64,000 nucleotides of DNA from Fimbriosthenelais zetlandica (lineage: Eukaryota), in the NCBI GenBank assembly GCA_977030845.1, contig OZ365112.1, positions 17,856,001 to 17,920,000 on the forward strand, read 5' to 3'. Shown piece after piece: positions 1 to 64,000 of this stretch; the stretch's first letter is position 1, and every line of letters begins with the position of its first letter. The translations under genes were made by a program, and so were the position numbers. A model generated the notes under the pieces. It worked only from the letters and a program-made list of their open reading frames with translations. It did not search any database and was not told where the DNA came from.

Positions 1-83
1 AAATCTTCAGTACTACTCTCAATGCCAGCATCTATAGATGTTATTTATTTAATTATTTTAAACTTAAGAAATAATGTCCTCAC

Positions 84-280
84 TTGTTTTGTGTTTGACT
101 ATGATATCCCATATCATCCTCCTGGCAGCTGGGTCTACCCCTGAAGTGGGCTCGTCTAGAATGATGTATTGGGAGTCACCTATGAATGCGCAGCCCACAG
201 AAACTCTCCTCCTCTGACCTCCAGACAGATGATTCACTGGTACATCCTTAAACTTTGTTAAGCCAGTCAGATCAAGCATG
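84..280 (-). CDS. ABCA exon 35 (signature LSGGQ, Walker B, D-loop)
   Basis: 197 nt, phase 2->1; donor GTGAGG at 83. Confidence 0.95.
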
Positions 281-3200
281 CTGCAGATAGACAAAACTCA
301 TTTTTATTCACTGACTTCTGAAATTGTGGACATGTCTTCTGGGTTATTTTAAATTTAGATTTGGAATAAGAACAGACATTGGATCCATATGCAAATATTA
401 TAAAAGCAGGACGAAAGAGCCGGATATGAAGGAATGAGATTGACAGATTTCGATGATCGAAATATTATTTTACTCACTCCTTGACCGCATCTGAGATGAC
501 CACCTTGCTTATATCCGCTTTCATTCGGGCGTAGAAGTCAAAATGTTCCTTGATGGTCATGCTGAAATGAACGTGAAAATAAACCATGATCACTGTAAGT
601 GTAAATCAAATGAGTCTAAATTGTCCTGCTGATCCTGCTTTCATGCTATCACTTCAGGAGGGTCATAAATATGACTATACATAATTTTTTATAACTGTCC
701 ATGTTGCTTTGCCCAACGTTCCCCTTGATTGTCTGAAATTCAAAGATTGAAGTTGATAACAGTAGAAAATACTCACTAGTCAAAGAGGACATCATGCTGC
801 GGACAATACCCCAGCGAACTCCTGATCTCATCAAAGCCATCACGTATATCCCTGCCTCCAATATAGGCTGTACCAGACGTGGGTGGTGTTAACCCAGTCA
901 ACATCTTACTGTAACATGAGGTAATCACAATTATTAATATCCACTCGTTAATCTAACCAATTATATACTCGTTAATCTAATTGTCCACTAAACATCACAG
1001 GTCTGCTGTAATTGGACATAGTTTTCCTTATGCAGATACCATAGTATTGTGAATGAAATCCCGCAAGTAAATGACAGTAACCATCAACTTACATGCAAGT
1101 ACTTTTGCCAGCTCCGTTGTGGCCAAGGAAGGCTGTGATTTGTCCCTTGAAAAAGTTGACCGTCAGGTCATCCACAGCCTTCTTCTTCCCTTCTTTGAAA
1201 CATTTTGTCAATTTGCTGAGGGTGATGCCAACAGGCAGGTTTTCAGGCTCCTTCTCCCCTGGAACTGTAAATAGAATGAGTGTGAATGTATGTTCAGGAT
1301 AACGCTTTAATGCCCATTCTGAAAACAATCAAGTGAAAAACTTCATTCAACTGTTAGAAGTAGAAAACTTCATTCAACTGTTAGAAGCAGAAAGTCCTAC
1401 ATGGTCTTCAACATGTGAAAATGGTAGGGATATTCTATACATTATAAATCATGACAACAATTATTTTAGCATATAATGTGAACTGATGTGTATGGATGCA
1501 AATTACACCTAAGTAGAATAAAATGTATTATTGTATTATAAAACAAGCACGAATACAGTACAGCAGAACTGAACTTATATTTTATAACTTTCACTCTGTC
1601 ATTTAAAATAAAGTAAAATGTATAATGTGCCAGTATTTAAGATGTACATGTATTGAAGATGGCTGTAACGATAGGAGACAACCCTCATACACAGCCATGT
1701 ATATGGGAGGTTGTTTTTTTTGTCTCAAATTTTATGTTATTACTTTATTTGATTTAATTTTCTCGATATTTATTTCTTCAAGTTGTTTTAATGGATTAGT
1801 TCTGAAACAATCTGGTACTTTAAAAGGAGGTCATTTAGATGTTCTATTTAATGTTCCGTTTATAAATCATCTTAAATATAGATGACCGGCTGCATTATAT
1901 TTATTTAAAGCTGGCGAGGCATAAAATCACTGTTCATTCATTCATTATAATCATTTAATTTAATTTAATTAACCTGATATATATTTATATTTATAAGTAC
2001 TGCAATATGGTTTATCATGACTTTCTCTTTACTCTTTCACATGCAACATATCGCTGGGAATGATCATATGTACACATTCATCATAATATGTCATATTTAC
2101 ACAAAACAAAAAGTAATCTTGATCATAGATATAGAAAGATTATATCTATGATCTTGATTCAGCATCGATCAGTCTAAAGCCTTATTAACCAAGTCAAACA
2201 AAAGATATAAATGTCCAGACACGAGAGAGCAAGCACCTCATGAAATGCTAGATTTCTAGAACTCAAAGATCAGAATATGATGCTATAGACTTGTCCTCTC
2301 AGACCGAGTCATTAGTCATGCAAAATTATTCATCAAGATTTCCTGCCAAATTATAGAGAAAAAGCTCAAAGACAAACGGAGATGTATGGCCAGCCAACTA
2401 TATTTCTGCTACAGAAAGACTAGAAAGCAAAGTCATAGTCATGTTTTGTACAGGCAGTGGAAGCAGTAGCTCCTCAAGCAGTGCGAGTTATGCCATCAGA
2501 GCACGCCTACCTGTACTTTTTACCATGAACTTCCGAGATTGTTGGATTTGATCTGATCTCCAGGGAGGGTCCTCCTCCTCTTCATCTACCACACAATCAT
2601 ATCCAATGAGCACATAACCTCAATATATGCACCTTATGATGTGAGACTATCCTTTATATTATTTTTATATTTGTAAACTCAATTTATTAAGTACTGTATA
2701 CTATTTTTATATTTAATTTTAACTTTTTAACCTTACTTTGTTTGGTTTACGATTTATATATATATATCATTCACCATGAAATAAGATATATAAATGAATC
2801 ATGGCTGCGCTGAATAGCTGGTAGGTATTAACGGGATAAGACCCTGATTTGAGCAATGTAGGTTTTATTCTACAGCATTAGTGTATTATACAAATTTGAA
2901 ACTTACTGTCATCTTCTCGTCTCCTTTTATTCTTGGATTTGTTTTCAAGTAACATGAGGTCTACGTCGTTTACCCTTCTCTTCTTTAAACCCCAGAAGTA
3001 AGGTGACACTGGGAAATACCAGGGCTGTGGAATACCATGTTCTCCTGAAGTACAAATGCAAATTATTCATTATAATATTGGAGCCCTACTGCATTTAAAT
3101 AGATGCGGTTGGAATATGGAAAACATGGTTGATTTGTCTGAGTAAAATGTCTTACCTGGGAATTTGTTGCTTACGTACCATGCTATAAGACCATAAATCA

Positions 3201-6200
3201 TGGAGTCAAAGGTAGACATGATACAAGCCCAAGCGAAGGGGAAGCTATCTCCTGTTGGTGTGAAGGCTCTTTCCCATGTTATTCCCATCCCGTTTTTCTC
3301 AGTTACTAACAACTCATTTGCTCCAAAACAGAAGGCTGATGTCACTGACAGAGACTGCAAAGTTAAACAAAAAAGTCACACCCGCTCATCTAGTCCTGTT
3401 CATTGATTAAATGTATTAAAACAACCAGAATAACCAAAATAACGAAAACTGCATTAACTATTGTACTAAACACATATTTTATGATTGTTTCAGAAAATCC
3501 TGGACCTACCATGAGGACCTTCTCCCTGAAGCCTAGCTGGAAGACTACATCCATTGAGTGGAGGATAATGAAGGGCATACAAAGGACTATGTAAACTAAG
3601 AGTCCTATGAGCGACGCCAGGTTAGTTCTGTGAACCAATGCACTTACTAAGTAACTGAAAAAGAGTAAAACATAATTACGGAACTTGAAACTCATTATGG
3701 CTTCTGTCCGAAATATACATGTGTACTACTGTATATATATATTTAAATAAATTAGGATGTCATAGGACTGGCACAGGCAGGATTTGGTTCCTACTAGCCC
3801 CCCCCCCCCCCCCCCACACACACTCAGGTAACGGTTAGATAAGGATTTCCTGGATTTTCTATACAAACTCTTAATTCTATTTATGTTATAATTTAAATTA
3901 GTAAAATCTTATTCTAGCCGTAAACATACATAGTCCTTTAATTATCATGGTTTACAGACATTGGGCTACAGTAATTGTCAGTGTTTAGTAGGACAGGTTC
4001 TGAGAACCTGTCCTCATCAAGTGTCACAGGTAAAACCTCTACCTGTGCCACATTCTGTTAATTGAACCTTCTCCACGGTTGAACTCACCAGAGCATGACG
4101 ATGGAAACGCTGTAGGTTGAGAGCCAGAGGAAGACTAGTAAAGGATCAGAGAATCTGGTTAGATTCCCACCAATGATAAGGGCTGTCACAAAGGCTGAGA
4201 GAAAGATCATCCCAAGTAGTGTGTTGACAAACCAGGCAAACCGATTAACACTTCCTCGCATTCCCATCACCAACATGGTCTGCAAATATAATAGATTAAA
4301 ATGGGTGCCTTATCATAAATTTAATATCATAAACTGATATTAAATGGAGCTCATAAATAGTTTCTGGCTGCCTCTGATAGTCTCATAGGAAGGAACCTTG
4401 CATCTTAGCTTAGTACGTACATCTTCTATGCCGTTTTCCTTTTCGGAGACTGAACTTGTTATGCCAACAGCCATCATGCACAGCCAGGAGAATAGTAGAA
4501 TAACGACAATCACAAAGCTTGACCACACCATAAAGCTGTGAAATAAATATCAAATACATGTGAGAGTGTGTGGACAAATGAGCAGAGTATCAAATTGAGG
4601 TGCTTGTTGTCTTGGAAGGAAAGGTGTGAGGGACTTACTCGTCTTGATCGTAGCATGGGTAAGGGAAAGCTTGTGTGTAGGTTTTCATTTCGTGCGTATC
4701 ATTGCCAGTCGTTAGCTTAATTACAGCACGGTCCACCAGGTCTTGAACGGCCAGGAAACCCCAGAAATATCGGAGGCTGTCCAGAAAATCATCATCAGGG
4801 GAGGATTTCTTAACCCTGAAAAAAATGATAAGAAACAGCCTTATGACTGATACCATCTTAACTCATGGGTATAGAATTAAAAGCGGAACTTGTTATTTGG
4901 AACACATAATTAACTATTTTCCTACCTGTTATAGAGACCAGAGGGCACCACTGTCTGGTCCACGCTCATTCTAATCTTGTACTCAACATGGTGTGGGATG
5001 TCTAACTCATCTGAGTATCTCCTTTTCCGGTTGGTTGGAAAATTTATGAAGTGTACACCTATAAATTATGCAAAAAGGCTTGTGAAATGACTGTTTCTGC
5101 AGGGAGATTTGCCACATTTCTTTTAATTGCCATATTAATTTGGAACCTATATAGTTTATGGTTCAATGGCCAATAAATCAGACAGCTAATTTCAGGAATG
5201 AGAACACTAAAGTTTTACCTGCTAAAAGGTTGTTTTCATTAACATATTGCCTGGCACCTTTCTCCAATTCTTCCTCGCTTTCGAATGCTATTAGTTCATA
5301 CCTGTTTCGAAATACAAAACCTTTATAAGTCTGGTATCCTAGTTAAGTTAAACCTCACCAGAGTTTCATTCAAGAAAGCAAGAATTTCTGTGTACTGAAT
5401 CAATGTCATATATTTAATGTTGCATTTACCTCAAGCACTTGATAACTTTCTTCAAGCTCCGTGCCCCTTCAGTGACCTGATCAAGTTCAGAGTCAGAGAT
5501 ACTTTCAGGATTGGGAAGTTGATCAATGAGGTCCTCACCAGTCACTCCTGCTGCTTGCTCCAAAGCCTGGCTCACAAACGGTATCTTCAAGGCCTCCTAA
5601 TAATACACAAAAACCATTAGATCACATTTCCCACTCACAGAGGCATCTTGTTACAAAAATGAGTATGAAAACCATTCCAGTTTATAACTGCCATCTAAGG
5701 GAAATCATACCGTGAGCTCGACGAAGGTGCTACTCTTGTTTCGGCTGGCACGGTCCTCGTTGTTTTTATCAAAGTTATCTGCAAACTCCACCCAAGTTTC
5801 TGTCAGTGTTTCCACGTCCTTCACAGAATCAAACAACCAGTAGGCCTAAGGAAGATGTATTTAACAGATATGAACATGACTGTTACCATGCATAACACAA
5901 TGACATGGTTAGTTGATAAGATGCAAGAACTAATTTCTCCTGTGTCTGGACATGGCTCACCTCCTTCATGATGGCTGTAGCTTCAGGGGTATTAGGGGAG
6001 TAGAGAACGCGGCCCTGTGTGAGAGGCTTGAGGAAGGTCCACAACACTGGACCTACACCAGGCAATCCATTAATCGATTTGTAAAGATCAGCACAGAATG
6101 TGTCTGGGAAGAAAACAGAGACAAATACAATTATAGAGATGACAAATCTTAAGTGTCATTGTCAAATTTGTAATTGTGGGGCATTGAAGATTCAAAGTAC

Positions 6201-9200
6201 TCATCGAAGCTTGGTTACCATTAAATTCGGCAATTTCCTTTAGTTGTGTTGGTGTCCACTGTGGTTCTGGTTCCTCTTTTTCCTCTACTACTTCTTCTTC
6301 CCCTCCCTCTCCTTCCTCATCATCTTCAGGAGGGGAGAGTAGAGCAGCGCCATATGAACCAAAGTCAAAGGCTTTCTCATCACCACAAAAATCTCTACCA
6401 ATTGAATGAATAGTCGAGCCACCTGCGAGGAAAGATTTCTTATGATTGAAACATGTAGAAAACCAGCTATCGACTTTAAAAAATCAGTATTGCCAATTTA
6501 CTGTTCCATAATTATTAAAAAAAAAAATTTTGTCAGTACTTACCGGTTGTTTCACTTCTATTACCAAGAGTACCTAGGAGTCCACTTAGTCTGTTTCCAA
6601 GACTCCCCAGATTTTTGACAATGAATGTTGTTTCTGATTTGGTTAAATTGGATGATTGGAACAAGTGTGTTGGGCTTATGTCAAGCAGCTGAAACAAAAA
6701 AAATGGGTGTTAAAATATGGTTATTTATAAGTTTTAGTTGCTGTCATTGAAGTTATTTTTCATATATCAGAACATAATGAGATTTAGTTGCTTACACTTT
6801 TCACTAGACCCCCAATATTGAGTTGTGGCACAATCACGCTTGCCAGATCCTTAAGTTTCTGTTTTTCTAAGGAACAGAGGGTTGAGGTTAATTCCGATAA
6901 GTCTTCATCAGCCACGTCATCATCAAACTTGAGGAAACCTCTGACAGTAGCTGGTCCACAAACAGCCCCATTAAACTCGACGTCCTTGATATGATAGTCC
7001 TGAAAAGTGTGAGTATTTATTATCATTAATTATCATCAGGAAATAATTAATTTTAAAATATCCGAGTGTTTTATTAGCATGATACTTATGGTCCATTTTT
7101 CATCGCAGGACTTTCTAAGCCAACTGAAGTTATTTACCAATGAAAAGTTAAGAGTAGTTTTCAGTAGATTTTCAATCACACTTGGTGAAAAGTTGCCCTT
7201 ATCTAGTAGGAAGTTTGTAATTTCGCTTGTATCCTTGGTGTTTTCCCTGACAGACACTGGAAATTGAATATGGATATTTTGAAACGAATGTCAGATTGTC
7301 TAAGTTCGTGAAAAAAGCATAGAAGTTCTCCCTTCTGAATTATAGTGGTTTAATTCCATGCCAGCTATTATGGCTATATTCATGGCAAGGGCCTTCAGAA
7401 TGGTAAATGTGTAGTATATGTGCATTTTTATGTCTTAAACTATGTAAACATTTACTATGAAATTCTAGTTAACGGTTTTATGCATAATCATGCTTACATG
7501 AGAGTGGGACACTCCTTTGGAAAATAGAGAGCTGACGAATCGCTCGACTCAATGTTGTCAAGTCGTCCGCAAAATAAGGTGGTTCTACAATTCTGTCCTG
7601 TACCAATCCTATTAGTGAGGGCACACTAGAAAGAAAATATATATGTTTTACATTTTTATATGTCATTAAAATGTAGTATTCCATGATGATCTAATTGATT
7701 GTATATATTGTTCACTACATGATGTATATAATATATCTGGTAACTAATCCTTTTATAATTATTCTTACTCATCAGAGAGCTCAGATCGTATGTCCACATC
7801 AAGGGCAGCTATGGTGTGGTAGATAAGTTTAAGGAAGACACGTGCGTCAAATTGCCGACGACCTGATGCCAGATCCATAATAGCTCCTACTCCTTCAACA
7901 ATAGAATTGAGGTCCCGGAATGTGTCAGCCCACCAGTCTCCATACATCAGATAAGATGGAACTAAGTTGCCGATCTGAAAGGTAAAGTTAATGAAATATT
8001 TTTCTGCTTTTGATTTTTTTTATAGTATTAGGTATTGCAGATATACTTGTGCTCCAAATGTCAAGTCAAACTTGACATTTGTTTGAGACTGACTGACTGA
8101 CGTAAACATCTTTCCTCTTACTTGGTTTGTAAGTAGCTTGTTAAGGTCCAGATTATCCACCAGAGACACCATACCACGGCTGTTCCTTTTGCAGAGGTCG
8201 TCCTGCACGCCCTTGATTGTATCACCTATACCATTGTCCCCGCCGCCCAGAAGTCCCTCAAAAAGTCCCACAAATGAACCCCCAGAACACAACGTGCTCG
8301 CTACCTGGTCAGTTGTTTTCCCAGATGTAAGACCAAATAACTGAAACCAAAAGAAATATAATGTCTGAGATGAGACAAAGTACTATACATGTATATTGAT
8401 AATGCCCTATCGAATTATTATGAGAAAGAAAATATACAGAGACCCAAGTTTCCCAATTACATGTATTGGTCATCTGTCAGTGCTGACTGCCAACATGGGT
8501 TTAAAGTAAATATTTTACTCTGATTTCTCCTTCGTAAATTCTCCTTGTGAGGTAAGAAATAACGGCACTTGTTCTTACCGTGGAAGTGTCTACGTTTTGA
8601 CCAAAAATCGTGTTGAGAGTGGTTCCAGCTAACTGTGTGCTTCCTAACAGTACAGTGATTATAGCTCCTGGATCCCGAAACAGGGATTTGAACTCAGCGT
8701 AGTCTGTAATTAACAATGTATACTGGAACTGAGGGACAGCCATGTACAAAAACCATAATCTTGATAAATCATTAATTAAATCTATGAACATCCACAAAGC
8801 TAAAAATTAATAATTAACTTACTGTTGTCTTTCGATATGAGAATTTGACGGGCAAGGTCGAGAGTAGCAGCCAGTGGTCGGAATTCGTCTGCTTCATAAA
8901 TGATATCATGGGCAATTTTCAGAAAATCTTGCGCCCTAAAAACAAATGTCATAAATGAGGTTGATTATCCACTTTAAAAATATCAGTTATTTTAATTTAA
9001 GGGCAAAAACTTGACTTGTAAAATGTGCTGTACATACGTGTATTCTATAGAGGTATCCGTTCTGAATCTAATTCCTTCAAATGATCGTCGGAACTTTGCA
9101 CCAATGTCACCAACTCCATCTATAATGTCCATGACTTTATCCACGGTGCTCTGGCCCAATTCTATGCCACTAGATGTGGCTGCAGTGACGTCAGCAATTA

Positions 9201-12200
9201 ATCCAAAATAGTCTCCTATACCGTTCACTTCCCGCATTCGCTCGCCATCAATCTATTTAGAAATGGAGAAAATGCTTGACTTTTTATTCGTTGTAGGATT
9301 TGGAAAATGTAATGTGTTCAATGTATTGTAGGTTATCACGAAAATGTCATACTGTATTGAAAGCAATGTGTGCAATCACCATATGCCAAACATGGCTAGT
9401 TTATATAACTTACAAAATTCCTGAGGTCTGTATAATCCAAGAAACGACTATAATCCACTAATGTGCCAACACTGTTGTCCTCATCACAAATAACAGCTTG
9501 CACCTCATCGAGGGCTTCCACATCGTCATCATTAGCGACATTAAATATCGATCTAAATCCAGGGTCTTCACAGGTCAGCTGCAGCCAGGACATCCCTAGC
9601 CTTAGAGAGTCTGATAGTTTAAGTACCTGGAAAAGAATATTGAAAGAAGATGATAGAACAGATGTTAGTATATTGTCGAAATCGAGATACAAAAGTGGAC
9701 GTTGTAATTGGTAGTTGTTAGCATCATGTGATTATAGGAGACACCATTGATCTTATCTTACCTCTCCTGGTAGCAGTTCTAGTTCCAACACTCTGTTTCT
9801 TACAGATGCACTCACATCCGAGCGAATAGAAAGCTGAAAAGCTGAACTATCCCGGTCCAGGGCATCGTCTAGTGTCACTGACAATAAAAAATATTCTGTC
9901 AGCTATATGAGACAAAATTTACGATTACTGATACAATATTATTAACATATTGAAGTCGTGATCAGAAAATTTGAAAAGTTTTGTCAAATTTCTTGACTGG
10001 ATTTATATCTTCATATAATTTTAAAATCACAGCATATGGCTAAGGCATGCTTTCGGGGATTACTAACCTCTGATATCAGAACCTCCTCTGCCTAGTTGTC
10101 TGTTGATGAACTTAATGATACCATCTACACTTTTGCCGAAAATGAGAAGTTGATCCCCATAGTCCTCATCAGCAAGTATGTCCCCGATCAGGGGAGCAAC
10201 GAGCTCCAACGTTTCCACCATCCTAGACAAATTCATAATTTTGAATATGGTCAGGTCATTATCAAAACACAGCTTCCATAAATATACAATGTATGCATAT
10301 ATAATATTGTATTCCTTGTGATCTGCATAAAATATACTGACTGGTGTGATTATAAAAATACATGTACTCACGTTCGAGAAGTCCGCCGGTCTAAGAGGAT
10401 GTCTTTGACATCGAGAAGAATATCATCGAGTTTTCCTACTGTAGGGAATTCGTCAACGAACTTTTCCAGCAGTTGTAGTTCTGTTATTGCTTCCACAAGT
10501 ATAGCAACATCATCAAAAATATCTCCAGTTGTGTATGACGTTAGTGTCTGAACACCACCCAATAACTGTAACAGGAATGAAATAATGAATGAACATATCT
10601 GGACACATTCAGTCAGTAACACACATTCAGTCAATATTTCTCCTCAAGCCTATTTCGAGGCCTATTAGAAAGAGGTTCTAATGCACATCATGGAAGACTG
10701 CTCTCACAATGCCTTACCTCATCTGTCAGATCGTCGGTCTCTAGTTGTCGTAGGAAAATGCTGGATAATTCAGGAACCAGATCATGATCCAAATTGCAAA
10801 ATTCCTTTGACATCTGGCCATATTCCTCATCTGTTGCATCGGGTATTTTAAAATGTTCTTTTAACTTGTCTTTCTCACAAAGTATACTCTTCAGATCTGT
10901 AAAGGAACCTCCTCCACCGCCACCGCCATCACCGCCCTGGAAGTTGATGGGGAAAAAATATTATAATATATGTTAAACAGTACATAACTATATAATCACC
11001 TACAGTATGTTCGTAGTTAGTGTACCAGTAGTGTTTTTGTGTATGTTTGTTTTATTTATCAGTAATTAATACTTGATTAATTTACTATTCTTTTTTTTAT
11101 TGTTAGGGTCTTTGTATCTTTTATTAAACTCGGGAGTTCTTCTTACATGTACATCTAAAATGTAGGCCTATATCTGCCAATCCTGGGTTTAATAGGAAAT
11201 TGCTCTCTATGGTGTTTTATAAGTAGAGCAGGATGTCATGCCTGGCTTAGTTACCTGACAGAACCTTAAAGCATTGGAAAATAAGCCAGGGTCAGGACCT
11301 GTGCCTGCCTACGACCCGTTACACCTTACCTAGGGAGTGTACATGCTTCTTCACTATTATTTGTAGCTCTATACCCATTTAATTGTATGAGTGAATTTGT
11401 TTCTACTAGTTTTTAATACAAATTCTATTGAAAGGAATTGGTTAAAATCAATTGTCTAATTTCTAGACTATGTATTTATACTTTTACGAATCAGACATAG
11501 GTATTTTACTGTGGATCTGAAATAAATGCGAAGATATGGATTTGAAAGAGCAGTGTACTTACATCTGAAGAAGCAGAGACCAGCTCTGCGTCAATGATTT
11601 TATTTATGAGTTCTTCTGACCCATAATTTTCTTCAAGCAGATATTGCTCGACTACGGTCTGGTTCACTAGAAACTCGCTGACTTTTTTAGGAGGACCTGT
11701 GGGTGAAAAAACACGATTAAAGCATTGGAGAATTGATATTTCTCAGTATCTGTGTAATATTTTGTATCTTCAACATTCAACTTTGTCTGATGGTTTATTT
11801 AAAATTCAAGAATTACCGAACTTCAGATATTCTTCACCTATATGAGATATATGTAAAATTGGCTCACCATTGTTCAGGTATCGTTCTACCTCAGGTTCAG
11901 AAATGGTGTCAGAGAGTTTTCCAAAAAGTGTTAATAGTTTGGGAATTAACGGAAGAAATTGGCCCGTGTCGGAATATGAACCAATATTAACAGGTTCATC
12001 TTCCTCCTCTTGTGATGACCCTCTCATCCTGTTGACCAACAGAAAGAGCATTGCATTCATTTTGCTCAAAGTAACATTCATTAAAGTTAACAGTAACATT
12101 CATTTCAGCTAACTTTAGCATTCATTTCAGCTAACATTTAATGATTAGCATTCATTTGGTGCAGTTATTTACCAGTGCAAGCCTCATGGCTTCAGATATT

Positions 12201-15200
12201 AGAATATCTTTTACTTGAGCATCCCAAATTTTACACTTACTCCGAATTTTTGCCTTGTTGGTATATGACACAAACTACATGATATTATCAGAACAGTATT
12301 CGTGCTTAATTGGGGGATGGATATCGGTATTAGTCCACCTGTTTCCTGTTGGTGAATTGGGTACCAATATACTTGTATACTTATATACTCACATATTCTC
12401 ATATATCGTTCCCCTCTTGTATGCCTCGTGTTGAAGACATATTTTATTTACATTACAAGCATGACTTTGTAGAAATTGTAATGCGCCTGCGCTTGGTAAT
12501 GCTCTAGATGGATAAATACCTGGTTAAAATGAGGAAAAATATCAACAATTAACTTTAGTTTAAAACAAATAAAAAGCGTTAATATATTGTAGGGTCAAAG
12601 TCATAACATATATTCTGGTGCTATATCATTATAACATCAGATTCTGTTTTTAATTTGTATTGATGTATGCACATAACGTTAAATTGTGTTAGATTAAAGT
12701 AGAAACCGACGACTTACACTGTGGTCTTTCTTCTGCTGGTGAGCCCTGGCGGACAGATATAACAACGGCAAATAAGAAGGCTGGCCATACGACCTCTAAT
12801 ATCATTACAAACTGAAAAGATAGACAAGAAAATGCCGTTTTACAAAAATGCTATCTTTTGAAATGATAGAAACCTGTTATCAAAATATCATGTCAGAAGA
12901 TCCTATTTCTAAGCACATTTCTTCATTTATTTTTGCAGGGAAATCATGATGCCAGGCCTGCCTTCCTCTTGGAACCTAGAGTATTGCGGGATTCGAGCAG
13001 TGGTGACTTTTGGAAGTAAAACGGCTGATCTGTCTTTTCACCACGACGTCGTCTTTCAAAATATTACAGGTAGGTATTGAACCTTTTAATACTTGTTGAC
13101 ATTGCCACAATTCGTGTTTATGGCAGGGGGAGGAACATTGGCTAGTTTCATGTATAAAGTCCTAGCTAGTTTTTACAATTCTCAACATCTAGTTCTTTCA
13201 GCTATGACGTCATGCTCCGTTAATTTGTATACACTAGCTGAGGATGACACGTCTATACTCTGCTCTGCCTTATTATGTTACAGGAGCACATTTGTATAAA
13301 CCTATATGTGCCACTGTGACATAGACTGTAGGTAACAATACTGTTACATGGTGTTTGTGTCCGAAAGGTATCCTCTGTCAGATGCGCATGACATGTCTAG
13401 CTCTAAGAATAGCCGAAAATGTTAATGGTCTATTTTTTTTCATTTCCCTTTTTTTAAACCTGGATTCTCAATTGTGGTGGCAAACGGTAGGGCTCCTCTA
13501 GCTAGGGCGTTAAAGCGCTAGATCATTAGTTTCTGTCATTGTTTTAGTTGGTTTGACCTCCCTGTAACTGTTCTGTTCTAGTCGGCTTGATTTTATTTCA
13601 CCCTCCTAACTTCTTCTTAGTTTTATATTCTTTAATTAGTAGTGAAATAGTTAATAGCAGGTGCCAGTATTAGGATCATTCACATTATGCCTTTACATTG
13701 GTAGAAAAGTTTGTGGTCAGATTTCACTTACTTTTGTGAATACAATTTTACGGTTTTGAACTTCTTTGGGTTGTTCTGTCCGTATGTCGTGACCATTCTG
13801 GGATTTGGCTAACATGTCTCCAAAATAGAGGGATGTGCCAAACAGATTTTAGTTGTTATTTCTATTTATTTTCCCCGTCATTTTAGTTATTCGTGTGACC
13901 TGCGTTGTAACATATTTTTTTCTGGGGTGTAACTTTTTTGTATGACATTACTACTTTGTTTATTAATAGTTCTGATTGACCTTGACTAAAAGCCTTTCAT
14001 ACACATTTCGATTCATGTTTAACTCTGATCTTTAGAAATGCAGTGTGAGTCTTTTGAGGAAATAAGATTACACTTTCTGTTCAATGTAATTGACAATTAG
14101 GTTGACACTCATTAACCTAGCGCATGTAGCACATCTTATAATTATCATCAATTAACCTGTTCATGCTTCTGTGGAAGCTACATAGAATGTAGTGTTTACA
14201 AGATCATCACGGGCCTTCACTTCTTGCTGGATGAGTAGCCCATGATAATATATGAGGTAACAAGCATGTACCACCCATATTCATTAGTGACAGTAAAATA
14301 TACTGAAATATCTCCATGAGCCAATCTCACAGCTTGAATGATACCACAAAGGTCTACCCCTTTTCTCGACCATATATAAAATAAGTATTGCTCTATGTGG
14401 GAATACGTTCCTAACTCTAAGGTGAATGACTGGCTAATCATCCCATTTTTGTCTTGTGAATTTAGGGTAATTGACAAAACGGATGTCATTAGCATCTGGC
14501 ATGTTTGAAGCAGATTAGAAGGCGGAGATGATGTGATGAAATGTGAATAATACTTGTTACCAAATATGATGTTGGTAGTAATTTGTTACCAATTACGTCT
14601 TGAGTACTTCTTCTCGCCTTTATGTCTTCTTCCATTTTTCCTTATATTTTCTTCTACTTTCCAAATACTACAACTTCTCATCCATTTTCTTGCTATAACT
14701 GCCTTGTCCCTCTTTTCATTCAGATCGTTGTGTATAGTAATCTGTTCATGATATCTATTGACTAAGGTTTCAATTAGTAACATAATCATATCTTTGATTG
14801 GTTCTTTGTTCATGAGTTGTAGATTTCCGATTCTGAACTGAGGCGCACGCTAAATTCTACTGCTTTACTGAAGCGAGGAGTGTATCAGGTTGAGTGAACT
14901 GATAGACTAGCACTAGGGAAGCCATACCTACTGAAGCCTCAATGTATATCTCGATTACCATGCATGATATCTCTGTGATATATTAGATATATTAGACGAT
15001 AGCTCATGATTTCCAGGTGCATTTCGTCCGTAGTACATTTCGTTTTTTACTATCATGTTTTTACACGGGCATCCTTTTTAGATGAAATGCATGTTCATGT
15101 AGCGTCCCATGGACGAGTCACGTAAACCTGTTACCATGGAAATAATTATCACCTGCACAAGTAGGGTATTAACGGGAAGAGGGAGATGGGTATCTAGTAC

Positions 15201-18200
15201 CTCCATTGATAGTTGGGTTAATTACCGTAAAGATGGAATATATATAGCTTACAACCTATATGGCATGAGAAGGGAAATGGAATGGAGAATATAATTGCAT
15301 AATGACTGATAATTTAATCCTTTAATTTGATATACATAAGCCTAGGACTAATCCTACCGATTCCAACTCCCTGATGAGTGCATTTATAATCCCTGCCTTT
15401 ATAATAAAGTGGAAATCAAGGAGGCGTGACTAGTGCTCAAGTATCTATATGTTATTTGTCATTTCAATTTCCCCTCAGACCTAGTATTCTCTTTGCATTC
15501 AAATTCACCAGTACGGCAACATTCCCAATCAGTCCATGAATATATGAGACATTTTCCTTCCTATGTCACACTTATGACTTCGCCTCTTGGAAAGAAACCC
15601 ACGCCCCTGTTCCTAGGGGTCCTGTCTATTTTTCTTGTTCTTAATGTTCCTAGTTTATATTCACCTTTTTCCACTTGATGAAAGTTTCTGAAGGGGGGGG
15701 AGGGGAACTGAAGACCCTCTTTGATCGATATGGGCCAGTGACTGGTACATGGTGTATCATATTATGTCTGACGCAACCCAGAAAAAAACTTGGATTATAC
15801 TGGTTAAACAAATCAGACCCTCAAATAATCGTGACTTGTGCTCCGCAATTTATCCCAAGATCGTAATCCCTGCCATCATGTGGCTTAATTATCGCATCAC
15901 TCCTACATATTTGGCAGCATTCCTACCTTCCTGCCTGACACTAAACATGCGTGCATTTAAGGGTGTTCATACATAGGCCCTACCCAAATGGGAGTTCCTT
16001 TCCTCCCAATCCATTTAGCTCATTTATTGACCTTGAGGCTTGACTCAGCAGAAAAGGTGGGGCGGGGGTTGAACAAACTCGCCCCACCCTATCCTAACTC
16101 TCCAAAACTTTTGGGACCAACTTCTTGGGGAATAGGGAAATGGTCTATAGTCATTGCGCAGATTTTAAAGTCCAGGAAGCTATTTTTCAGCTATCTACGG
16201 ACCGCGACATTGATATATTCTGAATTAAAATGCATGGGCCAACAATGGTTCTTTCCCATGCCTCTCACCATACACTGGTCTAGTAGTTATCAGGGGGCTT
16301 CTCCTGTTAACGTGTTCACATTATCTATTCTCACAGGGCCTCATATTTCTCTATTCATCTTCCTGTGAATATCCCGACTTCTTTATTACGGATCAATCCC
16401 CTTTCAAAATATATAGGGCATATAGATCTGCTTTTTTTTTCACAAAAGTTTTATACTATTTTATATATCTGCTGAGTCACACAAGACAAGTATTTTCTTT
16501 ACCACGACCATGCTGGTTGATGTGTATAACCTTGGAACCACCTCTTACAATGATGATCTAAGTCTCAGCCCAAGGGAAATGATTTAAAGGAAAAATTCTA
16601 TAAGGATTTATATCCTCCCTCTTCCTCCTTTGGGTGTTCTCGATCCCCACCAGAGCGCCCTATTATGTTGGTTATTTGTCCAAAGTTCTTTAATGAAGAC
16701 AAGCTGTTCAATTATGATTTCCTGCCTGAAATTGCTAATTTTACAACTTTATTTCAATAATTAACAGTGTCTTTTTAACATCCGTATTAAAGTAAAGGAA
16801 TCTAACGACACTGTAAGGTCTGATTGCTCGTACCATGCAGTACCTCGCCACAGTCTGTACAACCAATCCTCTAAACTAGCATGACGCCGTCAAATGCAAG
16901 GTGGCAACATGTACAAGCAATGGATTGAATTTATCTCATGTTTCATAACACTAAATCCTCAAGTCATATCTGAGAATTGCGAACGTGAAAGATGAAGATA
17001 AGACATGAAATTCAACTTATTTTATGCTGGATTTTATGGTATATCCATACTTTAACGCAGTATTTGTATAACAGCCTAGATTTCACGCCCTATCTCCCCC
17101 AGTTCTCGAAGTCGATGTTTATATATATGTATATAGACTTCAGTAATTGTGGATTATATATAAGCCACAATTACTGTGGATATATATATATATAATCCAC
17201 AATTGCTGATGTTTTTTACGTTAAAACATTTTTATTTAACAAACAAGTTTCATGATGCAGGAAGCCCGATAAGGGAGACGATTATATCAAAATGTTATCA
17301 AAGAATAGGCGACGCCTAAATACATGCTATAATGCTTTAAAATAGTCACTTGCCAACTCATACCATTTCCGTTCTCTATAATTTACTTCATAATATTGCC
17401 ACTCGGTGTGATGGATGTAAAGGATTGATTAGCATTAGCTTTGAACCACACTGCCCTTAATCAAACCTAAATCTGGACTTTTTTTCTAGGTTCAAGACCT
17501 GTTTATAAATATGTGGGAGGGCGTTTTGTAATATCTATAAATTACACAGTTTGGTTTTCTATACCGATTAACGGGCATTAATTTTGTTGTTATCGGAGAG
17601 AGGGAATTGTGTGTATATCAATATTTTGGCATGCTCTTTGAGATGTTATGGTAGTCACACCCTGCCACTTCATACATGAGGTATGCAGGGCGTCCACTTA
17701 TTCAGGACCTCATTCCAACTATCAATCCTTCTTTATTAGTTTTTAGAAGAGGATCGTCACGATCCACCTATCTCATTAGTCTCTGGGATAAACCCCTGAT
17801 TCTCTCTGTATGGTCAGATAATGCCTGCTACACACTATGATCGCCTCCGGTTCCTTGGCTATTTCTTGTCATACGACTTCAGAAAAAACGCCATCAATTG
17901 AACATGCCCATTAGATTGTCTAAGTGAGTCGCAGAGGCTTGATTTAGGCGGACATTCTGTAGGCTAGTGGTGACACAAAGAGACAGACCAAGGGGTGTGG
18001 GGTGGGGGAGGTGGTGGGTGGAGACCACGACCGCAAAAACGCTCTGGTCGGTTCAAGGCATTATACGTGTGACCCAGCCTACACCCCCGGCCTACACCTG
18101 TAATGAAGGACATGACATTACCTTTAGGGTCTACTATCAATGCCTATATCAGATTGTGGCTCCCTTGAGTACTGTAGCCAATTATCTCGCCACTATTTGC

Positions 18201-21200
18201 CAACTATGCCACGTTGCTGCCGATGTTACTGTTAAGTTCTTGCAGAATCTGACGAAATGTATTTTTCAGCATTATCAAGTCTTTATTATATTTTGTAAGA
18301 CTGGCCTTTTTCTGTTCTACCATTTTTGAAAATTCAAACAAAAATTATACAAGATGTGAAGCTCATTGTAATGGGTTCGAGATTTATAGTTGCTTTCACA
18401 TGCGTATGATGGCTGAGTTCAACCTAATGTTCACATTATCATGCGTTCTTTGGATGTCCCCGATCAGTCATTTTGCCTGATATGTCAGAAGATAGAGGAG
18501 AACAAGCCCATATATCCTTAACATTAAGAGTTGAAATTCAGGTTTGATGGTGAGGTTCATCATACATTTAAACACTGTCCCTAGAAATGGTAAATCACCT
18601 GAGTGAATATATATATGATACACCAATTTTCATTTTCGTTCACTCTGAACTAAATTCTGCTTTTAATTATGAGAAAGTGGTTTCGTAATAATCTGAATTC
18701 GTGACACAAAAAACTGTTTTTCCTGCTTGGATGATGAACTGAGCCAAATCTGTCAATTGTTGGCCTGGTTTACTGGGAGGATTGTGTTGATCATCACTGT
18801 GACTATTACATGCAGTCCAATCTATAATTATAGCAGTATTTTTTGCAGTTTTTTCTTCTTATTTAACCATGCATGACATTGTCGTGTTTACCAGGTACAC
18901 ACAGATTATAGAGAATTGGAAAATTATCCCTACTATTGGAATTGAACTACAGGTTTATTATTTCATTCAGGCAAAGGTTGCATCAAACAGGACATTTTAA
19001 TGCACAATAAATGTCTTGTAGTTGGAGAGACCCACCCAAAAGCCACAACATTTTTTACCTTTTTCTTGGACCTGATGACCTTACCACAAGACTGACCTTA
19101 TAGTCAGAGCTGAGTGATCCAGATAGACCAGGACATATCATGATAATATTCTGGGGAATTCACCTCAGTCGTGAGTGTTTCATGCTTCAATGTCCAGGGC
19201 AACAATGGGTGGGTCAGGTCACTTTTTGAGAGATGTCCGCTTATAGATATCATATGGGTTGTAGCATATTTTCACCAAAGCAATTCAACATTTTGTGATT
19301 GTTTGAGAATCGCAAATGAATCAAATCTAAGTCTGCAACTGGTTCCTGTGTATATAGTGCATATATATGCAATTTCGACTAATTGCGATCGAAATCGCAA
19401 ATCGCAAATGCTGTCACAGGCTAAAATAGCTAGTGGAGATAATGAAGGATAATGAAGGATAATTAAGAGTGCGGTCTGCTCCTGTTGAATGTAGTTAGAG
19501 GAAGTTATGATAGAGGCACATATAAGGTGCATGCAATACGTACAGTTTGGATGTATATCAGTTCCCTCATATCTCAATATTCAACTACTTTCATAATGTC
19601 TTAAGCAGTGAAAAAAGAGCAGACGAAAAAACGTCTCCAATTTGACGTTTGGAAAACTTTCCAAGTCATTCAGCAATCTTGCCAGAGGGTTTAAAACTTG
19701 CTGAATACGTAGATACATCTACGTGTAGGCTGTTATTTATTGGACAGTTTAACTTTCACCTCTAGACTTTTTAATTTTGTCTGTCCCAGAATGTGTCAAT
19801 TGAGTTATTTTACATGCTCATTTAAAACGGCCTACCAAAACAGGAATTCCCACAGCAATTTAGCTTCCTCATCATTAGTAATGGGGATAACTCTACTTTG
19901 TATTTTTACCTTGCGATTCTTGTAATCGTTCATTGCAATTTTATTCGCAGCATGTCGCCCTACGGTTGCGGAGCTATAGACTCACAACAACTAAGGCCCT
20001 GCAGTTGGCTATAACAATATTAACAATTGTTGATACAGTTGCCAAAGAAATGGGCAGCTTCTGATTTATGCAGTTGTTTTGGGAGCGAAATTGCAACGAG
20101 TTATATTTGCGGCAGTTCATCCACCTGCAGATAACTTGCAAGGGCCGCAAGACAATTTGCAAGAGTACAAGCAATGACATCTTAGTTAACCCATAAGAGA
20201 TTTGTTCAACCCTTCTTGTGATCATGGAAGCAGGTCTTGCATGAAGACTTTGATTGGACAATAAGTGGGAGTTACCCGTCATACAAGCCCGTAACTACAC
20301 ACTAAAAGTGAATCCATGCAGTACTCATATCCGCCATCCACCTCTAGCTTCAACGTTAGCGCATTTCTGACCTCTTGTTAACTCAAGTTGAAAGACGAAT
20401 TTGACACTTGAATATTATTGAATGCTCGCACGTTTGTTTCCTTTGAAACGAGAGCCATTGCAGGGTTCTGCCAAAAACCAACGCTTATGCTTTTTAAAAC
20501 GGAGTTCATTAATACAGTAATAGTCCGTTTCTTATATTTGCATGATAATGACGGATGACTTGCCAAGGCTTTGTGTAGAATACTTACTGGTAGCCTTTGT
20601 ATATGCATGCCTGCTTTTATGTACATGAGTCCTCTCTTGAATATGTTTCCATGGAAATGTATAAATGGAAACACTTGTCGAGAACTGATTGAAAAAGTAG
20701 TTGCATATTCACTTGAATACAGTTTAAGCATTCCTAATTATGCAGGAAATGTCTGTGAACGCATGGTTGTGTTCAGGTATTTACTTTTAGTAATTGTCTA
20801 TGTTTTCCTGCAATTTTGATAGTTTTCCCATAACCTAATAGTTAGTACAGTAGTCTAAATTCCCAAAAGTCACGTAAGTTGATTATTATTTACTTTCATC
20901 AAATAATCGCTAATTTAAAAGTTGTTTTCTAAAATTGACCTACCGGACGACCTCGCCGCCTGTACCAGAAGTTCTTGTTGAACACCACCCAGAACTGCCT
21001 TGTAACATTCGTCATTTTGAAATATCTATTTTTGTCCACATTTAAATCCAAATGTCTTCACCATTAAAGTGTTTTTTAAATTGTAGCGTGAGTCCTCTGC
21101 TTCAACAGACAATCCTGTCCCGTGTGAGTGCATGTAAAGACTGGCCTCAAAGATCCAGTCTACTTCCCATCGCTATGCCTTTCCTGTGAGTTAGGAGCGC

Positions 21201-21816
21201 CGTGGGCAAATGTATTGTGTGCTTTTCCTGAGCCCGAAGACTTCTTTAGGGTGAACTAAGGAGAGTGTAGTGGAATTTCTAACGTACATTTCCCGTATTT
21301 GTAGCCTAGAATTCCATGTTACTATGGCATTAACTGTCTTTGTGGATATTGCTCTGGGCGCGCGTTTCCTCAATATCCCCACCCCGCCTTTCCTCCTCTC
21401 GATTTATGGTTCCCACCCTCACCAGCGCCACACTTGCAGAGCCACCTACCGTCTGACAAACTGCCCCTACATACAGCATTCTAACACCCACTCCCACTAA
21501 TGAATATAAGTGCATGTCATTATGTATAGATGCATTATCATATGAAGTGTCCCCATAGATGGAAATTTTTAGCTTCAGTCTTAATCTGACCGATTTATAA
21601 GTGTAGGAATAAATTTATGATGAATATTACAAGGGCTTTAGATCATTGCGTTACAGGTGATGTTTGGCTTGAGTAGGTATGTAGGACGGACATTTTCTAG
21701 AAAGTTCAAGGTTTAGCACTAGATAAGCCAGTGAGGGCGCCACTTACCGTGCTTCTCTTTCGCCTAAGGAACTTTTGCCAGAGCATTAGGCGAAATTGCG
21801 ATTGACGTTTTACCAT
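84..21816 (-). CDS. ABCA-subfamily full transporter (ABCA1/4/7/12/13-like), 5' half: TM1, greatly expanded ECD1, TM2-6, NBD1; 35 coding exons, gene continues beyond position 1
   Basis: All 35 exons have GT-AG ends with matching phases and give one open frame of about 1,807 codons. Motifs: N-terminal [16 protein letters not shown] (ABCA QLxLLLWKN-type), LEVVWP, RALPSAG, FLKPL, FPYPCY, Walker [21 protein letters not shown], signature [11 protein letters not shown], Walker B/D-loop [12 protein letters not shown]. Exact orthology cannot be resolved without a tree. Confidence 0.95.
478..561 (-). CDS. ABCA exon 34: [14 protein letters not shown]
   Basis: 84 nt, phase 2->2; T..EH..FYAR.K motif. Confidence 0.93.
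777..908 (-). CDS. ABCA exon 33: [21 protein letters not shown]...[12 protein letters not shown]
   Basis: 132 nt, phase 2->2; Q-loop. Confidence 0.95.
1093..1264 (-). CDS. ABCA exon 32 (NBD1 start, Walker [10 protein letters not shown])
   Basis: 172 nt, phase 1->2. Confidence 0.95.
1337..1390. repeat. 27-bp tandem duplication in an ABCA intron
   Basis: AAAACTTCATTCAACTGTTAGAAG(T/C)AG x2. Confidence 0.9.
2511..2585 (-). CDS. Possible additional or cassette ABCA exon: [25 protein letters not shown]
   Basis: 75 nt, phase 1->1, open and frame-preserving; good donor CAG|GTAGGC but weak acceptor GATTGTGTGGTAG. Confidence 0.35.
2907..3044 (-). CDS. ABCA exon 31: [19 protein letters not shown]
   Basis: 138 nt, phase 1->1; G..GIP.PWYFP motif. 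Confidence 0.93.
3156..3354 (-). CDS. ABCA exon 30 (exocytoplasmic helices, TM6)
   Basis: 199 nt, phase 0->1; AFCFG...G.G..W; [11 protein letters not shown]...FPG. Confidence 0.93.
3510..3654 (-). CDS. ABCA exon 29 (TM5)
   Basis: 145 nt, phase 2->0. Confidence 0.9.
3755..4051. mobile_element. Possible small non-autonomous element in an ABCA intron; related sequence at 11231-11315
   Basis: GGATGTCATAGGACTGGCACAGG on the left, CCTGTGCCA on the right, internal palindrome GGACAGGTTCT-G-AGAACCTGTCC (3991-4013); 11231-11315 shares GGATGTCAT and ACCTGTGCC. Confidence 0.35.
3798..3815. repeat. C18 homopolymer
   Basis: Read directly. Confidence 0.9.
4089..4279 (-). CDS. ABCA exon 28 (TM3/TM4)
   Basis: 191 nt, phase 0->2; M..MG...SDP motifs. 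Confidence 0.92.
4421..4535 (-). CDS. ABCA exon 27 (TM2, V.EKE motif)
   Basis: 115 nt, phase 2->0. Confidence 0.92.
4639..4815 (-). CDS. ABCA exon 26: [16 protein letters not shown]...QAFPYPCY
   Basis: 177 nt, phase 2->2; GF..LQD..DRA and FPYPCY motifs. Confidence 0.93.
4926..5058 (-). CDS. ABCA exon 25: ...[11 protein letters not shown]
   Basis: 133 nt, phase 1->2; YKIRM motif. Confidence 0.9.
5219..5301 (-). CDS. ABCA exon 24: [16 protein letters not shown]...LLAG
   Basis: 83 nt, phase 2->1. Confidence 0.88.
5430..5596 (-). CDS. ABCA exon 23
   Basis: 167 nt, phase 0->2. Confidence 0.87.
5711..5845 (-). CDS. ABCA exon 22
   Basis: 135 nt, phase 0->0. Confidence 0.87.
5961..6103 (-). CDS. 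ABCA exon 21: DTFCADLY...[20 protein letters not shown]
   Basis: 143 nt, phase 1->0; conserved ABCA LKPL.G.ILY.P.TP motif. Confidence 0.93.
6219..6422 (-). CDS. ABCA exon 20: [10 protein letters not shown] plus acidic tract
   Basis: 204 nt, phase 1->1. Confidence 0.85.
6544..6688 (-). CDS. ABCA exon 19
   Basis: 145 nt, phase 0->1. Confidence 0.85.
6796..6999 (-). CDS. ABCA exon 18 (repeat 4, exon B): ...GAVCGPA...STLCSLEK
   Basis: 204 nt, phase 0->0, two Cys. Confidence 0.88.
7138..7256 (-). CDS. ABCA exon 17 (repeat 4, exon A): [18 protein letters not shown]...
   Basis: 119 nt, phase 1->0. Confidence 0.88.
7498..7625 (-). CDS. ABCA exon 16 (repeat 3, exon D)
   Basis: 128 nt, phase 2->1. 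Confidence 0.85.
7769..7974 (-). CDS. ABCA exon 15 (repeat 3, exon C)
   Basis: 206 nt, phase 0->2. Confidence 0.87.
8122..8340 (-). CDS. ABCA exon 14 (repeat 3, exon B): ...ASTLCSGGS...QDDLCKRN
   Basis: 219 nt, phase 0->0, two Cys. Confidence 0.88.
8579..8703 (-). CDS. ABCA exon 13 (repeat 3, exon A): [15 protein letters not shown]...
   Basis: 125 nt, phase 1->0. Confidence 0.87.
8823..8935 (-). CDS. ABCA exon 12 (repeat 2, exon D)
   Basis: 113 nt, phase 2->1. Confidence 0.85.
9038..9252 (-). CDS. ABCA exon 11 (repeat 2, exon C)
   Basis: 215 nt, phase 0->2. Confidence 0.85.
9414..9626 (-). CDS. ABCA exon 10 (repeat 2, exon B): ...LQLTCEDPG...AVICDED
   Basis: 213 nt, phase 0->0, two Cys. 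Confidence 0.88.
9762..9877 (-). CDS. ABCA exon 9 (repeat 2, exon A): [14 protein letters not shown]...
   Basis: 116 nt, phase 1->0. Confidence 0.85.
10068..10222 (-). CDS. ABCA exon 8 (repeat 1, exon D)
   Basis: 155 nt, phase 2->1. Confidence 0.85.
10372..10565 (-). CDS. ABCA exon 7 (repeat 1, exon C)
   Basis: 194 nt, phase 0->2. Confidence 0.88.
10718..10936 (-). CDS. ABCA exon 6 (repeat 1, exon B): [22 protein letters not shown]...EFCNLD
   Basis: 219 nt, phase 0->0, two Cys. Confidence 0.88.
11563..11696 (-). CDS. ABCA exon 5 (ECD1 repeat 1, exon A): [21 protein letters not shown]...
   Basis: 134 nt, phase 1->0. Confidence 0.88.
11817..12028 (-). CDS. ABCA exon 4 (ECD1)
   Basis: 212 nt, phase 2->1, CAACAG acceptor, GTAATT donor. 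Confidence 0.85.
12072..12157. repeat. Short degenerate tandem repeat (TAACATTCATT / TAGCATTCATTT) in an ABCA intron
   Basis: Four or five copies of the ACATTCATT/GCATTCATT core. Confidence 0.6.
12393..12519 (-). CDS. ABCA exon 3: [28 protein letters not shown]...
   Basis: 127 nt, phase 1->2; conserved RALPSAG..QS..CN motif. Confidence 0.92.
12718..12811 (-). CDS. ABCA exon 2 (TM1): [31 protein letters not shown]
   Basis: TTTTCAG acceptor, GTAAGT donor, 94 nt, phase 0->1. Confidence 0.92.
21748..21816 (-). CDS. ABCA coding exon 1 (start): [23 protein letters not shown]
   Basis: ATG at 21816-21814; donor ACG|GTAAGT, phase 0; matches the ABCA N-terminal motif; too short for the ORF track. 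Confidence 0.9.
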
Positions 21817-21840
21817 CTTGGGTTGCTTCTAAGGGAACCC
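21817..21840 (-). other. 5'UTR part of ABCA coding exon 1, preceded by a splice acceptor (implies an unlocated upstream non-coding exon)
   Basis: Minus strand reads ATTCTTTTCATTTCCAG|GGTTCCCTTAGAAGCAACCCAAG-ATG. Confidence 0.65.
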
Positions 21841-23030
21841 TGGAAATGAAAAGAATATTGTCAAAAAGGATTGAAAGACCTCGGGTATGTTATGGTTGCT
21901 CGACATCGTTAATCGTGCAAAGGGAGTGGGCGATAAAGGTAAATGATAAAGGTAAAATATTAATAATTTGCAGACTTGGTCGTTTCTGCGCATATATCCA
22001 ATCTCGCGTGGGCCATTGGCCTTTTAATGTCTTCTTTTATTCGGTATTTTTCGCTGCACACTATTTGAAATTCTAAATGAATTGAATATAATGTATACAG
22101 TTTGAAAATTACACAATGTATTATGTAAATGCACTTTATACGCAATTGTTATATGTCAGAATATATACAGTTCATCTATAAAAATGGATTTCCCCGAAAT
22201 CTTTTTATATATAATTCCCTTCCGTGTCTCTTTAGATAACTATTTCCATACACAGCTAAATATGTAGGACCGTGTTAAGCCTGTCCTTTACTCATATATA
22301 TCATGTCCAATATGTGCCGGAGTTAGACCATCCTGTATACCGGGGTAAGCCTCTCATTTTGATGATCAATGAAGTGTTTAATGACATACCTTACAACAAT
22401 AGCCATAGGACATTTCTAATAGGAAATTAATTAAAAATTTTTTACTCATATAGCATGACCAATAAATTACCTGGTGTGTAACCATTTATAGCTAGCGGGA
22501 AGCTTTAAAGCTCTGTAAATCCACCAATCCGCGTACTTAATTTCTTTCTTTGTACATTACCTAACACTCATACATATGTTCCCATCATACACATGTCCAG
22601 ACAAGCCAGATTCAGGTGGGAGAAATTTTGATTTTTAATCATTTAGCTTATATAATTATATATGCCGTTCCATATGGCATATCTCTTCTAGACAGACATT
22701 ACGACATTTGTATTAGTTTTTTTTAACTTTTACTATTATTTTCTTTATTTTGACATAATGTAAACATGCATGTAGTATACCATAGTACTCGTATCATGAA
22801 TTGCATTTTATATATTAAGTGCCACTCCGTTGTCGTCTCTAGCCTGCCGTTTTATGGGAATCATAAATCTACATTATCTTATTAACACATCAAGGTGGCA
22901 GCAATCAGACAGCATACCTCGAGCCACCTGAGGATATTCCTATATAATTATATAGATATATCTCTCATTCTGAAGCACGAGTGGCATCGTATACAGTTGT
23001 TCATGTAAAACCATATTTTCTAAGATTTCG

Positions 23031-23066
23031 CAGGGTTACCACAGGTCAGGGAAAAATCAGGGAATT
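23031..23066 (+). mobile_element. Probable DNA-transposon terminus fragment
   Basis: CAGGGTTACCACAGGTCAGGGAAAAATCAGGGAA resembles the CAGGGTT-type ends with CAGGGAA subrepeats seen in animal non-autonomous DNA transposons; no partner end found. Confidence 0.35.
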
Positions 23067-23224
23067 GTGTGATTCGTCATGGAAAATGGAAATTTCTGGT
23101 AACAGTAGGGGAATTCGGGCATCCCAACATTGTGGCAAATCTGATGTAGTAAATTTTGAATCTCAGCATAGACAGGTGTTTGTTAACCTAGCAAGTCACC
23201 CGTACCCCTCTTACTCGCATCCCT

Positions 23225-23545
23225 TATAGGGATCCCATCTCTATGTACAACCATCTTAGCTTCTCATTTGTAGAAGTTGATTGACCTGAAGCGCCCTCGC
23301 TGAGGTCAGCTTGTACTATATACCAACCTAGATTGTATATGTAAGAGGGTGTCTTAACCAAACCAATTGGAGGGCGATGATCGCTGGGCCGGATCAGTGA
23401 CCCCAAGTATGTTGGCGTATTTCGTGCTACCCACCAGGGTCTCCTCCTGGATCATAATGAGACCATAGTGATGACAACACCATAAAATCTGATATGTCAG
23501 ATTGCTCCAATGTAACAAATGCTCAATAACGGCTAACATCTTCAA
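23225..23545 (-). mobile_element. Decayed non-LTR (LINE) reverse-transcriptase C-terminal fragment
   Basis: Frame-broken peptides LLHWSNL, ETLVGSTKYANILGVT, STSTNEK, GCT*RWDPYK resemble the LINE W..W...KC / KYLGV / VWDPY region. Confidence 0.55.
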
Positions 23546-25699
23546 CTAAAATTAAGAAATATTCATTGCCTTAATACTTTATGATATCTAGATAGGTGAA
23601 CTTATACAAGTTTTCCCCATCCTTTTAGGTCGGGGATGATTTTAAAAGTAGGTAACATAAGTATTCCCCCTCGCTCTGATTACCAGGCTAGTTCTGACTA
23701 TCATAGTTCATTCTGTATCTGAGAAAGTTAGTTCACATATAACACTGGAGATGGCGCCTCCGATCGCTGTTGTACGTTTTTAGATGTGGCAACACGTGAC
23801 CCAAGAACATTATGCAGGGTGTGGTCAGAGACCTTGTATTAGGATAAGGTCTCTTGTGTGGTCCACCGAATAGGACAAGTCTATATTCCCAATTTTGTTT
23901 CCATGCAATAGACAACATGGTAATCGTTCGGTAAAAATGCAAGAAAAGATAATATATATCCATTCAGCATTGTTGAATTCAGTTGAAGCCATGGGGGAGA
24001 GGGGTTAACTAAAGGTAGTCAAGTGAGGCATAATAGATGATGGGATTGACACAGTGGCGTCCCCAATGTACGTACTATCCTGTCCCATCACCTCCGTGCT
24101 CAGGAGAGGGTAACATTCATTCCCTACCAATACACTAGGTGTCAGCACCTCTCAAGTACTCTCAAGAACTCCCTGCTTCGCAGATAGTATACACTAAATA
24201 TCTTATATTACATCTTTGTGCTCGTATTTATAGTTATGTGCTAGTTATTTGCTTTAAAGTAGTCGCCCCACCCTTTACTTTTTTCTAAAACTGATTTTTA
24301 CCTTTCGAGCCTCCCGTGAATTATTTATAGTAGGCCTGTCTCTGTTGTGCATCACCCTGCTTAGTTATGTGATTAATTCTTTTTTAGTTGTCATTAGTTT
24401 TTATATTGCTCATCTTTAGCACTTTATGCACTCAAAAAACCTGAGAGAACTCTAATATGATTATGTCGACAAACCCCCAAGGTCATTTAAATTGTCCTCT
24501 TTATAGGGCCTACCTATGATTATGGACTCTAAAGTAAGCTTGGATAAAGCCGTTTTTCCAAACTTTGTTCTGAGTTGAATTGGGATTCCCGGTAAAGAAA
24601 TCCCAGACAAACGTCAGGTGTGTTTAGGGGGATATCATTGCCTGACACAACATCAATTATATTCCCCTATAGTTGCCAGCAAGTCAGACAGCAGGGAAAT
24701 CTCCAGTATAAAAGGTGTGTCACCAGGGATAGGATCTCTATTGAACTTAGATCATTTGAATAGAGAAAAACTATAAAAACCTTTCTAATGAGGAGACAAT
24801 GTACATATGTGCAATGATTCTATCCTTCGACAACCAAAATAAGGCCACGGGAAGTTAAAGCTGGTCAGCAGACCGAAATCATTGACTGTGAAATTTCCCA
24901 TACTCTAAACAATATTTCAATTAACGCCCACCACTTAATTAAATTTATTACCTTACCATGTTATTTATACATGCAGGTTCGGGAGTTAAATTATTGTGGT
25001 TGACGTTATTATATCTATAGGCGACTGTTTATAAATTTTATATTGAGGTGTGTTTTTATTGTAATACTCACCCAGGCCTGAGAAATGTGCTAGTCTGTCT
25101 CTATGATATGCATGGTGGATAGGGCATATGATCATATTCACATTGATTCGCCACATTTGCACCTTGTGCATGGTGGCCGGCCAATTTCATGACTATGTTT
25201 CACAGGCCTCCGACTTTTTCTAGCAAGCAGAGAGCATCACTTAGAGCCTATAGTATACGAAACTGGAAGAAACAGTCCAGAACTGCCGTCCGTGGCTGCA
25301 TGCTCTACAATATTCATTATAGGGCAAGCCAAGAAAAGGACGTATCCTTATGTTGCCAAATTAACCTTTAAATCCTGACATTGATGAAAATGCTGAAGAT
25401 AGGCCCAGGCATGGTTATATAGTCTAGGTACAAAGTTTCAATCCACTACATTTTGACATAAGTTATCCTTTCATTATAATCTCCATTCCCATATAACCCA
25501 AATCCAATTCAAACTGTAAACCAATTAATGTCATTTATATAATCCTCGATGGTTATCCTTAAATGAAGGCACTGGTTTTCTAGTCTAGGTCGTTCAAACC
25601 TATTCTGGCTCAAAGCTGTTGCTTCACTTAATAAACCCTCATTTCTACTCCGATGTTACATTAAACCAATAGTGTTCGATTGAATTGCTGACATTCTTT

Positions 25700-26000
25700 T
25701 GGGTCAGCATTACTTGAAAATTATGGGCTATTCAATATCAAACGAGTCGTATTGATGGGCCTGTCCAATATGGGGTTTGTTGCCCCTCGCCTTTACCCTA
25801 TATGTGATGTGAATTACTGAAACCTAAGATATGGTATCTCTTACTTACGAAAGCTTCCTCAGATTTGGACTTTGATAAGAAAGGTTTTAATGGTATTGAC
25901 TGAAGAATTGCTGAGCATGACTTGATAAAGGGGCTATGGAGGGAGGATCTAGACTGGAATTGGGAGAGTTTTATTAGGGAATTATAAGTTGCCGATCCCC
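25700..26000 (+). mobile_element. Decayed LINE reverse-transcriptase fragment
   Basis: Frame-broken LENYGLF...QYG, DLDFDKKGF, GYGGRI/LDWI..F resemble QHGF, LDF.KAFD and YGI.G..L.WI motifs. Confidence 0.45.
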
Positions 26001-29000
26001 ACAAAAAATGCTGGGAGCATTTGCGAATAAAATAGGTTCATGGGGTACATTTGTTATATGCAGTTGATGAGGGTGCAGTATTAGGAATTGTGATACTGAG
26101 GTGTCACATGGCCTGCAGGCAAACGCTCCCTTCACTTCTTGCCAGCAGTTTGATCGTATGGATTGACAGAAATGTTAATGGAGTAAGTGATATATATCTC
26201 TGTCTACAGGCTTTTTCTCGTGGATTATAACTCGATATATTCACAAGGAGCCATTACATAGCCCTATAAGATATAAACCGGTTTATACTCAGCTTATGAA
26301 AATCCCTACACTGCCAACTTCTGAGTTAAAAGGATGAGGGGCTCTAGAAAGGGGACCGATACTATTCATTCCTTGATGAGCTGCCACTTTCACCCATCGC
26401 ACATTTTTAGTATATGTCCAAGGTTATGTCACCCTCCAGGGTATTTTCTCTGTGATTCTAAAGTTGAAAAAGATACTCACAACTAGATGTGGTTAAAAAT
26501 TAACATTATATATGAGGAGTTGAAATCTCCCTATACTATAGCATTTACCGAAATCTCAACAATGGAGTCCTATTGGAAGAGTTGTATTATACACTACGCC
26601 CATAATAATGTATTTGTAGTATGAATGTGTATTTATAAATGTGTAGCTACGGTAATATAGGCCTCCTACTCGTAGTCTAGTTGATTAATGCGTTGTATAT
26701 GACACCACCCTCATTGCATACTACTAGAGCAAGTTATAATTTGCGGTATCAATGGTATACAAAGGGTCTATTAGGTCATAATCGTTTGTCTTCGGATAAT
26801 TAACCTTAAAATACCCCTCCATGCATAGCATTATACACAATGTCAAATATCAGAAAATGTTGGTTTTGCTCATGCATTAGCTTACTACTCTAAGAATTTC
26901 ATGGATCTATTTTAAGTATAAGAGTCCTTTTCATAATGCATATAGAAGTAATCATGGTTAATTTTTGTCACATTTCGCACGGATAAGTGCCCTCCTTAAG
27001 ACCTGTGTGGGTGGGATGGGCAGACATGGGGATGCATGGGGAAGTTTGATAGGGTAGTGACACCGCTAGGATTTAACTAGCCTCGTGTTCCTACTTTTCC
27101 TACTTCCTAGTAGACCTGAACTAGCATTTGAAAACGAGCGAAGTTCCAGCTTTATTATCCAGAAAAGAAATTCAGATGATAAGAACCTAAACCATGAATT
27201 GCTTTGAATATTTGAAATTTGTTTTTGTGAATTGTATCTGGATCCTGACCTTTACAAACCAGTCTTCCATCTTCCAGTGGTCATAGGTTCAAGGTCAACT
27301 CATCGCACTCTGCCGTCAAGCTGTCTCCGAGTAGAAACTGGTCTTATGCAATTCATGCGTGATATAGATCTGTGTAGGGTGTTTGCGTGACACCTTGCAC
27401 CTAGACGATTTATAGAAAAACAGCCCTGTAATCAGTATACATAAATGAAACGTTTCCTCATTACATGTACCAATATCTTCAGCCTCCCCTTTAATTTAAA
27501 CGTTGCAATCGGTTATTTTTTCCTGGAACAACTGAACTAGATACTAGAGAAAAACTAGACGATTACACTCGTTCCCTTCTTTCTATTTTACAGGACAAAA
27601 ACTCTCCTTGTAAAGAAATCACCTGATTTTAATGACTGAACCGGGGCGTCACGACTCAGGTATGTAGTAATTTCTTAATCCAACATACAGTAATACTTAC
27701 AATGCGCACGAATACAAAATTATTCCATGCAACAAATTTAATGAAAACCACTTGATTATTTTCTAAATTTGGGTGCAATCAGGAGACACTATATGTTTTA
27801 TCGTATTGAATTGCAATATAAGTGTTCTGATCTTGTGCATTACTTTTGACAACAGTTGTTTTTGCGCAACTGGCATTAAAGTGATCTTAGCCTAAGTCAA
27901 GTAAAATATCCATGCGCCATGCCTGCATAATTAGAGATAGTGTTAAAAATATTAGGGGCCAAACTCTTCAACACATTTTAAGTCTATGTAAAATGGCCCT
28001 CCATTGAGCCAGGATTAATCAATACTAACAATAAAGCAAGTGATTTATGATGTTGCTGACGTTGCCCAAGGGGCAATGTCAGGACAACGTCAGAATACTT
28101 GCATAGTTGAAAGCAGCATGACGAGGTCTCTTCAGTTCAGCTCAGGTCGGGATGCATATATGTACAACCTGGTTCACAATAGGTATGCTCAGACTTTATT
28201 TTAAGTTTTCTATACATTTTGTTTCATACAAGCCTAACCTATCTCTCAAAACTATGTTCTTTGTCGAGCATTTCTTCCCATGTGTCTGTGTCGTATATAT
28301 GTATATATCATGATAATATAAATTGCGCATGTAGTGTCTTTTCTCTGGTGTAGAGCGGGGGATAAGGTACTTTTCTCAACTTGTATCAGGCTAAATTAGA
28401 ATTTGAAAAGGTATCATATTCAGCATTATCTGCTACTATAGAAAATATATAGATTACTAGAAATTCTTCAGTGGCTTAGGTGCCCAGGCATTAGGAGTTA
28501 AATTGTACATTTTCTAATATTCCATAAGATTTGTACTGTATGTAAAGTTCGTAAAAATTCGTAAAGATCACTGAAGCAGGAAGACGCATTCCTTCCTCAG
28601 TGAAACATTGAAAAAACATGGGGGAAATAAATAGAAGGATGGGTTCTCAAAATTTTATACATCCTTTTTAATATATCTTATCCCAAGAACCAACCAGGTG
28701 CACAAATGGATTAAAAATAGTACCAGTGGACGAGATATTCCTTGAACATGCATGTAATTTTGTGTGATTAAACCAAGTATACAATGCTTTTTTGTCTCAA
28801 AGACAAACATGTTGTTTAATGACAAATGACATAGTAATCTGCCCAGCGTGGTATGAATCGGCTGCCATTACTTAGAACCCGACCCGTACCAATTCAAAAT
28901 TATTTTATGCACAAGCTCTGTGGGGGTCATCAGTGTCATGAGAAAGTCATAAGCATATATCAGTAAAAGAAGTGGCTTGTATAAAGGCTGGACGTGGTTA

Positions 29001-32000
29001 GATGGTTCCATGATTTATGTTATATTTATAGGGAGGAGGGGGGCAGCTCTCAGTTTTAACCATTGGGCGTCTTTGCTGTTTTATCTTGCTGTTAAACTCC
29101 CATAAAATATTTGAAGTAACCCTATTTAAAGTAACCCCCTCCTATATTTTAACACCTTTGAAACGAGAGCTCTAGTTACAGCTTGAAGACGAACATTGTT
29201 ATGTTTCATGTATAGAATGTAGTATATACCCAATTGCCGTACAATGGTAGGTATTCTGCTGTTATTAAATAAGTAGGGATACTGCTTGGCAACATGAACA
29301 AAAATTGATAATGTGCAGTTTCTTGACTATGGTCAATTATATCATATATTTGTATCATAATATATTTGTATGGATAATCTTATCCATATATTGGATGAAA
29401 TCAATGTGATATATTTGAAATGTTATCCAATCCAGACAGTCTTGATTTTTAATCCCCATGTTTCCCTAAGCTTTATTGCATTTTGGACTACAACAAGATT
29501 GTTTGAAACTTCACTGACAAAAGCTAAACCTCGACACAAATCAAAGGGAAATTGTGAAGAATTCAGTGAAAGCTCTTTGCCGTTGTGAGATTATATGAGG
29601 GGCCAGGTGGTGATCGGGCATGGATCTCCTCAGCCCAGTGTCAAACTTTCATCACGCCTGAGCGTCTTCATGCTACACAAGTACAACCAAAGAGATATGA
29701 CTCAGAAAGTCATAGCCATGCATCATGCCATATACTCCACCCAGAAATAATGGGTGTGTTGTCATGTCCATTATGTAATTTGGGAGTCATCAACATTTCT
29801 TTGTTCTTAAAAAATTAATAATTGATACGAAAGTGTATCTTAAACAGAACTGACATGTATTTGGTATGGCATATATTAATTTAAAAAAAATAGAATCCGC
29901 CTCTTACATTATGATAAAGGGACAACAATTCCCACTATTGCCACCTTTGTATGAAGGGAACGGGAGAGGTAGGGTCCTCCACGAAGAGAACAGAGAGGGC
30001 GAAGTAAATATAAAATCAAGAAGAAACTGCAAAACCCCCAAAGGGCTTTCTGCTTTTGAGACTGTATAGTGGAAGACGAGGAAGCTTTAACTTTTGTGAA
30101 GCTAGAAGGGAAATGTGAACTGAAGTCCTTAAAATGAAAATCCCTCAAAAAAGAAAGGAGGGAAGTGAAAAAGTCTTCCAGAAATCAGGGAAGCAGAGGC
30201 CCTGCTCAATGACCTTGACGGAAAGGATTTTATTGTATTTCCGAACCATCCCCGCTAGTTTTTTCTCTGTACAAAGGCAATCTATTTTCCTATATTTTTT
30301 TTCTGCGCCATATACTACAAGTATCCGAATTAAAGACATAGTTTACCTCTTTTCTTTGAAGTAAGGATCCTTCAGGTGTGACCACTGGCCCTTGTGTACC
30401 TCACGTTTGCTTTATTCAGGCAACCCTTGACTAGCTTATTACAACTGGGGATCTTTCTGCTTTTGATATTTACAATATTTTGAAATCTCTGCTACCATTG
30501 CTTGTGTCCATATATAATTAATTATATTGATGCATGTGCCTAATATACGCACATACCCATCCGCTATCTATACTTGTTACGAGCTTCTCTGTCCATAGTG
30601 GTGGCCCTGTCAATACCTTGATGACATTTTCATCTTATTGTTCCCTATTGAGAATTAAGGTAACTGCTACATATTTATAGTTGTGGGCAGTGGCATGAGA
30701 TGATCACACCTGGATTAAACAAACATGAGTATTGCCTCAGGTGTCCCAGGTAGATTGAACACTTTCTCCGGCCACCTGGAGTATCAATGAGAGGCGGATC
30801 TTTCTGTGAGTTAGTCCCCGCTAGATTAGACGCTCGTCGTTATTGCTGAATACTCAACTCACTAACCCAGAAAAACTCACGGCTTTAACGGGTTATCATT
30901 CCAATCTAGACTAATTCCTAGACAAACTGCTCATTTGGCTGTCTAGGATGCGACGCCAAGAGCGGAAGGGTTAACGTGAGGAAACTGTTATGCTCCAGTT
31001 ACATCAAGTGTGGTCACACATGAGTGAACCACTCATATCGTAGTCATATTACTGAGATTGTGGTATCCATGAAACTAAAAATAAACCTATTTAAGTGTTA
31101 ATATAAAGTTTATTTGACGGTTCGCATGGTTCTTGACAATGAACAGTGAATGCTAAATATTTGAGACAACTTGTTGTAGTGGAGAGATATAAATTTATGT
31201 TGGTAGTTCTTGGGTTTATTGAGAGGGATTCCAATAAGTTTTGTTCCCAGTTTGGGTGTTTACGACCTCTAGGGTATATTGGCATTAGGCCAGCAAGAAG
31301 AACAGAAGATCAGAATTCTCACAAAATCCCAAGCCGGCAGCTAATGCTTCCATGAAAAGATTTTATTTGATGGCCAGAGAAAGAAAAGATATCCACGTCT
31401 GGTTTGCGTCTACCAAGATATATCCTTTCACAAAGCGGGAAATCATTCAATACTATGAAATGGGTTGTTAGAATCCCACTATTTGATCCATTCTGTTAAT
31501 TTAATTAGGATTTACCACATCAGATCATTTAACTTCAATAACCATGGTTTCTGAGAAATCTTCCGTATAATTATAAATCTCGTGAATAGACAACTGGGTT
31601 CCGGGAGGTTAAGTACCACATGTATAGCACATGTATGTAGTTAAGGCCTATTGCAGCGCAAAACTTTCCCATTGACTTAACATTGCTAATTGTTGTATTG
31701 TCCTGGAGCCCGTTTCGAAACAGAAATTAGCCAATAAGCCATAGGCTTAGGATTGCTAATTATCCACTTGTATGACTTGCATTTTTGTCCTGATGTAACC
31801 CAATTTTTTGGTTACGTCTCCGTTCTCAGTCTTTTATGAAAGCTACCCTCATATATATCTATTCGCATGTTCAGTTTTGGTTATTTCCGGAGTCAATTCT
31901 TTCTGCTTGTCATCATGCCAAAATTCCTTATTAATCCATATTATGACTTCTAAATGTGTACTACGAGGTAACTTTTCATGTAATTGACATGGTTCATTAC

Positions 32001-32952
32001 ATTGTTTATAATGATATAGGCCTATTATACATACCTGTGTCAACAGTATAATTTCATGCAGATGTATGATAACCGTTTAAGGTACAATTAGTGAACATTT
32101 ATCGATCAGCTATCGTGTGTGGGGCCCACATTAGCCAGCACTTAGTTGATCTTCATGCATCTAGATATGCTAGCATATCTAGATGAGCTCATGGCAGATC
32201 TATATATGAGATTCTTACTCTGAGTTTAGATCAGTGCATGGATCTTACATGCATATCAGACTATACCCCTGTATACATATAGTGTGAGTATATAATTATC
32301 AACTCAGCCAAATATTATTTGGGCGTGGTGCTATGTGAATGACACCCTAAGAAAGTTAGCACATCTTAGCGCATCATGGAGACTGGATCCTACCAATAGC
32401 CAGTTAATGTGGTAAATGTTCCCAGTCAGTGTATAATATGTCAGTAACCACCACCCATTCTACTTTAACTATTACATGTCTCGAATGATAGGGAGAACAA
32501 ACGTTCAAAACTTGAAACCCGTAATCAATATCCATCATCTAAATAGATCTGATGGTCCGCCATTGTAGGGTGGCCAAGCTTTGAAGTTGGATATGGATAG
32601 ATTGTAGTTAAATATGAGTGATGAGACTATTTGTAAGTGAGGGAGCTAAAGCCTTTAATATTTGGGGCAGATAGTGGAAAGATGATTCACAAATACAAAA
32701 ACACAAATAGGCTAAACAGATGCCACGCCTCTTCAACAGCCTTCACCAATCAGAGCTTGAAGACAAAACAAGTAAGCCTATGGCTCCGAATTATAAACCA
32801 TTTTTCAATGAGTCTGCTACTTTGCAAGCGGTTCTTGTAGGTGATTTCACGACAGATGCATTCTACAGTAATCATCTCATGCAGCCCTCTCACAGTGCCA
32901 TTAAACTACGAGGTGATCGCACACTGTCAGAATTATTGTTCGTCCACGCCAT

Positions 32953-33988
32953 CCACCTGGTGTAACTGGTGGTACACAGGCGAACCACCTGGTGGTACAC
33001 AGGCGAACCACCTGGTGTAACTGACGGTGTACAGGCGAACCGCCTGCTGTAACTGGCGGTGTACAGGCGAACCACCTGGTGTAACTCTCAGTGTACAGGC
33101 GAACTACCTGGTGTAACTGGTGGTACACAGGCGAACCACCTGGTGTAACTGGTGGTACACAGGCGAACCACCTGGTGTAACTCTCAGTGTACAGGCAAAC
33201 CACCTGGTGTAACTCTCAGTGTACAGGCGAACCACCTGGTGTAACTGGCGGTGTACAGGCGAACCACCTGGTGTAACTGGCGGTGTACAGGCGAACCACC
33301 TGGTGTAACTGGCGGTGTACAGGCGAACCACCTGGTGTAACTCTCAGTGTACAGGCGAACCACCTGGTGTAACTCTCAGTGTACAGGCGAACTACCTGGT
33401 GTAACTGGCGGTGTACAGGCGAACCACCGGGTGTAACTCTCAGTGTACAGGCGAACCACCTGGTGTAACCGGCGGTGTACAGGCGAACCACCTGGTGTAA
33501 CTGGCGGTGTACAGGCGAACCACCTGCTGTAACTGGCGGTGTACAGGCGAACCACCTGGTGTAACTGGCGGTGTACAGGCGAACCACCTGCTGTAACTGG
33601 CAGTGTACAGGCGAACCACCTGCGACCACCTGCTGTAACTCAGTGTACAGGCGAACCACCTGCTGTAACTCTCAGTGTACAGGCGAACCACCTGGTGTAA
33701 CTGGCGGTGTACAGGCGAACCACCTGGTGTAACTCTCAGTGTACAGGCGAACCACCTGGTGTAACTGGCGGTGTACAGGCGAACCACCTGCTGTAACTGG
33801 CGGTGTACAGGCGAACCACCTGGTGTAACTCTCAGTGTACAGGCGAACCACCTGGTGTAACTGGCGGTGTACAGGCGAACCACCTGGTGTAACTCTCAGT
33901 GTACAGGCGAACCACCTGGTGTAACTGGCGGTGTACAGGCGAACCACCTGGTGTAACTGGCGGTGTACAGGCGAACCACCTGCTGTAA
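32953..33988. repeat. 32-bp-unit minisatellite, about 32 copies, with interspersed unit variants
   Basis: Consensus GAACCACCTGGTGTAACT[GGCG/CTCA]GTGTACAGGC; further variants CCTGCTG and GGTGGTACAC; a few truncated units. Confidence 0.97.
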
Positions 33989-34786
33989 GCACTGGTGTAG
34001 GGTATGGTAGTAAGTTATAGTATAATTATTTTAAAACGGGTTACATACGATGGTAAACATTCTGTTGGATCTTCAATATTTTATAACAAGAATACATTAA
34101 CTTACTTACAAATAATTACAATTAATTAAAAATGGGGTCATGAATCTCGAGGCTGGTACTTCAATAAAAACGTGCTATTGGGACTAAATGATGCCTGTTG
34201 GAAAGGGAACAGTTAGAAAGATTCCCTTTGGTCAAATCCTTTGTGAAAAGGAGATATTTTATCAGGCACAGCGCTTGATACAAGAGAAAAAATTTTTGGA
34301 GGGATAGGTTTCGAACATACGACATTTGACTGGCAATCGTGATACCAAAACCAAACGAACCTGTAGGTCTGTAGTTACTGTTCTGGTTCCTCAACCATCT
34401 GACACATCATATGATGGCTTGTAAAAGTTCCAAGCCAAGCTGTATTTACTCATCTTAGTACGAGTGAACGCCTTTCTTTCAATTTAAACAACCATTTACA
34501 AGGGCTTTACTGTCTGGTCTCTGAGACTAATGTGTGAAAATAAATGTAGTGCATTATCGACTGAGAGGGTTCCCGGGTGAATTGCTAAGGGAAGGACTAT
34601 GACCATGTAGAATAATGCCCTTTTCTGCTGATCATTGGGAATTATCAGCAAATATGGACTTCCTTTTGGCTCTTGGGGTTCATGCATTGACAAGGTGAAG
34701 CCTTCCGGAACACTCATGCCACTCCCTGTGAAAGGGTTTTTTCTATTTTCCAAGCTTGACTCCTCACATTCCCTTCCAGGAAGAAC

Positions 34787-34999
34787 TTTCAGGGACAGAT
34801 GCTCCCAGGGAGACTTCCCAGGCAGGGAGAGCTCCCAAAAAGCGCTCTCAGGGAGAGGTCTCAGGGAGGCATCCATGCAATGGAGACTATCTATGGATAG
34901 CTCCTAGGGAGAGGCCTCACGGAGGTCTCCAATGGAGATTTCCGAGTGTTCTCAGGAAGGATTCCAATGGAGAGCTCTCAGGGAGAGCTCCCAGAGAGA
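34787..34999. repeat. Degenerate ~15-bp tandem repeat (CTCCCAGGGAGAG-like)
   Basis: Recurrent ctcccagggaga, ctctcagggagag and ccaatggaga motifs, roughly a dozen decayed units. Confidence 0.6.
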
Positions 35000-37599
35000 T
35001 TAAAGAGTAAATCTTGGGATCTTGTGTTCTGGACAACGAGGTCTCGGCACAACGCTTTCACCACATTTCTTCCTGTCCCTAAGCGACACCTCAGGGTTCA
35101 GTTACTAGTCCGGACAGTCTTCTCGTATAGTTCTCTGATCATTAGGGTGATACATAGCCAGAATAGTGGAACATGAGACACCGTTATAACGTGGTTATTA
35201 AATGAAAGACTGCTGGCCACAAACTAACATCTGTAGATTACCAATTATATTAACCGGGACTGAGCATACAAGAACAGGGGCAAACTGGGTGGCCCTGAAC
35301 TTGAAAGGAAACCATAATTAAACTTCAGAACATTTAATTACTACACCGCATACCCTTAATCCCATAGGAATTCATTTTATACATTCTGCATATATATAAA
35401 TATATGTTCTTACCAAAGAAAACTTTTATAGGGTCGCAGGTCTTATATGTCTTTCACCCCTGCACCTCCATGTAGAGGGCTTTGAGTGTATAACTCATAT
35501 TTCCAGGCCAAATAGTCCATGCACTTATCTATAGAAAACCACCCCAATTAAATTTGCTATCTCTGTATATGAATATAATTTCTGAGTCACTGGGAAGGTA
35601 ACATGCGAGTTTGTGATGCATGGATTGAGTTGTGGGTACAGTATTATCCCTGCACTAATAGTTCTCATACAAAATGCCTTTTGGTAGATATATAGCAGTA
35701 CTGGACATAATATATGATATAAAACCATATACCGACACATAATATTATCTGCTCTACCACACGATTCTAAATGTCCCATTTGAAGGGATATATTATAGGC
35801 TGAGAGCATAGAACGCTTGGGGGTTTTTAAGCTGCACTCAAGCCGGTTTCATTTATGAACGTGACAAGCAATTAAAACTCCAGGAAGTGGGGTACGCGTC
35901 CATATGTATACTTTGTTATCTGAGTTTCAATCAGTATTATCTCCTTGCTTCAGGCTTATTTGAAATTACTTGGTTATTCGTGTGATCACCGTCAGTGCTT
36001 TATGAATTGAATCGGTTTCTCCACATTGTCTCCACATAGGACAATCCGTTATCCTGTCATGATTACACCTGTACTCCCCACCTGTTTCACTTTAGTATGA
36101 TTGACATTTTGTATGATTGAGGATAATACCTATACTCTATACATATACCTCATTATTTACAGATCACTTAAAAGAGATGTGTGAATTTTACTATACGTGA
36201 TAAGTTTCATGTAAACCGGGAGAGTTGATTGCTTTAAGTTTAAGTATGTGATAAGGGTGAGTGACTTCCATACACAGGGAGAAAGAATCCCTGTGACTGA
36301 TCGAGACATCCCCTTACTCTTCCTCACAGCCTGCTGGGTTAGTGATAACACCAAATCTTATTCTCAATGAAAAAGTTTGTAAAAACAGAGTGACAAAACC
36401 AACTGGCTACTTTCTACATATAGGTGATGATTGCCTACCTTAGGTTCCTTCCTGTACTGTTATTTAATCTCGTTTTCACGGAGAAGACAAAGTTTTAGTA
36501 AGCCATGCCGGCTAGTTGTTGTGTGGGCACAAAATTCCACCTGGTATCAACTTAAATACACTGCAGCACAGGGTGGTTTGGAGAGATAATAATCCTTTGT
36601 TTCCTGAGGCGATCTTGTCAGATAAAATCCTGGTTTGCTATGACTGTTTTATTATTTTTTGTAGTAAAGTAGTAATCATTCCATGTGTGGTGAAAGAAGG
36701 TGGGCCTGTATATGAACCCTGCGTACTCCTATCTCTCACTCTGCCCTCTCTCTCACACACACATACACCGGTCCTCCTTCCCCACTGATCTTCCGATCAA
36801 TGACTCGCTCACTACTTCATTCACTGATCTTGTTCCTACTGGGGGTATCAGGACAACGTGAGCGCAGTAGAGTTGACAGTCTTTCCCTGAATTATACGCT
36901 CCCATATATGGAGGGATCACTTATAAGTCGCTTTCCACTGAACATTCTATGAAATAACTATGCCATGTTTTTAATTATGAATTATGTTTCCCTGTTTAAA
37001 AAACTTTGAATAATATATTTTAACTGATGTTTTATCTGTGTACGCATGCAAACCTATTTAATCGAGGTGGTGTGATCGTATACATGTCCCATTTAAATCT
37101 GTGATTTCAGGAAGTTATCTTATTAGACTACCTGCAAAGTACATGTAGTGCCTGTCACCATTCCTTTTATTCTTTATAATTCGAATGTAATGCACATTTG
37201 AAATGCATTGGCACGCTTTCAGTTTAATGTGTTGTAATAATCATTTGCCATGGGGGTTTTTAAGGATCACGACTAGGCTCATCCTACTGGGCCTACTTAT
37301 CACGATGTCTTGGCAACACTTGATTCCCCATGACTTTTGTCACCTCAGCCTGCTAGTCATGACCTTAGACTAGGTATAATTATAATAGTCAGCATTGACC
37401 AATACTAGTAATACCCCTTCAGTAAGTAAGTCAGGGATACCCAAGTCTGTCCCCGGATTAACATAGTTTGGGATTGCGTCTTGATGGAACAGGCAGTTTT
37501 AGTGCTTCAGTTAATTTGCCTACAGATGCATGTTATCCATGTTATCACGGGAAGCTAATGGTATAAAACCCATATAATTAACCCATGTAATTCCGATAA

Positions 37600-38560
37600 T
37601 TTGTTAATGATTGACATCTGCAGTATGCAACTTCCCTGTTCAATAAACGATATATAGGACTTCCTGCTGTGCATAGCTAGCTGTGCGCCCCACAAGGTAT
37701 GTACATGTATTGAGGACATTTCGGCGGCCACAGAAACCGAATGAAGTTTTTCTGGCCAGATTTGTCTTACATCCCTTGTTGTACAATGCCAACCATCTCG
37801 GTCCATATATGTTTTTGAAATTATCGGATGAGTAATTTTTTATTTTTTTCCTGATCATAGGGGTGTAGAATCATTGAAGCCCCGCTGTTTGGGCATGAAG
37901 AATGCATAACGGTTTATTTGTATCTTATGAAGGAAACCTTGATATTTCCATCAGTTCATCCAGAAATTTTAATGATTTCAATATTGTGCAGTCTTGTAAA
38001 TTTATGTGTTTCGTAAGGTTTTGGCTGGCCATTAAGATTACCATTCACACAGCGCGCGTTACGGATGGGGTAACTGTCATGAGTAAGGTGGCCTCAGACG
38101 TGGGCTACTGGGTTCATAATAAGTGGGGTGAAAGGAAACTAGGTGCCGGTATGTGGAAATTGTTCCGTGTTAAAATTCATGAATGAAAGCTATCTGAAAG
38201 TGCTTACAAGTCTATTTGACTATGCACTAAGGATGTCTGACTTATAATGACCACCTTTCAGTTTTTGTATTTTAATCTGAGTGAAATAGTTTCATTTTAT
38301 TGATTTGACTATAAGCACTGCCTATATGATAATAATCGGAGGTAATTTTAATGTCCATGCGTTTCAAGATTCAGATCTACCAAAATGAAGCACAGCAACA
38401 CGAATCTGCATTTTCTGTACGATATTTCTTTCATATTTTGCCTTGAGTTTTGTGTTGTATGATCTACACGAGCAGCAAGTCTTTCAGTATTGATGTGCTT
38501 GTGTGGCTTCATAACCTCTTCCTCAGTCATCAGGTCATACTTTGGATGGGGTTACATTGT
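37600..38560 (-). mobile_element. Decayed hAT-superfamily transposase relic
   Basis: In correct order: LETHGH (LxxRGH-like), KFLDELMEIS (first catalytic Asp context), GM*DKSGQKNFIR...QYMYIPCGAHS*L (CxxH motif); many stops and frameshifts. Confidence 0.5.
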
Positions 38561-41500
38561 TCCTTGAATAAAACTCGATATCCACATTGAACAGATGAGG
38601 AGGGATGCAATAGAGCCCCATGTAGCTTTCCATTCATGACTTACACACAATGCGGCAAGAAACCCATTGTGTCGTCAATGTAAAGCATGGAGGTGACATT
38701 AATACTATACTATGTGTGACCAGATAGATAGCTTACTATAGATAGTATTATACATATACACAATTATCTGGTAAAATATTGCGAGTGAAGTGAAGAAGAT
38801 ATTTAAGGTCAATGACCATGATGTTATCATCATGTGTCCAAACTGTATCAGGTCAGGTACACTGGGACATGATGAAGGTGGTCACGGGAATGTAGTCTCG
38901 ATCCTGACCAGTACCTGCCCGCTTTGCATGCTCATGTGGTTTCACTGCTTGCTTTCTTGATAACCAAAGACCATTGCTATTTTATGGCAATTGTCAGGGT
39001 CATAGTCAGGTCAGCAGAAATACCCGAGTGTGCAGCATCACTGCTAGAGCGGGGATCAAAAGCATCGGGGATCGAAATAGGGGCTAACCAGATTCGCCTC
39101 GCAGAGTGGGAATACAAATCAGCCGATTGTGAATCATACAACATTTTATTCCCATTCAGAATTTAAACTTTATTGCTATTTGCTAATCTAATGAGAAACC
39201 TGGTAATTCCAACCGTGCCGGCTGATCCATGGGATTTTCAATCGCAATGTCACGTCACTCCCTTCTTTTCGAAAAACTGTCTAAGTGTGCAGACCTGCTG
39301 GTTTGTGTAGAGCAGGGGTGAATACCTTACGTGTTACACTTGCATGTATCCTCTACATTTCTATTTCTTTCAAGACAATGAAAGACACCGCTATTCAACC
39401 CCTCGATGACCCGGACTTAACTGACCTAGGCCTGTTAAGTTCGAAAGGTGCGTTTCTCCACCTTAGCTGTTACCCCGGCTTTCCCTATACAATGATGACC
39501 TCATACTTCCTGATTATATTAAATGTGGTCTGATGAGTGAAAATTCAAAGGTTTTTCCATGCATTTGTTAAGGAAATCCTCATAGTTTTTTTAAAAGGAG
39601 GTTGTCCTCGAAAGAGCTTTGTAGGCAGATCAGGATGTATGCAGGATGGGCCTACATGCACGTTCATGCACAAGAAGAGATTCTACTTGGAAAGAGTTCT
39701 GCCCCCCCCCCCCACCTCACCACCACTCTCCCTAAACCTGTACTAGCCCATGCTCATGTTAACCGTTTTTCAGTGGCTTAGTCTCATAACTTAGATAACT
39801 AGACCTATTATGGGAATAAGAATTAGGAGACGCTTCATTTTTGTGAACAAGCAAGTAGTTCCCTTTCTCCCTTTTGTAAATCAATACAGAAAAGGTCTAC
39901 TAGATCTTGCCACGATCTAGTAGGCCACTTAACAATGTTCCATCACCCATAACGCCCTACCTGACTCTCCTAGTAAGCTCATTTCCTTCCCTTGCCATCA
40001 TTCCTCAGCCTATTATTATGCAGTACTTCCCAAACCCATCACTTCTGGGTAGACCTATAGAATCCTTATGAGAGGCTATTTTCTACTATATAATGCTCTC
40101 TTTAACATTGAGCTTTTATATGTGTCCCCATGGTTTTTCAAATGGCCTGATTGCACTGTAGAATCATTCGAACGCCTTGCCAAAGAGTTTATAATAGCTT
40201 GAAGGTTTAAAGTAAGACATGTGGGAGAATTTTTTGAATGTGCCGTTCCAAGTGTGTCCTAAACCATGTGTCACATCATAGCTTCATATCTTCATATCTT
40301 CAGAAGTATCTTGATCTTTTCGCATTAATTTATAGTGTGAAAATTGCAGATCCTGTAGATTTGGCTTGTCTCACTTGGTTTAATCACCAAAGAGTCACTA
40401 CTTCTATAGGCATATTTCTTTCCATACACGCATCGCAATCTTGCACTACTCCTAGGAGCAGGATTGCAATGTGTGGATGAAAAATTACATAACTTGATTT
40501 TTTGTGCATCTCTTTTTCTCCCTCAATTCACAAGCTAGTAACTCTTGGGTGATTAAACAAAGCGAGACGCGCTATACAGCGCATGCTGGCGGTTTAAAGA
40601 ACCCCGGTCAACCGAGTCAATCATTCGTCATATGCTGTGTATCTGGTGGATAGATATAGATAGAATATAAAGGTACATGGCTAACAGGTCGTGATGCATT
40701 GCCTAATTGGGTCTTCCGTGCTTCACAGTGCATGCATTTTCGCATGTGCATCTCCATGACAACCGGTTGGGTAAATGCCTGTATAGTTGTCCCTGCCCCT
40801 TCTCTTTGTACCTAATGCTTCTAGGGGGATAATTACTGCTTTCTACCAGATATTATTGTTAATACCTTCTACCACGGGATAATCAAATACTCTGTATTTA
40901 ATTGTTTCTGTTTATTTATCAAGAGCCATTTAATGTATTATTCTTCTTAATCTAAGGGGAAGTTATTTTACTTAATTTAGTCACATGACGTTAAAGTGGA
41001 AGAATAGTAATGATTACTTTGCTAGGAAGCCACTTCCAAGTGACAAAAGAAATTCAAACATATTTAGTGCAACTTCCAAAGTATTGCAAACAAATTACAT
41101 GGGAGCATATCCCTTCTGACCATTCATGGAAGCTTGAAAAAAGCTAGGTCAGCTAGGGTGTGATTTATCGGCCATTTGTTGGTAAGAATGTAGGTTGCAC
41201 ACCCAGTCAGCAATTAAGCAATTTTGCGTTTTTGTATACATGGCTTATCAGTTTCACCACAGGGATAGAAAGGCTTTTCTCCTGATAATTTTCTTTCAGT
41301 CTGGGGTATTGCAAATCAACATCACGACTCGCTTAACAAATCGTGTTGTAGTGATGTTGTAAATAATTATTTTTGTCTACAGGACTATGCTGGGGGTAGA
41401 GGGTGTTAGAACTGACCATGCATGGTCAGTTCTAACAGTGTAGAGCGATATATCATGATATACATTCTACTCCTACTTTATACACTTCCGCACGAACAGG

Positions 41501-41670
41501 AGAATTTGTTTCTCTCTCTTCAACTTCAAAATAATACGGATTCTAAATCAAAATCATTAAACCCATGTGGTTCTCCTAGCTAAAGACTTTGTGCTAAGAT
41601 ATTTTCCTATGTAGTTCTGACCTTAGGTAGTTGATTTGACTACAAAAAAAGCTGGCTGATGTCTCAGTAG

Positions 41671-41905
41671 AGATAAGTCACCCCAGTCAAGGGGCAGCCA
41701 TCTTTTAGCAAGTTGATGTCACATGATGTTGGTTAGCCAATCAGAATAAGGAAAGTTTGGATGCATTACCGTTTTTATACACAGTGGGTACCATCTAACA
41801 GTCCAGTCTCTGATTGGCTAACCATCACCATGTGACATCCTGTGACATCAAACTTGGTAAAGATGGCTGACTTTCATGAATCTCTTGCTCTGGGGTGACT
41901 TATCT
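41671..41905. mobile_element. Palindromic MITE-like element, ~235 bp
   Basis: 16-bp perfect terminal inverted repeat AGATAAGTCACCCCAG / CTGGGGTGACTTATCT plus an inner ~50-bp imperfect inverted repeat (CAGCCATCTTT...TAGCCAATCAGA / TCTGATTGGCTA...AAAGATGGCTG). Confidence 0.7.
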
Positions 41906-44900
41906 TGTTTAGGAATTGATTTCTCTTTACTGAGCCATCAGCCAGCTATAATTTGTAGTGGAATCCACTATCTAAGCTCAGGACTACATCGGAAAATAAC
42001 TTTGCACCAAGTTTTTAGCATTCCTTTAATGGTGGGAAGTGTAAAATCCCAGAGGATATGAAAAGTTTGTATTCCTGATTCTGCATCTTATAAAGAAATG
42101 CAAATGAAAATGCAAAGTATGGCCATTGAGAGTAGGAAATGAAAGCCATAGATTAAATCAGCACCAGTTTGGAAATAATTTAACTTTAAAATGTGACTTC
42201 ACAATTCATCGAGGTAGGACATTTCATCCGGACTAGATTCTCCATTAAATTATGGTAAACGTCTAGATGGAAAGTCGCTGTAGTGTGAATTAAAATAACT
42301 GTTACTCTTAAAATTGTCCACCATCTATACCTTTCTTGATCTATTGAGAAATAGAGAGCTCCAATATTTCACAACGAGCTGGGAATGTTTTAAGGTAAAG
42401 CACTGTGCTCGCGCCATATCAAGCCTCTACAACTAGACGAAATCTTACCCTCTGACCCGACTGGGCCCGTTTTTATGACAAAGATGTACTAGATTAGTCA
42501 ATTACTATATTAGTCAATTAATTATATGAGGCAGTGTGGTGCATCGTACTTTAAAAATACATCCTAGAAATCCCATATCCATATCTTGTAAGATGTCTTT
42601 CGATTGTTATTTCAGTTTAAGTAATTGTATGTTATTTTAAAACTATACTGTCCATCCCTTTGTCACGATACTTAACGCTTGAGTAAAGAGAAGGACAGTC
42701 ATCCCTTTGACTATTGTGGGAATCTGAAGATGTGGAGTTGTGTAATATTTGAATCGTGCGCGGACATGTAATCGTGATGAGGAATGTAGACATCCTGAGA
42801 CTTCATCGATCAAGGGTTTTTTTCAATATTTTTTAAGATTATTTACTCTAAACAGTGATTTCTCGTGACATAACATACCCTGAAGGTGTACGACGTTATA
42901 CGACGTCTCCTAAGGTCGGACGTTATGCTTGAAGGAAGATTTTCATAAGACTGTACACATATCTTAGAAGTTTTTGACAAAGAAAGCCCGTTTAGTTGCC
43001 ATGGCATTTATCGGTTGTCCCATATTATAGTAGCGGTAGCTTAGGATCACTGAACAGTGAGGTATATTGTATTTGGTGTACTGTATTGCATGATCCTGAT
43101 TATAGACATGTTGAAAATGAATCGAGTTATCAATTCAGCGTGATTACCCTATAGACTTAAACTTCTTTTTAACAAAATGTATACTGGTTGACAATTCTTC
43201 TGGTGAAAATTTACATTTGTACTAGATTTAAAAACATAGAGATGAAAATTCTACCTTTATGTCATTTAAAGGGAAGAGATAATTATAAGTTTTAGCGCCT
43301 TGGGTACAAGTAGCGGCACGATTTGGAGGCACTAACCGGAGCGAGACTCACAGTAAATACTCCAAAAGTAAACACTTGTGAATGTCTCTGTACCTGGAGT
43401 AAGTTTCTCACCTCCTCCAGGCTACATGTAGAGAGAATACTCTTACAGGAGGAAACATTGAATTAATCCCATGTGGGTCAGCTTTAACACTAATTGTATT
43501 ATGGCGACGTATACATATATACGACCAATTTACTTCTTCTTCAATTAGGGTTTCCCCTCGACTTCATTTGGACTTAGAATGTATCCAAAGGTTTGGCAAA
43601 CCACAATATTGTCCAATATTTGTAACTGATAGAGATACACATTTGGCATAGGAGGAATAATTTCTGCTAGAATCACTCAGAAGAAGAGGTTATGTTACGC
43701 ATATGATCATTTCACAAAAAGCTACCTGAAACCCTTCTCAGTACAGCATGGCAGACTTGTTTCATCATTATCTGTAGAATTGATCACCTTGTTGAATGAC
43801 CAGTGTTGATTCAGTTTGTTGCCAGTCCCACCCATATTCTTGATATTAATGAGGCAATCGAGCTGCCTTTTTTATACTGACCTAAATCACCTTTGACTTG
43901 TATACAATGTGTGTTTTCACAATTGAAGATTGTGTCACACTGAGAATTCTCTTGTAAAGGATCTGATTTTTTTTACATTACCTACAAAAAACCACCAGAT
44001 TAAGTCAACGTTTACCGCCTGAAAATCCAAATGAGATCCTAGCTTTGTTTAATTCAATGTACTAATAGATAATACCTGTATGGCATTGCCCAAAACAGGA
44101 GGAATATTTGCTTTTAGGTCAGTCATACTCAGAAACTCCAGTAATATTAATTATTTGTATTGATTTTCTCATTTCAGCCATATCCATTTACACCTTTACA
44201 CGAGTGATCTTAACTGTGCAGCCGGTGTTAACCTTCAACATTGCAAGTTAGTTCAGAAAGTTGAAAATAAAGGTAAGAAATTTCAAGACCATTCTATTAT
44301 ATTGGAAGGTGTATGCAAAAATATCTAAGAGAAGAACTAGTTATTTCTGGGAGAAAAAATCCACCTGGTAAAGCTTCCTCGGTCATGGTAGAGAGCGTGC
44401 CTCGCGGTGTATATGTTCAGATATGAACCACTAGCAGTGTGCTGACACCGTGTGTACGACTGAAGAACTGGAACCTCCTGGGGTTGATCTTGAAACGGTT
44501 GTTCCATTTTCTTGAAGGCAATAATTATATATATTTACTCGTCTTCACCTATGAACATATATAATATATATAATTATATATATTGGACTTTTTAGTTGTT
44601 ATAATGTTAAAAATTGCAGGTCAATCGCATACAGTTTAAGTTTCATTCTATATAATTCATCATTCCCAAAACGGATATCCACAGTTTTTCAAGACGTGCT
44701 ATAGAATATCTCACGTCGTGACTTAGCTTTTGGATTGGGGAAACTTAAGACCGCCCATTACACAATGGAAAGAATCCAAAACGCGATATGATAAGAAAAG
44801 ACGGGGAGGAGATTTGCATTGATTAATTCCTAGTTTATTTGATCATATCAGCAGGGCATCTGAACCTTTATTTCTACCTCATTGACATTTTGCAACAAAA

Positions 44901-46470
44901 ATGCCATATCTGTGAATATTGTATTAAGTATTAAAGGGCTGGGATTTGTGTGGTTGGATCATAGTAGGTATATGGATGCTAGTCTGTATGATAAGCCTCG
45001 CCTCACCAGGACAGATACTCATATACATGGATGCTATAGATATAGTTGTCAAACCATGAGACAGAGGGAGGCACTTCATCTTACGGTACCTGAATTATGA
45101 CTTGCTATATACCTTGAGGGCATTGCAATTGCTTAGCAAGGGCGTTACAAAGATGATGAATGTGAAATTCGCACCACAGAAGAGGGCAAAGTTGATATAC
45201 ATGTCCTTATTAGACATTAGAAATGAGAATGAATTAGAAATTCGCGTGCTAAATTTCCATGTTTCTTATAGGGACACTATATTATATGTACATGTATACA
45301 CCTAGATGTAATTTTTAATCTGGTATATTATAAATTCGTGCTCCTCCCCTGCTACCACCTGCCCTCCCCGCCAGCAGCCTTTACCTTTCCTGTACATTGA
45401 ATGAAGCTATAGGATACAACCATCCATCAGTGCAGGTCATCAGGTCCACATGGTCCGAGGACAGCAGCCCAGGGCAGATTTCTTAGTCAGGTGAAAACTT
45501 CTCAAAAAGCTTTCTTGTCGTTTCCAAGTACATTTTTAAGCTGGACGACGATGAAGAAAATTGAGCCCAAATATCATGTCTGTATGGATGAAGTATATCC
45601 ACTGAGACCCACTGTGACATTCCTACTCAATACTAAAACCTGTAATTAGTTGACATACCTGTTGGCAGATAAATCATGGGTTCTGTCGCAAGACCGTATA
45701 GAATGGTATAGCTTGTACTTTTACACCTGAGAAAAATCTAATTATTCCCTCCTAATAGAAGGTCTCTTCACATGGTCCTCTAATTGTACGTTCTTGACAT
45801 ACTTTGACAAGTATTTTTCCCCACTGGGTTTTCTGTGGATGTATTGTATCAACTTTTCATTTTATTCCCTATCACTTGGCTTGATAGTCTATCCTTACTA
45901 TGGGGGCTATAGTTAACCTATGGGAGGGGTAATTTAGTGGTTGAGGAGGGGGTGATCTATGAGACTGGTAGTGGGAGAGAAACTGGGTTCATTTACCGTT
46001 ACCTTGGTTACCTAGGGTTCACCTCTGTTACTTGCATGATGACAATAATAGGACTAATGTGGTTGGCCTGGTAATCCCCCCACCCACCCCTCCACGCACT
46101 AGCAGATTTTGGCCTGCCAGACAGATCGTCTGGGGAGGCCATGGTCACACATTTTTAGATGATCACCCCAGCAATTGATCTTCACCATAAATCTATAGAA
46201 ATTGCATTTTTCCAAGCATTGTAGTTGCCATAAACATCAGAGAGACCAAACCTAATGTCATAAAGAAACTTAAATAGGACATTCACAATGTAGTTAAAAT
46301 GACTGACACGCTGTGTCTAACAAGCGTCAAGCTCGAAGAATTGAAAAATTTTCATGGAATGATGGCGAGTTATTGGGGCATAGACGAGAAGGTCAGGAGT
46401 GTGGAAAGAAAATTACAAAATTGATTTGGATAGTTTGTTGATATTTATAGCCATCAGCTCTTTCTGCTCC

Positions 46471-46508
46471 CCAGACATACACAATTACCTCAGCCCATTA
46501 TGTGTATT
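46471..46508 (+). promoter_or_regulatory. Candidate Smad plus FoxH1 element about 320-350 bp upstream of the nodal ATG
   Basis: CCAGAC at 46471 and TGTGTATT (FoxH1 consensus TGT[G/T][G/T]ATT) at 46501; motif match only. Confidence 0.3.
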
Positions 46509-46826
46509 TGTTGAGCTCTGATCCTAGTTGTGATTTAAGGAAGCTTAATGTACCTCCTAGCCTGGGAGAAGGGAACAGCTAAAGCCCTCTCTCACGCTAT
46601 TTGACCGTCTATAGTGCAGTTTCCTAGTCTACCGATTCAAATGCCCCCAGCAAAACCGCAATTGCTTTGTGACCGACTTTGCCACCGACCTTTACACGCC
46701 TTTAACTCAGTGGCAACTGCTCTGTGCAGTGATTGTATGCGTGCGTACGTATGTGTGTACGAGTGTCCCATCACCACCCTCCTCTCTGACACCTGTACAC
46801 ACTTATCCCAGGCATATCGCCGCAGT

Positions 46827-47139
46827 ATGCTGTGGACATCACATGTATTGCTGTGCTGCGGGATAATATTTTGCGTTGCCATGGCGAAATCGAAGGAAGT
46901 GCATGATTCATATAATATATCTTCTGGAGGAAGAGATGTTGTATCCAGGGACGCTGTGTCCTCCTCCTCATCACGTGACATGCTGGAGGAGGAAGTGAGG
47001 ACGCATGGTAGCGACCCTAGGCGGTCAGCGGTCAATTTTCTCTTCAATCTTTACCGGAAGTTGGAGTTAGAGGCTGAGGGCGCTGACCACCGATTTCTGG
47101 CCACACCTGGTCAGGTCATTCGTGCCCTTACACCTAGAG
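46827..47139 (+). CDS. nodal: nodal exon 1 (signal peptide and N-terminal prodomain)
   Basis: ATG followed by a hydrophobic stretch; donor AGAG|GTAAGT, phase 1. Confidence 0.88.
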
Positions 47140-48995
47140 GTAAGTTATAAATTTCTGCTATTTCATTTTCCTCAATAATATAACGAATCTTTCATTTGCG
47201 TCCACGGCCGATATCTAGAGCATGTATTGCAGCTTTTTAACCGACCATAATTCAAATAGAAGCTACATTCAAAGATCTGTAGTACATCGATATATCACAC
47301 TTTTTTAGCACAGTTGAAGCATACTCTTTCCTAAATTTGAAAAATTCTCTTTATGCTCGCTCCCATAACTTTGTATATAATATAATGGAGGTATTTCCAT
47401 ATTATTCTACACTGGAACTAATATGAAAAAATCTAAAATGTGTCGGCCTAGATCTTGATACTTTGCCATACCTTTTGTAAGAAGCATTTAGATATGGTTC
47501 ATTTCTTTTTGGTTAATGATGCTCAGGAGAATATCTAAATGATGTATTGGATCATTTATATCTATACCTCCATTACGCCCGCATTATCTAATGCCCACCA
47601 TTAAATATATACACTTTACTTCAGTCCCTATCATTACCTCTCCCCAATAGCTTCTCAATATCTTGACATATACAGATGCACACCTGTAGCCTTAACCAGA
47701 CTTTCACTATTATGGACTCATTGTAAAATAATTTTCATGTCCGTGCTGCACATATAGGCCTATAAGTGCGTGTCATATGAGGTAAATCGGTTAAAGTAAA
47801 AGGTATAACATGCATTCCTATCCAGGTACATGTAAGATGGTGTGCATGCGCCCTAATAAGACTCTAAAGATGATTATTCCCCGTGGTCTATGTGTACATG
47901 GGTGTGAAAGTCTACCGCCTGTCCCCAGCATGTACCATACATGCATTGTATGGAGTAATTATTGGGAGTCTCTTGTTAATAAAATGCAAAGGGTCTGTTC
48001 CGCCTAGTTGATGCTAATTGATGCTTTGCTGTGTCATTGTATGTTAATGGCTTTACAAATGGATATCTTCTCTTTATAGACTCATAAATCAGCATTTTTT
48101 CTTAGATTCCAGAAGTTTCTCCTGTCATCCTGGCCTGGCTCTTTCCTTTAATCAGAGTGACGTGGGAGTTAGACCTGAGTATGTGGAGCTACGTCTTCAA
48201 CATCAGTCAACCCACACCACCAGAGGGTCAATATTTGAAGCCGTCGGTAGCGGTACACTTTTGTTGAGGATGGTGGACAGCGCTGGGCATCAGATTCAGC
48301 AGATCCATCACGCCAAGTGGCTGAGAGATGAAGATGGCTCTATCTTTACAACTATCACTCACTTTGTTCAGGATTTACTGACCGCTGTCCAGAGCCAGGC
48401 TAACAGTTCAGGTGACCTCCACACCGCCTCGTTGCAGATCTGCCCACAAGGAAGGATGGTACGTCAGCAGAGATCTGTTGAGAATGGAGCTCTTGCTCTC
48501 AGAACTGAGGACTTCCTCTTGGTTGTGTTATCACGGGAGGAATCAGTCACCTGGGAAAACAAACTTTCACAGATTTCTCAAAGAAGAAGAAGAAGACATC
48601 GACATCAACATGGTCATTACAACGCTCATTTAAACAAGACGTCACTCCGTGCAAGACGTCGAGCCAAGAAAGGTCGCTGTACAAAAACTGACATGTATGT
48701 AGACTTTCAAACCCTCGGCTGGTCCGATGACATCGTTTACCCTGTGACTTACAATGCTGGGACATGCCTCGGCCGCTGTCCATCGCCTGTTGACCACTCA
48801 CTCCATCCTACTAACCATGCCATATTGCAAAGCATGATGCGCATGCATGACCGGAAGTTAAAGCGTCCTTGCTGTGTGCCTGTGACGTTAAAGCCGCTAA
48901 TGATGATACACAACTCTACATCTACAGGAGGAGGTAGCCGTGTGGAGATCCGCACCCACCCTGACATGGTGGTCCATGAATGTGGCTGCCGGTGA
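46827..48995 (+). CDS. nodal: Nodal-like TGF-beta superfamily ligand precursor, 400 aa, two exons (46827-47139, 48106-48995)
   Basis: Signal peptide MLWTSHVLLCCGIIFCVAMA; prodomain FLFNLYR and ELRLQ motifs; furin sites; 7-Cys cystine-knot domain with Nodal-type motifs DMYVDF..LGW...IVYP..YNA..C.G.CPSPV...LHPTNHAILQS and HPDMVVHECGC. Confidence 0.85.
48106..48995 (+). CDS. nodal: nodal exon 2 (rest of prodomain and entire mature domain)
   Basis: TTTTTTCTTAG acceptor is the only nearby one that keeps frame with the 277-aa ORF; TGA at 48993-48995. Confidence 0.9.
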
Positions 48996-49229
48996 TATCT
49001 TTTATGCTATCCCTGATATTATTTGTCCATAAGATTAACATTGGGTGTTAATCATGAAAGCGGGTGAGACTATGAAATGGTATCACCTGTTGCTCTCTGA
49101 TTGGCGTCATCATGACGTCGTCCTTATTAACTGTGCTCTCATTGGCTGACCAAAGTCGCCATCATCATTTTTTGATTTAAAATGTTAAATAATTTTATTT
49201 AACATTTTCAGAAGGATAGCATAAAAATA
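48996..49229. mobile_element. Inverted-repeat (MITE-like) element starting immediately after the nodal stop codon
   Basis: TATCTTTTATGCTATCC at 48996 pairs with GGATAGCATAAAAATA near 49214-49229; internal GATTGGC, CATTGGC and TGACGTC motifs. Confidence 0.55.
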
Positions 49230-49363
49230 TAGAACTGAGCTGGACGTCATAATGGTGTTTCGAGTGAATGGGAGGGATAAACGCTTGGGCTACTGCCCTC
49301 GCCCTGCCTCCCTTTCACTCTCGGGGCATACCGCCACCAATATGACTCCACGGTCAGTTCTAT
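49229..49363. mobile_element. MITE-like element with ~29-bp imperfect terminal inverted repeats
   Basis: ATAGAACTGAGCTGGACGTCATAATGGTG / CACCAATATGACTCCACGGTCAGTTCTAT. Confidence 0.65.
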
Positions 49364-52300
49364 CTATCTATATCATCATTGAGCATTGCAAAACTATAAA
49401 CTGAACTCATCTCATTTAATCTCCATATGATGGACATTATGTGTTGGTAGATGTTTGCCAATACATCTTTGCAAAGCACTGTGACTTCTGATTTGATGCC
49501 CATCAGCGACATGTTATTTTGATGTCGGATGTAATGGTCCTTGGGTATCTGGTGTCACTTTAGTATCAAGTTCTTAACTTGCATTGTGATATTTACATCT
49601 TTTCAGTCCCCTTAGCTGTATATATTATGAATATGATTTCACCGTTAAAGTTCTTAGATTAGTCAATCAACTCAGTTGATCTAGGACCTTGGTGCAAAAT
49701 AATATACCTAGCTCAATTGTTTTAAAAAACTGTGATTCAAAGTTATGCGCAATTTCTTGAACAAAAACCAACTAGGTAGCCAGCAGAATCTAGTTTAAAA
49801 ACCTAGGATATAAAATTATTGTAATTATAATTATATTTAGTTCATAATGTTGGCCAGATGAACTGTAGCAACTTGGTGAAAGTGTGCCTGTATGTTTACA
49901 AGGATCTATTGCGTAGATCCAGCTGTTGTGAACTTTATGTTTTATATTGATTTTTTCCATGTGATAGGGACATCCTTTCACCCATGTTATTCACGGAACG
50001 TCTCCCACACAATCCATCTTCAGGGCAGCAAGCATGTTTTCTAAGATTGTAAGGGCATAAATATAGGTGTTAAAAAGGAGGACTAGATTTGGAAATCTTC
50101 ACAATTGTATACAATTGATATATGATCTAGTTACTTAAACCTTAGATCAAACTGAGTCTACCCCAACCGGATGACGTGCATAATGTGTTCACAGTATATT
50201 CAGTCGGCTTTCTTAGGAAAATGAAGAGAACTGATAAAAACCTACTTGCACTCTCTCTCCCTTATGTAATTTGTTTTCAAAAGAACCTTTAGTGATTCAC
50301 AGTGGATGTGATGGTTTCTGAAAATCAAAAAAAACTATTTTGTCACCGTGGAATGTATGGACAGGGGAATTAGCCATATTTCCCCCATCTATTTAAAGCA
50401 AGATGATCTCACTTTCTCTCAGTGACTTACGTCACTAGAAGATCGAAATGCGACTCTTCAAGTTATAATATTTGCACTGGAAACTACAGTGCAATGTAAA
50501 TGTAAGTAGCACCGTGCCATATCATACACTGATAATCACACACTACCCAACTATAAACATGTCCAGAGAAAAAATATGCTTCATTTTTTTATGTCGATCA
50601 TAATTTACATAATTTAGGTGGGTTGGAGGTGGAGTGGGTGTAGTGAATTGATAAATCACTGTCAATGCTTGGATAATGACTACACGTGCGTGTGGCATAC
50701 ATGTAGGTCGGTGCACTCCCCCTCATTCTTCACATATATCTACTTTTTCTTATATGGCTTTAAAATTCAACCAAGTTGAACGCACTCGAAGATGGCTTTC
50801 TTTTGGACACGAGAAGTGACGGTTGTTAAAAGTAACCTCTGTGGAAGAAACCAGTTGTTGTGCATGGTTATTTGTCAGGAATAAAACACTTGTTGGAGTA
50901 TTGTACTTGTATGAATGTGTTAGGTTATAAATCAGTACAAAACCTACCAACCATGGAAAGTTTCCCTCCTTTAAATTACAATACTAAGGCAATAGAAACA
51001 CACAGTGAGAATAAAATTTCTATATGGGCTCCAACATATTTATTTTGGACGGAAGTGCAATATATTTCATTTTAGAAATATTCAGAGCAAGGTAATTACA
51101 ATGTTTTGTTTGCATATATACAACTAACTAATCTCTTGGAAAATATATAGTTCTGCCTATAGATACGATCTTTCGGGAAATTGTACCTCTTAAATCGTTT
51201 TTCATTCCCTGGTAGGTGTTAGCTCTCACCCTATAGATGGTCCAACTTTTCGTCCTGATACACTGGATTTAACTTCATCCCATATACACTAGGGGGCAGC
51301 CATGTGTAAATGGAGTGTGTATTTTGTGTGTCCGAATAGTAAATGGCTAATGGCAGGACCATTCTCAAGTCACACTCTGTATAAATTGATTTAACCTATA
51401 TTTTGGATGGGCCAAATTTTGATTCAGGAATCTCCTGAATCAAAACATTTACTTGCCATATTATAGGATTTTGGTACACTCCAATCCCTTTTCGCGGCTG
51501 AAGAGCATGAGTTCTCATGTCAACCTGTGCTCTATAAGATTTTCTAATTCATGGATAGGGGGACCGTATATTTATTATAGGAATGCATATTATATTATGG
51601 GGGTTGTTCAGCAGGGGAAGTGTATGAAGATGGTGGCCTCTATGGAGGAGGGTAACATCCAGGTCTGGGGTATTATTTGTCTGATATTGATTAGACCTGC
51701 ACTATAACTGATACTAACAATCAATATTCAACCAGAACAGGTGTGTCACTCGTCAATTACAGCCTTTGATTTGCTTAATACAGGTTACTCCGTTAACACT
51801 ACTTTAACATATGAATAATCTACAAATCTCCCAATAATTTTACTGAATATATTCTCTTAGTTTGTTGTAGAAATATACGTGGTTTCAGTACAAAATTCTA
51901 ATATCTAATATCTAATATTGGAATTTGGTTTCTATACCATGCAGATATTGAAGGCCGTACCAGCTTGAATGCCAGTCCCTGTATGAATTAGTTGTTGGGG
52001 GATAATGCTATGCTCGTTATGGTTAACGATTTAGATGGCCATTAGTGCGGATCAATTCTCTGCAAATTTATTAATTATAGAGAGAAGAAGGCGGCCTATG
52101 CTGGGTGCAATTGAACATTGGTTGCAATGACATTTCCCAAGTACATGTATGCAATTTCCACTAGTCATTAACATTTTCTAATCTTGTGTTGGGGACTACT
52201 AAATGCCTAACCCAAAATAGATATTGAAATTCCTTTTCTACTGTCCATTTACGCTGCATTCACATAGCAGATGATAATTCCGGCCCACATTGTTTCACCT

Positions 52301-54329
52301 AATTGAGGTAGGATAACACGACAACAATGTTGTGCTTCTCAAAAGGCTTGTGTGTTTTGTTTCTGCCTCGCCGTCCCATTGTGGGAGCATCTACATGAGC
52401 TATGGTCACGAATTATTAGCAGACCGTTGGTTCACTAATTGCCATTCTCTAATTAATCATTCATTAACGTGGCTAATCATGGCATCACTCTGCCGATGAA
52501 GAGAAAGGTAGTGGATCGAGCTGGATGTATGAGAGTTGAATTGATCAATGATGAAATATTTCATCAATCAGTTCAGGAAAAAAACATCTATCATACATAC
52601 ATGTATATAATATTTAGATCTACATGTAGTTTTTTTCGCTATAGAAGTAGCCAAAACTGTAAATGATAACCTTCATTTATATTATCACCATTGGCACCCC
52701 CTGCCGTCATGTATTCCCTAAAGCCTCCTTTCTTCACCAGCAGACGGCCCTTCTCAATCGTGGTTACCTTCGTTTCTACAGGAACCACTTGGTGGCAAGG
52801 GGGTTGGATTTTTGGAAATTGTTATTTTGGAGTAGTACCACCTCCGATTTAAAAGTCAAAGGCAGACTAGCATATATTTGATACCTTCTCCAAAAATCAA
52901 TGCTGCACTTATCTTCTTGAATAATTAATTATTGTTGAATCATGCGAGCTTTACTTTGACCTTTCCATGAGGCTGTTGGGAAATGTAATGCGCATGTGAG
53001 CGAGAAAATCATTAAGAAATCATCAAGTGAAAGACCCTGTCAATAAATCAATATAATTTGGTTTTTGTGGTCAGGAAGGCAGCAATGTCAGTTTTTTATA
53101 TCATTAATCTTTGTAAATGATACACTTGAAGCTAGAGTTGGGTCAGATATGTCAACTTTCTGCAGGGAGATAATGTTACAAGGAATACCTGAAAGCTTAG
53201 GAATATAAATCAGGAATACTGGAGGCCAAGTGTTCTAGAGACAAAGAGGTAAGGGCCTCCAGGGTGTCAGAACCTGACACTTCTCAACACTCACCTGGCC
53301 TTGTATGTGGGTCATAAAAAGCAGACAGGGTCATTGATGCCACATAATAAATAGGCAAGACAGCTTCTGATCAATAAGTACCTGGTGCACTTGGCTGCTA
53401 CCTATAGAGCTCACAGGGTCGATACGAGAAAATCCCTGCAGAACCGCCAAATCTCCCTTCAGTCTACAACTTTTTTTATACACCTTTCCTTCATTAATTG
53501 ACTAAACCGAAGGTTGTTCACATTATCGTGATTTCTTTTGACACTCTTAGCAATTGTGGGTGGAATCTTTCATGGACACAGTAGTGTAATAGCAGAAATC
53601 TATATAACTCCATTAAATTATTAAGAGGAGTGATTATTTCTATATTGCTCCTTCATTCTTGCTTTCCTGCAACACTAAACACATGCTCATATAGATAGCA
53701 CTGAGTCAGTGGACTGAAGTCGATATAATTGTGGGAACTCCTCAGGGCTTTCTTCTGTGGGAATATAGATGTAGATTGATGATTAGAAAAGAACTATCAA
53801 AGAAAGTGGGAATCATGCAAATGGAAGAAAGATCTGTACCGTGCCCTTGAGGATGTCTTTTTGATATGTCTATCACAATATAGGATGGAGCAAGGACCAT
53901 GTTTTGTGCAGTAATGAAACAGAAGAGTATGATTATTCACAGAAGTTTCCAAGGGAGCTAAAGGAAGGGAAGAAGGGAGGGAAGATACTGAAAGTATAAT
54001 GGTGACGAATGAATCGTTCAGTGCTTGAGGATTTACTGCCATGTACCAGATTCTCTGCCGTATATCCAGCATTTTCCGGTATAAGGCGATGGAACTATTG
54101 ATTCCTCGCTGTGGTACAACAAAGCACCAGCGTCCATGACGTCACAGAACCAATCGATGACGCGCTCCCGGCGCAGGTCATCCGGGTCGTCCTCAGACGT
54201 GTTCTTATCGTGAACACGGCGTGGCGCTGCTGTCGCCTGATGGTATCAGAGACGGCCATAGCATCCAAGTAGTCCTTGAGAGTTTGGGGACTGTGATATC
54301 TACTAGATTACTAGGTTTTATTTAGCATC

Positions 54330-56600
54330 AATGAAGTCTTGAGACAGGTATATCTAGACTGACATATTCTGATCCTATATTGGTCCCGGCCATAATCTTT
54401 GCATTGATGGGTATTTTACATAATAATAATCCAATGTCTTGGATATTTGGTACAGATTCTTCTATAGGGTCGAATTCATGCTGATGAAGCACAATATTGT
54501 CAGTACATAGTCTCTCCTTTCTAAATGTCGTTACTTTGGGACGTGAGCCTTGTGGGAAATCATTGACAACCTTTATATTCTCTCTGAAAGGTAAGCTGAC
54601 GAGGCAGCTTCCTATTTTCATAGCCTTGTACTGCAGTTTTAATCAGATAGAGGTAAAGGAGTGTTGAAGGGGACGGTCAAGTGCAGAGGATGGAGAGTAC
54701 AGGGCCAAAAATGAGTCCAACTGAGACAGGATCGATGGAGGTAGCTGAGGGAGTGGGAAACACAACGAGGACCGAGGTCTGTGACTATGGGCGTGATATG
54801 AGGGTTAGATGGGGCTAGATATTGCTCTGACAGAAAATGTAAAAAAAACTTTGCATGCTTTGGATGCAGCAATCTATTGAATCAGGAAGTAGCTCCAGGC
54901 TGAGCAAGATAATGAATCTTGGAGTCCTTTGCCGCGAAAAACATAGCGAAACAATTGGCTTTCACGTTGAGTTTCTAATTCCCCAGTAAAAATGTGGCCG
55001 TTTAGATAGTGGATGGAAAAATGAGATAAGATGGCAAGATAAGGAGGATCCAATCTATGTGACAGGGAAAGACATCTACACATGAGCCAGTATATTAAGA
55101 TAGTCAGCCAGTGGAGACATCTGACACAAGGGAGTGATTTATCATATCTCTCTGTACTCATCTAGATAAAGGCCTCGCCAAACCTCATTAGGAGTACCTC
55201 CCCTGCATGCCACATTTTAAATCCACATCCACTCCAAAAAAAATGAAGAAACACTCGTTGACACGCCATTTTAGAGGCCCTCAGTGAGCAATGGTTATCC
55301 CTTGAATGGTTCTGAATTAAAGGCTGGAAATTTAACTTTGCTTCAGATCCCTCGTCCTTATCCTGCCTGCCTTGTCATAAGCAGGACTGCTCGCACCAAA
55401 TGATGCCTTTTTTGTGCTTAGGCAAGTAATGATGGATGCTCCATCGAGTCCAATTTCTTTTCTAAAATAAACGTTGGTGATCCAACACAGAATGGACTTT
55501 ACATTTGGTGCATGAGAATGATTAAATTTCGAAATATTATGCGTCACATAGGTTATTAGACAAGACGAAGATTTATGCTCTTGGAGCAAGACGAGATGAC
55601 TGATTTTTGCCAGCCAACTCAGGATAACATCAAAATATTAGTCAAGTGAGCTGATAGAGCCTGGGACTGTTAATATGAAGTTTTGCTGGTGTGGTTGAGA
55701 TTGGTTCTAACCTAAGTCTGGTCATGTGTATGTCTGCTTGTTCTGCATGTTTGTGTACTTGTATTTGTGTATATTATTGTTTACTCGCCGGCTGTGGCGG
55801 CATATGAGGGACCTGGAAATGTGACCATCAGACTGCCAGGCTATAGTATAGATATAATACGGCTCCACACTATATAGCCTTGTAGAAATGAGAGATCCCT
55901 TTCAGGGAATTTCTTCATAAATTGGGTCAGCCTTCTACCTGACCAGGCAAGGTTGTTCATAATTAAGCCTCGGTATATCAAGCACCTGATACCATTTTGA
56001 TATGAGAAAGGCAATGAGCCTCCAATAGGCATGCTGAGGGGGCTATTGATGTGGATGAAATAGGACGGTTGGGAGGGATTTTAAAGGATGGATTATGCGG
56101 GGAGATTGGAAGAGAGCTGGTGAGAACAGAGACATGTGTCAAGGTGGAGGACATCGCCAAGAGAAAGGTCATAGAGGGAGCAGCTCCCAAAACAGGGAGG
56201 AATGCCAGGCAGCGGGCAAAATGAGTTGTCCTTCCCTGCTGCGGAACAGTCCGACAATGCCAATGGCTGAATGTTCTTACCCAATCGATTCAATGATTTC
56301 GCTGCATAGACATCTTCTATAAGGAATGTGTCTGTATGACTATTGAGATGGTATGCTACAGCGATCAAAGTCGGAATTTCAGTTCATCTGCAGGCTGCTG
56401 ATTCATAGTGTACTTCTAGCCAGGGCCCATAAAAAAGCCCCGGGGCCTGCCTGGAGCTGTTTGGAGGGTCCCCACAGACAATCACTCCCTTGTGGCTCCC
56501 TGCCTGACAACTACTTTACAAATATGTTTCAAGAGGCACCAGAGATACCAGAGGAAATAGTGCCATATCGATCTGTGACACAGTCAGTTCCAATCGTCCT
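54330..56600 (-). mobile_element. Decayed LINE ORF2 relic (APE endonuclease to RT)
   Basis: In correct 5'->3' order: CLLETY-like (CLQET), LGD..H, LDTCLCSHQL (IDLTLC-like), then TFRKERLCTDNI (GFRKGRSCTDNI-like); spread over many broken ORFs. Confidence 0.45.
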
Positions 56601-57740
56601 CATACCTCTGGTTGTCTGTATTCCTCCGACAAGTTCTCATGTAGAATATTCCTCTTATGTTGATTTCGAATGAGTTGTCGAACCTTGGGTGGATCAAAAC
56701 TTATATGTGATATTTCCGAATGATTATATGTAACAGTTTCAAAATTCATTTAACACATACACATACATTATTATTTTACCTCACACAAATATTTTACAAT
56801 GATAGGAAAAATTCAATCAAGACTTTCCAAATTATATTCAAGAATGCAAGATTTTACTTCCTCAATCACCAGGAAACACATATAAAAGATACTGTTACAA
56901 ATGTTCATTTGTTTGGGAACAGTGTCTAAGCATATATTAACACCTATTATATATAGGCTACCCTATTCCGTGTAAAGCTTTATGCTCTTAGATAAAGAAT
57001 AGCACCAAGACGAGCACCATTTCTGTTACCAAACCTTAGAGAATTTCAAAATCCTCCACTCACCTCTCCCGACAGTAGGTTATGTATAATAAAATGGGTC
57101 AAACCTTTTAATGGGTTTGTTGAGCATTATTGAGTCTCTTCATTTATGCTTAGGGAAAATGGTTATTGCTTTATGACCAACTGGGCAATAAAAATATCAA
57201 TGAATATGCAGTAACACTACATTCGACCACACACACGCTCAAGCCTTTTTTTCGATAGACCTTTGATACTAGGATATATCTGTAATGAATCTTTAAAATG
57301 CAATTACAACAGTCCACATTTCTGTATTTGGTGTGTACCCTGGTCTTTTCTGCCTTGTCTTTTTTACCCACGTATATGTTGGAAGTAATATGACGACTAA
57401 AACAAATAAATACCGTTTTCTGCCTCCAACATGATCATCTCCGAGGCTGAATTAGACAATGGAAAATCTTCACTTTGCATTAATCAGATTTTAAAACATC
57501 AGATAAGTCCCTAAACCAAAACCAAACATTACCATGCCTAATATTTTGGCCTAATCCAGAAGCGATAACAATATTTACGTATTATATCCTCTTAATAAAA
57601 TTTAAAAAAACTAAAGATATTATTGGGGAAATAGGGCATGCATTATCAAAATATATATTTGCTTTAGTTAGCTTGGAATTTATTATCTTTAATTAAATGA
57701 TTTAAAATCAAATTTTCAATCTAATCGAGAAGCTATTTCA

Positions 57741-57762
57741 TATATATATATATATATATATA
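57741..57762. repeat. (TA)11 microsatellite
   Basis: Read directly. Confidence 0.95.
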
Positions 57763-60700
57763 AAGGACGGGAATGATATTAACCCAGTTAGCTCAAGTGG
57801 TACCAGATTAGATTTCTCCCAAAATCTGATTAAATATGCTTAAGAAATGTCATCTTCTACCATTCAATATATATTTGGTTGATCACAATATCTGTCCTAT
57901 GTTATGGATCGAGTATGAAAAAATAATCTCAATCATGCAAAAATATGTACCTATAATAATTCTTAAAATTTTCAATCTGGTGGTTGCACGATCAGTTTCT
58001 TTCTGACTAAAATTTCTAATCGTGAGGATTTAAGTCCTGAGCATGGCTTTGCCTGAATCACCAGGCCACCAAAGCCTCAGTGAGGGAGCATGCCGCTCTA
58101 CCTTAAACAAAGGAGTTAGACTACAACATTTTCAGATTAAAATTTTCAGATTTCCCTCTGATTTATCCACTATAATGTATTGAAAATATTTGCCAAAATA
58201 ATCCCCGATAGGTAAAATTTGATAGGAAAATGGGGGGAAATCCCCAGGAAGAAAATACGATTTAAATACTTTGTTGGCTTGATGGGGGTGGGGGAAAGCA
58301 TTAAAAAGAAGACGGTAGTCCGTGTAAACATAATGAAGTATCTGATATCTAAGCAAACCAGTGAAAAAACATTGTATGATATAGTAAGATAAATTTTCAG
58401 AGGTGTGATCATCATGAACTTTGGTGGTAGAAGTAAGATAAATATATATTGTATCCTAAAGTCTAAATGGATTAGGGGTTCTACGAGCGGTTGATAGTAA
58501 CGGTTTGACGAAGCTCACGGTTAGGCAAGACCAGGCAACACTCCACATATACAGTGAATTCCGAAGCTAAACGACAAGATAAACTACTATAGAGGCACAT
58601 CTACGACAAACAAGAACATAAAGGGAAAAGTGTCTGATAATGACAATGTGTTTAAAATTTCCTTCTGTTTGAAATTTCCTTCTGTAAAATCTCAGTCAAA
58701 TTCAGACCCAAATTATTAGATCTTTTCTGGATTCATCATGATCGAACAGTAAATTTCAAAAATCATGAACATTATAAAGTATTAATTTAGAGAAATATTG
58801 TTCAGAATGCAGTCATAGATGGGCCTCCAATAAGTGTAGACAGTGCAATATTCACATTCACACAATGTGTTTAGAAAATCTAGCAGATCATCATAGGTCA
58901 TTCGAAAGGGCTAAACACACAGGGAAATCAAACACAAAGAAGAGTCCGTTATTTTTCCACGAAATATGCCATGTGATGAATAAAACTTTATTACAAAAAT
59001 AATGCTGAAAAATACACGCGACCAGATGAAAAGGCACAAATTTGCATTTGTGGGAGTGGCTCAATAGTACTTATGATATGACACAGAAAACTGCTACCAT
59101 AGTTACCCGCTCAAAGGACAAGGTCGATCGCCATAGTGTGAGGGGATGCCGATTACCTCAACCTTTGACCTTCAGTCAATAGGGTATTAATGTGCAAACG
59201 ACCTTCAAAAGGTCTGGTGGACAATCAAGCGGTGACACACCCCCTACACACTTTTCTTCAGACAACATTTCTTTACACACGGCTGGGTTTTAGACAGCAT
59301 TTAATTCGTTCCTTATTTCTTTTGAGCTAATTTTTTTCTAGTTGTAATTGAAATGGTCATTCAAATGTTACCAAGAAACTATGATTAATAATGTCGAAAA
59401 AGATTCATGTTCATGCTAATTGGAATAGAAATACACATTCTTAAACAGACTAGAAACTGCAACAATATGTCTAGAGTAAAATAAGAAAAATGTCATTCCA
59501 CAATGAAAAAAAAACACGGCATTCTACTGATTATTCCCAACAAGCACATCAACAAGATTGGTTGCCTTAAATATGGCGTATGGTTCAAGAGGGTTTTAGA
59601 TAAGAAAAGCGCATATCGAGTAAAACAACCAACTAGAAATACATGTGAAACCTAGTCATACAAATGAACCCGACAAACAAATCCCACTCGGTTTCACGAC
59701 AAACCCGGATTTTCTTTAAAGAGGACTATTCGAGTAGCTGCAGTGTACAAATTGTAAAGAAAAAATGCTACAAGGAATTGAGAAGTGCAGGAAAACACTA
59801 CATCTATTAATTGGACCGAACACGCCTTAAAACTTGTATTATCTGAAGTATGGTTGCCATAGAGACATACTTACAAGTCCCCCCATATAGGTCTGAGCAT
59901 TTTATGCTAGAGTTTTAAAGACTATCTTCTTTTGACTCGTATATTCTCTTATGTTCCTGTTCTAACTAAACTGGCTACATGTTCCAGCCCAGGTTAATCC
60001 TTAAAATTATCAACATTAATCAGTGTTATGATTTGTGCAGTGAGAAAACACGAGGCTTCACTCTTCCAGTAAATCGGGGCTAGTTCCCCAGTGCTATGAA
60101 ACCTGGCTTCATAATGATCTAAGTAGAATAAGTGTTACCAGTTTCCATACAATTCTGTTCAGCCAAAAATAATGGCATCTTGGATATGTAAGACATCTTA
60201 TACCACAGTGTCAGGGAAACCCTTATTTGTAAATAATATTGCCTTGAATGTTGGTCGTATCACGATGTATTTCCGTTTGTTTTTTTTCTACAGGACTCTA
60301 AGTTACTCAGAGTTTAAAATTTGTACAAATACTAGATATAAATAGACTACATGACAAATGTGGAGACAGAAATTGAAAGACCTATTCCAGTGCAACGAGA
60401 AATAGGTTATGTTGCCCTAGACTCGTGTCTTTCCCCCATCATGCAAAGACTTCTCTCTCTCAAATTTCTGCAGACAAACCTTGATTTAATCGGAAGTAAA
60501 TTGATTCCGAGATCACAAGAGGTTTTGTTTGACTGCACCACCGGAAATGGCACAAGATTTGGAATGTTCAGTTTTAAGAGACTTACATACAACACATGTG
60601 CAAATAACAGATCTGGCAGCTGGTGATCATTCTGATCAGAAGCTGATCATTACCCCATTCCACTTAACTATAATCAAGACCTCACTGAGACAGCTGGCTG

Positions 60701-61180
60701 AACAGAGAATGTAATTCCGTTGTGACTTATCAGAATCAGAACAACTTAGAAAGAATATGTAAGTTATGACGGGACGTGTAATAGTTGTAGAATAGCTGCT
60801 GCAATAGATTGATAGAAGAAAACGATCTAAATTTATCATCTCTGCCATGACTCTCATTTAGGAAAAAAATTATGAAATAAACTTCCAAGAAACAGGACTG
60901 GGATGGCATCCTTATGGCCTCAAAGAACCCTCCTGATATTGACTAGACAAAGACAATATCGTGCCCATCCTTGTTGGCATATGAACTACCACTGGACACA
61001 CAACGGATTTCTCAAATAAACCTTCCCTGGGACAACAGAGGGCCTGGCGGTGGGGCTTATAACATTTCTCCCTGACCATCCTCCTAAAGACAGTACCTCA
61101 ATGAACTGGTTCCATTCTGTTGGGATAGATGGTCTTCTTATCTTTAGCCATATGTTTTATCATTCTTTGTTTTTTTTTTG

Positions 61181-62107
61181 TTATGACTGGTCTTGGCCAT
61201 CCACAACAGAAGCGGAGGCAGTCCCATTGATGGCAGTGGCTGCGGGAGGTGAACTATTTTGGTCTGGCATAAACATTTGTGTGTAGTGCGCATTGGCTAG
61301 CAGTTTCTGAGGATCAAAATATTGTTGTCCGTAGGCACTGGCAGCAGGAGCTGCGGCATGCTGCATTTGTTGTAGGTAAGGGGCATACTGGGCATACTGG
61401 CTGTGGAGGGCGGCAGCCGCCGGATCCATTGCCATCCCACCCATAGTCGGCATTACAGGCATTCGGTACTGAAGTCCAGCACTGCTAACCGGTATGATCA
61501 TCTGGCCATACGGATTTGCCAAGGATGGAGGGAGCTGAACAGCTGCAGATCTTGCAGCCGTCAGTAGCTGCATTGGTTGGGCAGTGGCTGCCTGTACATG
61601 GGCAGTTGCAGCCTGGTGTGGATTTATCCTTTGGTAGGGGTGAACCATGGACTGTAGAGTTCTTCTTTGAGGACGCATGATGCCACCTCCACTCACAAGT
61701 AATGGTTGTTGAGCTTGCAGGGCTGCAAGACTTGCTGCCTGGTTGGGCATGGCAGATCGAGGTAGGGCAGCGGGCATGAACTGTGGTTGTCCATAGGGGA
61801 AAGGTATGAGTCCTGCCTGGGCAGAGGGAAGTTGGTGAGCCGCCATGGGCTGCATCATGCCACCATGAACCATCCTGGGGTAACCTCCTGCATAAGGAGG
61901 CACATGGACTTGAAGAGGGTGAGCGTTATGGAGACCTGCTGGGGAGGAAGATGTTATTTTAGGTTTGGATACGGAAACGGCTGGAGTCGGTGCTGTGGAA
62001 CTTGGGGAAGAGATTGATGGAGAAGCTTCAGTGTGTTGGGGATCTGCTGGCGGTTCCGAAGGGGCTTGGTTCGGCCCGGAGCCAGGGGGTGTTCCGTCTG
62101 TAGCCAT
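61181..62107 (-). CDS. 308-aa low-complexity Pro/Ala/Gln/Ser/Met-rich ORF of unknown family (standalone gene or terminal exon), overlapping the SPMAP1-like exon
   Basis: 927-nt stop-free frame, clearly more GC-rich than its flanks; Ala and Gln runs use mixed synonymous codons; abrupt A/T-rich sequence after the TAA; no globular domain recognised. Confidence 0.75.
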   Translation of the reverse strand: MATDGTPPGSGPNQAPSEPPADPQHTEASPSISSPSSTAPTPAVSVSKPKITSSSPAGLHNAHPLQVHVPPYAGGYPRMVHGGMMQPMAAHQLPSAQAGLIPFPYGQPQFMPAALPRSAMPNQAASLAALQAQQPLLVSGGGIMRPQRRTLQSMVHPYQRINPHQAATAHVQAATAQPMQLLTAARSAAVQLPPSLANPYGQMIIPVSSAGLQYRMPVMPTMGGMAMDPAAAALHSQYAQYAPYLQQMQHAAAPAASAYGQQYFDPQKLLANAHYTQMFMPDQNSSPPAATAINGTASASVVDGQDQS

Positions 62108-62185
62108 ATGAGCCGTTGTAACCCTTCACAGGTTTAATACCCTGCATAAACTGCGCATGTCCGTCCACAACTTCACGGGAATGAC
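62028..62185 (-). CDS. SPMAP1: Terminal coding exon of a C17orf98/SPMAP1-like (DUF4542) axonemal microtubule-associated protein: GHSREVVDGHAQFMQGIKPVKGYNGSYGYRRNTPWLRAEPSPFGTASRSPTH*
   Basis: Strong acceptor (CTGAC...TTTTGTTATAATTACAG|GT), phase-1 entry. The peptide closely resembles the C17orf98 C-terminus as I recall it (GHS..V.GH......KP..G.NG..GYRRNTP.LR...S.FG). Upstream exons were not found in the window, and the ORF track misses this exon. Confidence 0.75.
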
Positions 62186-64000
62186 CTGTAATTATAACAA
62201 AAGTCAGTCATAAGCATAATTGGAAATAACCCCACAAAATATGGACTTTAAATAGGTCTGATAATTATATTATTATGTACTAGAGATTTTAAGGAGTCCT
62301 GAAATATTTTCAAGGAATGACCTTAATAAGAAACACTATAACAGTGTCCGAAAAACTTAGATGGAATATATAATTTCATGTTGATAAACTATATTTTATA
62401 ATGTCAATGTATAATTTGGTCGTAAAACAAAAAGGATTTAATGTATACGATAATCAAATAATTTGTACAAGTTGCAAAATAAGCTAGACCTTAGAACCAG
62501 GTGATAATTAACCTACAGTGTTAACATGCATCATGAAGAACGGAACACTGATACATATATATGTTGAACCAAGCCAAGTACTGGGAACGCAAACAAACTA
62601 AAAAACTGTCTGTCTTAATATCAGAATTTTATAGTTACTGGCAATGAGCAAATGACAACTGTAACCATAATGCCCCAAATCACTCATGACTTGATAATCT
62701 AAAACGATGAAAGACACACAAAGATAATACCAGGAATAATCATTATGTATGTACAGTCATTTAGAAATTATGGACTCAACAAAGCACAGACTAGATTTCA
62801 CGCGTTTACAGGAGACAAAAGAAGTGATAAAAGGACATGATGACACAGAAAGATAGAACTCAGGGGGGATTTTAGACGTCAATTATGTTATTCTTAAAAT
62901 AGACATTCCACAGCCATGACCAAAGTACACTTCCAAGCAAGATGGTCAAATCGATCCTGTTCATATTAATCTATATTTAGCCCCTCCCTCCTATCCCCCA
63001 GAACAAATACATGAGCCCGATCCACAGCCCCAAACGCTATACTACTATCATGTGCCTATCTGATCAGAGGATCTACAGAGAACAACCTCCTTACCCTATT
63101 CTATAATCACGATTGTTCACAAATATGGATCAACCTTGAAAATCAAAATTCTTTCATTATACTGGAAAGAATAACTGTAGTCAGGATGGTGGAATAAGGA
63201 ACGATCTGACGACCTAGATCTGGCTAAGATATTGCCTAGAGCGCCATAAATGAATAGCCCTATAGGGGATGGTACTGAATTAGGCCACCATTACTCAGTC
63301 TGCCTTTTAGCGATTGCCTAAAGGGGCAACAGATCAGATCACTGTAATCAACTTATGGGGGATCACACCAGCCCCCGACTAAATCTGCTTTGTTTGTACT
63401 AACAATTTACACCTCCTTCGTGACTCACAACTTCTATAACTGATCTGAGGAAATGTTTAGAACGTAACTCATCTAATTCTGTATTATTGATGAAAACACA
63501 AATTTCAATAGACATTTAAAAACAAAATACAATGACAGACCAACTGGCATATACACTAGTCAAACGCATCTCACTCTATCTACACACATACACACACCTT
63601 GTCAAGGTCAACCAAACCTCATCACGTAACCAAAATAACCAGTATGTGTACCATTTTCACCAACACAATCTCACTCTGATTTTTTCCCATCACAAGAGGA
63701 TAATACATTGGACTTGTTTACAACCCTAGTGGTATGCAGTAGTATACCAGAGACCCACCAACCACGTTTCAAAACGAGAGGCTTTTTTCCAGTGGGTGCC
63801 TCTAGTAACATGCGCGTGTCCATGCAGGAGGAGTATGCCAACAATTTCTTCTCCCTCCTATCCCCCATACACATACACACCCCTCACACACGTTTCTGGT
63901 AAGTTGCAGCAAATTGAGTTATTAGCCAGAATAGAGAAGAGGAAAGATGAAGGTACAGACCAATATGATAGATTGGGGGAGGCAAGGTTGGGTGTTTAAC

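Follow-up and report, generated by a model that had tools for sequence, protein, structure and literature searches.

The minus strand of the window, by which we mean the whole stretch of 64,000 nt analysed here and which contains no N stretches, carries the terminal coding exon of an SPMAP1-like (C17orf98) gene. The exon follows an acceptor of the form ...ttacag/GT at 62186/62185 (AG at 62187-62186), opens with GT CAT TCC and encodes a tail of 51 residues, which matches the Pfam family PF15075 with 59.7 bits (gathering cut-off 27, E 5.3e-16) and covers positions 93-134 of the 134 profile positions, i.e. the C-terminal third of an SPMAP1-like protein. The profile match bears out the initial annotation, which had recognized an SPMAP1-like tail after this acceptor. 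The C-terminal motif G(Y/F)xGxYG(Y/F)RRNTPWLR is present, and the tail is identical or nearly identical to that of at least 40 lophotrochozoan orthologues; with its YG[YF]RRNTPWLR core and the tail ...PSPFGTASRSPTH, both common to many lophotrochozoan orthologues, the frame reads as an ordinary family member. Exon and acceptor were also found in L001, a contig of a sister species, and the part of the exon located 5' of the overlap described below shows a dN/dS of 0.07 between the window and this contig. Visual inspection of the stop-free pieces in 62186-64000 revealed no upstream SPMAP1 exon, and the remainder of the gene lies beyond position 64000. Mammalian SPMAP1 is an axonemal microtubule-associated protein specific to sperm (PMC11779644). 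As a side observation, the SPMAP1 similarity points to a lophotrochozoan affinity of the window; an atlas search with a BMP-like ORF yielded clusters dominated by chordates. The coordinates of all features are given in Table 1.

Table 1 Features of the SPMAP1-like/ORF2 locus in window coordinates.
Feature	Position	Strand	Description
SPMAP1-like (C17orf98) terminal coding exon	62028..62185	-	codons 62183-62031, TGA stop 62030-62028
uORF	62126..62158	-	ten codons, ORF2 frame; ATG 62158 inside GHA codons, TGA 62128-62126
ORF2	61181..62107	-	308 codons and TAA (61183-61181); +1 frame relative to SPMAP1
Dual-frame stretch	62028..62107	-	80 nt; last 26 SPMAP1 codons and stop correspond to ORF2 codons 1-27
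Candidate long 3'UTR	58814..61180	-	non-coding, conserved with the sister species

A second open reading frame, hereafter ORF2, begins within the exon, runs through the SPMAP1 stop and represents the longest ORF in the listed part of the window. Its ATG sits within TAT GGC TAC AGA CGG, the YGYRR codons of SPMAP1, and is preceded by a TGA in its own frame seven codons further 5' (62128-62126), because of which the ORF2 frame cannot be entered via the acceptor at 62185. All elements on which the initial annotation had built, including the coordinates of both frames, the overlap, the upstream in-frame stop, an internal Met79 in the context AGG ATG G (61873) and a possible acceptor ccacag/ at 61993/61992, are present in the DNA. 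The length of ORF2 is not explained by base composition: the probability of encountering no stop is 3e-5 by composition, 1 of 20000 shuffles remained open, and the five other frames across the same stretch contain 6-17 stops each.

The predicted product is composed of 17% Ala, 14% Pro, 11% Gln, 9% Ser and 6% Met, lacks Cys and Trp, and has a pI of 8.9. AlphaFold, run with an alignment of four sequences, returned a mean pLDDT of 46 with practically no secondary structure and no fold; a Pfam search of ORF2 yielded just a chance match to DUF3717 (E 0.24), and the ESM Atlas low-complexity look-alikes only, with scores of at most 0.8. The product is most likely intrinsically disordered according to these predictions and would probably act via six conserved short linear motifs and not via a fold; the conserved motifs include PLQVHVP, GLIPFPYG, GGGIMRPxRRT, HPYQR, LQYRxP and DPQKLLxNAHY. 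To regard it as a condensate-forming protein, as had been proposed, is speculation. An origin as a transposable element or other repeat was rejected, since ORF2 is present as a single copy in the window.

Homologues of ORF2 were sought by a word-indexed search of 5.8 billion clusters, a profile search and an exhaustive HMMER search of 1.8 billion representatives without length filter. Three proteins were recovered, P0001 (316 aa, 81-84% identity), P0002 (338 aa) and P0003 (288 aa), all of which are bare ORF calls on unannotated contigs and begin at the Met of ORF2. Beyond these three, no real match was obtained in the word-indexed, profile or HMMER searches (about 15 billion proteins). A weak match in the exhaustive search, P0004 (E 2e-6, eight short stretches), was taken as low-complexity similarity, a related-locus search of metagenome contigs with ORF2 confirmed nothing, and an exact-sequence look-up returned no record of the window's own ORF2.

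In the alignment of the four ORF2 proteins, 84 columns are invariant and no indel breaks the frame. The stops or frameshifts that had been named at the outset as the mark of a spurious 308-aa frame do not occur in the relatives; the frame is intact in P0001, P0002 and P0003. Over the 281 non-overlapping codons of the ORF2 body, the comparison with L001 gave a dS of 1.03 and a dN of 0.095, corresponding to a dN/dS of 0.092; in the two remaining frames, these nucleotides contain stops and show a dN/dS above 1. Judged by its substitution pattern and its distribution, ORF2 is fast-evolving and lineage-restricted, yet clearly selected. These observations also bear on the explanation that ORF2 is untranslated, and that the open frame and its conservation reflect a function of the 3'UTR at the RNA or DNA level. 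A low-complexity product without a known domain would suit such a function, but it would have to coexist with codon-periodic substitution and a low dN/dS in one frame only, with indels that are all multiples of three in four taxa, and with a frame that stayed open at saturated synonymous divergence; we regard this explanation as extremely improbable.

In L001 and in the more distant contig L004, the identical SPMAP1 tail ...EPSPFGTASRSPTH and the stop lie over the first 26 codons of ORF2. P0003 was compared as protein only, the DNA of bearers being that of the window, L001 and L004; back-translation of its first 27 residues fits the SPMAP1 tail and its stop in 26 of the 27 positions, compared to an average of 7 and a maximum of 13 for random 27-mers taken from ORF2 bodies. 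The bearers comprise four taxa from three independent lineages, and the DNA of two of them beyond the window provides few sites for the following statistics: in the SPMAP1 frame, the window and L001 differ synonymously at 2/25 codons within the overlap vs 9/21 upstream (Fisher p 0.007), and the window and L004 at 9/23 vs 8/10 (p 0.036). Reduced synonymous divergence in the overlap, which the initial annotation had proposed as a check, was thus found. In the first 19 codons of the overlap there is a single synonymous difference, compared to about 10 expected at the upstream rate. Since the third positions of SPMAP1 are the second positions of ORF2, the low synonymous change in SPMAP1 bears the signature of selection on the ORF2 peptide. 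The nucleotide conservation 5' of the SPMAP1 stop could in principle also reflect an RNA element instead of a second frame.

For comparison, ten further SPMAP1 loci were collected from metagenome and metatranscriptome contigs with a degenerate DNA pattern for YG[YF]RRNTPWLR, and a protein search yielded 46 single-module SPMAP1 proteins of 144-236 aa, three of which were taken as DNA; those with a name among the 46 are all from lophotrochozoans (nemertean, annelid, mollusc, brachiopod and bryozoan). Many lophotrochozoan orthologues share motif and tail with the window, but neither an ORF2-like frame nor tblastn similarity to ORF2 was detected in any of the other SPMAP1 loci and mRNAs examined. 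We also considered that ORF2 might be present but displaced in the outgroup 3'UTRs, which was rejected given the negative tblastn result. The tail of several ORF2-less loci is nearly identical to that of the bearers, and these were used as a clean control. Synonymous differences in the overlap amount to 2/25, 9/23 and 9/23 in the bearer pairs and to 13-20 of 21-23 in pairs including an outgroup; for the same tail, the 9/23 of a bearer pair differ from the 20/23 of an outgroup pair with a Fisher p of 0.0018. Identity in the +1 frame is 24, 16 and 16 of 26 residues in the bearer pairs vs 3-12 in 42 outgroup-involving pairs, and nucleotide identity 79, 68 and 68 of 81 vs 45-61, with frame-0 identity for the overlap pairs mostly at 22-25 of 26 (16-20 in pairs with the outgroup L012).

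Taken together, ORF2 is almost certainly, as far as comparison of sequences can tell, a selected coding sequence whose overlap with SPMAP1 is constrained in both frames. The dual-frame locus with a real ORF2, as it had been proposed, is borne out by the homologues, the dN/dS of the ORF2 body and the constraint on the overlap, and the locus is predicted to encode two proteins on one strand, the SPMAP1-like protein and ORF2, in an arrangement common to four taxa.

The control loci also allow a view on how the second frame might have arisen. The Tyr codon holding the ORF2 ATG is TAT in 3/3 bearers with DNA and TAC in 5/8 of the outgroup sequences compared, and the +1-frame stop at the Val codon upstream of this ATG occurs in 3/3 bearers and in 0/7 of the outgroup sequences compared. 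The ORF2 AUG would have been born inside the conserved YGYRR codons, with TAT GGC being read as ATG GC., and the ORF2 body would occupy what other animals have as 3'UTR. With nearly the same SPMAP1 tail occurring with and without ORF2, an origin from a 3'UTR and an overprinted motif is therefore datable.

Downstream of the ORF2 stop, about 2.4 kb can be aligned to L001, with 75% identity over 1.85 kb (blastn, binned identity) and blocks reaching 88-91% at 59710-59414 and 97-98% at 59113-58914. This stretch is single-copy in the window, contains no conserved ORF of at least 45 aa between 58814 and 61180, and harbors poly(A) signal motifs at 58992 (AATAAA) as well as at 60490 and 59305 (both ATTAAA). 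Rfam returned nothing over 60000-64000 and just a snoRNA-like match well below threshold over 56500-60700, and the folding energy of the ultraconserved block is ordinary on both strands. The simplest reading would be that 58814-61180 represents the 3'UTR of a shared transcript, the alternative being an unrelated conserved non-coding element. Neither AATAAA nor ATTAAA occurs in the interval from the SPMAP1 stop to the ORF2 stop in the window, L001 or L004, and because no poly(A) signal precedes the ORF2 stop, every SPMAP1 mRNA with this last exon must carry ORF2. We infer that the last exon and a long conserved 3'UTR would be common to both cistrons. The window and L001 do not align over the intron 5' of the exon, in which no conserved promoter-like block was found (800 nt of L001 intron).

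Several observations narrow down where the ORF2 frame is entered. The residues M1 and A2 are invariant in the alignment of the four proteins, no Met besides M1 precedes the conserved PLQVHVP in any of them, and the S/T/P linker that joins the overlap to PLQVHVP is always in frame despite lengths ranging from 13 to 37 residues. A conserved start at Met79, which the initial annotation had considered for its stronger context, is contradicted by the absence of this Met from P0002 and P0003 and by the location of the conserved PLQVHVP 5' of it.

Where exons are read in two frames, alternative splicing is most often the cause. ORF2 could be the terminal exon of another gene or of a spliced isoform, joined from an upstream exon beyond the window to an internal acceptor 3' of the TGA at 62128-62126, in which case the ATG at 62107 would not be the start. 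The upstream gene structure, which lies outside the window, leaves room for such an exon, and AGs are present in the relevant interval, including gccAG/cAG near 62045 in all three DNAs. However, the cryptic acceptor at 61993/61992 that had been put forward for a nested second gene reads CAG in the window and CTG in L001, with +1 constraint already present 5' of the site; the AG of GAA CCA AGY is lost in P0003 according to the back-translation; and the candidate sites lack pyrimidine tracts, with no AG being both conserved in the four bearers and preceded by a tract. In addition, the +1 constraint extends over the first 19 codons of the overlap with M1 and A2 unchanged, and ORF2 was found fused to anything else in 0 of 15 billion proteins. 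An entry by splicing is unlikely in the light of these points.

Programmed frameshifts are very rare in cellular genes. A programmed +1 shift within the overlap or at the SPMAP1 stop would give rise to an SPMAP1-ORF2 fusion, with the conserved nucleotides acting as a stimulator. ORF2 indeed occupies the +1 frame, the three DNAs hardly differ over the last 21 nt ahead of the stop, the sites CCC_UGG and CCC_UUY are conserved (a Pro tRNA could re-pair on CCU), and a hairpin CUGGC...GCCAG is possible 3' of CCC_UGG. The arrangement resembles that of PLEKHM2 and influenza PA-X, in which +1 frameshifting takes place at YCC_UUU_CG and is accompanied by enhanced synonymous conservation (PMC11451614), in that a +1-frame region is read twice near the end of a CDS and synonymous conservation is raised. 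It differs from these cases by the lack of YCC_UUU_CG, the corresponding sequence being CCC_UUC_GGA in the window and CCC_UUU_GGA in L004, and by a +1 frame that has its own conserved AUG after a stop. The shift site of antizyme is UCC_UGA_U with a conserved 3' structure. The stop context at our locus, CAC_UGA_A/U, is unlike it, the sequence 3' of the SPMAP1 stop is unconserved between the window and L004, and no Rfam element is present. The hairpin pairs are invariant in the consensus fold and hence provide no covariation, and the conserved ATG would be needless for a fusion protein. Recoding, another of the routes proposed at the outset, thus finds no known +1 frameshift motif at the locus, and we consider it very unlikely.

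Because no other Met is available, the linker stays in frame, the internal acceptor is unconserved, the +1 constraint sets in early and frameshift sites are absent, initiation at the AUG at 62107 is favoured, and ORF2 is probably translated from its own AUG as a separate polypeptide. M1 has a weak context, with C at -3 and G at +4, and the exon contains two earlier ATGs, one in the ORF2 frame (62158) and one in the SPMAP1 frame (62147). The first of these opens the ten-codon uORF, which spans the ATG at 62147 and ends 18 nt 5' of the ORF2 ATG; L001 has an equivalent uORF of seven codons. The most likely route to the ORF2 start would be a shorter or alternatively started transcript, which would bring scanning ribosomes to the last exon; on such a transcript, the uORF would carry ribosomes past the AUG at 62147, followed by reinitiation at 62107. 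The contig L004 starts 34 nt before M1 and past both upstream ATGs of the exon, so that M1 is its first ATG, which is a weak hint.

Initiation at the ORF2 AUG could also occur on the full-length SPMAP1 mRNA, by leaky scanning or internal entry, which would make it a true bicistronic messenger. This variant, which we count within the preferred reading of translation from the own AUG, draws on an architecture close to that of MOCS2A/B and on the finding that no poly(A) signal precedes the ORF2 stop. It is rather unlikely, as the motif in six spliced SPMAP1 mRNAs from relatives comes after 150-180 codons and 5-9 AUGs, to which the two further ATGs in the exon and the weak context of M1 are added; leaky scanning through the full SPMAP1 mRNA is accordingly the less likely route.

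Conserved same-strand overlaps of two protein genes are, to our knowledge, very rare in animals. The closest known system is MOCS2, with a short upstream product, MOCS2A (88 aa). In this gene, the 77 bp at the end of exon 3 encode both the C-terminus of MOCS2A and the N-terminus of MOCS2B, the latter being reached by leaky scanning, and the arrangement was called very rare in higher eukaryotes (PMC9607355). Both loci combine ORFs on the same strand with an overlap of an upstream C-terminus and a downstream N-terminus (77 bp there, 80 nt here). However, leaky scanning is documented for MOCS2, whereas the upstream CDS at our locus probably comprises 150-180 codons with several AUGs; furthermore, MOCS2A and MOCS2B are ancient and form subunits of one enzyme, whereas ORF2 is lineage-restricted and without a known functional link to SPMAP1.

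A second case with similarities to our locus is the disordered protein POLGARF. It is encoded by an overlapping frame of 260 codons in the POLG mRNA and was found via constraint on synonymous sites (bioRxiv 10.1101/2020.03.06.980391). The two share a long overlapping frame and a disordered, lineage-restricted protein, but translation of POLGARF begins at a CUG within the 5' leader and its frame covers the 5' portion of the main CDS, whereas ORF2 starts at an AUG at the 3' end of a CDS and consists mostly of former 3'UTR. New at the present locus are the orphan ORF2 family and SPMAP1 as an overlap partner; no SPMAP1 overlap was found in the literature examined.

Well-supported overlaps allow the access of eukaryotic ribosomes to a second start codon to be studied in a natural setting, and gene-prediction pipelines miss them, as illustrated by the ORF2 family, which is present as three unnamed ORF calls among about 15 billion proteins. 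A further reading, which we put forward tentatively and consider doubtful, is that ORF2 starts about 500 nt inside the CDS of an axonemal protein by a non-canonical route, which may be internal entry, reinitiation on a nested transcript under guidance of the uORF, or a +1 shift of a new kind, with the ORF having been born by overprinting of YGYRR and extension into the 3'UTR. If this were true, the locus would hold a datable and sizeable new spiralian gene, the expression of which would be tied to the formation of cilia or sperm. An exchange of TAT for TAC would remove the ORF2 start and remain silent for SPMAP1, which provides a clean experimental handle.

Downstream of ORF2, the 308-codon frame that overlaps the end of SPMAP1, lies a non-coding block in which the window and the sister-species contig L001 share 90% identity overall, rising to 97-98% over 200 nt, whereas between the same two sequences synonymous sites approach saturation and the adjacent intron is not alignable. 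No ORF was found in this block, Rfam gave no match to it, and its folding energy is ordinary. The block contains an AATAAA. It may be an independent ultraconserved element, or the SPMAP1/ORF2 transcript may extend this far, with the block as its distal 3'UTR.

Features of the window discussed in this section
Feature	Position	Strand	Description
Conserved block	58814-59830		non-coding
Conservation peak	58914-59113		within block
AATAAA	58992		within block
+1-frame stop	62126-62128		equivalents in L001 and L004; formed by codons GT(G/A) A..
Single-exon ORF	48162-48995	+	277 codons; TGF-beta/BMP-type cystine-knot domain at end
Overlapping ORFs	32901-33992	-	tandem repeat

All three ORF2-bearing DNAs (the window, L001 and the distant contig L004) carry the +1-frame stop, located seven codons upstream of the ORF2 ATG, whereas the seven outgroup sequences compared at this codon, which encode SPMAP1 without ORF2, all lack it. 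The stop closes a short uORF, which opens at an ATG within the conserved GHA codons.

Among the other SPMAP1 loci, one orthologue group (L009 and the proteins P0014, P0021, P0022, P0024-P0026, P0035 and P0045), whose named members are the bivalves Potamilus and Dreissena, carries a sense codon in place of the usual TGA after ...SRSPxH and runs on for about 18 residues (...HEITV...VQAK). In the metagenome contigs L005, L006 and L013 (about 5.3 kb), which come from a eukaryote, an apparently intronless SPMAP1-like ORF with a divergent tail (...KPSVFIGKLDNRSLVP) adjoins an opposite-strand ORF of about 1200 codons.

Elsewhere in the window, the C-terminal domain of the TGF-beta/BMP-type ORF reads ...CVPV...HECGCR, and this ORF reached an atlas score of 0.94 against GDF/BMP clusters. 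The overlapping minus-strand ORFs, built of a unit similar to VRLYTASYTRWFACTPPVTPGGSPVHRQLHQV, are probably a minisatellite or repeat array.
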